Below, piece by piece: positions 1-64,000 of a DNA stretch of 64,000 nucleotides (position 1 is the first letter of the stretch; the number at the start of each line of letters is the position of its first letter). The notes under the pieces were generated by a model. That model saw only the letters and a list, made by a program, of their open reading frames with translations. It made no database searches and was not told the DNA's origin. The DNA is from Eubacteriales bacterium (lineage in GTDB: Bacteria; Bacillota; Clostridia; Oscillospirales; CAG-272). The position numbers and the translations under genes are program-made. Location: assembly GCA_045585895.1 (NCBI GenBank), contig JAZMZI010000084.1, forward strand, positions 33,196-97,195, given 5' to 3'.

Positions 1-690
1 CTGGCGTGAGTTATCTTTTGCAACCGAACGGGAAACTACGTGTGTTCCGCAATCATCTCCACGAAGGTCGACCACAAATTCGGTCTCTGCAAACTGTGAG
101 CCATGGGTCATTATCTTTTCATGGACGATAAGGGTCGACTTGCTTTCGAGAATCGCCTCGGTCTTTCTCTTGGTGGAGTCAACGCCCTTTATCTGCGTAG
201 TCTCCATTTCCATATAAGCTCCCTCGGCAAGCTCGACCACAGTGTGAGGATTCATAACGTTTCTTCCGTTTCCATCGCCCTCTCCGTAGTGTTTTTCGAC
301 GTATTTTACCTTTGCGTTCTTACCGACGTAAAAGCTATGGATGCCGCTGTGCTCGCTGTCCTGAACACCGCAATTGTGGATACCGCAGCCTGCGATAATG
401 AGCACATCTGCGCCGTCTTCGATATGGAAATCGTTGTATACGACCTCACGAAGACCGCTTTCGGCAAGAATAACGGGAATGTGAACGCTTTCTCTCTTGC
501 CTGCCGCCTTGATATAGATATCTATCCCCGGCTTGTCCGTCTTTTTTTCGATTATAATGTTTTCGGAGGATTTTTTATCGAAGGTATCGCCGTCGACACG
601 GATAGAATAGGCTCCCGTGGGCACACCCTCAAGGTCTGCGACCTCGCGGAGCATATTGAGTCTCATACTGTCAAGCTTCTTCTCTGCCAT
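1..690 (-). CDS. SufB/SufD-family Fe-S cluster assembly protein (3' end beyond window)
   Basis: Not in ORF track. Hand translation from ATG at 690 (TAATG overlap with upstream stop): MAEKKLDSMRLNMLREVADLEGVPTGAYSIRVDG...VHIPVILAESGLREVVYNDF...AGCGIHNCG...VKYVEKHYGEG, typical of clostridial SufBD; follows a SufC-like ATPase. Confidence 0.85.
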   Translation of the reverse strand, partial: MAEKKLDSMRLNMLREVADLEGVPTGAYSIRVDGDTFDKKSSENIIIEKKTDKPGIDIYIKAAGKRESVHIPVILAESGLREVVYNDFHIEDGADVLIIAGCGIHNCGVQDSEHSGIHSFYVGKNAKVKYVEKHYGEGDGNGRNVMNPHTVVELAEGAYMEMETTQIKGVDSTKRKTEAILESKSTLIVHEKIMTHGSQFAETEFVVDLRGDDCGTHVVSRSVAKDNSRQ

Positions 691-1421
691 TATTCTTCAC
701 CTCCCTGAGTAAATTTGCAGCCTGCCTGTGCTGAAAGGAGGTCGGGCAGAATATCGTTTTTCGCGCCGTATGCGGCAACCTTGCCGTCGGCAACAACAAC
801 GATCTTGTCGGCAATATCAAGTATTCTCTCCTGATGAGAGATTATCATAATACAGCCGTGGGTTCTTTCGTGCATCTTTTCAAAAACCTTGATAAGATTA
901 TTGAAGCTCCAGAGGTCGATTCCCGCCTCGGGCTCGTCGAAGATAGAAAACTTCGTGCCGCGCGCGTTTATCATAGCGATCTCGATTCTCTTAAGCTCGC
1001 CTCCCGAAAGCGACTCATTTACTTCTCTGTTTACGTACTCTTTAGCGCAAAGACCTACCTCGGAGAGGTATTTGCATGCTTCTGCAACCGAAATTTTGTT
1101 GCCTGCCGCAAGGGAAATAAGATCCTTGACGGTAATGCCCTTGAATCTTACAGGCTGCTGGAAGGCAAAACTGATGCCTGCCTTTGCTCTCTCTGTGATG
1201 GTCATTTTGGTGATATCAACGCCGTCAAGCAGAATTTCGCCCGAATCGGGAATATAGATACCCGCGATAAGCTTTGCGAGGGTTGATTTTCCACCGCCGT
1301 TGGGTCCTGTTACAGCCACGAAACGGTCGTTTATAGTCAGACTTATATTATCTATAATTTTCGTTTCCTTTCCCGTGTCGGGATCGGTTACGGTATAGTT
1401 AAGATTCTTTATTTCTAACAT
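690..1421 (-). CDS. sufC: SufC-like ABC ATPase (Fe-S assembly)
   Basis: Walker A GPNGGGKST, LSGGELKRIEIA, DEPEAGID; coupled to SufBD; ATG at 1421 after AAAGGA RBS. Confidence 0.8.
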   Translation of the reverse strand: MLEIKNLNYTVTDPDTGKETKIIDNISLTINDRFVAVTGPNGGGKSTLAKLIAGIYIPDSGEILLDGVDITKMTITERAKAGISFAFQQPVRFKGITVKDLISLAAGNKISVAEACKYLSEVGLCAKEYVNREVNESLSGGELKRIEIAMINARGTKFSIFDEPEAGIDLWSFNNLIKVFEKMHERTHGCIMIISHQERILDIADKIVVVADGKVAAYGAKNDILPDLLSAQAGCKFTQGGEE

Positions 1422-1527
1422 ACTTTTTCCTTTCTTCAAAATATTTATATAAATGCATTATTTGCCAATGATATTCTACCATAAAACGATATATAAATCA
1501 ATAGATTTATAAAAATTTTTGCTATAT

Positions 1528-1561
1528 AAATGGGGAAGCTTCAACGAAACTTCCCCCATTT
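1528..1561 (-). terminator. Probable intrinsic terminator after trxB
   Basis: GGGGAAG...CTTCCCC inverted repeat immediately after the trxB stop. Confidence 0.6.
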
Positions 1562-1562
1562 A

Positions 1563-2465
1563 TTAATCCAAATATCTGCAAGCGGCAAGGGCGGCGGTCG
1601 CGCCGTCTCCGCAAGCTGTGGATATTTGTCTTATATTTTTAGTTCTGCAATCCCCTGCTACGAAAAGTCCATCCGTAGTGGTGAAGCAATTCTCGTCGGA
1701 GACTACGTAGCCTCTGTCGGAAAGTGAAACAAGATTTTTATAAGCCTCGTTTTCGGGTACCTGACCGATAGCAACGAACATTCCGTCAAGGTCAAGTCTG
1801 GTTTTTTCACCGGTAGCGGTGTTCTTTATAACGATGCCGCCGAAAACGTCGTTTCCGTGAATGGCTTCAACGGTACAACCGTAGATTATTTCAACGTTCT
1901 TTCTCTTTTTGAGAATTTCCGCAAGCTTTTCCTCGCCCGTAAGGAAATCCAGATTCTGAACGACGTATACCTTTTCGCATCCGTCGGAGAGCATGATCGC
2001 TTCCTGAAGCGCGGAATTTCCGCCGCCTATGACCGCAACGGTCTTACCTGCGTAAAAAGCTCCGTCACAAACTGCGCAGAAAGAGATGCCTTCACCTATA
2101 AAGTCCTCTTCTCTGTCGATACCGAGAAGTCGGTGGCGCGCGCCAGTAGCAAGAATTACGGTTTTGGACATATAGATATCGTCGCCTGCGTAAACGCAAA
2201 ATACGCTTCCTTCTTTTTCTATGCCCGTAACCTCTGCCATATCGATCTCTGCACCCATTTCAATAGCTTGAGAGACCATTTTTTCAGCAAGCTCGTTACC
2301 GCTTATCTGGTTATATCCGGGGTAGTTTTCAATCTTGGGGGAAAAGGTCATCTGACCGCCGAACGTACCCTTGTCGAGAACGAGAACGCTTTTATCCGCG
2401 CGTCGAGCATATATTGCGGCGGTAAGTCCCGCGGGACCCGCGCCGACAACTATCAAATCATACAT
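1563..2465 (-). CDS. trxB: Thioredoxin-disulfide reductase
   Basis: GAGPAG FAD motif, CAVCDG redox centre, GGGNSA NADPH motif, AGDC C-terminal motif. Confidence 0.92.
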   Translation of the reverse strand: MYDLIVVGAGPAGLTAAIYARRADKSVLVLDKGTFGGQMTFSPKIENYPGYNQISGNELAEKMVSQAIEMGAEIDMAEVTGIEKEGSVFCVYAGDDIYMSKTVILATGARHRLLGIDREEDFIGEGISFCAVCDGAFYAGKTVAVIGGGNSALQEAIMLSDGCEKVYVVQNLDFLTGEEKLAEILKKRKNVEIIYGCTVEAIHGNDVFGGIVIKNTATGEKTRLDLDGMFVAIGQVPENEAYKNLVSLSDRGYVVSDENCFTTTDGLFVAGDCRTKNIRQISTACGDGATAALAACRYLD

Positions 2466-2527
2466 TTTCTTAAATTCCTTTCTTTAAATCGGAATTAATT
2501 TCGGTTTCAAAAGCCTTTATAGCTTTT

Positions 2528-2564
2528 AAAATAGGGGAACCGCACAAGTGAGAGGTTCCCCTTT
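2528..2564 (-). terminator. Hairpin/terminator after nrdD
   Basis: AGGGGAACC...GGTTCCCCT inverted repeat with T-rich tail on - strand. Confidence 0.6.
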
Positions 2565-2578
2565 CGCTATATCGTCAA

Positions 2579-4996
2579 TTATTTCAAGGTTTCCTCAATA
2601 AACTTCTTGATATTGGAGAGATTAGCTGCCTTAGCGATCTCAAGTCCGTCCTCTACAACGACGAGGGTAGGAGCCTGCTTGATGCCGTACTCTGCAACGA
2701 GGTCAAGATGCTCGTCAGCGTAAAGCTTTTCAAACTCAACGCCCGCCTTGTCAAGGAACTCTGCCGCGATCTTACAGTTGGGGCAGGTCTTGGTTGCGAA
2801 AAGAAGTACCTTCTTGCCTGCAACGCTCTCGCATACGCACTCTTCCTCTACAACTGGCTCGGGAATGATGCTGATTGTTCTTACGCTGTCAGCTCCGACG
2901 TTGATCTCGGGGTGAAGCTGAGTGGAGCGCTCGATATTATAGTTTCTTCTCTCCTTGAACTCCTGGCTCTTACCGTCATTCCAGTTCTGAACGGGACGGT
3001 AGTAACCCGTGATACGGCTGTAGACCTCGGTCTTTTTGCCGCACTTGGGACAGGTGTACTCTTCACCGTTGATGTAGCCGTGCTCGGTACAGATGGAGTA
3101 GGTGGGAGACATGGTGTAGTAAGGAAGCTTGTAATTCTCTGCGATCTTGCGAACGAGATTAGCCGCGCTCTTCCAGGTGGGAAGCTTCTCGCCAAGGAAG
3201 GCGTGGAATACGGTACCCGAGGTATAGAGGGTCTGGAGCTCGTCCTGAATGCCGAGAGCGTCGAAGATATCCTCGGTATAGCCAACGGGAAGGTGGCTGG
3301 AGTTGGTGTAGTAAGGAGCCTTTGCGTTGTCGGTAGCGGTGATGATGTCGGGCCATCTCTTTCTGTCATGCTTAGCGAAGCGGTAAGAGGTGGACTCAGC
3401 GGGAGTTGCCTCGAGGTTGTAGAGGTCGCCGTACATCTCCTGATAGTCGGAAAGTCTCTCTCTCATATGGTTGAGAACGTCCTTGGAGAATTCCTGTGTT
3501 TCCTTATGAGTCATATCGGCTCTGAGCCACTTAGCGTTAAGACCTACCTCGTTCATACCAACGAGACCGATGGTCGAGAAGTGGTTGTTGAAGGTACCGA
3601 GGTATCTCTTGGTATAAGGATACAGACCCTCGTCGAGAAGCTTGGTAATAACGGTTCTCTTGGTCTTGAGGGAGCGAGCCGCGATGTCCATAAGCTTATC
3701 CAGTCTCTTGTAGAAGTCTTCCTCGTTCTCGGCAAGGTAAGCGATTCTGGGCATATTGATGGTAACAACGCCTACGGAACCGGTGGACTCACCCGAACCG
3801 AAGAATCCGCCGGACTTCTTACGAAGCTCTCTGAGGTCAAGACGGAGACGGCAGCACATGGAACGAACGTCCGAGGGCTCCATATCGGAGTTGATGTAGT
3901 TGGAGAAGTAAGGAGTACCGTACTTTGCGGTCATCTCGAAGAGAAGCTTATTGTTCTCGGTCTCGGACCAGTCGAAGTCACGGGTGATGGAGTAAGTAGG
4001 AATAGGATACTGGAATCCACGGCCGTTTGCGTCGCCCTCGATCATGATCTCGATGAACGCCTTGTTGACCATGTCCATTTCCTTTTTACAATCCTTGTAC
4101 TTGAAGTCAACTTCCTTACCGCCAACGATACAATTAAGCTCTGCCAAGTCGTTAGGAACGGTCCAGTCGAGAGTGATGTTGGTAAAGGGAGACTGAGTAC
4201 CCCAACGGGAAGGAGTATTAACACCGTAAATGAAGGACTGGATGCACTGCTTAACTTCTTTGTAAGAAAGGTTATCAATCTTTACGAAAGGAGCGAGGTA
4301 CGTATCAAAGGAGGAGAAAGCCTGAGCGCCTGCCCACTCGTTCTGCATGATTCCGAGGAAGTTTACCATCTGGTTGCAGAGGGTGGAAAGATGGCTTGCG
4401 GGCGCGGAGGTGATCTTACCCGTTACACCGCCGAGACCCTCCTGAATGAGCTGCTTTAACGACCAACCTGCGCAGTAGCCCGTGAGCATGGAAAGGTCGT
4501 GAATGTGAATATCAACGTTTCTGTGAGCGTTTGCGATCTCGTCGTCGTAAACCTCACTGAGCCAATAGTTAGCGGTGATTGCACCCGAGTTGGAAAGGAT
4601 AAGACCACCTACAGAGTAGGTAACGGTAGAGTTCTCCTTAACTCTCCAGTCGAGCGCCTGAAGATACTTATCAACGGTATCCTTATAGTCAAGCGCGGTG
4701 TTCTGTACGTTTCTGAGCTTCTCTCTCTGGCGGCGATAAAGGATGTATGCCTTTGCAACGTCTGCGTAGCCTGCCTGAACGAGAACCGACTCAACGCAGT
4801 CCTGGATCTCCTCAACTGCGATAAGACCGTCCTTGATCTTGGGTTCAAACTCTGCTGTGACCTTGAGTGCCAAGAAGTCGATTATGTTCTGGTTAAACTG
4901 CTTTTCCTGGGCTTCGAAAGCCATTCTGATAGCATCAGAGATCTTGCTTAAATTGAATTCAACGATTTTTCCGTCTCTCTTTTGTACGCTGTACAT
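2579..4996 (-). CDS. nrdD: Anaerobic (class III) ribonucleoside-triphosphate reductase with N-terminal ATP cone and C-terminal glutaredoxin-like domain
   Basis: VQKRDG ATP cone, HIHDL, GYC, SMCCRL, EATPAES, CTEHG...CPKC Zn site, RITGYYRP glycyl-radical loop, terminal TCPNC...QAPTL domain. Confidence 0.95.
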   Translation of the reverse strand: MYSVQKRDGKIVEFNLSKISDAIRMAFEAQEKQFNQNIIDFLALKVTAEFEPKIKDGLIAVEEIQDCVESVLVQAGYADVAKAYILYRRQREKLRNVQNTALDYKDTVDKYLQALDWRVKENSTVTYSVGGLILSNSGAITANYWLSEVYDDEIANAHRNVDIHIHDLSMLTGYCAGWSLKQLIQEGLGGVTGKITSAPASHLSTLCNQMVNFLGIMQNEWAGAQAFSSFDTYLAPFVKIDNLSYKEVKQCIQSFIYGVNTPSRWGTQSPFTNITLDWTVPNDLAELNCIVGGKEVDFKYKDCKKEMDMVNKAFIEIMIEGDANGRGFQYPIPTYSITRDFDWSETENNKLLFEMTAKYGTPYFSNYINSDMEPSDVRSMCCRLRLDLRELRKKSGGFFGSGESTGSVGVVTINMPRIAYLAENEEDFYKRLDKLMDIAARSLKTKRTVITKLLDEGLYPYTKRYLGTFNNHFSTIGLVGMNEVGLNAKWLRADMTHKETQEFSKDVLNHMRERLSDYQEMYGDLYNLEATPAESTSYRFAKHDRKRWPDIITATDNAKAPYYTNSSHLPVGYTEDIFDALGIQDELQTLYTSGTVFHAFLGEKLPTWKSAANLVRKIAENYKLPYYTMSPTYSICTEHGYINGEEYTCPKCGKKTEVYSRITGYYRPVQNWNDGKSQEFKERRNYNIERSTQLHPEINVGADSVRTISIIPEPVVEEECVCESVAGKKVLLFATKTCPNCKIAAEFLDKAGVEFEKLYADEHLDLVAEYGIKQAPTLVVVEDGLEIAKAANLSNIKKFIEETLK

Positions 4997-5118
4997 TTCG
5001 TTCTCCTTTTTTTGATTGTATTTTTGAAATTTGATTACCTTGATTTCCCTTTTGCCATATGGATTTTCACGAAAATTGGCATAAAGAGGGCGCGGACAGC
5101 CATCCGCGCCGCATTAGC

Positions 5119-5147
5119 ATTATACTATATTTAGTGGTGTTTGTCAA
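5119..5147 (-). promoter_or_regulatory. sigmaA promoter of nrdD
   Basis: Perfect TTGACA-17 nt-TATAAT on - strand. Confidence 0.85.
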
Positions 5148-5170
5148 GAGGGTAACACAAGATATTGTGT
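5122..5170. promoter_or_regulatory. Tandem NrdR boxes
   Basis: ATACTATATTTAGTGG (5122-5137) and ACACAAGATATTGTGT (5155-5170) resemble the acaCwAtATaTwGtg consensus, 33 bp apart, overlapping the nrdD promoter. Confidence 0.85.
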
Positions 5171-5200
5171 TTTTCTACAAATTTCGGCATAATAAATGAT

Positions 5201-5905
5201 TTATACTCCCCGTAATTGTGCGTTTGGCACAAATGGTAATAATATGTTCAAAAACTCTTCCATTTCTTTCTCATTAAAGGAAGAAATTTCCTGTCCGATT
5301 ATGTCCCCTGAGTCCTTGAATTGCTGTAAAAAGTACTTTTCGTTACCCTTGAGCCATTCTCCGATCTTTTGAAAATCTTCTGATGAATGGAAGGGTTTGG
5401 CTACCGTTGTTCTGAACTCAAAATCAACTTTTCCTTCCATTAAGAAATTCATACTCTCCTCTATTTTAGAGAGATCGTAACTTTTAGGCAAACCGCAAGT
5501 ATAGGCATACTTTTCGGGAGAATTTTTTATGTCCATGGCCACGTAATCAACGAGACCGTCATTCACAAGTCGTTTGAGTACGTCGGGGCGAGTTCCGTTG
5601 GTATCGAGTTTGAGAGCGTAGTCCATCTCTTTTACTTCCTTTATAAAATCATAAAGTCCGCTCATAAGAGTAGGCTCGCCTCCGGTAATAGCCACACCGT
5701 CCAGAACACCCTGTCTTTTTCTTAAAAAAGCTAATACTTCTTCATTTTTATAGGTTTGTTGCTCCTCTGCTCTGATAACCAAAGACGCATTATGGCAGAA
5801 AGGACAACGGAAGTTACAACCGCGAGTAAAAAGCGTGCAGGCTACCTTACCCGGATAGTCAAGAAGCGTGAGCTTCTGAAGTCCCGCAAAAATATTCTCA
5901 TTCAT
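5201..5905 (-). CDS. nrdG: Anaerobic RNR-activating radical SAM enzyme
   Basis: LLDYPG, CNFRCPFCHN, ITGGEPT, KLDTNG; adjacent to nrdD. Confidence 0.9.
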   Translation of the reverse strand: MNENIFAGLQKLTLLDYPGKVACTLFTRGCNFRCPFCHNASLVIRAEEQQTYKNEEVLAFLRKRQGVLDGVAITGGEPTLMSGLYDFIKEVKEMDYALKLDTNGTRPDVLKRLVNDGLVDYVAMDIKNSPEKYAYTCGLPKSYDLSKIEESMNFLMEGKVDFEFRTTVAKPFHSSEDFQKIGEWLKGNEKYFLQQFKDSGDIIGQEISSFNEKEMEEFLNILLPFVPNAQLRGV

Positions 5906-5907
5906 AT

Positions 5908-6666
5908 TTATATTTCCTCATCAAAATTAACTTTGCGCGAGAGCAAAATTCCGTTATCCATAGTATAGACCGTATCTGCTCTTTTTGCTATCTTCAAATC
6001 GTGAGTTACCATTACGAGGGTCATTCCGATGCTTCTTCTCGCTTCAAGCAGAAGCTCCAAAACCTCGTCGGCATTCTTTCGGTCAAGATTTCCCGTCGGT
6101 TCGTCTGCAAAAAGTATTTGCGGCATATTGATAAGCGCACGTGCGATCGCTACTCTTTGCTGCTGACCTCCCGAAAGCTCACTGGGAAGGTGATTTAATC
6201 TGTCGGAGAGTCCGAGAAGGGTTATAAGCTTCTTAAAGTGCTCATCATAGGAAAGTCCAGATCTTTTACACATCATCGTAGGAACAAGGATGTTCTCATA
6301 GGCGGTGAACTGAGGAATAAGATTATGCTTTTGAAAAACTATTCCGATATTATTGCCGCGATAACGGGCAAGCGCGTCGGGATTCATTGAAGTGATATCA
6401 TTGCCTCGGATAATTACCTTACCCGCATTGGGTTTATCGAGTCCAGCGCATAGATTTATCAAGGTACTCTTTCCCGAACCCGAAGAACCTATGATAGCAA
6501 CAAATTCTCCCTCCCGCACCTTGAGGCTGACCTTGTTTACCGCATAGATCACGTCGTCGTATTGCTTATATTGCTTTACCAGATCTCTGGTTTCAAGCAT
6601 TATTCTGTTGGGATCGATCGTATTCAAATCGATCCCGCTGTTATTTATACCTTTATTCATGATCAT
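5908..6666 (-). CDS. ABC transporter ATP-binding protein (LolD/MacB-type)
   Basis: GSSGSGKST, LSGGQQQRVAIARAL, ADEPTGNLD, VTHD. Confidence 0.92.
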   Translation of the reverse strand: MIMNKGINNSGIDLNTIDPNRIMLETRDLVKQYKQYDDVIYAVNKVSLKVREGEFVAIIGSSGSGKSTLINLCAGLDKPNAGKVIIRGNDITSMNPDALARYRGNNIGIVFQKHNLIPQFTAYENILVPTMMCKRSGLSYDEHFKKLITLLGLSDRLNHLPSELSGGQQQRVAIARALINMPQILFADEPTGNLDRKNADEVLELLLEARRSIGMTLVMVTHDLKIAKRADTVYTMDNGILLSRKVNFDEEI

Positions 6667-8900
6667 CCCTCCGAATTGATATCGATGTTTTTAATCGATT
6701 GTCCTTCTTTTTTGATCTTTCTTTCATATAAAATGAAAGGTATGATGCCCGAGATCATTCCGCAGAATGCGGATACCGCCGCGCAAACGACTATTACCCA
6801 GGACGGAACAAAGCTTTCAAAGGAAACGCTGAGCCCGCCGATGCTGAGCTTGGGCAGATACACCGACATCAGCCTGTACAGTATGTAGCAAGCTATACGG
6901 CTGAATGCGTAATTCAAAATAAATCCTATGATAAATATCAATACTCCCGACACCAAATGAATACCTAATATCTTTTTCATTCCGATGCCGATATATCCAA
7001 GGGTTCTGAACTCGGTCTCTCTCTTTTTAAAGAACATTACCTGAGAAAAGATCCATATAACGGGACATATAACTAATATTAAGAATGAAAGAACTGTAAT
7101 AAGTCTCGGAAGTTGATTCCTATAATCTACAAAGGAATAAACGGCTTCGTCGGTATACTTACATTCCCACAAATCGTACCCGCTCATAAACTGTTCGGTT
7201 GAATTTTTTAATCTGCCGACTGTTTCAAGGTCAGTTCCGTTTTTCAAATATACGCTTATATTCGATATTGCCCTTTTATCCTTCGTCAAAAGCGAATAGT
7301 TGTTTTCATTAACTCCGACGATAATGCTGTCGGTCGCATCCTTATCGTGAATTACCGCTCCTACGGTGTATTCTCTGTATTCGAAACCGAAATTATATAG
7401 CTGCTGTCTCAGGCTTTCAAGTCTGTCTGCGGTTCCGGGGATCGGAACGCTGCTTATTTTCTCCGCGATCAGAATTTTGTCGCCGGGAGCAAAATCGAAG
7501 CTCTTTACTCCGTACATTCCCTCGCTTAAGACCACGTATTGGTCGGACTCGGTAAGATTTGAGGAGTTGAGACCGTCAAGATATTCTACATCATAGTTTT
7601 TTTCGTAATTTTTTAGAGTCATCTCGTCAAGACAGACGTATCTTGAATAGTTGGTGGCTCTCGTATAGCCCTCGCTTCTCTTTTGCGTGGAATTGACCGA
7701 ATAATCGTTTCCGCTCAGATTATTTTCGTTTTTAATTAGCAGATGGTCGTAAAACACGTTCATATTACGGCTCTGTTCAAACACGATACTGTCAACCGAA
7801 TCAAGAGAATTAAAATGATCGATTATCTCTACAGCCTCGTCTAAAGCGCGCTCTCTTTCATCTTCCGAATATGCGCCGCCCGCAAATTTGACGGAATATT
7901 CCTCCTTTGGGGCTTCGTTTTCAGCCTTGACCATATTAGCCCAATATATCATAGTGACGAATATGACCGAAAAAGCAACGGCACCCGAGATCAATCTTAC
8001 TATATACTTTCTGAATCTCCAAACCGAGTAAAGCTCATAATGCAAGGGGATCTTTTTTGAAAATATATAAAAGGACCTTCTCGGCGAAGTTACGAAATTG
8101 GAATTATCCGAGGTGGAAATAAGCGATACGGGTGAACTGAACAAAAAGCTGCCCATTGACCCACCTGCGGCGATCGCAACCGTGACGTAGGAAAGGATCA
8201 CGTACAGAAGTACGGCTTCGGTACGTATTATCGGTTGTATTCCTACGTCAAGATAAACCGTTAAGTTCAGAATATACGAGATAATAAAAGATGGGAACAA
8301 GGTAATGGTACATATCGTAAACAGCTCACGGGACGCAAAGCTCGCAAGAGTTTTGCGGTCGGCGCCAAAGGTAACGTATATTCCGTACCGAAACTTATAA
8401 TGATTGGTGCGGATCGAATGAATTACCGATATTATCAGCGTGGCAATTCCAAAAATCACTATACCCATAAGTATCATCGTCAGGATCGTTTCGCCTCTTA
8501 CCGAATAATGATAGTTATAGTACGGAGTTACGTAATATTCGGCTTGATTTCTTGAAAGCACCTTGGCTTGAAACTCGTCAAGCTTTCCGTTTTGCACCGA
8601 AACGCCTATCTTACCGTCGACCATACCACAATCCGCAACCAAAGCTCCGTTTGCCTTGCATATACCGTAAAGATCGTTCATCGGAGTTTTTGCATCGGTT
8701 ATATAAACGTCATAACCGTACGCATCTTTAAAAAGCGCATCGTTTGAAAGAGTGTTAGTGTAAGCAGACATAGTCCAGACACCTAAAAGGAGCTGGACTA
8801 CAATTATAGCAATATAAATGGCTGTGAATTCCTTAAAATTCAGCAAGACGCTTTTAACAGACGTTTTAAATTCCGTCAGAAATAACTTCAGCTTTTCCAA
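6663..8900 (-). CDS. FtsX-like ABC transporter permease
   Basis: Two clusters of TM helices with large extracytoplasmic loops; KRETEFRTLGYIG motif; overlaps ATPase gene by 4 nt. Confidence 0.75.
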   Translation of the reverse strand: MEKLKLFLTEFKTSVKSVLLNFKEFTAIYIAIIVVQLLLGVWTMSAYTNTLSNDALFKDAYGYDVYITDAKTPMNDLYGICKANGALVADCGMVDGKIGVSVQNGKLDEFQAKVLSRNQAEYYVTPYYNYHYSVRGETILTMILMGIVIFGIATLIISVIHSIRTNHYKFRYGIYVTFGADRKTLASFASRELFTICTITLFPSFIISYILNLTVYLDVGIQPIIRTEAVLLYVILSYVTVAIAAGGSMGSFLFSSPVSLISTSDNSNFVTSPRRSFYIFSKKIPLHYELYSVWRFRKYIVRLISGAVAFSVIFVTMIYWANMVKAENEAPKEEYSVKFAGGAYSEDERERALDEAVEIIDHFNSLDSVDSIVFEQSRNMNVFYDHLLIKNENNLSGNDYSVNSTQKRSEGYTRATNYSRYVCLDEMTLKNYEKNYDVEYLDGLNSSNLTESDQYVVLSEGMYGVKSFDFAPGDKILIAEKISSVPIPGTADRLESLRQQLYNFGFEYREYTVGAVIHDKDATDSIIVGVNENNYSLLTKDKRAISNISVYLKNGTDLETVGRLKNSTEQFMSGYDLWECKYTDEAVYSFVDYRNQLPRLITVLSFLILVICPVIWIFSQVMFFKKRETEFRTLGYIGIGMKKILGIHLVSGVLIFIIGFILNYAFSRIACYILYRLMSVYLPKLSIGGLSVSFESFVPSWVIVVCAAVSAFCGMISGIIPFILYERKIKKEGQSIKNIDINSEG

Positions 8901-8916
8901 AACCTATTCTCCAAGT

Positions 8917-9513
8917 TTAAGCGTAGCTTCTTTGAATTGCAAGTACTCTGCCGAGGATAAGCACCTCGTCGACTATTATGGGTTCCATCGTGCTGTTTTC
9001 GGGCTGAAGGCGGTAATGACCGTTTTCTCTGAAAAATCTCTTTACTGTCGCCTCATTTTCGATAAGGGCTACCACGATCTCTCCGTTTTCGGCATAGCAG
9101 GTCTTTTCTGCGATTATCATATCACCGTCGAGGATTCCAACTTCGATCATACTCTCGCCCTTGACCTTAAGAGCAAACATTTCCTCGCCGCCGACACGTC
9201 CCACGTAACCTATATATCCCTCAAAATTCTCTTCCGCAAGAATAGGCTGACCCGCAGTTACGGTTCCGAGAACGGGAACGGCGGTAACGGAAGGCATATC
9301 GTCGTTTGCAATACGGATAGCACGGCTCTTTCCGTCCTCTTTGCGTATATATCCAAGCATATCAAGTCTGTTGAGATACATATGCACCGTTGACGTACTC
9401 TTATAGCCGAGATCGTTCATAATATCTCTGACGCTTGGAGCAAAACCTTTATCTCTTACAGATCTTACTATGTAATCGTATACTTTTTTTTCCTTTGGCT
9501 TGAGCTTTTCCAT
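8917..9513 (-). CDS. lexA: SOS repressor LexA
   Basis: PSVRDI HTH, VTAGQP cleavage site, GESM catalytic Ser, ATVKR catalytic Lys. Confidence 0.95.
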   Translation of the reverse strand: MEKLKPKEKKVYDYIVRSVRDKGFAPSVRDIMNDLGYKSTSTVHMYLNRLDMLGYIRKEDGKSRAIRIANDDMPSVTAVPVLGTVTAGQPILAEENFEGYIGYVGRVGGEEMFALKVKGESMIEVGILDGDMIIAEKTCYAENGEIVVALIENEATVKRFFRENGHYRLQPENSTMEPIIVDEVLILGRVLAIQRSYA

Positions 9514-9807
9514 AAATTTACCTCACTTACGGGATCTTAATTTTAGTACAAATGTATTGTATCATATTTTATCAAATCATAATGGAACGTTTAAAGAACA
9601 ATTTGTGAATTTTTTTGCTCCGCTTATTCGGTTTATATTTGAATTTGCCTTATGATAAAAGAAAATATTAACAATTTGAAACTTTTGAAAATATGTATTG
9701 CAAACTTGCAAAAAATATAGTAAAATGTATAATGGCGAACGAAGGGAATCTTTAAGTTCGACAAAATTCGTAATTAAAATTTCAATAATAATATAAGGAG
9801 AAAAAAC

Positions 9808-11601
9808 ATGACACCTACCAACAACAAGTTCGTTCTTGATTGGATCAACGACATGGCTGCGATGACCTGCCCCGATAAGATCGTTTGGATCGACGGCAGC
9901 GAGGAACAGGCAGAGGCGCTCAGAGCCGAGGCTTGCTCTACCGGCGAAATGATCAAGCTCAATCAGGAAAAGCTTCCCGGCTGTTACCTCCATCGCACCG
10001 CCGTTAACGACGTTGCTAGAGTTGAGGGCAGAACCTTCATCTGCACTTCCAAGAAGGAGGATGCAGGTAACATCAACAACTGGATGGATCCCACCGAATG
10101 CAAGGAAAAGCTCTCCAAGCTCTACGCAGGAAGCATGAAGGGTCGTACCATGTACGTTATTCCCTATTCCATGAGCGTAGTCGGCTCTCCCTTCGCTAAG
10201 TACGGTATCGAGCTTACCGACTCTATCTACGTCGTTCTTAATATGCTTATTATGACCCGCGTAGGTTACGACGTTCTTGAGGCTCTCGGCAACAGCGCAG
10301 ACTACATCAAAGGTCTTCACGCTCGCGCTGATATCGACGAGGAGAACAGATACATCGTTCACTTCCCCGAGGAAAACACCATCTGGAGCGTTAACTCCGG
10401 TTACGGCGGAAACGTTCTTCTCGGTAAGAAGTGCTTCGCGCTCAGAATCGCATCCTTCCTCGGACGTAAAGAGGGCTGGATGGCTGAGCATATGCTCATC
10501 CTCGGTGTTGAGTATCCCGACGGCGAGACCAAGTACGTTTGCGCCGCATTCCCCTCCGCTTGCGGTAAGACCAACCTCGCTATGCTTATTCCCCCCGAGT
10601 TCTACTCCAAGCAGGGCTACAAGGTATGGTGCGTAGGTGACGATATCGCTTGGCTCCGTGTTGGAGAGGACGGCAGACTTTGGGCGGTTAACCCCGAGAA
10701 CGGATTCTTCGGTGTTGCTCCCGGTACTAACCTTAACTCCAACCCCAACGCTCTCTACACCACTATGAAGGACACCATCTTCACCAACGTCGTTCACAAC
10801 ACCGCTGAGAACACCGTTTGGTGGGAAGGTCTTGATAAGAATCCTCCTAAGCCCGGCAACGCTATCGACTGGAAGGGCAATCCTTGGGATTGCACCAAGT
10901 TCGACAAGAAGGATAAGTCCACCTGCGGCGCTCATCCCAACTCCCGTTTCACCGCAAAGGCTATCAACTGTCCTTGCATCTCCAAGGAGTTTGCTAATCC
11001 CGCAGGCGTTCCCATCTCCGCTATCGTATTCGGCGGCAGACGCGCGAAGACCGCTCCTCTGGTTTACCAGTCCACCTCTTGGCAGAACGGCGCATTCGTT
11101 GGTTCTATTATGGCAAGTGAGACAACCGCTGCTGCGGCAGGTGCTGTCGGCGTAGTTCGTCGCGATCCTATGGCTATGAGACCCTTCGTAGGCTACGATA
11201 TGGGTGACTACTGGGCACATTGGCTCAAGATGGGTACCACCATTCCCCACGCTCCCAAGATATTCCACGTTAACTGGTTCCGCACAGACGACGAAGGCAA
11301 CTTCATCTGGCCCGGCTTCGGTGACAACATGAGAGTTCTTATGTGGATCCTCGCTCGCTGCGAAGGTAAGGTAGATGCAGACATTACTCCTATCGGATAC
11401 GTTCCCAAGGCTGAGGATATCTGCATTGAAGGTCTCGCTGACGTTACTCTCGACACCATCAAGGAGCTTCTTACCGTTGATAAGGCTTCTTGGCTTGAGG
11501 ACGTTGAGAACATCAAGGCATTCTACGCTCAGGTTGGTGACAGAGTTCCCCAGACCATGTACGATGAACTTGCAGCTCTTGAAGCAAGACTTAAAGCATA
11601 A
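9808..11601 (+). CDS. pckG: Phosphoenolpyruvate carboxykinase (GTP)
   Basis: DVARVE, GYGGNVLLGKKCFALR, FPSACGKTNLAM, GDDIAW, NPENGFFG, HPNSRF; strongly biased codons. Confidence 0.96.
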   Translation: MTPTNNKFVLDWINDMAAMTCPDKIVWIDGSEEQAEALRAEACSTGEMIKLNQEKLPGCYLHRTAVNDVARVEGRTFICTSKKEDAGNINNWMDPTECKEKLSKLYAGSMKGRTMYVIPYSMSVVGSPFAKYGIELTDSIYVVLNMLIMTRVGYDVLEALGNSADYIKGLHARADIDEENRYIVHFPEENTIWSVNSGYGGNVLLGKKCFALRIASFLGRKEGWMAEHMLILGVEYPDGETKYVCAAFPSACGKTNLAMLIPPEFYSKQGYKVWCVGDDIAWLRVGEDGRLWAVNPENGFFGVAPGTNLNSNPNALYTTMKDTIFTNVVHNTAENTVWWEGLDKNPPKPGNAIDWKGNPWDCTKFDKKDKSTCGAHPNSRFTAKAINCPCISKEFANPAGVPISAIVFGGRRAKTAPLVYQSTSWQNGAFVGSIMASETTAAAAGAVGVVRRDPMAMRPFVGYDMGDYWAHWLKMGTTIPHAPKIFHVNWFRTDDEGNFIWPGFGDNMRVLMWILARCEGKVDADITPIGYVPKAEDICIEGLADVTLDTIKELLTVDKASWLEDVENIKAFYAQVGDRVPQTMYDELAALEARLKA

Positions 11602-11617
11602 TTTCAGATAAAATTCC

Positions 11618-11650
11618 GGAAAGCACCGTTTAAGATAACGGTGCTTCCCT
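11618..11650 (+). terminator. Hairpin after pckG
   Basis: AAGCACCGTT...AACGGTGCTT inverted repeat; weak U tail. Confidence 0.55.
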
Positions 11651-11714
11651 GCATTTATGAGTGGATTAGATGCAAGAAAATTTGTTGATTTTACAGATTA
11701 ATTAAGTAAAACAT

Positions 11715-11747
11715 AAAAACGAGCAGAAGATTTCTTCTACTCGTTTT
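11715..11747. terminator. Terminator between convergent pckG and tadA
   Basis: AAAACGAGCAGAAGA...TCTTCTACTCGTTTT inverted repeat. Confidence 0.65.
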
Positions 11748-11750
11748 CTG

Positions 11751-12194
11751 TTAGCGCTTTTTCGCAAAGAAATCCGACAAGATTTCCGCTGATTTTTCCT
11801 TCATAACACCGCCAACAACGATTGGCTTATGATTAAGCGGATATGAGCGCATATCGAGAACACTGCCGCAAGCGCCCGCCTTGGCATCCTTTGCTCCGTA
11901 TATCACCTTGCCCATACGCGAATTTATGATCGCGCCCATACACATGGGGCAAGGCTCAAGGGTAACGTAAAGCTCGCAATCATCAAGATGCCAGCCGCCG
12001 AGGACGCGGCAGGCTTCCCTTATTGCAAGAAGCTCCGCATGCCCTGTGGCGTCGCCAGTTGCTTCGCGGTTATTTCTCGCTGAAGCGATTATCTCGCCGT
12101 CCTTGACTATCACCGCGCCTACGGGCACTTCTCCTTCTGCGGCGGCAGTTTCTGCCTCGCAGAGGGCTTTTTTCATATAATCCTTTGCGTTCAT
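11751..12194 (-). CDS. tadA: tRNA adenosine(34) deaminase
   Basis: EVPVGAV, HAE, TLEPCPMC, FFxxKR; start moved to ATG after GGAG. Confidence 0.93.
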   Translation of the reverse strand: MNAKDYMKKALCEAETAAAEGEVPVGAVIVKDGEIIASARNNREATGDATGHAELLAIREACRVLGGWHLDDCELYVTLEPCPMCMGAIINSRMGKVIYGAKDAKAGACGSVLDMRSYPLNHKPIVVGGVMKEKSAEILSDFFAKKR

Positions 12195-12227
12195 TGTTTG
12201 CTCCAAACGGGTAAACAACCCATAAAT

Positions 12228-15200
12228 TTATTTTTTTACGGTAAACCTTATCTCTCGGAGACCGTCCTCGATCAGATTGTATTCATCGACCCAATCGTCG
12301 CCCGTAGTTGTAAAGCTTCCGTGTCCGCAACGGTGGACGACGCACTCCTTGGTATGGAGAGGACCAAAGGTATTCTTTCTCGTACCGAGAACCGTAACTT
12401 CAAGATCGCGTTTTGCCTTCACTGCCTCGGTAACCTCTATCTCGTAAGGCTCCCATGCTATAATTTCATCAAGTTCCGCTCCGTCGCAAACTCTTACTGC
12501 CGCGCCGAAGAATTTTGCGGAAAGATAAAGTCTTTCACCCTCTTCAATGTCAGCATATTCCTTATACTTTTCGTAAGGCAACTTGAAGGTAACGTTACCA
12601 GAATAGAATGGCAAGCCTTGCGCGGCATAATTCGTCATTGAGAGCTTTTGAGGCATCTTGCCGCCTACAGACGAGCATTTAAGTCCTGCGCTAACGGCAA
12701 AATCACCTATCAGATATACCGATTCAAGATGCGTTGACCATTTATAGAGTGTTTTGACGGTAATCTCGTTTTTGCCAAGCCTCAGAGCTTCCTTGGGTAT
12801 GGGCAGCTTTTTGAAGGCAATATCTATCCAGAAGTCCTTGCCGTCGGGACATTCCAGCTTGACGCCGTTTATATAATACTCCTTAAACTCGGGGCGCTCA
12901 CCGACGAGGATAATATCTCCCTCGGGCATATTCTCGACGTTGAATTCAAACTTAATCTCAATATTCTTGAACTCGGTATCCATACCGTATTTTTTGATAT
13001 ACCAAGGCTGAAGCATCGCCTCACAACGGTGCATTATCTTGAGTTCGCTTCTGATTTCTCCGTCAATTTTCAGAATTTCTTTGGTTTCATCGCTCCACTC
13101 GCCGTCCTCCCAGCGCCATTTTGCAAAGTCAAGAACGCAGACGTTTGGCTCGTGTAAGGTAACGTCAAGAGTCTCTTCCACAGAAAGCGAGGAAATCTCA
13201 TCAAAGCAAGGCTCGTCATCAACACTTTCGTCTATTTCTGACTTTAACACGAAGCACTTGGTCTCACCTGCCAAAAGGTCGGCATAAATTTCGGTATATC
13301 CGTCGTTAAAGGCAACTCCGTTATTAACGTTGTATCTCTCGCCCGATTCAAAATCCCAGAGCTCAACGAAACGGTGATTTTCGGTCTTAAATTTGATCTT
13401 AATGCCTTTTTTAGCGTTTTCAAGGTCGGAATTGAGCACCACTAAGGCATCACCGCCGTCAAAGTCATGCTTTGCCTGAACTAAAACCTCCGCAATCGGG
13501 ATGTTTTCGCCGTTAACTACCGAAACGTATTCGTCAGAACAAGATCTGATAGCTTTAACAAGTGCACTTTCTTCATAAGGGATGTAGGTCGCGCCATTTG
13601 AGAGGACGAACTCGCCCTCATACGGGATAGCGTCGATATACTTAGGCTCGTCGCCCATAATTATAACCTTACCGCCCATATCCATAAATTCTCGGAGCAT
13701 CTTTACGGTAGTGGGGCGAATAGTTGTCATATTCGAGACCACTACCACGCGATAAGACATTTTACCGATATTAAGAAGCGCATTTCCCTTTTCGTCGCGT
13801 CCGAGGGAATAATGGCGAGCCATTATTACTTCCTCGCCCCAGTCGAAATCGATATGATTGTTAAGCAGCATAAAGAAGGTCTCACGATAGCGTTTCTCTA
13901 TTTCCGCGCATTCGGGAGAGGCTATCTCCTGCTTATTCCAGTCGTGCCAGCCTATATGAAGTTGACAGAACATAGACTCGATGGGATTCAACACCAAAGT
14001 ATCGCAGGCGGGTCTGCCGTGGAGATTATAGACGTTGAATCGGTTGAAATAGTCCTCTACCTTGGAATAATGCTTATACCAGGGCGACTGATGTAATATT
14101 GACGCGGGGTAATCTCGCTTTGCCTGACCTTCCATGGTGTACCACGAAAGGTGCTGACAGCGGAAGTTGACGCCGAAAAGCGCCTGCCAATCGCCCACCG
14201 TCTTATGGGAACGGAAATTGAACTGCCAGCCTGTACAACCGTAAAGCTCGGAGAGCATTCTTTCTTTGCCAAGCTGACGCACCACGCTTGAAAGCTGCTT
14301 CGGCACCCAATATTTGCGCTCGGTTTCGGTCAGCTCGTCCATTCCGGGCCAATCCATATACTCGTAGAGGCGCATTATCGAACCCATACAAATAATCTGC
14401 GCTTTGAGGGATTCTTCTTCAAGACCGTGTCCCGTAAAGATCATATTATTTTCGTGGCACCAATTCTGTATCTGTCCCGCGTAATTCTCGCAGAAAAGGT
14501 CGCAGGTAAGGTTGAAATAGTGGAGCTTTATGGGGGCTACCTTTTCACCGTTAAACCAATAGAAAAGCTCGGGAATATGCTCGTGGAAGCTGTAGCCGTA
14601 TCTCGAAACGAACTGCTCCTCAAGCTCCTCCGTCCAGCAGGTAGAGGCAAATCTCTCTCTCTCGTTAGAGAAATCAAAGTGGATAGAGTCAAAGCGGCGA
14701 GGCTCGTCGGTAAAAATCCCCTTGATCGACCTGCCGAGTCTGTCTCCGCATTTCTCTCTGTATCTTTCGTGGGTATCCTCGATAAATTTTGCCACCGCCT
14801 CGCGGCTTATGGTATCAAGAGGCGAACCGTTATTGAAATTTGGATGATCGGGATATGGACCTTTATTATAAAAGAGCACCTTCCAATCACCGCTTTTGTC
14901 GGAATATTTCTTTTCTTCCTCACTTATAACGGCATCGATATCGTCATTTTCAAAAATACGTCTGTATCCCCACAGATTATTACCATCGATCTTTGCAACG
15001 AAAGCAATAAAAATCCCCTGCGACCAAGAAAAATATTTTGGCCACATCTCGTGGTTGGTTATTGACTTACAACGGTATTTGGGATCCTTGGTTGTAATTC
15101 CTCCCGAGCTTCCCGAGGGGTATCTGTCCTCGTCGTATAGCCATGCCTCGATTCCAAGCTTTTCACTTTCGTCGGCTACGGCGTTTATATGGTCAAACCA

Positions 15201-15395
15201 CTCCTCGCCGAGATACTCTGTTATAAGTCCTGCTCTTGAATGCATAAAATGGCCGCCAAAGCCCATTTCTTTCATAACCGAGGTCTGCCTTATAAGCTCT
15301 TCTCTCTCAAGCTCTCCATTCCAAGACCAGAATGGCTTTCCCTTATAATATACTGTAGGATTCTCAAACAAATCAGTTAATTTATCGTGAGTCAT
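12228..15395 (-). CDS. Large glycoside hydrolase, GH106 (alpha-L-rhamnosidase)-like
   Basis: PFWSWNG, GFGGHFMHSRAGL, LYDEDRYPSG, IFTDEP, LSELYG, KRDYP motifs; no signal peptide; start after GGAGG. Confidence 0.75.
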   Translation of the reverse strand: MTHDKLTDLFENPTVYYKGKPFWSWNGELEREELIRQTSVMKEMGFGGHFMHSRAGLITEYLGEEWFDHINAVADESEKLGIEAWLYDEDRYPSGSSGGITTKDPKYRCKSITNHEMWPKYFSWSQGIFIAFVAKIDGNNLWGYRRIFENDDIDAVISEEEKKYSDKSGDWKVLFYNKGPYPDHPNFNNGSPLDTISREAVAKFIEDTHERYREKCGDRLGRSIKGIFTDEPRRFDSIHFDFSNERERFASTCWTEELEEQFVSRYGYSFHEHIPELFYWFNGEKVAPIKLHYFNLTCDLFCENYAGQIQNWCHENNMIFTGHGLEEESLKAQIICMGSIMRLYEYMDWPGMDELTETERKYWVPKQLSSVVRQLGKERMLSELYGCTGWQFNFRSHKTVGDWQALFGVNFRCQHLSWYTMEGQAKRDYPASILHQSPWYKHYSKVEDYFNRFNVYNLHGRPACDTLVLNPIESMFCQLHIGWHDWNKQEIASPECAEIEKRYRETFFMLLNNHIDFDWGEEVIMARHYSLGRDEKGNALLNIGKMSYRVVVVSNMTTIRPTTVKMLREFMDMGGKVIIMGDEPKYIDAIPYEGEFVLSNGATYIPYEESALVKAIRSCSDEYVSVVNGENIPIAEVLVQAKHDFDGGDALVVLNSDLENAKKGIKIKFKTENHRFVELWDFESGERYNVNNGVAFNDGYTEIYADLLAGETKCFVLKSEIDESVDDEPCFDEISSLSVEETLDVTLHEPNVCVLDFAKWRWEDGEWSDETKEILKIDGEIRSELKIMHRCEAMLQPWYIKKYGMDTEFKNIEIKFEFNVENMPEGDIILVGERPEFKEYYINGVKLECPDGKDFWIDIAFKKLPIPKEALRLGKNEITVKTLYKWSTHLESVYLIGDFAVSAGLKCSSVGGKMPQKLSMTNYAAQGLPFYSGNVTFKLPYEKYKEYADIEEGERLYLSAKFFGAAVRVCDGAELDEIIAWEPYEIEVTEAVKAKRDLEVTVLGTRKNTFGPLHTKECVVHRCGHGSFTTTGDDWVDEYNLIEDGLREIRFTVKK

Positions 15396-15430
15396 AAAAA
15401 CCTCCGAATCAAACAAGTTTTGCTATTTGA

Positions 15431-15459
15431 ATTATAACATAACAAAACCTAAATTGCAA
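15431..15459 (-). promoter_or_regulatory. sigmaA promoter of the glycoside hydrolase-tadA unit
   Basis: TTGCAA-17-TATAAT with extended TG. Confidence 0.7.
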
Positions 15460-15480
15460 GAAATATAAGAAAATTTCAAT

Positions 15481-15512
15481 AAAAAAGAAGGTCTGCAAAA
15501 ATGCAGACCTTC
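15481..15512 (-). terminator. Intrinsic terminator after tsf
   Basis: GAAGGTCTGCA...TGCAGACCTTC followed by T6 on - strand. Confidence 0.85.
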
Positions 15513-15534
15513 AAATATTTGTTTAAATCGGAAA

Positions 15535-16461
15535 TTACTGCTTAACACCGGAGAGCTTAGCGATCTCTGCTGCGTAGTCTTCCTGCTTCTTTTCGATACC
15601 CTCACCCTTCTCGAAACGAACGAAGGATGCGATAGCGATCTTACCGCCCATAGCCTTAGCGGTGTTAGCAACGTACTTAGCAACGGTCTCGTGATCTTCA
15701 GCCTTAACGTACTCCATATCAACGAGGCAGTTGTTCTCGTAGAACTTGCCAAGCTTACCCATTACGATACCGTCGAGAACCTTCTCGGGCTTGTTTGCCA
15801 TCTTGGGATCGTTAGCAAGCTGAGCCTTGATGATGTTCTTCTCGTTCTCGATAACGTCTGCGGGAACAGCATTTCTGTCGAGGTAAGGAGTGGGATATGC
15901 GCCAACCTGAAGAGCGATGTTCTTTGCGAACTCTGCAAATCCCTCGTTGTCTGCACAGTCGGTGTCGAACTTAACGATAACACCGATAGAGCCCATACCG
16001 TGAATGTAGGTGCTGGTTACGCCCTCAACTACTGCGAAACGGCGGATGGTGATCTTCTCACCGATCTGGAATATAAGCTCCTTGAGCTTTGCGTCAACGG
16101 TAACGCCCTCGTAGTCGGAAGCGAGAAGTGCCTCAACGTCTGCGGGGTTGTTAGCGATAATGCTCTTAAGAAGGTTCTTAACGAAATCCTTGAACTTCTC
16201 GTTCTTTGCAACGAAGTCGGTCTCGGTGTTAACCTCAACGATTGCGGTCTTGCCGTTCTCTGCAAGTACGTCTACGATACCGTCTGCTGCGATTCTGGTT
16301 GCCATCTTGGTCTCTGCCTTAAGCTCACCCTTCTCACGAAGAAGCTTGATAGCAGCGTCCATATCACCGTTTGCCTCAACGAGTGCCTTCTTGCACTCCA
16401 TCATACCAATACCGGTCTTTGCTCTGAGAGCAGCAACGTCTTTTGCTGTAATAGTAGCCAT
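15535..16461 (-). CDS. tsf: Elongation factor Ts
   Basis: LRAKTGIGMMECKKAL, EVNTETDFVA, FVRFEKGEGIEK. Confidence 0.98.
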   Translation of the reverse strand: MATITAKDVAALRAKTGIGMMECKKALVEANGDMDAAIKLLREKGELKAETKMATRIAADGIVDVLAENGKTAIVEVNTETDFVAKNEKFKDFVKNLLKSIIANNPADVEALLASDYEGVTVDAKLKELIFQIGEKITIRRFAVVEGVTSTYIHGMGSIGVIVKFDTDCADNEGFAEFAKNIALQVGAYPTPYLDRNAVPADVIENEKNIIKAQLANDPKMANKPEKVLDGIVMGKLGKFYENNCLVDMEYVKAEDHETVAKYVANTAKAMGGKIAIASFVRFEKGEGIEKKQEDYAAEIAKLSGVKQ

Positions 16462-16500
16462 TTTGGAAATTCCTTTCTATATTTTACGAAATTTTTCTTA

Positions 16501-16536
16501 AAATAAAGCGGTTGATAAGTTTTCTTAGCAACCGCT
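16501..16536 (-). terminator. rpsB-tsf intergenic hairpin (partial terminator/attenuator)
   Basis: AGCGGTTG...CAACCGCT with T-rich tail. Confidence 0.55.
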
Positions 16537-16552
16537 GTGATTTCAGCTCAGA

Positions 16553-17299
16553 TTAAGCCTCTGCTTCCTCTTCAGCCTCAACCTCTGCCTTTTCCTCAGC
16601 AGCCTCAACGGTCTGCTCGCCCTGCTTGCCCTCGATAACTGCGTCTGCAATTACGGAAGAGATAAGCTTGATAGCGCGGATAGCGTCGTCGTTACCGGGG
16701 ATAACGTAGTCAGCGTCGTCGGGGTCACAGTTGGTATCAACGATAGCGATTACGGGGATACCGAGCTTCTTAGCCTCGAGAACTGCGTTTCTTTCCTTGC
16801 GGGGGTCAACGATAAAGATCGCATCGGGAAGCTGTTCCATGGTCTTGATACCGCCGAGGTTCTTCTCGAGGTCGAAGATCTCTTTCTGGAGCTTAGCAAC
16901 TTCCTTCTTGGGGAGCATCTCAAAGGTGCCGTCTTCAGCCATCTTGTTAAGAGCGTTGAGACGAGCGATGCTTCTCTTGATGGTCTTGAAGTTGGTCATC
17001 ATACCGCCGGGCCAACGAACGTTAACGTAGTACTGTCCGCAACGAAGAGCTTCTTCCTTGATAGCCTCTGCCGCCTGCTTCTTGGTACCTACGAAGAGTA
17101 CGTTGCCGCCGTTTGCGGAAAGCTCACGAACGAACATGTAAGCTTCTTCAAACTTCTTAACGGTCTTCTGAAGGTCGATGATGTAGATGCCGTTTCTTTC
17201 GGTAAAGATGTATTCCTGCATCTTAGGATTCCATCTTCTCGTGTGGTGTCCGAAATGAACACCTGCTTCAAGCAACTGCTTGATAGAAATAACAGACAT
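16553..17299 (-). CDS. rpsB: 30S ribosomal protein S2
   Basis: [33 protein letters not shown]; ATG at 17299 after GGAGG. Confidence 0.98.
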
Positions 17300-17415
17300 T
17301 GTAATGTCCTCCTTCGGTTTTTCCACCACAGTAGCTTTGGCGGTGCAATCCCCTTATTTTACAAGGATTATAAAGGAGACACCGACACCGCAGACGTGGT
17401 ACTGTGTGTGTGATT
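17300..17415 (-). ncRNA. rpsB leader (t44 / S2 autoregulatory RNA)
   Basis: About 140-nt leader containing CACACACA and paired ACCAC/GTGGT and GCGGTG/CACCGC segments upstream of rpsB. Confidence 0.7.
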
Positions 17416-17446
17416 TATTTTTACTGCGCTCAGCACAGCGTTATAG

Positions 17447-17475
17447 ATTATAACATATTACTTTTTGATTTTCAA
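17447..17475 (-). promoter_or_regulatory. sigmaA promoter of rpsB-tsf
   Basis: TTGAAA-17-TATAAT with extended TG. Confidence 0.75.
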
Positions 17476-17510
17476 CAGTTAGTGTATTTGTTTACAAAAT
17501 ATTTACATTC

Positions 17511-17810
17511 TCATTTGAACCTTTTGCCTTTTTTACCGTTTTTCCCGTTGCACGTGTAGTTTGTCAGATCCGATTGGGGTATTTTCACAAGGATCGCGTC
17601 TTCTCCGATACATTCAATATTGCACCACGGTATAGTATACTCCTCGCATTTTGACCAAAAAGGCAATCCTCCTCCGTCACGCACAGTAAACGAGACTATC
17701 CTTCCAGAGTCAAGATCGATCTCAAAATCACATGGATATCCGAGCTTTTCTCCTCCGCAAAGATTGATGACCTCGAGCTCACGAAGGCAAGCAGTGCTTA
17801 TTCTTTTCAT
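17511..17810 (-). CDS. YlmC/YmxH family PRC-barrel sporulation protein
   Basis: LRELEVINL.G.KLG...DFEID, IPWCNIECIGEDAILV; GGAGGTG RBS. Confidence 0.88.
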   Translation of the reverse strand: MKRISTACLRELEVINLCGGEKLGYPCDFEIDLDSGRIVSFTVRDGGGLPFWSKCEEYTIPWCNIECIGEDAILVKIPQSDLTNYTCNGKNGKKGKRFK

Positions 17811-17902
17811 AAATAACACCTCCATAGTTCAAAAGGCTGCCACCTACGGCGACAGCCCTTTATAATTAATTATCATTACAAATATATGCTATGTGCGCGG
17901 TA

Positions 17903-20647
17903 TTATTCCCGCCTTTTTCCGATAAGATAAGCTACGAGAAGCGCAATTCCGTAAACAGCGAGATATCCCGGTATAATCAAATACTCAAACAAACCGAATC
18001 CGTTCTTATAAAGCTCCGTAGCAAATGGCAGCTGCGTAGAAAGTGCGCATATTCCCAAAAGTATCGCGTAGGCAATTACTACCTTCAACCAACAATAGCT
18101 TCTTCCCTCACCCTTTTTCGTATGCTTAAGATTGATTATAAGAACTTCTGTGCACATGGTAAGAAGCAGACATATAAATATCGGCAGCGTATACGCGGGC
18201 GTTTCGCCGAAAACTCCGCAAACGTCAAGTATCTTAACGGCAACAGTGACGACAAAGGCTACCGAAACTCTCGATATCAAGGAAGGAATATGTTTGATCA
18301 AAAGTCTCTTGGGATATTCCGTATAGTTCCTCTTTATCGAGATCACGTCGAACCTCTGCTCCGAATCGGAGAACACCGTAGCAGAAAGAAGAGCGAATAC
18401 CGCAGCCAAAGAAACGGTCTGAACGGGATCCAACAAGATATTACCGGTAATAACGCTCATGGCGCAGAAAGTCAAAAGATTGGCGGAAAGGAGCGCAAAA
18501 AGCAGCACTGATTGAGCCAAGGATACACAAGCTCCCCTTGACATTCTTATTGCTTTGAACAACGAATAGATTCCGCCGCCGCTTTCGTTAGCTCTCTTTA
18601 CGGTAACCTTGGAAAGAAGTCTCGTCTGCTGAGAGGCTCTCAGATTGGTATCTCTGCCTTCGGCATGCATTCTTTCATATACCGCTTCGCGATGTTTTTC
18701 GGTTGAGTAACGGATCGTATCACAGGTAACCACAACGTCGGTCTTTGCCATGATCTCATTATATTCATTTGCTACTCCGTAAGCTGCTATACTGCTTCCT
18801 CGCTCACGCATTTTTGCAATCAGCGCAGAATACTCTTCCGTACTGAAGCCCACATAAGCCGAATATGAGCCAATATCGTCGGTAATTTTTTTGCCGAGCT
18901 TACGAAATTCGGACGCATAGGCGATTTCTTTTTCAAAAACCGAGCTTAAACTCCGAGATTTGACGATTTTAAAACATTCTCTCTCCTCGCAAGGCAAAAA
19001 AACCGTAGTATTTATGCCAAAGCTCTTCATTTCATTAACGACGTTATTAATTTCGGTGTCGGCGGGCTGGTAAATAGCCAAAGCACCTTCAAAAATGCAT
19101 TTTCCTTCGCTCTCGGAGATACAGAGCACGGCTTGTGAACCGTTTTCTTCGGTCTCTTTGAGATATGCATTGATAACGGAGATACTGTGCTCATCCATGT
19201 CAACCGCGTCTTGTCCTATCCTGATCGAACGGCATATACTCAAAGCCTTTTTATCAAAGGTCATAGTAACGCGGTAGATCGAACTGTCAGTCTCTGCGCA
19301 GGCGTATCCGTAGCCGGTCTTTATATCGTTGGCATAGTAAAGTGATTTCGTTGCAAGCGCCGCGCCGCTGAAATCAAATCCGCAAGTTCGCAGATGGATA
19401 TAGAGAGCTTCGGTTATTCCGTCAAGATTGAAGTTGGAATCAACGCCGCCGTCACGCAACGCTCTTACATAAGTATTTATAAATGAAAGCAATCTTTCCG
19501 ATTCGGGCGTGTCAACGGCCAGGCTTTCGACTCGGTTGCACGATACGAGAGCAGAACCGATTTTAAATACGCCCTCGTAAAGACCCGCGGTACCGAAGAG
19601 AACAACGTCGGTGACCTCCGTAAGTCTGTCAAAAGCCTTGACGGTTCTTACTGCCGCCGAATTGTCCTTCTTTCTCTTTGCGCTCTTGTTGATCGACAGT
19701 CTCGTTATGTAGGACGCAAATATCTCTTTTCCGGCAAAGGAAAGCATTTCTCCCGTGACGAGAAACGCCGAGGACAAAAGCATCATAAAGTACCATATAA
19801 ACTCCTCTTTGCCGCGGAAAGTCAGAAGCCCCAGGAGGGATAAAAGGAGAAGCGTAGCCGCGCATATAAAAGCAATTTTGCTTATCGTGCCCCGAAGACT
19901 TTTCACTGCTCTGCTTTCGGATTCAACGCCGCCGAGCGCTCCGTCGGCAATGTAATCGCTTAGATATACCGATTCTCCAACTTCGACCACTAAAGCGACC
20001 GCACTTCCCTTTACGACTGCACTTCCGCTATACAGCATATTTTCAGCATCGGGAGCTTGGACACTATCGTCCTGATAGGATATATCGGCGCGCTTCATCA
20101 CTCTGCGACGGCTGATTCCGCCGTCTGCTCGTCCGAAAAGCTCGTCAACGAAAAGCGCGTCTGACTTTACTATCCTTGCGTCGCACGGCAAAAGGTCACC
20201 TTCTCCAAGAAGTATAACGTCGCCAACGACAAGGTTCCTACCATCGGTATAAAACGTATTTCCGCCGCGTTTTACCCTGACCATCGGCGCCGCGTACTCA
20301 CGCATACCGTTGAGTCTTCGTTCGGCACGCAACGAAACTATGCCGCCAAATACTGCCGCGGCGAGAGTTGACAGAAAAACCAATCCACCAAGATATTCTC
20401 TGCCGAAAATTGTGGCAAGGAGGGATATCAGAAGCAATAAAACCGTAAGCGGAGAACACACGAAAGACAGCAAAGGATGCCAAAACGAGCGTCTTTGAGG
20501 CACGAAAAGAGATTTGACTTTGCCGTGCGTGCGCTTTTTGTATTTTTCAAGTCTCTCTCGCGCTTCTCTTGCCGAGAGGCCCTCGGCAAGATCGGTATTA
20601 AGCTTCTTTTCTAAAATATTAATTTCGGGAATATGCCATTTTTCCAT
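17903..20647 (-). CDS. P2-type cation ATPase homologue with degenerate catalytic motifs
   Basis: GLSAREARERL, VRVKRGG, LVVGDVILL.EGDLLPCDARI, ENMLYSGS.V..G, about 10 TM segments; lacks DKTGT, TGES, PEGL and GDGxND. Confidence 0.8.
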   Translation of the reverse strand: MEKWHIPEINILEKKLNTDLAEGLSAREARERLEKYKKRTHGKVKSLFVPQRRSFWHPLLSFVCSPLTVLLLLISLLATIFGREYLGGLVFLSTLAAAVFGGIVSLRAERRLNGMREYAAPMVRVKRGGNTFYTDGRNLVVGDVILLGEGDLLPCDARIVKSDALFVDELFGRADGGISRRRVMKRADISYQDDSVQAPDAENMLYSGSAVVKGSAVALVVEVGESVYLSDYIADGALGGVESESRAVKSLRGTISKIAFICAATLLLLSLLGLLTFRGKEEFIWYFMMLLSSAFLVTGEMLSFAGKEIFASYITRLSINKSAKRKKDNSAAVRTVKAFDRLTEVTDVVLFGTAGLYEGVFKIGSALVSCNRVESLAVDTPESERLLSFINTYVRALRDGGVDSNFNLDGITEALYIHLRTCGFDFSGAALATKSLYYANDIKTGYGYACAETDSSIYRVTMTFDKKALSICRSIRIGQDAVDMDEHSISVINAYLKETEENGSQAVLCISESEGKCIFEGALAIYQPADTEINNVVNEMKSFGINTTVFLPCEERECFKIVKSRSLSSVFEKEIAYASEFRKLGKKITDDIGSYSAYVGFSTEEYSALIAKMRERGSSIAAYGVANEYNEIMAKTDVVVTCDTIRYSTEKHREAVYERMHAEGRDTNLRASQQTRLLSKVTVKRANESGGGIYSLFKAIRMSRGACVSLAQSVLLFALLSANLLTFCAMSVITGNILLDPVQTVSLAAVFALLSATVFSDSEQRFDVISIKRNYTEYPKRLLIKHIPSLISRVSVAFVVTVAVKILDVCGVFGETPAYTLPIFICLLLTMCTEVLIINLKHTKKGEGRSYCWLKVVIAYAILLGICALSTQLPFATELYKNGFGLFEYLIIPGYLAVYGIALLVAYLIGKRRE

Positions 20648-20673
20648 ACAGGTAATCTCCCATTAAACCAATT

Positions 20674-22998
20674 TTAAAAACACTTGACCTTAATTTCACC
20701 GTCCGATACGGAAAGTTTTGCGCTCTTATAGGTGAAATTATAATCGGAAATGATCTCTTCCGCAAGCTTGTCTTCAATATTTTTCTGGATATATCGTCTC
20801 ATGTTTCGAGCACCGTATTTTTCAGAGAACGAACCGTTTGCAACGATTCTTGCAACTTCTTCGTCGTATTCAAGATCGATTCCCTTTTCCGAAAGGACGC
20901 TCTTAAGCTCGTTAAGCATGATATGAGCTATTTTTTCAAAGTCGTTTACGTCAAGACTGCGGAAGGTTATTATTTCGTCAACGCGGTTAATAAATTCGGG
21001 GCGAAGGAATGCGGAAAGCGCCTTTTCGGTGCGTTCCTCGTTACTCTTTGCGGAGTCTGCCGCAAATCCGACTACGCCGCTCCTGTTTTCGGAGCCTGCG
21101 TTGGTAGTCATAACGATGACCGTATTCTCGAAGTTTACGGTCTTTCCGTGAGCGTCGGTTATCCTGCCGTCGTCAAGGATCTGAAGCAAAATATTGAGCA
21201 CGTCGGGGTGCGCCTTCTCAATCTCATCGAAAAGAACGACCGAATAGGGTCTGCGACGTATCTTTTCGGTGAGCTGACCCGCATCGTCGTAACCGACGTA
21301 TCCCGGAGGTGAGCCGATAATTCTGGAGACCGAATGCTTCTCCATAAACTCGGACATATCAAGTCTTATGAGAGTTTCGGGAGAATCAAAAAGGTCTGCG
21401 GCAAGAGTTTTTACAAGCTCTGTCTTACCAACGCCCGTAGGGCCAGCAAAGATAAAGGAAACAGGCTTACGCTTGTAGGATATACCCGCACGGTTGCGCT
21501 TCACGGCTCTTGAAACCGCGTCTACGGCAACGTCCTGTCCTACGAGCCTCTTTTTGAGTCTTTCGGAAAGACCGTCTATTCTTGAATACTCGTTCGCAGT
21601 AATATTGGTTGCGGGAATTCCCGTCCAAAGCTCTATGACGTCTGCAAGATGTTCCTCGGTGAGCACTACCTTCTCACATTCTCCGACTATCTCGTCAAGT
21701 CTTTGAGACAGTCTCATTTCCTCGGAGCGGATGCGTGCGATAGTCTCGTACTTCTTCTGCATTTCCTTATCGTCGGTAGTAGCGCTTGCCTCGCAGGCGT
21801 CTCTTTCGGTTTTGAGGTTCAGAAGCTTATCGTGTATCTCAAGCGATTCATTAAGCTCTGCCGACGAAAGCGACAGCTTTGATGCGGCTTCGTCGAGAAG
21901 GTCGATAGCCTTATCGGGCAGATATCTGTCGGTAATATATCTTTCCGAAAGAGTTACCGCGCGCGAAAGTATCCTTTCGGGGATTCTGATCTTGTGGAAA
22001 TCCTCGTAATAATGACTTATGCCGCGAAGCATTTCAACCGCCTCACCGACAGACGGCTCGTTGACTGTAACGGGCTGAAATCTTCTTTCAAGCGCAGAGT
22101 CTTTTTCAATATATTTTCTGTATTCGTTAAGAGTAGTGGCGCCGATTATGCGAACCTCTCCTCTTGAAAGCGCGGGCTTGAGGATGTTAGCGGCGTTAAC
22201 ACTACCCTCCGCATCACCTGTTCCGACGATATTGTGAACCTCGTCAATAACGAGTATCGCTCTGCCGTGTTCCTTGACATCCGAAAGCAATCCGAGAATT
22301 CTTGATTCGAACTGACCTCTGAACTGCGTTCCCGCAACCAAAGCCGTCAGATCCACAAGAAAGATCTCTTTATCTCGAAGCTTATAAGGAACGTTGCCGT
22401 CTGCAATTCTTATTGCAAGTCCCTCTGCGATAGCGGTTTTACCGACACCCGGCTCACCGATAAGGCAAGGATTGTTCTTCTGACGGCGGCAGAGAGTCTG
22501 AATAACTCTGTCCGTTTCACGCTCTCGCCCAACTATCCTGTCAAGCTTTCCGTCTCTCGCGCTCTGAGTGAGGTTTTTGCAATAGGTAGTGAGAAATTTA
22601 TATTGCTTTCCCTGCTTTCCACCGTTTTTGGGAGGCTCTTTTTTTCCATCCTTAGGGGTGACGGGTACGATATTCCCTCCGTTTTCCTTTCCCTGCATCA
22701 TCTGATTCGCCATATCCGCGAATCCGCTGTCCTTGAAAAGCTTGGGAAGGTCAATGGCGGGCGCTCCCCCGTCCTCGTCTCCTTGCGGGAGCATTTCGGC
22801 AAGCTCGTCCTCCATATTCTCCATCTGATCGGGAGAAATACCCATTTTATTATATATATCGCCCATCATACTGTCGATAGGCAACCCCATATCCTTTGCG
22901 CACTTGATGCAAAGTCCTTGGGATGATTTTTCACCGTTTTCTACCTTCGTAACGAAGATAACCGCCACCCTTTTGTGGCAATTAGAACACATTACCAT
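20674..22998 (-). CDS. Clp/Hsp100 ATPase (ClpC/ClpE-like) with N-terminal CxxC-CxxC zinc finger
   Basis: Two AAA modules ([16 protein letters not shown]), [24 protein letters not shown]; N-terminal CSNC...CIKC. Confidence 0.92.
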
Positions 22999-23006
22999 TT
23001 TGAAAT

Positions 23007-23534
23007 TCACCTTCTGATACTAAACGATTTTTCGATAAGATCAAAAAAATTCAGATCAATTATCATTTTAAAGACCGAGGAATCACTGTATATCAGCAAT
23101 ATCTCGGGTTTTCTTATTAATTCCGACGTAAGCTCAAGTCCACTGAAAAGCAGATTTGAAATAAGAGTTGTCACTGACAGACCGATCAAAAATCCAACCG
23201 TAAGCCCGCCTATTTTGTCTAACCAAGAAATTATCGAAATATTCAACCCTCTCATTCTGCCGAAAAGCAGAGATGAGAATATAAAAGCAATTAAAAACAA
23301 AAGAACGTAGGATATGATCAACGATAATACCGTGCCAAATGTGCCGTCTATGCGTTTTGATATAAAATCATTTACAAAGTAAACGGAAAGAATTTCTCCG
23401 AATAACGCTGCAAACGAAAGTGATAAAAGCACCTTCAAAACGCCGCAAGCAATTCCGAAAATTCCTATTTTAAAGAATTTGACCGTAAAAAATGCAATTA
23501 CAGCAACCAATATCACGTCGACCAGCATATTCAT
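23007..23534 (-). CDS. CvpA-family membrane protein
   Basis: VDVILV start, 4 TM helices, WLDKIGG..VG motif. Confidence 0.7.
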   Translation of the reverse strand: MNMLVDVILVAVIAFFTVKFFKIGIFGIACGVLKVLLSLSFAALFGEILSVYFVNDFISKRIDGTFGTVLSLIISYVLLFLIAFIFSSLLFGRMRGLNISIISWLDKIGGLTVGFLIGLSVTTLISNLLFSGLELTSELIRKPEILLIYSDSSVFKMIIDLNFFDLIEKSFSIRR

Positions 23535-23563
23535 ATTCTTCTCCTATCCGCCTCAGCGTTAAA

Positions 23564-24862
23564 TTAATTAAAGGATATGTAATATGCCGATGTATTCGTA
23601 CAAACCGTTACGGTTCCGTCGTCAAAAATCACGAGCCTTGCGTTTTCAGAACCGTGCGCGGTGCTTACAGACGTTCCGAAAAGCGTATCTATACGTCTGA
23701 CCTCCTTATCGGTGAGAACGTAAACGTAGCTTTCACGAATGGCAATATCTGCTACTCCGCCGTCAAGCTTATGCTCGCTTATCTTATTTCCGTTTTCTCC
23801 GAAAACAATCAGAGAAAATGCCGAATCGATGCCGTCGTCCTTAAACAATACCGCGAATCCGCCGTCACAAACCGAGATATCGGCAACCTTCTTTGAATAC
23901 TCTTCTCTGTTCTTTTCTCTGCAATCGAGATCGAACACAGCGGAATATTCCGAGCTTATAAGCGCTATTCTGTCGTTTGAAATAAAGGATGCCGTATACG
24001 GCAGTATACCCTTTAAAGAGACCGAGGAACGCGTCGACTTCTTTCCCCGTTCAACGACCGTGAGAGTTGCCATACCGTCACCGTCCTTGGCGTCAAGTGA
24101 AAGCACGGCTATCTTTTTTCCGTCAGGAGATATATTGGCGGAAATTACGTGATCGTTCCTCGAATATTCGGATTCAAGAACGTATTTCTCGTTATACACG
24201 CGAACGACCGAACCGTAGTTTTCCGACTTCGTAACGATACAGAAGCTTCCGTCATCCGCCATATCAGCGGAGCTTATGGGATAGTCGAGCTCTTCTGAAC
24301 GCACCGAAATAAACGAATTATAAACCTTAAAGGTCTTTCTTCCCTGATCGTAGATCAATAAAGAAGTGTCCGAAGAACATATTCTGGGGTTTGTAAACTC
24401 CGAACCCTCGGACATAGTAACTCGTCCCGTCGAGGCAAAGAGCTTTATCTCACTGTCGCTCGCAACCGCAAGCCCGTTTTTAAACACGTCAAAATCCTGA
24501 TTACTGAACGGACGCGAATAGTTCAAGCTTGACGGTCTGTTCTCAACGAAGCTGTTTATATATGCAATATCCTTAAACATATAATATACGTTATCGTAGG
24601 ATATTATGCTGCCGCCGAAAAGAATGAGCGCGGCAAGGAGCAGGCAAAGCAACGAAAGACAGGCAAGTCTTGCCATGCCGAATATAAAGGATATCCGAGC
24701 TTCCTTTGGGCTGTCGGCTCCTTCAAATCCCGCGTAAGCCTTTTCATGCTCAACGATTCTTTGCGGAAGGCGCAATTCTTTTATTTTTTCAAACGTATTA
24801 CGAACAAAAGATATAACTTTACCGAGAAACGAAATTTCACGTTCATTATCGTTATTCTTCAA
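23564..24862 (-). CDS. DUF5711-family membrane-anchored beta-propeller-like protein
   Basis: Single N-terminal TM then repeated beta-rich units (FTNP, IYDQGR, ISPDGKKIAV); adjacent to CvpA. Confidence 0.6.
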   Translation of the reverse strand: MKNNDNEREISFLGKVISFVRNTFEKIKELRLPQRIVEHEKAYAGFEGADSPKEARISFIFGMARLACLSLLCLLLAALILFGGSIISYDNVYYMFKDIAYINSFVENRPSSLNYSRPFSNQDFDVFKNGLAVASDSEIKLFASTGRVTMSEGSEFTNPRICSSDTSLLIYDQGRKTFKVYNSFISVRSEELDYPISSADMADDGSFCIVTKSENYGSVVRVYNEKYVLESEYSRNDHVISANISPDGKKIAVLSLDAKDGDGMATLTVVERGKKSTRSSVSLKGILPYTASFISNDRIALISSEYSAVFDLDCREKNREEYSKKVADISVCDGGFAVLFKDDGIDSAFSLIVFGENGNKISEHKLDGGVADIAIRESYVYVLTDKEVRRIDTLFGTSVSTAHGSENARLVIFDDGTVTVCTNTSAYYISFN

Positions 24863-24897
24863 GACAGCGCCCCCTTTCTGAATTTAAATTAAAATTA

Positions 24898-25656
24898 TCA
24901 ATAGACCACCTTGTTGAGGTAAAGTCCCTCAGCGGGAGCAGTCATTCCCGCGTTCTTTCTGTCGCATGACGATATGATAGTTTCTATCTCTGACGGCAAA
25001 ATCTTTCCTCTTGCAACATCTGCGAGAGTTCCCGCCATTATCCTTACCATATTATAAAGGAATCCGTCCGCTGCAACCGTAAAGGTAATTATATCTCCTT
25101 CACGCATGACGTTGGCGTATTTTACGCATCTAACCGCAGACTCGACCTTGGATCCGCTAGCCATAAAGGCGGAAAAGTCGTGACTGCCGAGAAAATACTG
25201 TGCCGCATCGTTCATTCTATGAACCGCATCATCGTCAAACAAGTACGGAATATGCCATGATCTTCCTTCCTCAAAAGGACAACGCGCTTGCGAGTTATAA
25301 ATTCTGTAAACGTATTCCTTATATTTTACGTCATATCTCGGATGAAATCCATCATCTACCTCAATTGCTTGTATCACTGCAATATCTTTGGGAAGATAAG
25401 CATTCATAGCCGCGGGAATACGGCTGATATCAATACCTGTTTCAATGTGCCCCTCGCCTTTTTTCGTCACGGTCGCACAAAAGCAATTGGCATGGACACC
25501 CGTATCGGTGCGACTGCAACCCGTTACGTCGCAGTCAAATCCGAAAAGAGCCTTAGCGGCGGCGTTAAGCTCACCTTGTACCGTTCTTCCCTTCGGTTGT
25601 ATCTGATATCCGCAAAAATCACTTCCAAGATAAGAGAGAGTAAGAAGTATTTTCAT
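24898..25656 (-). CDS. truA: tRNA pseudouridine(38-40) synthase
   Basis: GYQIQ, SRTDTGVHA, HDFSAF, GFLYNMVR, TAPAEGL. Confidence 0.96.
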   Translation of the reverse strand: MKILLTLSYLGSDFCGYQIQPKGRTVQGELNAAAKALFGFDCDVTGCSRTDTGVHANCFCATVTKKGEGHIETGIDISRIPAAMNAYLPKDIAVIQAIEVDDGFHPRYDVKYKEYVYRIYNSQARCPFEEGRSWHIPYLFDDDAVHRMNDAAQYFLGSHDFSAFMASGSKVESAVRCVKYANVMREGDIITFTVAADGFLYNMVRIMAGTLADVARGKILPSEIETIISSCDRKNAGMTAPAEGLYLNKVVY

Positions 25657-25670
25657 TTTGAACTTCCTTT

Positions 25671-26495
25671 TTACATAGTATAACCCGGGGCGTAGATATT
25701 TATAAGCACTATCGACGCTCCGAAGAGTATTACCAAAGCAAGCGCGGCGAAATCTCTGAATGAAAACTTCAGCACGTTAAGCTTCGTTCTTCCCTGACCT
25801 CCCCTGTAACAACGGCAGGTCATAGCCGTTGCAAGCTCTCCCGCACGTCTGAAAGCAGAGATAAACAGAGGAATAAGTATAGGAATCAGCGCTTTTGCCC
25901 TCTTTACAAGAGAACCGCTTGTAAAATCAGCTCCTCTCGCTTTCTGCGCGGCCATTATCTTTTCGGTCTCCTCGATTATGGTAGGTATAAAGCGGAGAGC
26001 GATAGTCATCATCATAGCAAACTCGTGGACGGGCGCTTTAAACACCTTCAAAGGCGAAAGAAGCTGCTCAAGTCCGTCGGTCAGCTGGATAGGCGTAGTG
26101 GTATAGGTCAGGAACATTCCCGTACCGATTATCATCGATATGATCCTTACAAGTATAAACGCGGCATTATAAATACCGCTTGCGTATACGTTGATTATCC
26201 ACCACGAAAAGAGCGGCGAAGCGTCGGGATCCGAGGTCCACAAAATATTGATAGCTGCAGTAAATACCATTATAAAAATGATAGCCTTAATGGATTTTAA
26301 AACGATCCTCAGGGGTATTCTGCTTATAATTATCAGCACGAGAGCAGATATCAAAAGCAGAGCGAAGCTGTGCACGTTTGCGCACAAAAAGCTGGCAACG
26401 ATATAAATGATCGCCATAACTATCTTCATTCTGGGGTCAAGGCGGTGCATTACCGATTTGGCGGGATAAAACTGACCGAATGCTATTCCGTTCAT
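25671..26495 (-). CDS. ecfT: ECF transporter transmembrane component
   Basis: LDPRMK, TT.PIQLTDGLE, IALRFIP, AQKARG. Confidence 0.93.
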   Translation of the reverse strand: MNGIAFGQFYPAKSVMHRLDPRMKIVMAIIYIVASFLCANVHSFALLLISALVLIIISRIPLRIVLKSIKAIIFIMVFTAAINILWTSDPDASPLFSWWIINVYASGIYNAAFILVRIISMIIGTGMFLTYTTTPIQLTDGLEQLLSPLKVFKAPVHEFAMMMTIALRFIPTIIEETEKIMAAQKARGADFTSGSLVKRAKALIPILIPLFISAFRRAGELATAMTCRCYRGGQGRTKLNVLKFSFRDFAALALVILFGASIVLINIYAPGYTM

Positions 26496-27349
26496 ACGCC
26501 ACCTCCGAACAGAGCGAGAAGAGCCTCTTCGGCTTCTTCAACAGTATATATATCCTGTGATACCTCTATTCCTTGCGCAGCGAGAAGGCGCATAAGATAG
26601 GTCATCTGAGGCACTCCGAGACCGATCTCCTCAAGCTCGTCACCGCGGGAAAATATTTCGTTTCTCTTACCGCACATAACTGCTTGGGAATGGGACATAA
26701 CGATGATATTTTCACAGTATTTCGCCATATCGTCCATACTGTGGCTTACTATTACGACTGCCGCTTCGCTGATCTCGGCGTAATTGCGAATGCCTTCGAA
26801 AATTGCCGTTTTACCTTGTGGGTCAAGCCCTGCGGAAGGCTCGTCAAGCACCAAGACCTCGGGTCGCATAGCCATAATACCAGCGATAGCCGCACGTCTC
26901 TTCTGACCGCCCGAAAGATCGAACGGAGATTTTTTGAGATCCTCACGGTCAAGACCGACGATATCGGCGGTCTCAAGCACTCTTTTCTTGATTTCCTCAT
27001 CATCAAGCCCCATATTTTTGGGGCCAAACGCAATATCAGCCCAAACGGTATCCTCAAACAACTGATATTCGGGATACTGCATAACGAGCCCGACCTTATA
27101 TCTTATGTCAGCGATCTTGACGCCCTTACCCCAAATATCAACTCCGTCAAGCAGAACTCTGCCCGACGTGGGTTTAAGAAGTCCGTTGAACATCTGCACC
27201 AAAGTTGATTTTCCCGAGCCTGTGTGACCTATGATGCCCGTTATGCAATTTGATTCAATATCGACGCTTACGTCGTCAAGCGCCGTGACCTGAAAAGGAG
27301 TTTTGGCACTATAAACGAATGAAACGTTCTCAATAGTAATTTTTGACAT
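26492..27349 (-). CDS. ecfA2: ECF transporter ATPase A2
   Basis: GHTGSGKST, QYPEYQLF, SPFDLSGGQKRR. Confidence 0.93.
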   Translation of the reverse strand: MSKITIENVSFVYSAKTPFQVTALDDVSVDIESNCITGIIGHTGSGKSTLVQMFNGLLKPTSGRVLLDGVDIWGKGVKIADIRYKVGLVMQYPEYQLFEDTVWADIAFGPKNMGLDDEEIKKRVLETADIVGLDREDLKKSPFDLSGGQKRRAAIAGIMAMRPEVLVLDEPSAGLDPQGKTAIFEGIRNYAEISEAAVVIVSHSMDDMAKYCENIIVMSHSQAVMCGKRNEIFSRGDELEEIGLGVPQMTYLMRLLAAQGIEVSQDIYTVEEAEEALLALFGGGV

Positions 27350-27355
27350 CTTTAA

Positions 27356-28219
27356 TCACCTGTTCAAAGCTTTAATTATCGTCTCTGCGCACTGTTCGGG
27401 GGTATTTATGTCACCGTCAAGCTTTATTCCCTTTTTTCTTAGTCTCAAAAGCAATTCGGAGCATTGAGGTATATCAAGTCCCGCGCTTCTAAGTATCTGA
27501 GATTGCGCAAATATTTTTTCGGGAGAGCCATCGAGAATGATCTTGCCATCGTTAATAACGACGACTCTGTCTGCTCTTACAGCCTCGTCCATATAGTGTG
27601 TTATGGTAAGGACAGTTTTACCCTCCTCTCGGTTCAGCTTTTCGATAGTTTTTACCACATCACGTCTTCCGATAGGATCAAGCATAGCCGTAGATTCATC
27701 AAATATCATACATTCGGGCTTCATAGCGATAATTCCCGCAATAGCGATCCTCTGCTTTTGACCGCCCGAAAGCCTGTGCGGCTCATGCTTGGCATATTTG
27801 GTCATTCCAACGGTTGCCAGTGCCTCGTCAACTCTCTTTCTGATCTCCTCGCGAGGCAGTCCGAGATTTTCGGGCCCGAAAGCGACGTCCTCCTCGACCA
27901 CGGTAGCCACAAGCTGGTTGTCGGGATTCTGGAATACCATTCCGACCTTTTTTCTCAGATCGTATATATCGTCCTCGGTCATATCGTCCGAGGTAATATC
28001 TTTACCATCGACTTCTATACTACCTTCAAAATAATCGTAATCGTCAATGACCAGATTCAAAAGCTTTGCAAGAGTGGATTTTCCCGATCCGTTATGACCG
28101 AGAACGGCAACGTATTCGCCTTTTTCTATATCAAGGTCAACGCCGCGAAGCACTTCAACAGGCTCGCCGTCGTCACCTTTGTACGCATATTTAAGATTTC
28201 TTATTTTTATATAAGACAT
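27356..28219 (-). CDS. ecfA1: ECF transporter ATPase A1
   Basis: GHNGSGKST, FQNPDNQ, LSGGQKQR, DESTAMLDP. Confidence 0.93.
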   Translation of the reverse strand: MSYIKIRNLKYAYKGDDGEPVEVLRGVDLDIEKGEYVAVLGHNGSGKSTLAKLLNLVIDDYDYFEGSIEVDGKDITSDDMTEDDIYDLRKKVGMVFQNPDNQLVATVVEEDVAFGPENLGLPREEIRKRVDEALATVGMTKYAKHEPHRLSGGQKQRIAIAGIIAMKPECMIFDESTAMLDPIGRRDVVKTIEKLNREEGKTVLTITHYMDEAVRADRVVVINDGKIILDGSPEKIFAQSQILRSAGLDIPQCSELLLRLRKKGIKLDGDINTPEQCAETIIKALNR

Positions 28220-28258
28220 CGTAGATTCCTTTTCGTTTCTTGCCGCAACAGTGCGGTG

Positions 28259-29125
28259 TTATTTTTGCGCAGTCCAGCGCGTGCTCGCTCCGCAAGGAAG
28301 TACAGCCCCCGTTTGCGTAACGCGAAGTCCGATCTCACCCGACTCTATTTTGCCTCCGTAAACACTCTTGACCTTGAGGTCGAGAATATAGCTCATTGTG
28401 AGGGGAGAAAGACCGGTAGTATAAGAATTTATAAGGAAGAACAAAGGCTCGTCCGAGAGCAGCTTTGCCGCAAGACCGACGAACTCGTCGATGCTGTCCT
28501 CAAGCTTCCAGACCTCGCCACCGGGACCTCTGCCGTAGGACGGGGGATCCATAATTATTCCGTCGTACTTATTCCCCCTGCGGATCTCACGTTCAATAAA
28601 CTTTTTACAGTCGTCAACGATATATCGTATAGGCGCGTTCTCGAGTCCCGAGAGAGCCGCGTTTTCCTTTGCCATAGCCACGATACCCTTAGACGCGTCA
28701 ACGTGTACAACCTGCGCACCCGCTTTAGCCGCGGCAACGGTAGCGCCTCCCGTATAAGCAAAAAGATTGAGCACCTTGACGGGTCTTTTTGCGTTCGTTA
28801 TAAGCGAGGAAAACCAATCCCAATTAGTTGCCTGCTCGGGAAAAAGTCCCGTATGCTTGAAGCCCATAGGCTTAAGACGGAAATTCAGATCTCCGTAAGA
28901 TATGTCCCAAGATTCGGGGGTCTTTTGCTTGATCCACGCTCCGCCTCCGTTGCTTGAGCGGCGGTAGATACCGTCTGCCTTATTCCACAAGGGATGACGA
29001 GCAACACCCTTCCAGATTATCTGGGGATCGGGACGTATAAGTATGTATTTACCCCAACGCTCAAGACGTTCTCCGTCGGAAGCGTCGAGCAATTCGTAAT
29101 CCTGCCAATTATCACTGCACCACAT
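28259..29125 (-). CDS. Class I SAM-dependent methyltransferase (RlmI/RlmK-like)
   Basis: FKHTGLFPEQ, VLNLFAYTGG, MDPPSYG; start at MWCSDNW after GGAG. Confidence 0.85.
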   Translation of the reverse strand: MWCSDNWQDYELLDASDGERLERWGKYILIRPDPQIIWKGVARHPLWNKADGIYRRSSNGGGAWIKQKTPESWDISYGDLNFRLKPMGFKHTGLFPEQATNWDWFSSLITNAKRPVKVLNLFAYTGGATVAAAKAGAQVVHVDASKGIVAMAKENAALSGLENAPIRYIVDDCKKFIEREIRRGNKYDGIIMDPPSYGRGPGGEVWKLEDSIDEFVGLAAKLLSDEPLFFLINSYTTGLSPLTMSYILDLKVKSVYGGKIESGEIGLRVTQTGAVLPCGASTRWTAQK

Positions 29126-29147
29126 ATAATTCACTCCAAGAAAAATT

Positions 29148-29648
29148 TTATTTGTTATTATAATATTTTGCAAGCTTTGACGCGCCGCTGTGTCCGTGAC
29201 AGACGGCAATTGCCAAAGCGTCTGCGGTATCGTCGGGCTTTGGAGGCGCGGGCAGATTCAAAAGTGACGTTACCATAGTAATGACCTGCTTCTTTTCAGC
29301 TCTGCCGTATCCGACCACTGCCTGCTTGACCTGAAGGGGCGTATATTCCGCGATCTCAACGTTTTTCAGCCTTGCCGAAAGCAGAATGATTCCTCTCGCC
29401 TCTGCAACAACGATAGCGGTTTTTGAGTTAGTATTGAAGAAAAGTTCTTCTACCGCCATTTCATCGGGCTTGTACTTGTCTATTATTTCGTTCATTCCCA
29501 AGTGTATGCGTTCAAGACGCTCTATCATTGGCATTCCCGCAGGTGTTTGTATCGAGCCGTATCCGAGAGTTCTGAACCTTGAGCCCGAATACTCTACAAC
29601 GCCCCATCCCACTATCGCATATCCGGGATCTATTCCAAGAATTATCAT
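29148..29648 (-). CDS. ruvC: Holliday junction resolvase
   Basis: ILGIDPG, VEELFF, EYTPLQVK, PDDTADALAIA. Confidence 0.96.
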   Translation of the reverse strand: MIILGIDPGYAIVGWGVVEYSGSRFRTLGYGSIQTPAGMPMIERLERIHLGMNEIIDKYKPDEMAVEELFFNTNSKTAIVVAEARGIILLSARLKNVEIAEYTPLQVKQAVVGYGRAEKKQVITMVTSLLNLPAPPKPDDTADALAIAVCHGHSGASKLAKYYNNK

Positions 29649-29706
29649 ATATAAACCGCTCCTCAAGTCCAAGAGGCACATAATACCCCATTATCATATT
29701 CATATT

Positions 29707-29735
29707 ATTATATCACATAGTTGTGACTATGTCAA
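29707..29735 (-). promoter_or_regulatory. sigmaA promoter of the ruvC operon
   Basis: Perfect TTGACA-17-TATAAT with extended TG. Confidence 0.85.
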
Positions 29736-29797
29736 ATGTTATTTTATACTTTTTATAAGTACTTTTTGTAAATCTTAAGTAAAATTTTAATTATGCC

Positions 29798-29826
29798 TTT
29801 ACTTTTCCGAAAAGTTGTGTTATAAT
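29798..29826 (+). promoter_or_regulatory. sigmaA promoter of DUF951-yfhO-ruvAB
   Basis: TTTACT-17-TATAAT with extended TG. Confidence 0.65.
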
Positions 29827-29862
29827 GTACAATGTATATTTTTAGATTATTGGGTAACAATT

Positions 29863-30051
29863 ATGAAAATTATCAAACTGACAGTCGGCGATACGGTCGA
29901 GTTGAAAAAGCCTCATCCCTGCGGCGGTAACACCTTTAAGATCTTGCGCGTTGGCAGCGACGTTCGCGTTTTGTGTCTTGAGTGCGGCCGTGATATGACG
30001 CTTGACCGTATAAAGCTTGAAAAATCGATAAAAAACGTTTATAACTGTTAA
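29863..30051 (+). CDS. DUF951 family protein
   Basis: GD.VELKKPHPCG...ILRVGSD...C..CGR. Confidence 0.85.
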   Translation: MKIIKLTVGDTVELKKPHPCGGNTFKILRVGSDVRVLCLECGRDMTLDRIKLEKSIKNVYNC

Positions 30052-30077
30052 AATCTCCGCAAATCGAAAGGATAATT

Positions 30078-33000
30078 ATGAAATCAGAGGTATCTATTAA
30101 CGTAAATTCGGCTTTGGAAAAAGCTCCAAAACGCGCGGCGTTCGCAGCTTTTTTCGGTGCGTTTAAAGAAAAATCAAAAACGGTTTTTAAGGAATACGGT
30201 TATATCGGAATAGCTGCGGCTATTCCCGCACTTATTTTCTTCTTGATATATCTGTCACGCGGACTGTATCCCTTCGGTAACGGAACCGTTCTCGTGCTCG
30301 ACCTTAACGGTCAGTACGTTTATTTCTTTGAGGCTCTCAGAAATGCAGTTCTTGAGGGAGAAAACCTGCTTTATTCGTGGTCTCGAGCGCTGGGCGGCGA
30401 ATTCCTCGGAATGTACGCTTATTATCTTGCAAGCCCTCTTTCTTATCTCGTTTGCCTTTTCCCCAAGGATAAAACTCAAGAATTTCTCTTGGTGATGTTC
30501 CTTATAAAAGCGGCAATATGCGGCGGAACTATGGGCTTCTATCTCCATAAGCACTCGGTTACGAGAAACCGCTTTACCGTTTTGACCTTCTCGGTAATGT
30601 ACGCGCTTTCCGCTTACTGCGTCGTTCAGCAGAGCAATACCATGTGGATAGATGCCGTTATGTGGCTTCCCTTGGTAACGTACGGAGTTGAGCAGGTAGT
30701 TAAATACGGAAAATACAAAATGTTCGTTATATTCCTCGCGCTCACCCTTTCCAGCAACTTTTATATCGGTTATATGGTCTGCATATACGTTCTGCTCTAT
30801 TATTTCTTCTTTATGCTGGCGTATTCAGACAACGGAGTAAACAATCCTCTCGGCGAAAAGTCTCATTTTTTGAAGTCCTTTATGCGTATGGGTGTATTCT
30901 CCCTTATCGCTATAGGTATTTCAGCGGTTATAGTTCTTTCTGCGTACTATTCCCTTCAATTCGGTAAGAACGAATTTACCGACCCCAACTTTGAGGCCAA
31001 GCTTAAATTTGATTTCTACGACCTGCTGTTTAAATTCCTTCCCTCATCTTACGACACGGTAAGAATCGACGGTCTTCCTTTCGTTTACTGCGGACTTTTG
31101 ACGGTCATTCTCGCGCCGCTCTTCTTCTGTACCAAAAAGTTCACTATTCGTGAAAAAATAGCCAGCGGCGTATTCGTTCTTATTTTTGTTCTCAGCTTTA
31201 TAATCACTACGCTTGATCTCGTCTGGCACGGCTTCCAAAAGCCTCAGTGGCTCAACGCAAGATTCAGCTTTATCTTCTGTTTCTTCTTGATATTCCTTGC
31301 TTTCAGAGCTTTTGAAAGCATTAAGAAAATTAAGGGTGAATATCTGTTTGCGGTGTCAGGTCTTATACTGATCTTCGTCGCTCTGCTGCAAAAATTCGAC
31401 GATGAATTCAAGCAAAAGCTCGTCGATCTGACCTACGGCCCCAAAGAAGAGGATTTTGCAGTCCATCCTTACGCAACAATACTTCTTACCGTAATATGCT
31501 TGGCGATATACGTTATCCTGATAGCGATAATGCCCAAGATAAAAAAGAAAGAGGTCGTATCCGCAATTATGCTCGGTGTCGTTTGCGTCGAGATGTTCTT
31601 GAGCGGTCTTTCCAACGTGGAGGACTTCCATAAAGACGTTTCTTATTCGACCCACAGCTCTTACAACGAATTTACCGAGCTTTTCCGCCCCGTGACGGAC
31701 ACCTTGACAAAAGAATACGATACCTCCTTCTACCGATATGAAAAGACCTATCACAGAAAGCTCAACGACAATATGGCATTGGGAATCAGGGGCGTATCCA
31801 ACTCAACCTCTACGCTTAACAAGGATACTATCTACTTCTTGAAAATGTTGGGCTACTATTCTCAGTCTCACAAGTCCCAATACAAGGGTGGCACCGTAGT
31901 TACCGACTCGCTTATCGGTATGAAATATATCATTTCCGACAGAGATTATTCCAAGCTTTACGGTGATCCCGTTCTTACCGGTGAGGATTACGCGGCTTAC
32001 CTGGGCATCACTATGGACGAGCTGCGGGAGCAGACGTTTGCTGATTCTTATAACGATTATTCCGCCGAAGATATAAAGGTTTACGAAAACCCCTACGCTC
32101 TTTCCATCGCGTTTCCCGCTACCGACGCAATATTCGACGTCAATATGAAAGACCATGATATCAATACCGCGGAAGACAACAAAAACTACGAAGAAAAGCA
32201 TAATCCCGACGGCTACAAATCCCCTTTCACCAGAGTCAACGCGCTTATAAGCGCAATCGTAGGTGAAGATGCGGAGATATTCAAGCCTGCCGTTCAAACC
32301 GATATCGAGCTTGATAAGGTTACTCACACAGTATCCTCCAACCACGACAGATACGAAACCACCAACAAGCCAGAAAAGGATGAATTCAAACAGGATAATG
32401 GATACGGTACCATAACCTATACCTTCCTTGTTCCCGACAACGGCGAAATGCTTTATCTCTATCTTCCCGCACACTGGGCATATGAAGTCGATCTTTCCTC
32501 GGAAACCATGAAGATATTTGACTCAACGAGAAACGACGGTACCATCAACAACTCAAAAACAAGCGCGGCAAGCTTTTCAAAACCAAACGACCGTATCATA
32601 GAGCTTGGTTTTTCAACTCAAAAGGAATATAAGCTTACCGTAACCATCGACAACAGCTATTACAGATTCTACACCAAGGAAGATCAACCCATCCTGTATT
32701 ACGCAGATATGGATCTTCTCGAATCGGTATTCGGCAGGATCCAAGAGAATCAACTCGTGCTCAACAAGGAATACAAGAACGACGACATAAGCGGTTCTAT
32801 CAAAACGAACAACGACGATCAGCTTATAATGACTACCATTCCCTACGACGAGGGATGGAATATTTACGTTGACGGCAAAAAAGTTGACGTTGTCGAAGTT
32901 GCAGACGCACTCGTAGGCTTCAGAATCGACGATGCAGGTCAGCACGACGTCAGATTCGTGTATCGCTCAAAATATTTCAGCGTTGGACTTATAGTGTCCG

Positions 33001-33167
33001 TCGTAGCTGTTATCGGCTTCGTTCTTCTCATAGTCCTTGAAAAGAAAGCAAGAAAGCTTAAGCCCGTCGGATATCTTTTGCCCGAATACACCGAAACGTC
33101 GATCGACACGCCTCTTAAAGTAAAGGAAAACGAAACTCCCCGAAACAAAAAGCGCAAAAAGAAATAA
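30078..33167 (+). CDS. YfhO-family membrane protein (GT-C-type glycosyltransferase)
   Basis: DLNGQY..FF, YSWSRALGG.F, YYLASP, SNFYIGYM, WHGFQKP, TIPYDEGW. Confidence 0.88.
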   Translation: MKSEVSINVNSALEKAPKRAAFAAFFGAFKEKSKTVFKEYGYIGIAAAIPALIFFLIYLSRGLYPFGNGTVLVLDLNGQYVYFFEALRNAVLEGENLLYSWSRALGGEFLGMYAYYLASPLSYLVCLFPKDKTQEFLLVMFLIKAAICGGTMGFYLHKHSVTRNRFTVLTFSVMYALSAYCVVQQSNTMWIDAVMWLPLVTYGVEQVVKYGKYKMFVIFLALTLSSNFYIGYMVCIYVLLYYFFFMLAYSDNGVNNPLGEKSHFLKSFMRMGVFSLIAIGISAVIVLSAYYSLQFGKNEFTDPNFEAKLKFDFYDLLFKFLPSSYDTVRIDGLPFVYCGLLTVILAPLFFCTKKFTIREKIASGVFVLIFVLSFIITTLDLVWHGFQKPQWLNARFSFIFCFFLIFLAFRAFESIKKIKGEYLFAVSGLILIFVALLQKFDDEFKQKLVDLTYGPKEEDFAVHPYATILLTVICLAIYVILIAIMPKIKKKEVVSAIMLGVVCVEMFLSGLSNVEDFHKDVSYSTHSSYNEFTELFRPVTDTLTKEYDTSFYRYEKTYHRKLNDNMALGIRGVSNSTSTLNKDTIYFLKMLGYYSQSHKSQYKGGTVVTDSLIGMKYIISDRDYSKLYGDPVLTGEDYAAYLGITMDELREQTFADSYNDYSAEDIKVYENPYALSIAFPATDAIFDVNMKDHDINTAEDNKNYEEKHNPDGYKSPFTRVNALISAIVGEDAEIFKPAVQTDIELDKVTHTVSSNHDRYETTNKPEKDEFKQDNGYGTITYTFLVPDNGEMLYLYLPAHWAYEVDLSSETMKIFDSTRNDGTINNSKTSAASFSKPNDRIIELGFSTQKEYKLTVTIDNSYYRFYTKEDQPILYYADMDLLESVFGRIQENQLVLNKEYKNDDISGSIKTNNDDQLIMTTIPYDEGWNIYVDGKKVDVVEVADALVGFRIDDAGQHDVRFVYRSKYFSVGLIVSVVAVIGFVLLIVLEKKARKLKPVGYLLPEYTETSIDTPLKVKENETPRNKKRKKK

Positions 33168-33185
33168 TAACTAAGGAAAGACAAA

Positions 33186-33806
33186 ATGTTTTATTATATT
33201 TCAGGAAAGCTTGCAATGGCTACCCCCTCCACCGCCGTGATCGACGCGGGAGGGGTAGGCTACAAGCTTACTATCAGTGAAAACACCTATAATTCTCTTC
33301 CTCCTAGACACTCAGTTGATAATCCTACCGCAAAGCTCTTTACTTATATGGCTGTTCGTGAGGACGGCATCGAGCTTTTCGGATTTGCAAGCGAGACCGA
33401 GCTTTCTTCCTTCAAAATGCTTCTTTCGGTTTCGGGTGTCGGGCCTAAAGCGGCTATCTCTATCCTCTCTCTCCTGACCCCCGAGAAATTCGCTCTTGCG
33501 GTATGTACCGAGGACAGAAAAACTATTTCAAAAGCAAACGGCATAGGCCCCAAAACCGCCGCGCGCATCATTCTTGAATTGAAAGACAAGCTCTTGAAGG
33601 AGACCGATATCGGAGATGCGGCTCAGGCAAGCATAGAAAGCGCTGCTCCCGTCAAAACCAATTCGGGCAAGCTTTCCGAAGCACAGGATGCTCTTATGGT
33701 ACTTGGATATTCAAGAAGTGAGGCGCAAAACGTACTCAAGAACATAGATACTCAGTCCTTAAGTCTTGAGGAAATAATCAAAAAGGCTCTCAAATTACTT
33801 ATGTAA
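33186..33806 (+). CDS. ruvA: Holliday junction branch migration protein RuvA
   Basis: GVGY, VREDG.ELFGF, VSGVGPK, GIGPKTAARIILELKDK. Confidence 0.97.
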   Translation: MFYYISGKLAMATPSTAVIDAGGVGYKLTISENTYNSLPPRHSVDNPTAKLFTYMAVREDGIELFGFASETELSSFKMLLSVSGVGPKAAISILSLLTPEKFALAVCTEDRKTISKANGIGPKTAARIILELKDKLLKETDIGDAAQASIESAAPVKTNSGKLSEAQDALMVLGYSRSEAQNVLKNIDTQSLSLEEIIKKALKLLM

Positions 33807-33826
33807 TAAATCGGAGGTGAGATCAA

Positions 33827-34900
33827 ATGTTTACGACAGACGAAGATTTCGACTTTGAAAACCGAATAGTTTCCACCTCTTATTCATCTGAGGACTCCGA
33901 AACAGAGGTGTCCTTAAGACCCAAGACACTTGAAGATTATATCGGACAGGACAAGGTCAAGGAAAACTTGAAGGTCTATATCGATGCGGCAAGGATGCGC
34001 GGCGAGTCTCTCGACCACGTGCTGCTATACGGCCCTCCCGGTCTCGGTAAGACCACACTTTCAAATATTATCGCAACCGAAATGGGCGTGAATATTCGCG
34101 TCACATCGGGTCCCGCAATCGAAAAACAGGGTGACCTTGCCGCACTTCTAACCAATCTTCAAGAAGGCGACGTGCTCTTTATCGATGAGATTCATCGCCT
34201 TTCCCGTCAGGTTGAGGAAATACTCTACCCAGCGATGGAAGACTTTGCCCTTGATATTATAATCGGAAAAGGGCCTTCTGCAAGAAGTATAAGAATAGAC
34301 CTTCCTAAATTTACGCTTATTGGCGCAACGACGAGAGCAGGTCAGCTCACTACCCCTCTCCGCGACCGTTTCGGAGTAGTTTTAAAGCTTGAGCTTTATA
34401 CCCCCGAACAGTTAGCGACCATCGTTACCCGAAGCGCAAGCATCCTCGGCATCGATATCACCGAAGAAGGAGCTTACGAGATCGCATCCCGTTCCCGCGG
34501 AACACCCCGTATTGCAAACCGACTTTTAAAGCGCGTTCGTGACTTTGCGCAGGTCAAAGGTAAAAGCGAGATTGACAATCAAATTGCCCAGTTTGCGCTC
34601 GATAAGCTTGAAATTGATGAGCTTGGACTTGACAGCACCGATAAGAGGATGCTTGAAACCATTATTAAATTCTACGACGGCGGCCCCGTCGGTCTTGAAA
34701 CGCTGGCGGCGACAATCGGCGAGGAAGCTGTTACGCTTGAAGACGTTTACGAGCCTTATCTTATGCAGATAGGATATCTGAGCCGTACCCCCCGAGGCAG
34801 ATGTGTCACACGTCTCGCCTACGAGCATCTCGGCATATCACCACGCAAAGCTTCCGCAAAAAACGGTGATCAACTCAGTTTTCTCGATGACGAGGACTGA
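33827..34900 (+). CDS. ruvB: Holliday junction helicase RuvB
   Basis: [35 protein letters not shown]. Confidence 0.98.
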
Positions 34901-34927
34901 AATATCGTAATTACGAGGTGAAAAACT

Positions 34928-35959
34928 ATGAAAAAGTATCTTTTACAGGAAAACGGTAATTTTTACAAGGCAAATCTTCATTGCCACACCACTTGCTCCG
35001 ACGGACGCCTTTCGCCTGCCGAGGTTAAAGACCTTTACAAAGAACTTGGATATTCGATAGTGGCTTACACCGACCACGATATCCTTCTTCCCCACGACGA
35101 GCTTACCGACGACGAGTTTTTGGCTCTTCACGGCTTTGAAATCGAGATAAACGATCCCACCTGCCACGATAACCTCATTATCAAGACCTGCCACATCTGC
35201 TTTATCGGCATCGAGCCCGAAAACATCACCCAGCCCTTCTGGCACAGAGAAAGATATTTGTTCGGAAACGCGCCTAAGTTCCGTGATCAGATAAAATTCG
35301 ACGAAAGCCTGCCCGATTTAGTCCGTGAATACAACGGCGAGTTCATCACGAAAATAATGAACGAGGCGAAGGAAAAGGGATTTTTCGTAACCTACAACCA
35401 CCCCTCGTGGTCACTTGAATCTTACCCCGATTATATGTCTTATAGCGGAATGAACGCCTTCGAGATGTATAACGGCGGTTGTCTTGCCGAGGGCTATGCA
35501 GACTATTCCCCAAGAGTTTACGACGATATGCTTATGGGCGGCAAAAAGCTTTACTGCATAGGCGCAGATGACAATCACAACCATCGCGCCAAGGACTCTC
35601 GTCGATACGATTCGGGTTGGGCTTGGACTGTTATCAAAGCCGATTCTCTTAATTACAGGGACGTCACAAAGGCTCTGGTTGACGGACAGTTTTACGCTTC
35701 TCAAGGCCCGGAAATATACGAATTGACTTTCGAAGACGGAAAGATTCACATAAGATGCTCCGAGGCGGACAAGATAACCTGCAACTACGGCGTCCGCCGA
35801 GCGTGCATTGAGCTTGACGAAAGCGGAGACGGAATATTTGAAGCGACCTTCCCTATGGAGAAGGCTTGGAAATATTTCCGTATAACCGTCACGGGAAAGA
35901 ACGGCAGAACCGCTTGCACCAACGCTTATTTCGCAGACGACCTTTTTGAAGATCAATAA
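34928..35959 (+). CDS. PHP-domain metallohydrolase (CehA/McbA-like)
   Basis: NLHCHT..SDG, TDHD, NHP, DDNH motifs. Confidence 0.8.
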   Translation: MKKYLLQENGNFYKANLHCHTTCSDGRLSPAEVKDLYKELGYSIVAYTDHDILLPHDELTDDEFLALHGFEIEINDPTCHDNLIIKTCHICFIGIEPENITQPFWHRERYLFGNAPKFRDQIKFDESLPDLVREYNGEFITKIMNEAKEKGFFVTYNHPSWSLESYPDYMSYSGMNAFEMYNGGCLAEGYADYSPRVYDDMLMGGKKLYCIGADDNHNHRAKDSRRYDSGWAWTVIKADSLNYRDVTKALVDGQFYASQGPEIYELTFEDGKIHIRCSEADKITCNYGVRRACIELDESGDGIFEATFPMEKAWKYFRITVTGKNGRTACTNAYFADDLFEDQ

Positions 35960-35999
35960 AAAATCAGGGAAGAACCAAGTTGGTTCTTCCCTGATTTAT
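35957..35999. terminator. Bidirectional terminator
   Basis: 18-bp perfect inverted repeat AAATCAGGGAAGAACCAA/TTGGTTCTTCCCTGATTT between convergent genes. Confidence 0.85.
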
Positions 36000-36004
36000 A
36001 ATGC

Positions 36005-37618
36005 TTATCGTTTCCATTTTTTCAGAACAGATCTTACCTGCTCCGTCATCGCCGAAAGCTCTTTATTCGGCTTACCTCGGCTGCCCGTGGCAATATCGTA
36101 AAGCCTTCCGACCTCTTTCATAAGCTCGTTGTAGAATCGGTCGTTTCTGCTTTCCTTCTCGGCAGATCTCTGCTTTACCTTGACTCCTTCGGTCTCGCGC
36201 ACAAAATCGTCCCGTTCGAGATCGTATACCGTACCGCTGAACGGAGCTATCGCCTTACAGCCGAAGGATTCCATCACCTTATCTCTGAAATTCTCGCACG
36301 CACCCTCGTCTCCGTGATTCACGAAAACGGTGTACGGCTTTCTTTCAAACGATTCGATCCATGAAAGCAGACCGTTCATATCGGCGTGACCGCTCATTCC
36401 GTTCAGAGACCTTATCCTTGCTTTGACCGCAACGTCCTCTCCGAAAAGATGAACGGTTCTTGCTCCTTCAAGAAGCCTTCTTCCGAGAGTATTCGTCGCC
36501 TGATAGCCAACGAACAGAATCAAATTCTGCGGTTTCCAGAGATTGTGCTTCAAATGGTGTCTTATTCTTCCCGCCTCACACATTCCGCTTGCAGAAATTA
36601 TTATTTTGGGCCGCGGATCTTCATTAATAAGTCGAGAATCATCGCTCGTTACCGAAAGAGTCAACCCCTCAAACCATATCGGATTGATACCCTGAGCAAT
36701 AAGAGCAAGCGTTTCATCATCAAAGCAAACGGTGTCGCACTGTAAAAAGACTCCCGTTGCTTCTACCGCCATTGGACTATCTACGTATACGGGGAAATTG
36801 CCGTATTCAGAGAGCAGACCTCTCTCCTTAATGATCCTTATAGCGTAAAGCAACTCTTGCGTTCTTCCGACGGCAAACGACGGAATTATAACGCTTCCGC
36901 CTCTGTCAAACGTGCTTGAAATATATTCGGCAAGAGCGGAAACGGTTGCGTCGGCATTCTTTTCAGCGGGATGTAATCTGTCGCCGTACGTTGACTCAAT
37001 AACGAGATAATCGGCATCCTTGACGCTTTGGGGATCCTTTATAAGAGGTTGATTGAGATTTCCCACGTCTCCGCTGAAAACGATTTTTTTCTTACAATCG
37101 CCGTCGTCAAGCCAGATCTCAATACAAGCCGAGCCAAGTAGGTGTCCTATATCTGTAAATCTTATGCTGACGTTTTCGGATATCCGATATATTTCGCCGT
37201 ATTTGCAAGGCAAAAACAATTTCAAAGCGCCTATTGCGTCCTCTGTGGTATATAGTGGCTCAACAGGAGCGCCGCCGTTTCGAAGCGCCTTTTTGCTTTC
37301 CCACATTGCCTCACTCTCATGTATGTGAGCAGAGTCACGAAGCATTATATCGCAAAGGCTCGCGGTTACGTCTGTAGAATATATCTTACCTTTGAATCCG
37401 TCCTTATAAAGCTTGGGCAGCAGTCCGGAGTGATCGATATGAGCGTGTGTCACAAAAACCGCTTCAACCTCTGACGGAGATATCGGAAAATCAATATTCT
37501 CATATTCGTCCTTGCCCTGCTCCATACCGCAGTCAACAAGATATTTACGTCCGCAAATTTCTATCAAAGTACAGCTTCCCGTTACCTCGTGCGCGGCGCC
37601 TATAAAAGTAATTCTCAT
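36005..37618 (-). CDS. MBL-fold beta-CASP ribonuclease
   Basis: EVTGSC, THAHIDHSG, GHLLGS, ESTYG, FAVGRTQE, SGHAD. Confidence 0.9.
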   Translation of the reverse strand: MRITFIGAAHEVTGSCTLIEICGRKYLVDCGMEQGKDEYENIDFPISPSEVEAVFVTHAHIDHSGLLPKLYKDGFKGKIYSTDVTASLCDIMLRDSAHIHESEAMWESKKALRNGGAPVEPLYTTEDAIGALKLFLPCKYGEIYRISENVSIRFTDIGHLLGSACIEIWLDDGDCKKKIVFSGDVGNLNQPLIKDPQSVKDADYLVIESTYGDRLHPAEKNADATVSALAEYISSTFDRGGSVIIPSFAVGRTQELLYAIRIIKERGLLSEYGNFPVYVDSPMAVEATGVFLQCDTVCFDDETLALIAQGINPIWFEGLTLSVTSDDSRLINEDPRPKIIISASGMCEAGRIRHHLKHNLWKPQNLILFVGYQATNTLGRRLLEGARTVHLFGEDVAVKARIRSLNGMSGHADMNGLLSWIESFERKPYTVFVNHGDEGACENFRDKVMESFGCKAIAPFSGTVYDLERDDFVRETEGVKVKQRSAEKESRNDRFYNELMKEVGRLYDIATGSRGKPNKELSAMTEQVRSVLKKWKR

Positions 37619-37669
37619 AGTGACCCTCCTTTTACATTCATAATTGAAAGAGCTTTCTCCCTCAATTAT

Positions 37670-37698
37670 ATTATATCATATTTATCGTATGCTTGCAA
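37670..37698 (-). promoter_or_regulatory. sigmaA promoter of the beta-CASP gene
   Basis: TTGCAA-17-TATAAT with extended TG. Confidence 0.7.
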
Positions 37699-37789
37699 GT
37701 AAAATCTTGACATAAAATAATTAGCATTATAAACTCGTATGCTTTACATTAAAATCAGGTTAAAATTGCGTTAAAATTTTTCAAATCTA

Positions 37790-37818
37790 TTTACAAAACG
37801 ATATTTTAATGTTATAAT
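37790..37818 (+). promoter_or_regulatory. sigmaA promoter of the LRR lipoprotein
   Basis: TTTACA-17-TATAAT with extended TG. Confidence 0.7.
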
Positions 37819-37872
37819 ATTAATTAAGTTTATTATCATTTCTTAATTTCACATTAAGATCATGGAGGAAAA

Positions 37873-39513
37873 ATGAAATCGGTTAAAATATACATTATTG
37901 CCATTATTTGCTTATTGGTTCTCGTTGGATGCTCTGACGGAAAAAACGATCATTCCGATGAAACAACCGTTGATACTCCTTTCGTTTTTGAGTTGCTTGA
38001 CGACGGAACGTACGGCGTTAAGATAGGTAATTTAGTCGGAGAAAGTCTCACGATACCCGAATCCTACGAAGGACGCCCCGTTTCAACTATTCTTCCCAAC
38101 GGATTTTATAACGTCAAGGGCATCAAACAGCTTACAATTCCCTCGGGGATTTCGGTAATCGGAGATTCTGCATTTTTAAACTGTACAGATCTTGAAAGCG
38201 TTAATATTGCAAGCTCCGTAACTACGATAGACAACTTTGCTTTCAAGAATTGCAATAAGCTCAACGTTATTTCAATTTCCGATGGCAGCGCTCTTTCTTA
38301 TATCGGAGACGAGGCCTTCTACGCTTGCGCTTCTCTTAAAGAAATTACCATCCCTGCCACCACGGAATCTATCGGCAACTATGCGTTTTACGATTGCACT
38401 GCACTCGAAGCAGTAAACGTACCCTCCGACGGCGAATTAAAGCATATCGGCTGGTATGCCTTTGCCAATTCAAAGATCAAGACCTTTAACGTTCCCGATT
38501 CAATGGAGGTCATTGGCGACGCGGCGTTTATTGATTGCTCGTCTCTCGAAGGGATCAGCGGCGGAGCGGGCATCGTTGACATTGGCTCGTCTGCATTTAA
38601 AAACTGCGGAAACCTCAAATCATTTGAGTTTTCTTCAACGATAAAGAACGTTGGCAGTTCCGCTTTCTTCTCTTGCTCCTCTATTGAAAACGTTACACTC
38701 CCCGACGGCGCTCTTTCCATTGGAGATTCAGCCTTTAAGAACTGCTCCAAACTTAAAAAGGTTTCTGTCCCGAACAGCATTACTGCCGTCGGTCACGAAG
38801 CGTTCACGAATTGTCCCAAGCTTGTTTTTTATATATACGATAACGCGAGGTATCTCGGTAATAGCGATAACGCATATGCCGCACTGATACGCACCAAGGA
38901 TTCTACCCTTACTTCTTACAAAATAAATGAATCCACGAGATGTATAGCTGATTTTGCATTTGCAAACTGTACTTCTTTAACGTCCGTCGATCTCCCCGAG
39001 AAGCTCACTCATATCGGTGACAGCGCATTTTATAATTGCACGGCACTTAAGACCGTTAACGTAAACGATGCACTTTTGGGCATTGGTGTAAACGCATTCA
39101 AGAATTGCAAAAAGCTCACATCCTTCACCTTGCCCGAAGGTGTTACAGAAATCAAATACGGAGCATTTTATTACTGTAGCGCGCTGACGGAGTTTACCGT
39201 CGGAGACAACGTTCGATCGATCGACGATTACGCATTTTACAACTGTATCAAGCTTAAAGAGCTTACCATCGGAAACGGAGTCAAATCAATAGGCGGCTAC
39301 TCATTCTACAATTGTAAGGTTATGGAAACTATTAATCTCGGTTCAGGCATAAACGAGATCGGAGGCAGCGCTTTCTATAGCTGCTCAAAGCTTGCCACCA
39401 TAAATTATGCGGGCAACGAAACCGCTTGGAAGGCTGTGAATATATCGGCGGTAGGCAACACGGTAATTACCGACTCAGGCTCCAAGGTAAAAGTAAATTA
39501 TCTTGCTCAGTAA
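37873..39513 (+). CDS. BspA-type leucine-rich-repeat surface lipoprotein
   Basis: Lipobox LVGC at residue 20; many ~23-aa IGxxAFxxCxxLxxVxIP repeats. Confidence 0.9.
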   Translation: MKSVKIYIIAIICLLVLVGCSDGKNDHSDETTVDTPFVFELLDDGTYGVKIGNLVGESLTIPESYEGRPVSTILPNGFYNVKGIKQLTIPSGISVIGDSAFLNCTDLESVNIASSVTTIDNFAFKNCNKLNVISISDGSALSYIGDEAFYACASLKEITIPATTESIGNYAFYDCTALEAVNVPSDGELKHIGWYAFANSKIKTFNVPDSMEVIGDAAFIDCSSLEGISGGAGIVDIGSSAFKNCGNLKSFEFSSTIKNVGSSAFFSCSSIENVTLPDGALSIGDSAFKNCSKLKKVSVPNSITAVGHEAFTNCPKLVFYIYDNARYLGNSDNAYAALIRTKDSTLTSYKINESTRCIADFAFANCTSLTSVDLPEKLTHIGDSAFYNCTALKTVNVNDALLGIGVNAFKNCKKLTSFTLPEGVTEIKYGAFYYCSALTEFTVGDNVRSIDDYAFYNCIKLKELTIGNGVKSIGGYSFYNCKVMETINLGSGINEIGGSAFYSCSKLATINYAGNETAWKAVNISAVGNTVITDSGSKVKVNYLAQ

Positions 39514-39524
39514 GCTCATCAGCA

Positions 39525-39567
39525 AATAAAAATCCCTTGAGAACGTAATTCTCAAGGGATTTTTATT
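39525..39567. terminator. Bidirectional terminator
   Basis: AATAAAAATCCCTTGAGAA/TTCTCAAGGGATTTTTATT inverted repeat. Confidence 0.88.
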
Positions 39568-41392
39568 AGTCTTCAAACTGACTGTTCCAAAGATCGCTGT
39601 AAAATCCGCCGTTTTGCAATAACGTATCGTGGTCGCCCTTTTCCACAATTCGTCCGTTATTCATCACTAAAATAACGTCGGCTTCTTTGATAGTGGACAG
39701 TCTGTGCGCAACGACAAAGGAGGTTCTTCCCTTCATCATTTTTGCAAATGCGTCTTGGATCTTAAGCTCGGTTCGGGTATCGATAGATGAAGTTGCTTCA
39801 TCAAGGATAAGCATAGGGGGCAGGCAAAGCATAACTCTCGCTATGCACAAAAGCTGTTTTTGTCCCTGTGAAAGCTCTCCTCCGTCCTCACCGATCACGG
39901 TGTCATAGCCCTTTGGCAACTGACGGATAAAACTGTGCGCGTGGGCGCTCTTTGCCGCCGCTTTTATTTCATCAAGAGTAGCGTCGGGTTTGCCTATCGC
40001 AATATTCTCGCGAACGGTACCCTTTTTGATCCAAGTATCCTGAAGCACCATTCCGAAGGAGCGGCGCAAGGACGAACGGGTTATATCTCGGCTTTCGTGA
40101 CCGCTGATCTCGATCTTTCCGATATCCACATCGTAGAAACGCATAAGAAGATTGATAACCGTGGTCTTTCCACATCCCGTAGGTCCGACTAATGCAACTC
40201 TCTGCCCCTTTTCTACGGATAGGTTGAAGTCTTTAATAAGCTCCTTGTCGGAAGAGTAAGAAAACTCAACGTTCTTTATAATAACACTGCCGTCTACCTT
40301 TTCCGTTTCGAGAACAAGAGCATCGTGTGCATCCGGAGTCTGTGTTTCCGCGTCGATAAGCTCAAACACTCTCGCCGCGCAGGCAAGCGCGTTCTGAAGC
40401 TCGGTTATAACGCCCGATATCTCGTTAAAGGGCTTGGTGTACTGATTAGCATAGTTGAGAAGGCTTGTAAGACTGCCTACGGTGAGAGTTATGCCAGTTA
40501 TCGGGTCAGACTGCTCCGAAATACAAACGAGCGCTCCTACGAAGGCTACGCCTGCGTATACGAGGTTGTTTACGAATCTGGTGCAGGGATTGGTGAGCGA
40601 CGAATAGAACACCGCCTTTTGCGAGCATTTGGCAAGACGCTCGTTGATCTCGTCGAATTCTCTGAGCGCTTCATCCTCGTGGGTAAACGCCGCAACCACC
40701 TTGTGCTCACCTATCATTTCGTCGATAAGCGCTGTCTGCTCTGCTTTCGTCTCGGACTGCTTTTTAAAGAGGTCATGGGTGTTCTTTGCGATAAACGCCG
40801 CAACGAAAAGCGAAAGCGGCGTGACTACGATCACTACCACCGCAATGCTGACGTTGATCGAAAGCATTATTGCAAGAGTTCCGACTATGGTAAGCACACC
40901 CGTGAAAAGCTGTGAAAATCCAACCAAAAGTCCGTCCGAAAACTGATCTGCATCGGAAATTACGCGGCTGACGGTATCTCCGACGGGATGCGAGTCGATA
41001 TAGGACAGAGGAAGCGACTGGATCTTGTTGAAAGCGTCGCGGCGAAGTCTTCGAACTATTCCGAAAGTAATTCGGTTATTGCATACGTTCATCACCCACT
41101 GCGAAAATGCTACGACGGCGGTAACCGTGGCGATCTGTAAGAGAATTGGCATAATTCCCTCAAAATCAACGTTGTTTTTACCAATAGCAAGGTCGATAGC
41201 GTCACCGACGAGTATCGGAATATAGAGCGTACCCGCGACGGTGATGAGAGCCAATATAAGTGAAATAACAAAAAGGAATTTATAAGCTTTAAGATAACCT
41301 AAAACCTTTTTTATCGTATTTAAGTAGGTGGTTCCTATCGGCATTTTTGACTTTTTATTTGACTTTTGAGTTTGTTTCTTAAAAAATGCCAT
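39566..41392 (-). CDS. ABC exporter, fused permease/ATPase (heterodimer subunit B)
   Basis: 6 TM + GPTGCGKTT, LSQGQKQL, LDEATSSID. Confidence 0.92.
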   Translation of the reverse strand: MAFFKKQTQKSNKKSKMPIGTTYLNTIKKVLGYLKAYKFLFVISLILALITVAGTLYIPILVGDAIDLAIGKNNVDFEGIMPILLQIATVTAVVAFSQWVMNVCNNRITFGIVRRLRRDAFNKIQSLPLSYIDSHPVGDTVSRVISDADQFSDGLLVGFSQLFTGVLTIVGTLAIMLSINVSIAVVVIVVTPLSLFVAAFIAKNTHDLFKKQSETKAEQTALIDEMIGEHKVVAAFTHEDEALREFDEINERLAKCSQKAVFYSSLTNPCTRFVNNLVYAGVAFVGALVCISEQSDPITGITLTVGSLTSLLNYANQYTKPFNEISGVITELQNALACAARVFELIDAETQTPDAHDALVLETEKVDGSVIIKNVEFSYSSDKELIKDFNLSVEKGQRVALVGPTGCGKTTVINLLMRFYDVDIGKIEISGHESRDITRSSLRRSFGMVLQDTWIKKGTVRENIAIGKPDATLDEIKAAAKSAHAHSFIRQLPKGYDTVIGEDGGELSQGQKQLLCIARVMLCLPPMLILDEATSSIDTRTELKIQDAFAKMMKGRTSFVVAHRLSTIKEADVILVMNNGRIVEKGDHDTLLQNGGFYSDLWNSQFED

Positions 41393-43125
41393 TACTGCTC
41401 ACCTCCCTTGAACTGAGATTCGTATATTTCCTTATATACGGAACAGTTTTCGAGCAATTCGTCGTGCTTACCGATACCGACAACCGCACCGTCGTCAAGA
41501 ACGATTATCTTATCTGCGTGGGATATCGACGAGGTTCTTTGGGAAATAATAAATACCGTCGTACTTTCATCAAGTGCCTTTAAAGAGTGACGCAATCTTG
41601 CCTCGGTAGCAAAATCCAAAGCTGACGCGCTGTCGTCGAGGATAAGGATCGGCGCATTCTTCACAAGGGCGCGCGCGATGGTAAGTCTCTGCCTTTGACC
41701 GCCCGAAAGATTCTTGCCGAGCTGTTCCACGGGGGAGTCTATTCCCCCTTCCTTTTCTTTTACAAAATCTGCCGCTTGGGCAATTTCAAGCGCCCTTGAA
41801 AGCTCACTGTCTGTGGCATTCTCGTTGCCCCACAAGAGATTGGAGCGGATCGTTCCTTTAAACAGCACAGCTCTTTGAGGCACGACCGATACTTTTTCAC
41901 GGAGAGCTTCAAGATCGTATTCCTTGACGTTTCTGCCAAGAACTCTGACCTCACCCTCGGTGGCGTCGTAAAATCTCGGTATCATATTTATAAGCGAGGT
42001 CTTGCCCGAGCCCGTACCGCCGATAATTCCGACGGTCTCGCCCCGTTTTACCACAAAATCGATCTTTTCGAGAGTTGCTTCGCCCTCTCCGCTGTAATTG
42101 AGAGTCACATTCTTAAATTCAACCGCGGGAGCGTCTTCGTCAATCGTGTCTTTCGCGGCTTTGACAGTCTCCATTCCCACGGGAGTATCAAGCACCGACT
42201 GTATTCTCTTGGCACAGGCGATCGACTTCGTCATAAGTACGATCGTATTCGCAAGCTTAACGAGCTCGACGAGTATCTGAGTCATATAGTTATAGAGCGC
42301 AAAAAGGTCTCCCTGTGTCATACTTCCCGACTCTATTTCAAATGCGGACATATATACAACGGCAATAATACCAACGTTTACTATAACGTAAGTCAGAGGA
42401 TTCATAAGAGCCGTAAGCATACCCGCCCTTCTCTGACCCTTCGTGTGGTCGAGATTGGCAGCGTTAAACTCATCTATCTCACTTTGTTCTTTATTGAAAG
42501 CGCGGATAACTCTGACGCCTCCGAGATTTTCTCTCGTTTTGCCGGTTACCTTGTCAAGCTTGCCCTGAACCTTTCTGAAAAGCGGCGCACCCGCAAGAAT
42601 AACGCTGAAAACGACAGCCGCAAGCGCGGGAATAACAAGCGCAAACAAAGGGGCTACGGTATTGTTCTTGTCAATAACGAAAGCCATTATCATCGCTCCG
42701 AAAACGATGATCGGTGAGCGCAAAAAGAGTCTCAAGAACATATTAACGCCCGACTGGACTTGATTTATATCGCTGGTCATTCGCGTTATCATCGAGGATT
42801 TACCAAGCTTATCTGCGTTTCTGTAAGAAAGCCTTTGCAAATGAGCAAAAAGCGTGTGGCGAAGTCCCGTACTCGTTCCGACTGCCGCCTTTGCCGCAAA
42901 ATACTGCGCAATAAGCGAGCAGGTAAGTCCAATTATTCCGAGAGCCACGAGTACGAGGCATCCGTGGATAACGTACACCGTATCTCGATTCTTAATGCCC
43001 ACGTCCATTATCATTTTGACAACTACGGGCACAAACAGGTCGAAACACGCCTCAAGAAGCTTGAAAAGCGGCGCCATAACACACTCAAGCTTATATTTTT
43101 TAAGGTAATTCAAAACCGTTTTCAT
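41392..43125 (-). CDS. ABC exporter, fused permease/ATPase (heterodimer subunit A, degenerate site)
   Basis: 6 TM + GGTGSGKTS, LSGGQRQR, LDDSASALD, ISQR; TAATG coupling to partner. Confidence 0.92.
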   Translation of the reverse strand: MKTVLNYLKKYKLECVMAPLFKLLEACFDLFVPVVVKMIMDVGIKNRDTVYVIHGCLVLVALGIIGLTCSLIAQYFAAKAAVGTSTGLRHTLFAHLQRLSYRNADKLGKSSMITRMTSDINQVQSGVNMFLRLFLRSPIIVFGAMIMAFVIDKNNTVAPLFALVIPALAAVVFSVILAGAPLFRKVQGKLDKVTGKTRENLGGVRVIRAFNKEQSEIDEFNAANLDHTKGQRRAGMLTALMNPLTYVIVNVGIIAVVYMSAFEIESGSMTQGDLFALYNYMTQILVELVKLANTIVLMTKSIACAKRIQSVLDTPVGMETVKAAKDTIDEDAPAVEFKNVTLNYSGEGEATLEKIDFVVKRGETVGIIGGTGSGKTSLINMIPRFYDATEGEVRVLGRNVKEYDLEALREKVSVVPQRAVLFKGTIRSNLLWGNENATDSELSRALEIAQAADFVKEKEGGIDSPVEQLGKNLSGGQRQRLTIARALVKNAPILILDDSASALDFATEARLRHSLKALDESTTVFIISQRTSSISHADKIIVLDDGAVVGIGKHDELLENCSVYKEIYESQFKGGEQ

Positions 43126-43155
43126 TTTTACACCTCAAATCATTACATCTTTTTT

Positions 43156-43184
43156 ATTATATCACCTTTCCGCTAATTTTTCAA
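43156..43184 (-). promoter_or_regulatory. sigmaA promoter of the ABC exporter pair
   Basis: TTGAAA-17-TATAAT with extended TG. Confidence 0.7.
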
Positions 43185-43334
43185 GGCTTTTCACCAAAAG
43201 GCGGTAAAAAAAGAGTCGTATTCAGAAACGGCGTAAAATTCATAAAAAAATCACATTAACCACAGATATTTCTTTTTTTGCTTAACAATCAGTTTACAAA
43301 ATGATGATAAAATCTTAAACGGTAAAATATTTTT

Positions 43335-46300
43335 ATGGAGGATAGATCCTTGCTTAAGCTAACTAATATTACAAAGGACTACGTTACGGGTCCTTCGGTC
43401 GTTCACGCGCTCAAGGGTATTGATCTTGAGTTCCGCAAGAGCGAATTCGTGGCGATACTCGGCCCCTCGGGTTGCGGTAAGACCACGCTTCTCAACATCA
43501 TCGGAGGACTTGACAGATACACGAGCGGCGACCTCGTTATTAATGGAAAGTCAACAAAAACCTTTAAGGACCGCGATTGGGATACTTACAGAAACCACTC
43601 TATCGGCTTCGTGTTTCAGAGCTACAATCTGATTCCCCACCAGACCGTTCTCGCAAACGTCGAACTTGCTCTGACTCTTTCGGGCGTTTCCAAGGTTGAG
43701 AGAAGACAGCGAGCCACGGAGGCACTGACAAAGGTCGGTCTCGGAGATCAGCTTCACAAAAAGCCTTCCCAGATGTCGGGCGGTCAGATGCAGAGAGTCG
43801 CTATCGCAAGAGCGCTCGTCAACGACCCCGATATTCTTCTTGCCGACGAGCCTACGGGCGCCCTTGATACCACCACCAGCGTGCAGATAATGGAGATACT
43901 CAAGGAGATCTCCAAGGATAAGCTCATAATTATGGTAACTCACAACCCTGAGCTTGCAGAAACCTACGCGACGAGAATTATTAAAGCGATCGACGGTCTT
44001 ATTACCGACGATTCCGATCCTTACACCGCAAGCGAGGAAGAGGTTGCGGCTGCCGTTGCCGAAAGAAAAGAAAACGAGGCAAGAAAGAGCAAAAACAAGA
44101 AGAAGACCTCTATGTCCTTCTTCACCGCGCTTTCCCTCTCGCTCAATAACCTTGCCACAAAAAAAGGTCGTACCGCAATGACAAGCTTTGCGGGAAGCAT
44201 CGGTATTATCGGTATAGCGCTGATTCTCGCGCTTTCCAGCGGTATCAATCTGTTTATCGAGCAGATCCAGGAGGATACTCTCTCTACCTATCCTGTTTCC
44301 ATTCAGAAAGAATCTCAGGATATGTCGGCTATGCTGTCTGCTATGACTACCGTATCCGACACGCAGGACTATAAGGATACAGGAAAGATCTACGTTGATA
44401 ACTCGATGGGAAATATGCTCTCCGCTATGAGCTCGACCGTTCAAAACGATCTTGAATCCTTTAAGGTATATCTTGACGCGAATTACTCTGATATAGAGGA
44501 TTACGTCAGCGACGTTCAGTATACCTACGGCTACGATTTCCAGATATACAATCTGATGGAAGTCGTTGACGAGGACGGAAACAAAACGATTGAAGCAAGA
44601 AAGGTCGGAATGGAGACTATTTTCGACAATGCGGGCGAAGCGTTTTCAGGCATGAGCGAGCTTATGGAAATGGGCGGAAGCTCGGTTCAGATAGACGTTT
44701 TCTCCGAAATGATCGACAATCAAGAGCTTCTCGATCAGCAGTACGAGCTTGTTGACGGTAAATGGCCCGAGGAAGCCAACGAGGTCGTTCTCGTCGTTAA
44801 CGGCAATAACCAGATAAGCCGCATGACCCTTTATATGCTCGGTATTCTCGATCCCGATAACATTCAGGACGAAATGGCTGACGTAATGGGCGGTCAGTTC
44901 GGCAGCAGTACCCCTTCCGAAAACGGTGAAACCGAGGAAAAGTATAACGAAGGTCCCTACGATTACGATTACTTCACGGGTATGTCCTTCGTAATGATGA
45001 CGAACTCCGATTTCTATGAAAAAGACGGCGGTAAGTATTACGCTACCGACGAAAACGGCGATTTTATTCTCGATGCCGACGGAAATAAGATCTCTTACGA
45101 TACTTGGAAGGACGTCAGAGAGTACGGCATCGGTTTGGTAAACGATGAGAATATTGATACCTTTGAGGATTATGTTTCCGCAAAAGGAACGAAGGTAACG
45201 ATCTCGGGTATCATCCGTCCCAAGGCAGGTGCTACCGCAACCTCAATTTCGGGCGCTATCGGTTATACAAACAAGCTTACGAAGCTTATGCTTGACGAGA
45301 CCGCAAGCAGTGAGATCGTAAATCAGCAGAAGGAGACCCCCAACAACAACGTTACAACGGGTATTGCCTTCCAGCGCACTCACTATACCCCCGAGAATAT
45401 TCACGAGCTTGTTGCAAAGATCCCGTCCTCAACCATGAACAGCTTTTATCCCGTTCTCACCAAGATGATCAAGAATACTCCCGAGTATCTTGATATGCTC
45501 AATATAACGAGTGTTAAGAAGTTTATCGGAATATACGCCCTTCTTCCCGCAGAAAAGCAGACTGCCATATTTACGACTCTTCTTGATTCGGCGGCAAGCG
45601 ATCCCGAAAACGCGCAAGCCTTGAGAACAGTGTTCACTATGATAGCTGCTACCACTGATGGGAAGCTCTCCGCAGAGGATATAGATGCAAATAACCTTGT
45701 TTTCCTCCTTCCCTCTCTCGACGCTACCGCTCCGCTTCTTGCTCTTAACGGTATCTCCGGACTTACTGAAATTGCGGGAGACGAGGGTATGAAGGAGGTA
45801 TGCGAGACATTCAAGGCGGAAACAAACATCGATATAGATCACACTAAATTCATTGAAGGATTTAATACTCAAAGTTCCGCTGACAAGATCAAATTGATGG
45901 GACTCGTTATAGACAAGGCTATTGCCAAGGATAAAGCTTCCGTTGAAACGCTTTGCACCGCTATGTCGGCGTCTGGCGGCACCCCGGTTACCGCAGATAC
46001 TCTTAAGGATACTCTTACAAATATCGATCTTACCAATCGCGAAGATATGATGAAGCTCTTTATGTATTCCTATTATCTTAACGGTATCGACGGTCTCGTT
46101 GATCTCGCAAGCGACGAAGTAGTGGCGAAGGTTTACGAGGATACCTACGATATTATGATCAACCTTACGGTCAACGAGGACATTTTCCTTGCTATCCTTT
46201 CCAACCTCAAGGCTACCGACGCCGCCTTCATCACTCTTGAAGAGACCCTTTACCAGTATGCTCCCGATATAGACGAGACCTACGACAGTATTCTTAAGAA

Positions 46301-46946
46301 GCTTGACAATCAAGAAGAAAAATCTCCCGCATCCGTCAACTTCTACGCAAAGGATTTCGAGTCCAAGGAAAAGATCGAAGAGTTTATCAAGGACTATAAC
46401 GACATGGTAAACGAGGAGTATATTGAAGAATACAAGGCTGCTCACAACGGTCAAGCACCTGAGGATAAGTCACCGAAGGAGCTTCAGTACAGCGACCTCG
46501 TCGGCGCACTTATGTCCTCGGTCACTACCATCATTAACGTGATTTCTTACGTTCTTATCGCGTTCGTCGGTATTTCTCTCGTGGTTTCTTCAATAATGAT
46601 CGGTATCATCACCAACATTTCGGTACTTGAGAGAACCAAGGAGATCGGTATTCTCCGCGCGGTCGGAGCATCCAAGAAGGACGTTTCCAGAGTATTCAAC
46701 GCGGAAACGGTTATTATCGGATTCTGCGCAGGTATGCTTGGCGTTCTCGTCACAGCGCTTTTGTGTATTCCTACGAGCCTGATCCTCCGCTACGTTACGG
46801 ACTTTGATAATATCACGGCTTACGTTCCCTTCTGGGCAGGCGTGATCCTCGTAGTCATCAGCGTGCTTTTGACTATGATCGCAGGTATCATCCCCGCAAG
46901 AAGCGCGGCTAAGAAGGATCCCGTTATAGCTCTCAGAAGCGAATAA
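43335..46946 (+). CDS. MacB-like fused ABC ATPase/FtsX permease with very large extracellular domain
   Basis: GPSGCGKTT, MSGGQMQR, ADEPTGALD, SVLERTKEIGILRAVGA, DPVIALRSE. Confidence 0.92.
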   Translation: MEDRSLLKLTNITKDYVTGPSVVHALKGIDLEFRKSEFVAILGPSGCGKTTLLNIIGGLDRYTSGDLVINGKSTKTFKDRDWDTYRNHSIGFVFQSYNLIPHQTVLANVELALTLSGVSKVERRQRATEALTKVGLGDQLHKKPSQMSGGQMQRVAIARALVNDPDILLADEPTGALDTTTSVQIMEILKEISKDKLIIMVTHNPELAETYATRIIKAIDGLITDDSDPYTASEEEVAAAVAERKENEARKSKNKKKTSMSFFTALSLSLNNLATKKGRTAMTSFAGSIGIIGIALILALSSGINLFIEQIQEDTLSTYPVSIQKESQDMSAMLSAMTTVSDTQDYKDTGKIYVDNSMGNMLSAMSSTVQNDLESFKVYLDANYSDIEDYVSDVQYTYGYDFQIYNLMEVVDEDGNKTIEARKVGMETIFDNAGEAFSGMSELMEMGGSSVQIDVFSEMIDNQELLDQQYELVDGKWPEEANEVVLVVNGNNQISRMTLYMLGILDPDNIQDEMADVMGGQFGSSTPSENGETEEKYNEGPYDYDYFTGMSFVMMTNSDFYEKDGGKYYATDENGDFILDADGNKISYDTWKDVREYGIGLVNDENIDTFEDYVSAKGTKVTISGIIRPKAGATATSISGAIGYTNKLTKLMLDETASSEIVNQQKETPNNNVTTGIAFQRTHYTPENIHELVAKIPSSTMNSFYPVLTKMIKNTPEYLDMLNITSVKKFIGIYALLPAEKQTAIFTTLLDSAASDPENAQALRTVFTMIAATTDGKLSAEDIDANNLVFLLPSLDATAPLLALNGISGLTEIAGDEGMKEVCETFKAETNIDIDHTKFIEGFNTQSSADKIKLMGLVIDKAIAKDKASVETLCTAMSASGGTPVTADTLKDTLTNIDLTNREDMMKLFMYSYYLNGIDGLVDLASDEVVAKVYEDTYDIMINLTVNEDIFLAILSNLKATDAAFITLEETLYQYAPDIDETYDSILKKLDNQEEKSPASVNFYAKDFESKEKIEEFIKDYNDMVNEEYIEEYKAAHNGQAPEDKSPKELQYSDLVGALMSSVTTIINVISYVLIAFVGISLVVSSIMIGIITNISVLERTKEIGILRAVGASKKDVSRVFNAETVIIGFCAGMLGVLVTALLCIPTSLILRYVTDFDNITAYVPFWAGVILVVISVLLTMIAGIIPARSAAKKDPVIALRSE

Positions 46947-46963
46947 CAATTTTAATTAAACAG

Positions 46964-47000
46964 AAATATCCCCCGACGGAAAAAACAACCGTCGGGGGAT
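46964..47000. terminator. Terminator between convergent ABC and rubredoxin genes
   Basis: ATCCCCCGACGG/CCGTCGGGGGAT inverted repeat. Confidence 0.75.
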
Positions 47001-47026
47001 CAACTATTTATAGTAATATGTAAAAT

Positions 47027-47206
47027 TTAATCGTCAAGATCGCTGTCATCGGCAATCTCAAAATCTTCCTTGGATGCGCCGCAAAGGGGGCAAGTCCAAT
47101 CGGCGGGAAGCTCCTCAAAATCGGTTCCTGCCTCAATACCGTTTTCTTCATCTCCTACTGCGGGACGGTAAACGTATCCGCAAAGCTCGCACACGTAATT
47201 TTTCAT
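47027..47206 (-). CDS. Rubredoxin (59 aa, missed by ORF track)
   Basis: [59 protein letters not shown]; AAGGAG RBS. Confidence 0.96.
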
Positions 47207-47412
47207 ACTTTTTCTCCTTAAAAATTAAATTATGATTTCTAAAAACAACTATTATATAATATAACAAACGCCAATAATTGTCAATATCGCATATATAACA
47301 ATTTTTTTGCGTCGGTTCGCGGAATAATATGTAAAAATTAAATAATTTTAAGCCGTCGCTAATCTTTACGCGGTCAATATCATTTATATGCATCCTTTAG
47401 GTGACTTGCAAC

Positions 47413-47441
47413 GAATAAAACGGCGTTTTTTTTCATATTCT
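47413..47441 (+). promoter_or_regulatory. sigmaE-like sporulation promoter
   Basis: GAATA-16-CATATTCT upstream of spoVB-like gene. Confidence 0.55.
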
Positions 47442-47480
47442 TTACAGACAAGCAAAACAACCTTGGAGGTACTGGGGAAT

Positions 47481-49064
47481 ATGGCATCAAAAACGAGAGT
47501 TTTTTTCCTAAACGCCCTCTCATTGACTGCAACCGCGCTGATCATGAGAGGAGTTGGAATGATATTCAACGTCATCGTTTCCAACCGCGCAGGCAGCGAA
47601 GCTATGGGACTTTACTCGATGCTCGGAAGCGTTTACGCCTTTTCCATAACTCTCGGTGCTGCCGGAATAAATCTTGGCGCTACGAGGATCGTATCGGAGG
47701 CACTGGGCATTGGAGATGAAGAATTGGCGAGACGGTCCGTAAGGAGAGCTTTGCTTTGCTGTTCTCTTACGTCAGCGGCGGCGGCTATCCTTTTGTTTTC
47801 GTTATCGTCAATTCTCGGAAATTATCTGCTTTGCGACTCAAGAGCTGTAAAACCTCTGAAAATACTCGCCATCACTATACCGCCTATAGCGATCTGCTCT
47901 TGTCTTTCGGGATATTTCACTGCCGTGCGGAGGGTAAAAGTCAACGCAGCACTACAGGTCGTAGCTCAGTTTGCAAGGATAGGTGCAACGCTCTTTTTCC
48001 TCTCTTTTTTTGCAAACAACGACCCCGAAAGTGCTTGTGTCGCGTTGGTGCTCGGCGGAGCGCTGACCGAATTTTTGTCTCTTGCAGTATCCTACGTTTT
48101 ATACAGGATCGACTTAAAAAAGCTTAAAATCAAGGAGCATAATTCTCCTAACGACAAAGGTATTACGAAAAAACTGCTGTCAATAACGCTTCCCGTGACG
48201 TTCAGCGCCTGTATACGCTCGGCTCTCAGTATGCTTCAACACGTTCTTATACCGCGCGGACTCAGCAAAAGCGGAAAAAGCTGGGCGGAGGCGCTTTCCT
48301 CTTACGGAGCGCTTCACGGAATGGCAATGCCGCTTATTCTTTTTCCGTCGGCTTTCATTTCGGCTTTTGCGGGTCTGCTTATTCCCGAGATCGGTGAGTG
48401 TTGCGTACAGAATAACACTCAAAGACTTGAAAGAGTCTCGTATCGCGCTCTTACGTTATCCTTGATATTTTCAATCGGCATTTCGGGAATTATGATCTTT
48501 TTCTCCCAAGAATTCGGTTTATTGGTCTATAAGAGCGAAGAGACGGCACAGTATATCCGCATAATGGCTCCTCTCATACCCGTAATGTATATCGACGGCA
48601 CCGTAGATGCCATTTTGAAGGGTACGGGACATCAGGTCTATTCCATGAACGTAAATATTGCCGACGCTCTCACGGCTTGCCTTTTTGCGATATTTCTCAT
48701 ACCAAAGCTTGGTATTGCGGGTTATATCGTATCGATATACGCCACCGAGATAATGAATACGACCTTGAGTCTTATTAAAATGATAAGCGTAAGCGGTATC
48801 AAGATCAAGCTTTTCCATCAGATAGTCTTCCCAATCCTCTGCATTATCGGCGCGACCAACGCTTCAAAGCTCGTTCTTTTCATTACTCCGCATCCTTTTA
48901 ATGACGTTTTTGAGCTTATTCTTCACGTTGCCCTGACTTTCGTTATTTATATTGCCCTTCTTATTACCACGAGAACGATAGGCAAGGATGAGTGGGAATT
49001 TCTATACGCCTCCCTGCTCTCCAAAAAGGTTTATGACAAAAAGTTTCGTCCCGAAAACTCATAA
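47481..49064 (+). CDS. spoVB: SpoVB-like MOP-family (MurJ/polysaccharide) flippase
   Basis: About 14 TM helices, GSEAMGLY, SGYFTA, YGALHGMAMPL, DAILKG.G.Q; ATG after GGAGG. Confidence 0.72.
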   Translation: MASKTRVFFLNALSLTATALIMRGVGMIFNVIVSNRAGSEAMGLYSMLGSVYAFSITLGAAGINLGATRIVSEALGIGDEELARRSVRRALLCCSLTSAAAAILLFSLSSILGNYLLCDSRAVKPLKILAITIPPIAICSCLSGYFTAVRRVKVNAALQVVAQFARIGATLFFLSFFANNDPESACVALVLGGALTEFLSLAVSYVLYRIDLKKLKIKEHNSPNDKGITKKLLSITLPVTFSACIRSALSMLQHVLIPRGLSKSGKSWAEALSSYGALHGMAMPLILFPSAFISAFAGLLIPEIGECCVQNNTQRLERVSYRALTLSLIFSIGISGIMIFFSQEFGLLVYKSEETAQYIRIMAPLIPVMYIDGTVDAILKGTGHQVYSMNVNIADALTACLFAIFLIPKLGIAGYIVSIYATEIMNTTLSLIKMISVSGIKIKLFHQIVFPILCIIGATNASKLVLFITPHPFNDVFELILHVALTFVIYIALLITTRTIGKDEWEFLYASLLSKKVYDKKFRPENS

Positions 49065-49070
49065 AAGCGC

Positions 49071-49105
49071 AAACACCCCGTGGACTATTTGCCCACGGGG
49101 TATTT
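49071..49105. terminator. Bidirectional terminator
   Basis: ACCCCGTGG/CCACGGGGT inverted repeat between convergent genes. Confidence 0.75.
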
Positions 49106-49182
49106 GTAACTATAATTACATTGACATATTATAAACTGAAGTTAAAAGCGCAACTTGTTTACCTATCTTAGTTATTACAGTC

Positions 49183-49515
49183 TTACTGAGCAGAGCGTCT
49201 TGCTTCGAAGCACTTGCTGCAGTAAACGGGTCTGTCGCTGGAAGGCTGGAAAGTAAGCTTTGCCTCGCCGCCGCATTCGCTACAAGTAGCGATGAAGTAC
49301 TGACGCTCGCCTCTCTCAGCATTCTTTTTCTTGTCGCGGCAAGCCTTGCAGCACTTGGGCTGGTTCTTAAAGCCCTTTTCAGCGTAGAATGCCTGCTCAC
49401 CTGCGGTGAATACGAAATCCTCTCCGCAATCTCTGCACTTAAGAGTAATATCCTCGTATACTACTTCGGCAGCAACCTCTTCTACACCTTCAACTTTTAC
49501 TTCATTCTCGCACAT
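49183..49515 (-). CDS. Double zinc-ribbon protein (CxxC-x17-CxxC family)
   Basis: YEDITLKCRDCG.DFVFTAGEQ.FY.EKGF.N.P..C..CR and CSECG...PVYCSKCF. Confidence 0.88.
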   Translation of the reverse strand: MCENEVKVEGVEEVAAEVVYEDITLKCRDCGEDFVFTAGEQAFYAEKGFKNQPKCCKACRDKKKNAERGERQYFIATCSECGGEAKLTFQPSSDRPVYCSKCFEARRSAQ

Positions 49516-49614
49516 GTGTTTTTTACCTCGCTTTGATGATTAAGTAGCCCCCATGCTCCGCTTTTACAGCATTGGGAACAAAAATGTATTATAAACCTCC
49601 CACGGGGAAATTTA

Positions 49615-50223
49615 TCAAAAATTATTCTTGTCGTGCAATAGTCCCTTCAGCTTTTTTCTGATACGGTATATTGCGTTTGACACCGATCTGGCATCCTGAA
49701 TTCCGAGACTCTCGGTGATCTCGGAGGCGCTCATTCCCGATACGTACATCCACCAGACTCGGTTTTCATAATCGGATAGCTTGCCTCTGATCAAGGTTAT
49801 AAGCTCGGCCGCATTCTCTTCGTCAACTATCTTTTGCAAAAAATTCTGCGATTCACCGCCGTCTGCCCGATCAAGGGAGACCACGGGGCTTTTCATTCTG
49901 CGCAGATAAGAACGAACGTAGGAATTCAGAGCGTTTTCTATGCATATTTTGGCATACAGACCGAAATCGACCTCGGAATACGCGGCGTCGTAATTACAGG
50001 CAGCGTTGCAAAAGCTTATAAAAGCTTCTTCCCTGAGATCGACGTTATCCTGCCGTGACATTTCGGGCAGATAATGCTTTGATATCCGAGACTCGATAAG
50101 AGGCGTGTATATTGCTTTTAATTCAAGTAACGCATCTTGACTTCCGTCTGCCGTTTTCTCAAGCAGCTCGGCAATCGTTTCTTTCGAGTGAGCGCCGTAA
50201 AAATCCTTATTACTTCCGTTCAT
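49615..50223 (-). CDS. SigH-like alternative sigma-70 factor (regions 2 and 4)
   Basis: DLREEAFISF...F.LYAKICI.N region 2; LSDYE.RV...Y.SG.S..EI...SVSNAIYRIRKKL region 4. Confidence 0.8.
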   Translation of the reverse strand: MNGSNKDFYGAHSKETIAELLEKTADGSQDALLELKAIYTPLIESRISKHYLPEMSRQDNVDLREEAFISFCNAACNYDAAYSEVDFGLYAKICIENALNSYVRSYLRRMKSPVVSLDRADGGESQNFLQKIVDEENAAELITLIRGKLSDYENRVWWMYVSGMSASEITESLGIQDARSVSNAIYRIRKKLKGLLHDKNNF

Positions 50224-50259
50224 TTATCCTCTGTACACCATTATATTCATATATATATG

Positions 50260-50288
50260 ATTATACCATTATTGTGCTTATAGGTCAA
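50260..50288 (-). promoter_or_regulatory. sigmaA promoter of the sigma factor gene
   Basis: TTGACC-17-TATAAT with extended TG. Confidence 0.7.
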
Positions 50289-50513
50289 TAGTCTTTCTGT
50301 CGATTTTCTTTTGTCAAATATGACAAAATGTACCGTTTAATGGTTAGAATTGCACAAATAGCGACTCATCCTTTTGTGCATAAAAATCGCATTGTTGTGC
50401 AACCGTCACAACAATGCGCGAAAAAGTTTGTTAATATTTACTTTGAATTAAAACGACTATTATCAATTTATCACAAAGCCGCATAATACAAGTGTTGATT
50501 TTTGTGCAATTCG

Positions 50514-51065
50514 TCAATTAAATATGAAATTTATATTTCCCGAAAGTAGCGCCATAACACCTTTATACACGACCTCGGGATGATCGCGGAAATTATCCTC
50601 CATACGCTTTGCTCGGTTAAGGGTATCAACGACGACGCTATTCTGCATTATAATCTGATTTTTTTCTTTTATGATGCAAACGACGTCGTATCTTCCGTCA
50701 TCGCGCTCGTCGATCCTGCTCGTAACGGAAATGCTTCTCTTTTTAAAATCAAGATAACGCAGAGCACATTCAAGGCTTTTGTCAAGCAGTGACGAAAGGA
50801 TCTCACTGCGAAGCTCGGTTGCCACTATTCTTCCCTTGTCGGTCACGATATACATAGGGTCACCCGCCTCGTTTTTGCACTCCTCGCAGACAAGCTCACT
50901 TTCCAGCATTTCGTGGAACGATTCCGCAAAATCAAGGTACATTACGTAATCGTTTTGCATAACTATATCGTTGAGCGTTACGTAGTCGAGGGGATAGTTT
51001 ATATTTTGCATAAGGTAAAGAACGAATATCTTTACGTTTCTTTTGTCTCTGATTCTTGCTCCCAT
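50514..51065 (-). CDS. DUF4364 family protein
   Basis: KIFVLYL....YPL, Y.VTDKG wHTH-like N-terminus, F.DHPE.VY C-terminus. Confidence 0.75.
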   Translation of the reverse strand: MGARIRDKRNVKIFVLYLMQNINYPLDYVTLNDIVMQNDYVMYLDFAESFHEMLESELVCEECKNEAGDPMYIVTDKGRIVATELRSEILSSLLDKSLECALRYLDFKKRSISVTSRIDERDDGRYDVVCIIKEKNQIIMQNSVVVDTLNRAKRMEDNFRDHPEVVYKGVMALLSGNINFIFN

Positions 51066-51146
51066 GGGTAATAACTCCTGAAATTCACTGATCGTGGTTT
51101 ACATAGTATATTTTATCATAAAATTTAAATTTTTTCAATAGGATAG

Positions 51147-51175
51147 TTGCAATTTCCGAAAAAATATGTTATAAT
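51147..51175 (+). promoter_or_regulatory. sigmaA promoter of hom
   Basis: TTGCAA-17-TATAAT with extended TG. Confidence 0.7.
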
Positions 51176-51233
51176 AATTTTTCAGAGCAAAAAAAGCTCT
51201 TTTATTTACTTTTTTCCCGAAAGGACTCACAAA

Positions 51234-52451
51234 ATGGTAAACGTGGCAATACTCGGTTTCGGAGTCGTAGGCTCAGGGGTCGCCGAGGTACTTACTCAGA
51301 ACAAAAGCATAATTGAGAGTAAACTCTCCAAGGAGATCAACATCAAGTATATTCTCGATCTTCGCGATTTTCCCGGAAATCCCTTTGAAAACAAGATCGT
51401 ACACGATTTTAATGTAATACTTAACGACCCCGAAGTTTCCGTCGTCGCCGAAATGATGGGCGGCTCTCACCCCGCTTACGACTTCTCAAAGGCTTGCCTT
51501 GAGGCAGGCAAGAGCGTAGTCACCTCCAACAAAGAGGTAGTTGCAAACTTTGGCGCGGAGCTTCTTGAGATCGCAAAGGCACACGGAGTAGCTTATCTCT
51601 TTGAGGCAAGCGTTGGCGGCGGTATTCCGATCATCCGTCCTATGTGCCACGATCTTGCTTCCAACAACATCACCGAGATCAACGGTATCCTCAACGGTAC
51701 TACAAACTATATCCTTACGAAAATGACCGCGGAGGGCGAAGCTTTTGCCGACGTGCTCAAGGACGCGCAAAACAAGGGCTATGCGGAAAGAAATCCCGCG
51801 GCTGACGTTGAAGGACTCGACGCGGCAAGAAAGATCGTAATTCTTGCTTCCCTTGCCTTCGGAAAGGCTATCTCTCCCAACGACATCCACGTTGAAGGTA
51901 TTACCGAGATCACCACGGAGGACGTTGAGCAGGCAAATAAATTCGGTTACGCTATCAAGCTTATCGGACATGCAGAAAAGATCGACGGTAAGATACTTGC
52001 TATGGTATCACCCAGACTTATTCCCCATTCAAATCCTCTCTCGGGCATAAGCGACGTATTCAACGGCATTCTTCTTAACGCGGATATGGTCGGACAGGTT
52101 ATGTTTTACGGCCCCGGTGCGGGCAAGCTTCCCACCGCAAGCGCGGTTTGCGCCGACATCGTTGACATTATCGCTCATATGGACGGCGAGATCGCACTTC
52201 CCGAATTTGAGGTTGCAACCGCTGAAGATATTGCAGACTTCGATAGCTACGCTTGCAAGAGATTTTTCGTCTTTAAGAAGTGCGCAGATTGCAGTATAAC
52301 TCTTGAAGGTGTTGAGAAATGCTTCGGCGTGAAATGCTCCTTTGCTTCTTCCGACGATACCGTGTGGGTTATTACCGACGTGATGACCGAATCGGTTGCC
52401 GCAGAGATTGCAAAAAAGCTTAACTGTTGCAAGGTCTACAGAATTCTTTGA
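51234..52451 (+). CDS. hom: Homoserine dehydrogenase
   Basis: LGFGVVGSG, VVTSNK, EASVGGGIP, NGTTNYIL, GPGAGKLPTASAV. Confidence 0.95.
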   Translation: MVNVAILGFGVVGSGVAEVLTQNKSIIESKLSKEINIKYILDLRDFPGNPFENKIVHDFNVILNDPEVSVVAEMMGGSHPAYDFSKACLEAGKSVVTSNKEVVANFGAELLEIAKAHGVAYLFEASVGGGIPIIRPMCHDLASNNITEINGILNGTTNYILTKMTAEGEAFADVLKDAQNKGYAERNPAADVEGLDAARKIVILASLAFGKAISPNDIHVEGITEITTEDVEQANKFGYAIKLIGHAEKIDGKILAMVSPRLIPHSNPLSGISDVFNGILLNADMVGQVMFYGPGAGKLPTASAVCADIVDIIAHMDGEIALPEFEVATAEDIADFDSYACKRFFVFKKCADCSITLEGVEKCFGVKCSFASSDDTVWVITDVMTESVAAEIAKKLNCCKVYRIL

Positions 52452-52462
52452 TAATAAACGTT

Positions 52463-52491
52463 AAAAAATCCGCCGAAAAATCGGCGGATTT
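52463..52491. terminator. Bidirectional terminator
   Basis: AAATCCGCCGA/TCGGCGGATTT inverted repeat. Confidence 0.78.
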
Positions 52492-52586
52492 CCTCATTTA
52501 AAAAGGCAAAATCAATATTTTTAAGTCTGATCTTGTCTTTTCTTTTAAAAGTGGCTTTTGTTCTGCGCCAAATGAATAAGCCCATT

Positions 52587-53804
52587 TTATTTGCCCTTTA
52601 TTTTTTTCCAATACTCCTCTGCGGCTTTTTCATTTTTATTGTCGCCGTAGAAATAATATTTCTTGTTCTTAAGATCATCGGGCAGATACTGCTGCTCGAC
52701 GTAGCGATTGGGATAGTCGTGGGGATATTTATAGCCCTTGAAAAGCGGACTTTGGAGGTGAGTGGGAGGAGTCAGTCCTCTGCCTGCTCTGACGTCCTCA
52801 AGAGCTGCATCCACCGCCAAATGTTGGGTGTTGGATTTTGGCATCGTTGCAAGTAAGATCGCCGCGTGACCGAGGGGGATCCTTGCTTCGGGCAGTCCCA
52901 ACTCGCGCGCCGAGTCACAGCAAGCTTTAACGATAACGGGAGCCATCGGATAGGCAAGCCCTATATCCTCGGTGGCTATCACCTGCAAGCGTCGGCAAAG
53001 TGATATTATGTCTCCCTGTTCTACCATCTTTGCGACGTAAAACGCCGCCGCGTCGGGATCGGAGCCTCTGATCGACTTTTGAAGGCACCCCAACATATCG
53101 TAATGAACGTCATCGTTATAGTTACCTATGCCATAATTAAACTGATCGGCATCCGCGGGAGTTATCTCTCCATCAGCTGAAAAATAAGCGTTTTCAAACA
53201 GACCTATAGAACGTCTGACGTCTCCGCCTGCCGCCTTGGCTATATATTCAGCCGTGTCCCTGCTTACCGTCTTTTCGGTATCGTTTTCTTTATTGAGATA
53301 ATCAAGTGCCTTATATAGCATTTTTGCACATTCGGAAGGCTCTACCGTTTTAAATTCAAAGAGCGACGAACGTGAGATTATTGCGTTATAGACGTAAAAA
53401 TGAGGATTTTCGGTCGTTGACGCGATAAGCGTTACTCTGCCGTCCTCTATGTACTCAAGCAACGCCTGCTGCTGCTTGCGGTTGAAATACTGGATCTCGT
53501 CTATATAAAGCAAAGTTCCGTTTGAACCGAAAAGACTTCCCGAGCTTGCAAGCACCTCCTTGACATCTGCTGTCGACGCGTTCGTGGCGTTCAGCTTATG
53601 GAAATCCATTCCCGATTGCTTTGCAATTATTGATGCGGCAGTAGTTTTACCCGTACCTGGAGGACCGAAAAATATCATATTGGTAAGTCTGCCGCCCTCC
53701 AACATTCTGCGGATAACTCCGCGCTCACCGAAAAGGTGCTTCTGACCTGCAATATCGTCTATTGTCTGCGGACGCAAAAGATCCGCCAACTGTGCGTTTC
53801 TCAT
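52587..53804 (-). CDS. rarA: Replication-associated recombination protein A (MgsA/RarA)
   Basis: LRP, GPPGTGKTT, TTENP, KSIRGSDPDAA, EDIGLA, YKYPHDY. Confidence 0.94.
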   Translation of the reverse strand: MRNAQLADLLRPQTIDDIAGQKHLFGERGVIRRMLEGGRLTNMIFFGPPGTGKTTAASIIAKQSGMDFHKLNATNASTADVKEVLASSGSLFGSNGTLLYIDEIQYFNRKQQQALLEYIEDGRVTLIASTTENPHFYVYNAIISRSSLFEFKTVEPSECAKMLYKALDYLNKENDTEKTVSRDTAEYIAKAAGGDVRRSIGLFENAYFSADGEITPADADQFNYGIGNYNDDVHYDMLGCLQKSIRGSDPDAAAFYVAKMVEQGDIISLCRRLQVIATEDIGLAYPMAPVIVKACCDSARELGLPEARIPLGHAAILLATMPKSNTQHLAVDAALEDVRAGRGLTPPTHLQSPLFKGYKYPHDYPNRYVEQQYLPDDLKNKKYYFYGDNKNEKAAEEYWKKIKGK

Positions 53805-53821
53805 TATTTTATCCTTACAAT

Positions 53822-54745
53822 TTAATCAAATAATCCTGACGACAGGTATCTTTCTCCCGTGTCGGGAAGAATAACGACTATTTTTTTGCCTTCGCTTTCG
53901 GGGCGATCGGCGATCTTCAAAGCCGCCGATATCGCGGCTCCCGAGGATATACCGACCAATATTCCCTCTGTCCTTGCAACTTCCCGCGCCGCAGAAAACG
54001 ACTCCTCATCACTGACCGTAACGATCTCATCAATTACCGAAAGATCAAGAGTTTCGGGTAAAAATCCCGCACCGATCCCCTGAATCTTATGCGCTCCCGA
54101 TCTGCCTTCGGTCAGATAAGGCGACCCTGCTGGTTCAACGGCGACAACCTTAATATTTGGGTTCATTTCCTTAAGATATCTGCCTGTGCCGCTGACGGTT
54201 CCACCCGTTCCCGCGGTAGCTACGAGAATATCCACGTCTCCGTCGATATCCTCCCATATTTCGGGCCCCGTGGTTTTATAGTGTGCGTCAGGATTTGAAG
54301 GATTTTGAAACTGACCCGCGACGATCGCTCCGTCAATGCTCTTCGCCAGCTCTTCTGCGCGTGAAATAGCCCCCTTCATGCCAAGTGCGCCATCGGTCAG
54401 TACTAACTCCGCACCGTAAGCAGACATTAGCAGCTGCCTTTCCTTTGACATATTATCGGGCATAACGATTATTGCCCTGTATCCTTTTGACGCGCAGATA
54501 GCGGCAATACCGATGCCTGTGTTACCGCTGGTAGGCTCTATAACGGTGCTGTCTTGGGTTAAAATGCCTTCTGCCTCATACGTTTCTATCATATTGAGTG
54601 CAACTCTGTCTTTCACCGACCCTGCGGGATTGAAAAACTCTATCTTCGCGTATATCTTTGCCAACGTTGCTTTTTTTTCTTCGGTTCTGACAAGCTCCAA
54701 CAAAGGAGTTTTGCCGACGATCTCGGCTATCGATCTGTATATCAT
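53822..54745 (-). CDS. cysK: Cysteine synthase A
   Basis: NPAGSVKDR PLP lysine, EPTSGNTG, GTGGT, HKIQGIG, PDTGERYLS. Confidence 0.96.
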   Translation of the reverse strand: MIYRSIAEIVGKTPLLELVRTEEKKATLAKIYAKIEFFNPAGSVKDRVALNMIETYEAEGILTQDSTVIEPTSGNTGIGIAAICASKGYRAIIVMPDNMSKERQLLMSAYGAELVLTDGALGMKGAISRAEELAKSIDGAIVAGQFQNPSNPDAHYKTTGPEIWEDIDGDVDILVATAGTGGTVSGTGRYLKEMNPNIKVVAVEPAGSPYLTEGRSGAHKIQGIGAGFLPETLDLSVIDEIVTVSDEESFSAAREVARTEGILVGISSGAAISAALKIADRPESEGKKIVVILPDTGERYLSSGLFD

Positions 54746-54774
54746 TTTTAACCGCCTTCGTATATTTTAATGAA

Positions 54775-54803
54775 ATTATATCACATTTTCCATACAATTG
54801 CAA
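54775..54803 (-). promoter_or_regulatory. sigmaA promoter of cysK-rarA
   Basis: TTGCAA-17-TATAAT with extended TG. Confidence 0.7.
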
Positions 54804-54925
54804 CACTTGAAAGATACTTTTTCCGCAAAAAAGAATTTCATTTTGCCAAATTATACAAATTTGACTTTTTGAGAAACCAAACATATTGAATTTTTCTACA
54901 AAATTAAAAAAATCAGAAAAAAATA

Positions 54926-54953
54926 TTGACAAATTTACTTTATGTGGTATAAT
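54926..54953 (+). promoter_or_regulatory. sigmaA promoter of the feo operon
   Basis: TTGACA-16-TATAAT with extended TG. Confidence 0.75.
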
Positions 54954-54962
54954 AAATACAGA

Positions 54963-54980
54963 AGTTAGCAACGGCTAACT
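54963..54980. promoter_or_regulatory. Palindromic operator 1 (DtxR/IdeR-like)
   Basis: AGTTAGC-AACG-GCTAACT just downstream of the -10 box. Confidence 0.7.
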
Positions 54981-55036
54981 CAATTATGGCGCAACAGTAT
55001 TTTATTACTTGTTCGCTCATTAAAAAGGAGTTACAA

Positions 55037-55249
55037 ATGAATCTGCGAGACGCACAAGAAGGAAAAGAATATCTCATCAAGGATATAGTCACCAACGATG
55101 AAGAACTCGACTCTTTTCTGTTTTCTCTCGGGTGTTACGTCGGTGAACCCATCACCGTTATTTCAAAGCGAAGAAGCGGATGCGTTGTTTCTATCAAGGA
55201 CGGTCGCTACAGTATCGACAAGGATCTTGCGGCTGCCATAAAGATATGA
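55037..55249 (+). CDS. feoA: Ferrous iron transport protein A
   Basis: FLFSLGCY.GE.ITVIS, IKDGRYSID..LA; AAGGAG RBS. Confidence 0.9.
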   Translation: MNLRDAQEGKEYLIKDIVTNDEELDSFLFSLGCYVGEPITVISKRRSGCVVSIKDGRYSIDKDLAAAIKI

Positions 55250-55275
55250 CCGGCTTCTATTTATTTTTGATGTAG

Positions 55276-55293
55276 AGTTAGCTTGTGCTAACT
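55276..55293. promoter_or_regulatory. Palindromic operator 2 (DtxR/IdeR-like)
   Basis: AGTTAGC-TTGT-GCTAACT between feoA and feoB; arms identical to operator 1. Confidence 0.7.
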
Positions 55294-55342
55294 TCCATTA
55301 ATTCTCTATTGTTAAGCAATCACTATACGCGGAGGATATCAA

Positions 55343-57445
55343 ATGAGGATAGCGCTTACAGGAAATCCAAACAGCGGAAAAACCACTATGTTCAATGCTC
55401 TGACCGGAAGCAACGAAAAAATCGGCAACTGGGCGGGCGTTACGGTTGATAAGAAAGAAAGAGCAGTTAAAAGTAAATATTGCAAGGGCAAAGAGCGTGT
55501 GATCGCCGTTGACCTTCCGGGAGCTTACTCAATGTCTCCCTTCACCAACGAGGAAAGCATTGCCAGCGATTACGTTAAAAACGAATCGCCCGACGTAATT
55601 CTTAACATCGTAGACGCTACAAATCTCAGCCGCAGTCTTTTCTTCACAACCCAACTGCTTGAGCTTGGAATTCCCGTGGTCGTGGCACTGAATAAGACCG
55701 ACGCCAACGAAAAAAAGCACAACGCGATCAACACAAACGCTTTGTCCGAGTTGCTTGGGTGTCCCGTGCTTGAAACCGTATCAACATCAGGCAAGGGACT
55801 CAAGGATATAGTTGCCGCCGCTTATTCGGTCGTTGGAAAGGATCAGACCTCTCCCTACCGTCAGGATAATATCGATCTTACCGATAAGTCCTCCGTGCTT
55901 GAAGCGGACAAAGCAAGATTTGACTTCGTGAACAATATAGTGGCTGAAGTTGAAAAAAGACGTGTACTTACGAAAGACCTCAATTTTCAGGACAAGATCG
56001 ACGCTCTCATTACCAACAAATGGCTTGGAATACCGATCTTTGCGCTCGTCATGTTTCTCGTTTTTCAGATATCCCAGGCTTGGGTAGGTCCGCTTATCGC
56101 AAACGGAGTTACGTTTAACGAAGGGCTTGAGAACGAGGTGGTTATTCCCGGACTCGTTACCTTTATCGATATGTTCGGAGACTTTATAAACGGACTTATG
56201 GAAGGTAACGTTCATCCGCTCCTCACTTCTATCGTGGTTGACGGAATTATCGGCGGCGTAGGCGCAGTCATCGGATTCCTTCCTCTCGTTATGGTGATGT
56301 ATTTCCTTATCGCTCTCCTTGAGGATTGCGGATATATGGCGCGTGCCACTGTCGTACTTGACCCCATTTTCAAGAAAGTCGGACTTTCGGGAAAATCAGT
56401 CATTCCCTTCGTTGTCGGTACGGGTTGTGCCGTCCCCGGTGTTATGGCTTGCCGCACTATCAAAAATGAGCGTGAGCGCAAAGCCACGGCAATGCTTGCC
56501 CCCTTTATGCCTTGCGGCGCAAAGCTACCCGTCATTGGTCTTTTTGCAGGAACCTTCTTTAAAAATTCCGCGTGGGTAGGAACGCTTATGTACTTCGCGG
56601 GAATCGTTATTATACTTATCTGCGCACTTATAATCAAGTGGATCACGGGTCACAATAAGAAATCCTACTTCATTATAGAGCTTCCCGAGTATAAGATCCC
56701 ATCCTTTTCAAAGTCGGCGGGATCTATGCTTCAAAGAGGCTGGTCTTATATTCAGAAGGCTGGTACCGTCATACTCGTGTGTAACCTTATCATTCATTTG
56801 ATGCAGAATTTCACCTGGAGCTTCACACTTATAGAGGAAGGCGCAGAAAGCTCGTCTATCCTCGCAACCGTGGCGGTTCCCTTTGCGTTCCTCTTTGCGC
56901 CCGTAATAGGATACGTTTCATGGCAGCTTGCAAGCGCGACCATAACCGGATTTATTGCCAAGGAAAACGTAGTCGGAACTCTCGCGGTGTGCTTTGGAAT
57001 TTCCAATCTTATAAACGCCGAAGAAATGGTTATTGAAAACGGCGCAAACGTCTCTGAAATTGCCTTGGCGTTTGGTAAAGGCAGCGGCGCGGCAATGACG
57101 GGCGTTGCGGCTCTTGCTTTTCTCCTTCTCAATCTTTTCTCTCCCCCGTGTTTTGCTGCTATCGGTGCTATGAGCTCGGAAATGGGTAACGGAAAGTGGT
57201 TCTGGAGCGGAATAGGACTTCAGTTTGCCGTCGGTTATTCCGTAAGCTTTCTCACCTTCTTTTTCGGTACGCTTATTACGGGCGGAAGTCTCGGAGAGCT
57301 CTGGATGCCCATCGTCGGCTGGGTGATAATAGGCGTTATCGCTTCTCTCCTTACTTTTTTGATAATCAGAAATCAAATACGCCTAAAAAGGGAGTCTGCA
57401 TTAAAAGCATCGGCAAAAGTCGAAAAGGAAGCCGCTTTGGTGTGA
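55343..57445 (+). CDS. feoB: Ferrous iron transport protein B
   Basis: GNPNSGKTT, GNWAGVTV, DLPGAYS, LEDCGYMAR, PFMPCGAK, AKENVV, PPCFA. Confidence 0.96.
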   Translation: MRIALTGNPNSGKTTMFNALTGSNEKIGNWAGVTVDKKERAVKSKYCKGKERVIAVDLPGAYSMSPFTNEESIASDYVKNESPDVILNIVDATNLSRSLFFTTQLLELGIPVVVALNKTDANEKKHNAINTNALSELLGCPVLETVSTSGKGLKDIVAAAYSVVGKDQTSPYRQDNIDLTDKSSVLEADKARFDFVNNIVAEVEKRRVLTKDLNFQDKIDALITNKWLGIPIFALVMFLVFQISQAWVGPLIANGVTFNEGLENEVVIPGLVTFIDMFGDFINGLMEGNVHPLLTSIVVDGIIGGVGAVIGFLPLVMVMYFLIALLEDCGYMARATVVLDPIFKKVGLSGKSVIPFVVGTGCAVPGVMACRTIKNERERKATAMLAPFMPCGAKLPVIGLFAGTFFKNSAWVGTLMYFAGIVIILICALIIKWITGHNKKSYFIIELPEYKIPSFSKSAGSMLQRGWSYIQKAGTVILVCNLIIHLMQNFTWSFTLIEEGAESSSILATVAVPFAFLFAPVIGYVSWQLASATITGFIAKENVVGTLAVCFGISNLINAEEMVIENGANVSEIALAFGKGSGAAMTGVAALAFLLLNLFSPPCFAAIGAMSSEMGNGKWFWSGIGLQFAVGYSVSFLTFFFGTLITGGSLGELWMPIVGWVIIGVIASLLTFLIIRNQIRLKRESALKASAKVEKEAALV

Positions 57446-57455
57446 GGTAACTATT

Positions 57456-57635
57456 ATGACAGGATACGATCTTTTGGTTCTGGGAATAATACTTCTTATT
57501 GTCGGCGGTGCCGTCGCTTACATTATTATCAGTAAAAAGCGCGGCAAAGCCTGTATTGGATGCCCCGATTCCGCAAGCTGCACGGGAAACTGTAAAAACT
57601 GCGGCGCGTGTAACAAACACGACGACAAAAATTGA
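57456..57635 (+). CDS. FeoB-associated Cys-rich membrane protein (59 aa, missed by ORF track)
   Basis: MTGYDLLVLGIILLIVGGAVAYIIISKKRGKACIGCPDSASCTGNCKNCGACNKHDDKN; GAGG RBS. Confidence 0.9.
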   Translation: MTGYDLLVLGIILLIVGGAVAYIIISKKRGKACIGCPDSASCTGNCKNCGACNKHDDKN

Positions 57636-57641
57636 ATTTTG

Positions 57642-57672
57642 ACCACCGAATTTTAAAATTCGGTGGTTTTTT
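57642..57672 (+). terminator. Intrinsic terminator of the feo operon
   Basis: ACCACCGAATTT/AAATTCGGTGGT followed by T run. Confidence 0.88.
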
Positions 57673-57935
57673 ACAAAAAGAAGCACTTTCGTTTAAAATA
57701 ATTCATTTAAAATCGAAGAATAATCAAAATAATCAAATTTTGCCTTGATTTTTGACAAATTATGTGATATAGTATATTTTGGTGAAACTTGAATTATAAT
57801 CAGATTTAAGCTCGTTCAACTCGACGGGTATTAATGATTTGTGAATTTAGTAGTGATTTTGGAGAACAACAAGATGCCGCTTGGCACATTATATAGACAT
57901 AAACATTTTCATCAAAATTCAAGAGGTAATTAATT

Positions 57936-59744
57936 ATGGATCTTAATCTTTTGCTGAGTATTCTTTCTCTCATCTGCGGACTTGCCCTGTTCCTTTACGG
58001 TATGGACGTTATGGGCGACGCGCTGAAAAAAAGCGCAGGCAGAAAGCTGAAAACAATACTCGGAAACCTTACGTCAAATAAATTCAAGGGATTTCTTTTA
58101 GGTCTTGGCGTTACCGCTATCATTCAATCCTCGTCCGCAACCACGGTTATGGTCGTAGGCTTCGTTAACTCGGGCACTATGCTCCTTTCTCAAGCCGTTG
58201 GCGTAATTATGGGAGCTAACGTCGGAACCGCAGTTACCGCTTGGCTCACCGCGCTTAACGGACTCGACAATCTCGGATTTTCACTTGACGCACTCAAGCT
58301 TCTCAAGCCCGATGCATGGATGCCTATTCTTGCGCTTATCGGTATCGGACTTATAATGTTCTCTAAAAAGAGTAAGTTCAAGGACGTCGGAAACATTCTT
58401 ATGGGCTTTGCCGTCCTTATGGTCGGTATGACGCTGATGTCCGACGCTGTAAGCGGTTACGGAGAGCAGTTGAAGCCTCTCTTCACTATGTTCAAGGATT
58501 GGCCTATTCTCGGTGTTCTTGCGGGTACGCTTCTTACGGCTATTGTTCAGTCCTCCTCCGCTTCCGTCGGTATTCTTCAGGCGCTCTCCTTTACGGGCGC
58601 TATCACCTACGGTTCTGCAATGCCTATCGTTATGGGTCAGAATATCGGTACTTGTATCACCGCTATTATATCCTCTCTCGGCGCTAACAAGAACGGTAAG
58701 CGCGCCGCATTTATTCATCTCTACTTCAACGTCATTGGCGTCGGTCTTTGGATGGCATTCTATTATCTTATCGGTTGGATACTTGAGACCACGGGAGCCT
58801 TCGGACTCCTCTCGTGGGCAGATAACACCACTATCGAAGCCTTCGGTATCGCGGGAATCCACACCGTATTTAAGATATTCTCGGTCTTCACTCTTATGCC
58901 CTTTACCAAGCTTCTTGAAAAGCTTGCATGCCTTACCGTCCGCGGAACCGACAATAAGGGCGACGAATACACCTCCATGCTGGACGAGAGACTTCTCGAC
59001 ACCCCTTCCGTTGCTATCGAGCGTTGCCGCAAGGTAGCGGTTCATATGGGCGAGCTTTCCGTTGACCCCTTCAACAAAGCAATCGGTCTGTTCAAATCTT
59101 ACGATCCTAAGGTGGCGCAGGAAATACGCGATGCCGAGGACAAGGTGGATATATACGAGGACGCACTGGGAACCTATCTCGTTAAGCTTTCTTCCCGAAG
59201 CTTAAGCGAACAGGATAGCGTCGAAGTAACCAAGCTTCTTCATATCATAGGCGACTTTGAGAGAATCTCCGACCACTCGGTAAACATCGTGGAATCTGCC
59301 GAGGAGCTTCGTGATAAAGAGCTTTCATTCTCCGAATACGCGGTTCGTGAGCTTGAAGTAATGTACGGTGCTCTTAACGAGATAACCAATATTACGAAGG
59401 ATGCTTTTGCTGATAACGATCTCGAAAAGGCAACTCTGGTAGAGCCTCTTGAGCAGGTAGTAGACGATCTTAAGGACAAGGTCAAGCTTTCACACGTTAT
59501 CCGAGTTCAGAAAAACCAGTGCACTATTGAACACGGTTTTATCCTCTCCGACCTTCTTACAAACCTTGAGAGAGTCTCCGACCACTGCTCCAACATTGCG
59601 GGTTGCGTAGTTGAAATGTCCCGTCACGACGCTCTTGATCTTCACTCTTATCTCAGAGAAGTCAAAGCGGGCGGCAAGGAATTTGAAATCAACTATAAAA
59701 AGTATTCCGAAAAATACGCTCTTCCCTCAGCAACCGAAAATTAA
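57936..59744 (+). CDS. Na/Pi cotransporter family protein with C-terminal PhoU domains
   Basis: Two QSSS repeats, GANVGT/GQNIGT, two ERISDH/ERVSDH PhoU motifs. Confidence 0.93.
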   Translation: MDLNLLLSILSLICGLALFLYGMDVMGDALKKSAGRKLKTILGNLTSNKFKGFLLGLGVTAIIQSSSATTVMVVGFVNSGTMLLSQAVGVIMGANVGTAVTAWLTALNGLDNLGFSLDALKLLKPDAWMPILALIGIGLIMFSKKSKFKDVGNILMGFAVLMVGMTLMSDAVSGYGEQLKPLFTMFKDWPILGVLAGTLLTAIVQSSSASVGILQALSFTGAITYGSAMPIVMGQNIGTCITAIISSLGANKNGKRAAFIHLYFNVIGVGLWMAFYYLIGWILETTGAFGLLSWADNTTIEAFGIAGIHTVFKIFSVFTLMPFTKLLEKLACLTVRGTDNKGDEYTSMLDERLLDTPSVAIERCRKVAVHMGELSVDPFNKAIGLFKSYDPKVAQEIRDAEDKVDIYEDALGTYLVKLSSRSLSEQDSVEVTKLLHIIGDFERISDHSVNIVESAEELRDKELSFSEYAVRELEVMYGALNEITNITKDAFADNDLEKATLVEPLEQVVDDLKDKVKLSHVIRVQKNQCTIEHGFILSDLLTNLERVSDHCSNIAGCVVEMSRHDALDLHSYLREVKAGGKEFEINYKKYSEKYALPSATEN

Positions 59745-59755
59745 TCTTTTAAAAG

Positions 59756-59786
59756 AAATAACCGCTGACTTGCAGCGGTTATTTTT
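59756..59786. terminator. Bidirectional terminator overlapping the MATE stop codon
   Basis: AAATAACCGCTG/CAGCGGTTATTT inverted repeat. Confidence 0.8.
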
Positions 59787-61110
59787 GATATTCTTTTCGT
59801 TTCGCAAAGATAAAAGCAAATGAAACTACGGTAGCCATAAGCTCTGCCACAACAAGAGACAGCCAAACTCCGTCAATGCCCATAACTATAGGCAGAAGCA
59901 ATACCGCACTTGCTTGAAACACAAGCGTTCTCAAAAAGGATATGATAGCCGAAATAATCCCGTTATTAAGCGCGGTAAAAAAGGACGATCCGAAAATTGC
60001 CATTCCCGTAAAGAGGAATGAGAATGAAAAGATATAAAAGCCTCTGATAGTCAGTTTCAAAAGATAGTCGTCATAGCCCACGAACAAAGTCGACAGCGGA
60101 ACTGCTAAAAGAATAGACAGGATCAGCATTGTTAAAGAGGTGATTCCTATCAGTAAAAGACTTTTTCTCAAAAGACTTTTTAGCTCTTCGTGATTGCCTG
60201 CGCCGTAGTTGAATCCTATTATCGGAGCAGTACCTATGGAGTAACCGATAAATATCGCAATAAATATCATGCCGACGTACATGAGAACTCCGTATGCCGC
60301 AACGCCGTCCTCGCCCTCAAGCTTCATAAGCTGAAAGTTATAAAGCATACTTACAAGAGACATTGAAATATTGCTCATCAGCTCGGACGAGCCGTTGGTG
60401 CAGGTCTTTATGAGAGCTTTAAAATCAAATTCAAAACGGGTCAGGCGCAAAAGACTGTGATTTGTAGGCAAAATAAAATAACCTATCGAGAAAAAGCCGC
60501 CAACGCATTGGCTTATAGCTGTTGCCCAAGCCGCGCCTACGAGATCAAATCTAAACACTCCCACAAAGAGCGCGTCAAGAACGATATTCGTAATTCCCGA
60601 TGCGAGAGTCGCAAAAAGTCCAAGCTTGGGTTTCTCCGCGGTAATAAAAAAGCTCTGGAACTCTATCTGCAACATAAAAGGTATCATGGACACGAGGATT
60701 ATCCTTCCGTAGGTAACGCAATCCTCAAGCATCTGCCCTTCCGCCCCCAGAAGCGACGCAACGGGACGGATAAGAAACATCCCCGCAACGGTTATTATCG
60801 CGCCCGTAGCAATAGACAGATAAATTATCATCGAAAAAAGCTTATTTGCTTTTTCATTATTTCCCTCTCCGAGAGTTTTTGCGACGAGAGCACTGCCTCC
60901 CGTGCCAAACATAAAACCGATAGCGCCGAGTATCATCAAAAAAGGGAAAATGAAATTTACCGCAGCAAACGAGGTCTTGTTGGTAAACGTGGAAATAAAA
61001 AATCCGTCTACAACACCGTAGATAGACGTAAATATCATCATAGCGATAGACGGCAGAGTAAATCTGATAAGTCTACCGTAACTGAAATGGTCTGAAAGCT
61101 GAATCTTCAT
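59779..61110 (-). CDS. MATE family efflux transporter
   Basis: SIYGVVDG.F, NIVLDALF, GAAWATAISQ, 12 TM. Confidence 0.93.
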   Translation of the reverse strand: MKIQLSDHFSYGRLIRFTLPSIAMMIFTSIYGVVDGFFISTFTNKTSFAAVNFIFPFLMILGAIGFMFGTGGSALVAKTLGEGNNEKANKLFSMIIYLSIATGAIITVAGMFLIRPVASLLGAEGQMLEDCVTYGRIILVSMIPFMLQIEFQSFFITAEKPKLGLFATLASGITNIVLDALFVGVFRFDLVGAAWATAISQCVGGFFSIGYFILPTNHSLLRLTRFEFDFKALIKTCTNGSSELMSNISMSLVSMLYNFQLMKLEGEDGVAAYGVLMYVGMIFIAIFIGYSIGTAPIIGFNYGAGNHEELKSLLRKSLLLIGITSLTMLILSILLAVPLSTLFVGYDDYLLKLTIRGFYIFSFSFLFTGMAIFGSSFFTALNNGIISAIISFLRTLVFQASAVLLLPIVMGIDGVWLSLVVAELMATVVSFAFIFAKRKEYQK

Positions 61111-61141
61111 TAATTATCTCCCAATTAGTTATAACATAGAT

Positions 61142-61170
61142 ATTATACACGAATCGCTCTTTTAAGTCAA
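61142..61170 (-). promoter_or_regulatory. sigmaA promoter of the MATE gene
   Basis: TTGACT-17-TATAAT. Confidence 0.7.
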
Positions 61171-61220
61171 TAGTTTACTAAAAAAAGCGAAAAATACGCG
61201 TCTTTATTTTTATAAACGTA

Positions 61221-61249
61221 TTGAAAAACAACCCAAAATGTGATAAAAT
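61221..61249 (+). promoter_or_regulatory. sigmaA promoter of the met operon
   Basis: TTGAAA-17-TAAAAT with extended TG. Confidence 0.65.
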
Positions 61250-61282
61250 ATCTTATATTTATATTTAAAGAAGGCAATTATC

Positions 61283-62161
61283 ATGAAGCTTACCGAAATT
61301 TTTGAAAAAGGCACGCCCCACCTCTCCTTTGAGGTCTTCCCTCCCAAGACGACTACTGCTTTTGAAAGCGTAAAGACCGCAACCGAGGAGATTGCAAAGC
61401 TTAAACCCTCATTTATGAGCGTAACCTACGGCGCGGGTGGCGGCACAAGCCAATACACTCTTGAAATAGCAAAGAATATAAAAGCGAGCTACGGCGTTCC
61501 TACTCTCGCCCATCTTACCTGCGTTTCTTCCACCCGTGAGACGGTTAAATCCATGATCGAGCGCATAAAGGATGCCGACATACAGAACGTAATGGCTCTC
61601 CGCGGAGATATTCCCGCAGGTATGGAAAACGCAGACCGCACAAATTGGGCGTACCGTCACGCGATCGATCTTATATATGAGTTGCGCGAATCGGGTGCGG
61701 ATTTCTGCATCGGCGGCGCTTGCTATCCCGAAATTCATCCCGAAAGCAAAGATCAGAAGGAAGACATAAAGTATCTTAAGGAAAAGGTTGACGCAGGCTG
61801 TGATTTCCTTACGACGCAAATGTTTTTCGACAACAATCTGCTTTACAACTTCCTTTATAAAATAAGAGAAGCAGGCATCACGGTGCCGATCATTCCGGGA
61901 ATTATGCCTATTACCAATGCGAAATTCATTGAAAGAAGCATAAAGCTCTCCGGTTCCTTCGTGCCCCAGAGATTCAAAGCGCTGGTTGACAAATTCGGCA
62001 ACGACGACTATGCGATGAAACAGGCGGGTATTGCTTACGCAACCGATCAGATAATCGATCTTTACGCAAACGGAATCACCAACGTTCACGTTTATTCTAT
62101 GAATAAGATAGACGTTGCGGAAAAGATACAGAGCAATCTGTCTGCAATTCTCGGAAAATGA
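61283..62161 (+). CDS. metF: 5,10-methylenetetrahydrofolate reductase
   Basis: SFEVFPPK, SVTYGAGG, AHLTC, ALRGD, CYPE.HPE, TQMFFD. Confidence 0.96.
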   Translation: MKLTEIFEKGTPHLSFEVFPPKTTTAFESVKTATEEIAKLKPSFMSVTYGAGGGTSQYTLEIAKNIKASYGVPTLAHLTCVSSTRETVKSMIERIKDADIQNVMALRGDIPAGMENADRTNWAYRHAIDLIYELRESGADFCIGGACYPEIHPESKDQKEDIKYLKEKVDAGCDFLTTQMFFDNNLLYNFLYKIREAGITVPIIPGIMPITNAKFIERSIKLSGSFVPQRFKALVDKFGNDDYAMKQAGIAYATDQIIDLYANGITNVHVYSMNKIDVAEKIQSNLSAILGK

Positions 62162-62754
62162 GCGCGGTAGTTTTTAAAGAATTCCCTGCTCCCGAGATAT
62201 CAAAACGCGAAATTTTGCGCTATATGGGTTGCAAGGAAAGCTCACCAGAGATAGAAACGCTTATCGACCGTTCGCTGGATATCTGCCGAGGAAAGCTCTC
62301 TTATAAGGTATGCTTCGCGGAGTTTGACGTTAATATCTCCTCTCCCGTTTGCGACCTCGGTTTTGCCAAAGCGGAAAGCCGTGACCTTGCCAAATGTCTC
62401 GCCAATTGCCAAAAAGCGATAGTTTTCGGCGCAACCGTGGGACTTCAGCTTGACAGACTTATTCTTCGTTACGGGAAAACCGAGCCTTCGGTATCGGTTT
62501 GCTTGCAGGCCATCGGCGCTGAGCGAATAGAAGCGCTTTGCGACGCTTTTTGCCTTGAATTGAAGAATAAGTATATGCCGGACGGTAAAGCTCTGCGTCC
62601 GAGATTCAGCGCGGGATACGGTGACCTTCCCCTTGAATTTCAAAAGGAAATATTCGCTGCTTTAGAATGTGAAAAAAGAATAGGTCTCACTCTAAACGAT
62701 AGTTTGATCATGTCGCCCACCAAAAGCGTGACGGCGATAATAGGTATTTACTGA
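62158..62754 (+). CDS. Stand-alone B12-dependent methionine synthase activation domain
   Basis: EILRYMG, GATVG, RFSAGYGDLPL, PTKSVTAIIG. Confidence 0.85.
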   Translation: MSAVVFKEFPAPEISKREILRYMGCKESSPEIETLIDRSLDICRGKLSYKVCFAEFDVNISSPVCDLGFAKAESRDLAKCLANCQKAIVFGATVGLQLDRLILRYGKTEPSVSVCLQAIGAERIEALCDAFCLELKNKYMPDGKALRPRFSAGYGDLPLEFQKEIFAALECEKRIGLTLNDSLIMSPTKSVTAIIGIY

Positions 62755-62755
62755 T

Positions 62756-64000
62756 ATGAAAATTCTTGATTATTTAAAAGAAAATATTCTTATACTTGAC
62801 GGCGGTATGGGAACTCTGCTCCAGGGCGCAGGACTTCCCACAGGTGAATTGCCCGAGAGGTGGAATATCACACACAGTGACGTTATAAGAAATATTCACC
62901 GCGATTATTTTGCGGCAGGCTCTAACGTAGTGTCCACCAACACTTTCGGAGCAAATCTTCTGAAATTCTCTCGCGACGAGCTTGAAGAAATAATCTTCGC
63001 GGCAGTCGAAAACGCGAAAGCGGCGCGAGAATGCTTTGACGGAGAAAGATTTATAGCTCTTGACGTAGGCCCTACGGGAAAGCTTTTGAAGCCTTACGGA
63101 GACCTTGATTTCGAGGATGCGGTCTCTATCTTTGCGGAAACCGTAAAAATCGGCGTCAGGGCGGGCGTTGATCTCATTTTTATCGAGACGATGAACGACT
63201 CATACGAAACCAAGGCGGCTCTTTTGGCGGCAAAGGAAAATTCCTCCCTTCCCGTTTTCGTTTCCAACGCATACGGTTCGGATTCAAGACTTATGACAGG
63301 TGCTTCGCCTGCGGCGATGGTCGCAATGCTTGAGGGTATGGGCGCAGATGCCATCGGAGCTAACTGCTCTCTCGGCCCCCGTCAGCTTATGACAGTTGCC
63401 GAGGAATTGCTTGAATATGCTACCGTCCCCGTGCTTTTAAAGCCTAATGCGGGTCTCCCCGAGATAAAAGACGGCAAGACCGTATACGACGTAACTCCCG
63501 AAGAATTCGGACGTGACGTTGCGTCTCTTGTGAAAAAGGGTGTTCGCATATGCGGAGGTTGTTGCGGCACCACCCCCGAATATATAAAGGCAATAGTCGA
63601 TTCTATCCCCCAAAAACCTATTTCACGCGAGATCAAAAAGCGCACATTGGTGTCCTCCTACACTCACGCAGTCGATTTTGATTCTGCGCCAATTCTTATT
63701 GGCGAGCGCATAAATCCCACGGGTAAAAAGGTTTTCAAGCAGGCGTTGCGCGATCATGATCTTGATTTTATTATATCCGAGGGGCTTAATGAGGAAGCAG
63801 CGGGAGTGCATATTCTCGACGTCAACGTTGGTCTTCCCGAAATTGATGAAGCAAAAATGATAAAGGAAGTCGTCTGCTCGCTCCAAGCGGTTTGCGATCT
63901 TCCCTTGCAGATAGATACCGCTGACGCTGTGGCTATGGAGACCGCATTGCGCCGATATAACGGCAAGGCGATGATAAACTCGGTTAACGGCAAAGCCGAA
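62756..64000 (+). CDS. metH: Cobalamin-dependent methionine synthase (3' end beyond window)
   Basis: Not in ORF track. Hand translation MKILDYLKENILILDGGMGTLLQ...TNTFGAN...IETM...GANCSLGP...KPNAGLP...GGCCGTTP...IGERINPTGK. Confidence 0.92.
   Translation, partial: MKILDYLKENILILDGGMGTLLQGAGLPTGELPERWNITHSDVIRNIHRDYFAAGSNVVSTNTFGANLLKFSRDELEEIIFAAVENAKAARECFDGERFIALDVGPTGKLLKPYGDLDFEDAVSIFAETVKIGVRAGVDLIFIETMNDSYETKAALLAAKENSSLPVFVSNAYGSDSRLMTGASPAAMVAMLEGMGADAIGANCSLGPRQLMTVAEELLEYATVPVLLKPNAGLPEIKDGKTVYDVTPEEFGRDVASLVKKGVRICGGCCGTTPEYIKAIVDSIPQKPISREIKKRTLVSSYTHAVDFDSAPILIGERINPTGKKVFKQALRDHDLDFIISEGLNEEAAGVHILDVNVGLPEIDEAKMIKEVVCSLQAVCDLPLQIDTADAVAMETALRRYNGKAMINSVNGKAE

Follow-up and report, generated by a model that had tools for sequence, protein, structure and literature searches.

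What can a protein do that has kept the whole body of an ion pump and lost the residues by which a pump works? P-type ATPases are enzymes defined by an aspartyl-phosphate, and this question is raised by an ORF found in a contig of an Eubacteriales bacterium, in a stretch of 64,000 nucleotides that was analysed as a whole (the window). An earlier note, made from the sequence, had described it as an uninterrupted 914-aa frame at 17903-20647 with the architecture of a P2-ATPase (GLS..EA..RL, GD..P.D.RI, about ten transmembrane helices), degenerate at every catalytic motif, and had suggested that it is a pseudoenzyme kept for a new role. The frame is indeed intact on the minus strand, and we refer to its product as the pseudo-pump. 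The features of the locus are collected in Table 1.

Table 1. Features of the pseudo-pump locus (positions counted from the first nucleotide of the window; residues are those of the pseudo-pump unless stated otherwise).
Feature	Position	Strand	Basis
Gene for a PRC-barrel sporulation protein of the YlmC/YmxH family, 77 nt beyond the end of the pseudo-pump ORF	17511..17825	minus	TIGR02888, 60.3 bits, cut-off 44.2
Pseudo-P2-type ATPase ORF (P0001), 914 aa	17903..20647, stop codon included	minus	Uninterrupted frame
TM5-TM10, residues 693-914	17906..18571	minus	AlphaFold2 model and alignments
Family-specific stretch, residues 646-692, between the last P-domain strand and TM5	18572..18712	minus	Alignments and omega
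G624-V-A-N-E-Y629, in place of GDGxND	18761..18778	minus	hmmsearch and hhalign
P-domain TGD motif, replaced by L551-P-C553	18989..18997	minus	hhalign and alignment block
Phosphorylation motif DKTGTLT, degenerate, reading F351-G-T-A-G-L-Y357	19577..19597	minus	hmmsearch and hhalign
TM4 site equivalent to PEGL, G299-E300-M-L302, Pro lost	19742..19753	minus	hhalign; alternative register K307-E-I-F
Actuator (A) domain, residues 119-240, GD..GDLLPCDAR kept	19928..20293	minus	Pfam, conservation and omega
Degenerate TGES site R173-A-D-G-G177	20117..20131	minus	Alignments and column counts
Cation_ATPase_N-like N-terminus, residues 11-77, with GLSAREARERL	20417..20617	minus	PF00690, 22.9 bits
Gene for a ClpE-type AAA+ unfoldase with a double ring, lying 26 nt before the start of the pseudo-pump ORF; VGF loop, no Clp_N	20674..22998	minus	Domain and profile searches
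N-terminal C4 zinc ribbon (CSNC...CIKC) encoded by the ClpE-type gene	22879..22998	minus	McsA N-terminus model NF053706, residues 3-38, E 3.4e-5
Gene for a membrane protein of the CvpA family; 8 nt separate it from the ClpE-type gene downstream	23007..23534	minus	PF02674
DUF5711 gene, conserved upstream of the ClpE-pump pair	23564..24862	minus	Domain search and locus comparison

The pseudo-pump is not a chance ORF, since a homologue search recovered 76 sequences, 74 of which span at least 97% of the query. By homology and by fold it belongs to the P-type ATPase superfamily, as indicated by Pfam, a profile match to LMCA1, hhalign and Foldseek. The only Pfam domains detected in the 914-aa ORF were E1-E2_ATPase (PF00122, residues 118-290, 52.3 bits for a cut-off of 28.1) and Cation_ATPase_N (cut-off 20.4), and the same search found neither a Hydrolase/HAD domain (PF00702) nor a Cation_ATPase_C domain. 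All cut-offs of the NCBIfam P-type models were likewise missed (TIGR01494, 23.1 bits versus 62.3). Both motifs of the predicted architecture are present, namely GLSAREARERL (residues 23-33) and the actuator GDLLPCDARIV (150-160), and structure prediction, which the earlier note had proposed as a check, returned a full P2-type fold: the AlphaFold2 model (pLDDT 89.9, pTM 0.87) comprises ten long membrane helices and the A, P and N domains. In a Foldseek comparison, P2/P3 pumps of solved structure align with the whole of this model (SPCA1 7yai, E 1.2e-31; SERCA 4h1w, TM 0.67), and SPCA1, SERCA, MgtA and LMCA1 are among the 269 matches at E<=0.001, with E values of 1e-31 to 1e-27 for the Ca/Mg pumps.

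The catalytic motifs were located with two profile methods. A family profile was matched to LMCA1 by hmmsearch (E 1.1e-40, in a single stretch, 22-642 against 19-639), and hhalign was run against 13 genuine pumps (probability 100, E 6e-48 and 2e-48, 829 columns). Both align the phosphorylated Asp of DKTGT to F351, so that the reading of DKTGTLT as FGTAGLY at about 19577-19597 is borne out to the exact position; the site aligned with TGES, R173-A-D-(G)-G177, falls inside the ELFGRADG proposed for it, and GDGxND aligns to GVANEY as had been suggested. The conserved Lys of the P domain is replaced by Y606 in the alignments, and the KGAPE-type nucleotide contacts have gone as well. These losses are common to all relatives examined, from many genera, and are not private to the source genome. 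The phosphorylation-site column of 75 close homologues holds Leu (32), Val (21), Phe (19), Ile (2) and Met (1), with Asp in none (0/75), nor does Asp occur there in a further alignment (0/31) or in the wide one (0/34), and no alternative conserved Asp was found near the site in the family alignments. Three of the 34 wide-alignment sequences (L080, L103, L107) carry an Asp one residue downstream, without KTGT. The column of the TGES Glu is mixed (Asp 29, Asn 15, Glu 10, and others, in the 75 close homologues). A further 142 representatives of 50% clusters, all with scores of 403 bits or more, include none with DKTG, none with GDGxND (0/142 each) and one with TGES. The pseudo-pump thus has none of the DKTGT Asp, TGES loop, TGD, Lys and GDGxND of a competent P-type ATPase, and with all cycle-defining residues lost it would form no aspartyl-phosphate intermediate and could not couple ATP to ion transport.

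The membrane segment is altered as well. PEGL of TM4 had been read as TGEML, which holds in the hhalign register (G299-E-M-L302) but not in that of the LMCA1 hmmsearch (K307-E-I-F); the helix break at residues 295-298 of the model favours the former. In the E300 column, 56 of the 75 close homologues have Glu and 7 Asp. The cation ligands of P2A Ca2+-ATPases, which we take from the SERCA sites to be the Glu of TM4 PEGL, Asn and Glu of TM5, Asn..Thr-Asp of TM6 and Glu of TM8, are not retained as a set: the TM4 Glu (E300) is kept and its Pro lost, the TM5 Asn falls in a gap and the TM5 Glu becomes Asn, TM6 N..TD reads A..FA (hhalign), and the TM8 Glu corresponds to M831, with E834 one turn away. 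The persistence of a Glu in TM4 and in TM8 may leave ligand binding within the membrane possible.

Loss of chemistry has been accompanied by constraint on the rest of the protein. The reading frame is intact in all 24 orthologous loci first fetched, which are from distinct species, and the median dN/dS (NG86), taken over the 18 pairs out of 300 for which dS<1.5, is 0.10, comparable to that of truA (0.106). The ratio, which the earlier note had proposed to test against 1, stays well below it domain by domain: across seven regions omega ranges from 0.06 to 0.23, and in the transmembrane helices from 0.06 to 0.14. The A domain is the best conserved domain (mean conservation 0.49 in the wide alignment, omega 0.084). 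The strongest constraint (omega 0.061, conservation 0.44 in the wide alignment) falls on residues 646-692, a stretch that exceeds its counterpart in genuine pumps by about 25 residues, with the pattern YS.EK.RE.VYER...EGRDTN.RASQQTRLLSKV..KR...GGG. The protein evolves fast all the same, with 33-70% identity where ClpE shows 78-92% and RpsB 94-97%, and damaged copies occur (an in-frame TGA in G833, a split into two ORFs in G809, and an 824-aa degenerate relative, L114).

The pseudo-pump was found in all 36 other genomes of the genus. Within the GTDB family of gut Clostridia to which the genus belongs, it occurs at E<=1e-95 in 83 out of 201 genomes, from 51 of 97 genera. All 34 family sequences form one clade (SH-aLRT 100) on a long stem, whose apparent sister group may be a long-branch artefact. 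Bit score alone was not used to delimit the family, because genuine pumps reach up to 436 bits with the wide profile, albeit with the match broken in two at residues 642-687; the boundary was set by full-length coverage in a single stretch, by absence of the motifs, and by inspection of some of the matches with the lowest scores. As far as sequences can tell, these data support a single-origin family of non-catalytic P2-type cation-pump homologues, for which we use the term pseudo-pumps. Homology, loss of the essential catalytic residues and purifying selection are what characterise a pseudoenzyme, and we consider it very probable that the protein no longer runs the P-type cycle and that selection has retained it. 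Database entries name members of the family "cation-transporting P-type ATPase" or "hypothetical protein", the latter also being the name of the nearest ESM Atlas cluster (1543 members), and a literature search, which covered few subscription journals, returned no publication that describes a non-catalytic homologue of P-type ATPases in bacteria.

A possible role is suggested by the genomic context. A ClpE-type gene lies directly upstream of the pseudo-pump in the window and at every locus inspected for which upstream DNA was available (23/23, 9/9, 4/4, 14/14 and 2/2 loci), with an intergenic gap of -11 to 91 nt, and this adjacency, which is new here, persists even where pseudo-pump identity drops below 20%. 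No convincing terminator was found between the two genes. The encoded protein carries AAA and AAA_2 domains, and a VVGFAAD loop and the C4 ribbon were read in its sequence; ClpE proteins are marked by two AAA+ modules, a ClpC-like M-domain, a VGF loop for ClpP and an N-terminal zinc finger unlike Clp_N. Its scores against ClpC (629 bits) and the PDB ClpE 29hb (620 bits) do not separate the two by sequence alone. Within the genome, Clp_N is matched by a separate gene only, of canonical ClpC/ClpB type, so that the ClpE-type gene seems to be a specialised paralogue. Seven loci (L075, L081, L111, L112, L113, L115, L118) have ClpE-type genes with the same zinc ribbon, helix and APAIDxPKLF motif and no pump behind them; ClpE can therefore do without the pump, and no pump-specific feature was found in the N-terminus of the ClpE-type protein. 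A complex predicted between the full-length pseudo-pump and the N-terminal part (residues 1-80) of the ClpE-type product scored 0.00 twice, which, without controls and with an uncertain partner fold, counts neither way. A consensus for the CtsR operator, with up to 2 mismatches allowed, had no match in the whole window, which says little, as the organism may lack CtsR. According to the available part of one source, clpE is normally monocistronic, ClpE adaptors are possible, and the adaptors and localisation of ClpE have yet to be settled (PMC13125188).

Other neighbours were considered as well. The DUF5711 gene was rejected as a co-occurring partner, being present in 178 of 201 genomes and far more widespread than the pseudo-pump. 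A defence system was also discarded: PADLOC families match none of the pump, CvpA, DUF5711 and PRC proteins and give generic AAA+ matches only for the ClpE-type protein, and the locus lies among housekeeping genes.

Because of the invariant position behind the ClpE-type gene and the lack of a convincing terminator in between, we propose that the pseudo-pump is a non-catalytic partner in a ClpE pathway at the membrane. We hold this complete reading (dead, retained and ClpE-linked) at about even chances; that the two proteins work together is, taken by itself, a tentative suggestion drawn from gene order only. Among the new roles listed in the earlier note (sensor, passive channel, membrane scaffold or Clp adaptor), the Clp link is the one that gained support, through this adjacency, and the others gained none. 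The pseudo-pump would keep the whole pump body embedded in the membrane and act without catalysis in ClpE proteostasis, where it might anchor or regulate ClpE(-ClpP) or serve as a platform that presents clients to it, its working surfaces being likely the conserved A domain and the stretch 646-692. More speculatively, and in our view rather improbably, it could be the membrane receptor of a two-part machine in which ClpE(-ClpP) pulls by ATP and the pump body, through its helices, the A-domain lever and the new conserved juxtamembrane stretch, provides a client site or lateral gate. Such a machine would extract or degrade membrane proteins, a function like that of FtsH or of a P5A dislocase.

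Several other readings deserve to be weighed against a partnership with ClpE. The glutamates of the membrane segment could make the protein a sensor, in which an ion or small molecule bound via E300, E834 and E888 changes the conformation of the headpiece independently of ClpE. Position 300 is acidic or polar in 89% of the 75 close and 76% of the 34 wide sequences, E834 (TM8) and E888 (TM10) are 99% conserved at genus level, and TM3-4 has the second lowest omega (0.063). However, the latter two residues are unconserved in the wide alignment, the canonical TM5/TM6 ligands are replaced, no output domain or partner is evident beyond the neighbouring genes, and the invariant position behind the ClpE-type gene is left unexplained, so that we regard a sensor as unlikely. 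The constraint on all ten helices and the persistence of some acidic residues within them would also suit a passive channel, a uniporter, or an ATPase with another nucleophile; against this stand the joint loss of all nucleotide and phosphoryl contacts, the loss of the canonical polar residues of TM5/TM6, and the failure to find a substitute Asp, which make a non-canonical mechanism improbable. Since pseudoenzymes often regulate active paralogues, the pseudo-pump might instead be a regulatory subunit of a genuine Ca2+-type pump in the same cell. The genome does encode, besides a Cu+-ATPase, a 920-aa Ca-type P2A pump with TGES, PEGL, DKTGT and GDGVND, and some P-type pumps oligomerise (MgtA dimer entries are among the structure matches), but the genuine pump lies on another contig (C17) and shows no gene linkage, and we consider this very unlikely.

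A membrane scaffold of the sporulation stage, acting with the YlmC/YmxH PRC-barrel protein, is suggested by the presence of the latter gene after the pseudo-pump in 24/24 loci of the first set and in several other genera, and by SpoIVA (709 bits) and Spo0A (265 bits) encoded in the genome. Yet the linkage of the pseudo-pump to PRC-rpsB-tsf is broken in 9 of 14 divergent loci where that to ClpE is kept, and a promoter-like site lies between the PRC gene and rpsB and not before the pseudo-pump; we give the scaffold little probability. Finally, the rapid divergence relative to the neighbouring genes, the occasional disrupted copies and the loss from several genera would fit a functionless, decaying relic. 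This is contradicted by the constraint data, with every one of the 24 frames intact and omega near 0.1 in every domain, as well as by the occurrence throughout the genus and the fold, which the family alignment predicts confidently, and is scarcely credible.

Compared with P2A Ca2+-ATPases (Listeria LMCA1, SERCA, SPCA1) and the P3B pump MgtA, the pseudo-pump is alike in overall fold and in the order of its domains (N-tail, A, P, N, ten transmembrane helices), and it retains conserved structural residues of the A domain and GLS..EA..RL. Unlike them it lacks the DKTGT Asp, TGES, TGD, P-domain Lys, GDGxND and KGAPE-type contacts, has replaced TM5/TM6 ligands and the extra stretch before TM5, and forms its own clade. 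A eukaryotic parallel is found in the alveolate P4-ATPase-guanylate cyclase chimeras (P4GC), where, in the available part of the source, the Asp of DKTGT and the Glu of the A domain are described as altered or missing in some lineages, e.g., Cryptosporidium, and the authors consider a supporting, non-ATPase role for the flippase module (PMC13466520). There too, as far as that part goes, a P-type body is retained despite altered catalytic residues, but P4GC are P4-type, cyclase-fused and affected by lineage-specific loss, whereas the pseudo-pump is bacterial, P2-type and stand-alone, and its loss is family-wide. On the side of the unfoldase, clpC is often co-organised with mcsA/mcsB, according to the portion available (PMC13125188), and like the MecA, McsA/McsB and RfaA adaptor systems the pseudo-pump gene adjoins a Clp/Hsp100 unfoldase gene and its product might direct or localise the unfoldase. 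The known ClpC/ClpE adaptors are small soluble proteins, in contrast to this polytopic membrane protein of 914 aa with its putative link to the unfoldase.

A large bacterial family that keeps the body of a pump under selection but not its chemistry would serve as nature's own test of what remains possible for this fold once its cycle is gone. As some of its members are named as cation transporters, annotation pipelines likely over-predict cation transport capacity in gut Clostridia of this kind. Paired invariably with a ClpE-type unfoldase, the pseudo-pump provides a concrete, testable lead to a role of ClpE that may be linked to the membrane.

The pseudo-pump keeps the fold of a P-type ATPase, its homology and its sequence constraint, while every defining catalytic feature that we tested is absent. 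In the 914 residues a Pfam search recognised two domains only, the actuator region E1-E2_ATPase (residues 118-290, 52.3 bits for a cut-off of 28.1) and the Cation_ATPase_N tail; neither a HAD/Hydrolase domain nor Cation_ATPase_C was found. NCBIfam P-type models match its first 200-570 residues far under their cut-offs (TIGR01494, 23.1 bits versus 62.3). With the single sequence, a PDB search matched Listeria LMCA1 over residues 22-244 alone (E 4e-17). The profile of A1, an alignment of 75 family members, aligned LMCA1 in one stretch (22-642 versus 19-639, E 1.1e-40), and hhalign of A1 against A2, a reference set of 13 genuine pumps, gave a probability of 100 (E 6.4e-48 over 829 columns; E 2e-48 in a local repeat). 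The AlphaFold2 model built from A1 (pLDDT 89.9, pTM 0.87) combines A, P and N domains with ten long membrane helices, and its full-length Foldseek matches are SPCA1 (E 1.2e-31), Na,K-ATPase, MgtA, LMCA1 and SERCA, with TM-scores of at most 0.67. The remainder of the protein beyond the Pfam-matched part is still pump body. P2A Ca2+-ATPases and MgtA are the nearest families in sequence and fold, yet the protein does not qualify as an enzyme of their kind.

The earlier note had read, by eye, DKTGTLT as FGTAGLY at about 19577-19597, GDGxND as GVANEY and the TM4 PEGL as TGEML. Both profile methods (hmmsearch versus LMCA1, and hhalign) place the first on F351-G-T-A-G-L-Y357, at nt 19577-19597, and the second on G624-V-A-N-E-Y629. 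In TM4 the register differs by method, hmmsearch with LMCA1 setting PEAL on K307-E-I-F and hhalign on G299-E-M-L302; we favour the latter, which was also the original reading, because the AlphaFold2 model has a helix break at 295-298. Since the profile methods and this break reproduce its registers, the by-eye alignment was essentially right. Motif and ligand positions tabulated below are assigned to the corresponding SERCA residues.

Genes of the window, and motif and ligand positions of the pseudo-pump
Feature	Position or residues	Strand	Method
Pseudo-pump ORF, 914 aa, uninterrupted	17903-20647	minus	
Clp/Hsp100 (ClpE-type) gene	20674-22998	minus	
DUF5711 gene	23564-24862	minus	
GH106-like gene, 1062 aa	12228-15416	minus	
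563-aa ORF	9577-11268	minus	
597-aa ORF	9808-11601	plus	
TGES	R173-A-D-(G)-G177		hhalign
PEGL	G299-E-M-L302		hhalign
TGD	L551-P-C553		hhalign
P-domain Lys	Y606		hhalign
KGAPE region	M-T-F-D		hhalign
TM5 Asn / Glu	gap / Asn		hhalign
TM6 N..TD	A..FA		hhalign
TM8 Glu	M831 (E834 follows after one turn)		hhalign

The motif loss is common to relatives. Among 76 homologues, 74 span at least 97% of the query (the two shorter ones have 733 and 841 aa), identity to it is 36-72% for 75 and 27% for one, and PF00122, with or without PF00690, is all that domain searches find on any of them. The Asp column of A1 reads L32/V21/F19/I2/M1, with Asp in 0/75; A3, which includes other genera, has Asp in 0/31 sequences, and A5, the widest alignment (identity down to 15%), in 0/34. 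Three A5 members (L080, L103, L107) carry an Asp one residue downstream of the aligned site, without KTGT. A Pro-Lys-x-Gly (P-K-x-G) vestige sits at the DKTG position in a divergent subgroup (pump ORFs of loci L097, L098, L099, L101, L102, L105 and L106), which suggests that the motif eroded step by step. When 1.84 billion cluster representatives were searched with a profile, at least 150 clusters scored ≥403 bits, nearly all of them full length, and among the 142 new representatives DKTG occurs in none, GDGxND in none and TGES in one. The nearest ESM Atlas cluster, labelled 'hypothetical protein' (1543 members, taxon Bacillota), has PF00122 at 100% and PF00690 at 60%, and no Hydrolase family is given for it.

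Selection was measured on 24 loci from distinct GTDB species, in all of which the frame is intact. NG86 dN/dS, from the 18 of 300 pairs that are unsaturated (dS<1.5), has a median of 0.10 (0.086-0.123 for the closest pairs); in the same loci the neighbours give 0.057 (ClpE), 0.064 (PRC), 0.08 (DUF5711), 0.106 (TruA) and 0.137 (Tsf). By region the values are 0.23 for the N-tail, 0.14 for TM1-2, 0.084 for the A domain, 0.063 for TM3-4, 0.109 for P+N, 0.061 for the 646-692 stretch and 0.099 for TM5-10, and constraint thus reaches the 'dead' headpiece as well. What argues against its being uniform is the pump's much faster divergence than its neighbours (33-70% identity among loci, versus 78-92% for ClpE and 94-97% for RpsB) and a few disrupted or degenerate copies. 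One genome has an in-frame TGA (G833:C3:195583-198291) and another a gene split into two adjacent ORFs (G809:C194:5656-8441), which could be real decay or assembly errors; a degenerate 824-aa relative in one genus (L114:4403-6877) matches at 198 bits in three pieces. The note's observation of a full-length, apparently dead P-type ATPase is confirmed, and motif loss, retained fold and constraint support its proposal of a pseudoenzyme; for an analysis of sequence alone, the case for a pump homologue that is putatively non-catalytic and selectively retained is strong. By mean column conservation in A5, the best conserved parts are the A domain (0.49) and, ahead of TM5, a stretch specific to the family, 646-692 (0.44); both are candidate working surfaces.

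Ordinary pumps coexist with the pseudo-pump, since the same genome (2.40 Mb, 85% complete) has genes for a 920-aa Ca-type pump, in which TGES, PEGL, SDKTGTLT and TGDGVNDAP are present, and for a CPC-type copper pump, besides two further PF00122 matches. With the A1 profile (E≤1e-60) the gene was found in 36/36 other genomes of the GTDB genus and 0/24 genomes of other families; an order-wide draw found it in 1/301, the window's own genome, this profile being too narrow for other genera. The A3 profile (E≤1e-95, single-stretch full-length match) detected it in 83/201 genomes and 51/97 genera of the GTDB family, a lower bound because the genomes of L114 and L116 fall under the cut-off. Fourteen family-level matches, including the lowest-scoring (321-329 bits), were spot-checked and all lack DKTG. 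Across 399 scored genomes of the class, the best stretches outside the window's genome cover only positions 1-643 (236-284 bits), and nine of eleven such matches inspected as loci (L086-L096) are genuine DKTG pumps. In a quick maximum-likelihood tree (57 rows, LG+G4), all 34 pseudo-pumps group in a single clade (SH-aLRT 100) that branches from within the P2/P3 pumps on a stem of length 0.81; its apparent sister pair, P0081 (source label Mg-translocating) and P0085 (support 96), may reflect a long-branch effect. By record title ('Oscillospiraceae bacterium', 'Eubacteriales bacterium', 'Clostridia bacterium') the carriers belong to uncultured Clostridia of the gut, sampled from goat, sheep, roe deer and faeces.

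In the window the gene belongs to an operon-like minus-strand row, ordered ruvC, methyltransferase, ecfA1, ecfA2, ecfT, truA, DUF5711, cvpA, Clp/Hsp100 gene, pump, ylmC/ymxH (TIGR02888), rpsB and tsf, with gaps of 8-77 nt, a promoter-like site (12/12) ahead of ruvC and a strong terminator following tsf; a promoter/terminator scan gave no convincing separating element between the Clp gene and the pump. DUF5711 is far commoner than the pump (178/201 genomes of the family) and is in most cases found a short way upstream of the ClpE-type gene. Between tsf and a tadA-like deaminase gene, the GH106-like (alpha-L-rhamnosidase family) gene looks like a variable insertion, because only L008 of 24 related loci has it. 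The 563-aa ORF, without Pfam or NCBIfam match, has conserved counterparts (57-73% identity) in six related loci (L001, L012, L013, L016 and L022 are those named) and is overlapped on the opposite strand by the 597-aa ORF.

The Clp/Hsp100 protein has two AAA+ modules and a VVGFAAD loop. A domain search found no Clp_N in it; in its place are a C4 zinc ribbon (CSNC...CIKC, which matches positions 1-37 of the McsA model at E 3.4e-5), a conserved helix and the linker motif APAIDxPKLF, an N-terminus kept in 59/59 loci with the gene. ClpE presumably carries a zinc finger, and the two terms also co-occur in the literature. We name the gene ClpE-type for this N-terminus, its sequence being as close to solved ClpE (620 bits) as to solved ClpC (629 bits). 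It is an extra paralogue, because the genome's only Clp_N matches lie in a canonical ClpC/ClpB-type gene of 812 aa on another contig (C141, ~7215-9302). Excerpts of PMC13125188 describe a ClpE N-terminal domain different from that of ClpC, a VGF motif, adaptors that are not excluded and a typically monocistronic clpE, although the gene here sits within a long row.

The ClpE-type gene, not the ribosomal genes, is the pump's invariant neighbour. It lies directly upstream in the window and 23/23 loci with upstream DNA (L024 starts too near the gene), in 9/9 divergent members of the genus, in 4/4 homologues of other genera located via the PRC gene, and in 14/14 and then 2/2 further genera, with gaps of -11 to 91 nt; YlmC-rpsB-tsf follows in only some loci (5/14 further genera). 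In L114 and L116 (L116:5031-7781, 916 aa), from two further genera, the pump homologue is followed not by ylmC-rpsB but by a P-loop gene resembling Mrp/ApbC, with a Cys-rich motif at its N-terminus.

Mainly because this pair persists from >70% to <20% identity, we tentatively place the pseudo-pump in the ClpE pathway, where it would act as membrane anchor, regulator or client platform. In seven loci (L075, L081, L111, L112, L113, L115, L118) no pump follows the same ClpE-type gene, and the ClpE-type proteins there are indistinguishable in ribbon, helix and APAIDxPKLF from those of pump-carrying genomes, so ClpE does not depend on the pump. Such loci fit an accessory factor and, equally well, mere co-expression of the two genes. 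The pseudo-pump may also be a sensor, as 89% of the close set and 76% of the wide set keep the TM4 Glu, and 99% of the genus-level set keep E834 and E888.

The nearest precedent for a P-type body that lacks the Asp comes from certain alveolate P4-ATPase-guanylate cyclases, in their flippase module (excerpts of PMC13466520); unlike the pseudo-pump, that case is eukaryotic, fused and lineage-specific. Full-text literature searches, in a collection with few of the subscription journals, turned up no description of such a bacterial family. New here are how large the family is and that it arose once, that all its domains are constrained, and that the gene is invariably paired with one for a ClpE-type unfoldase.
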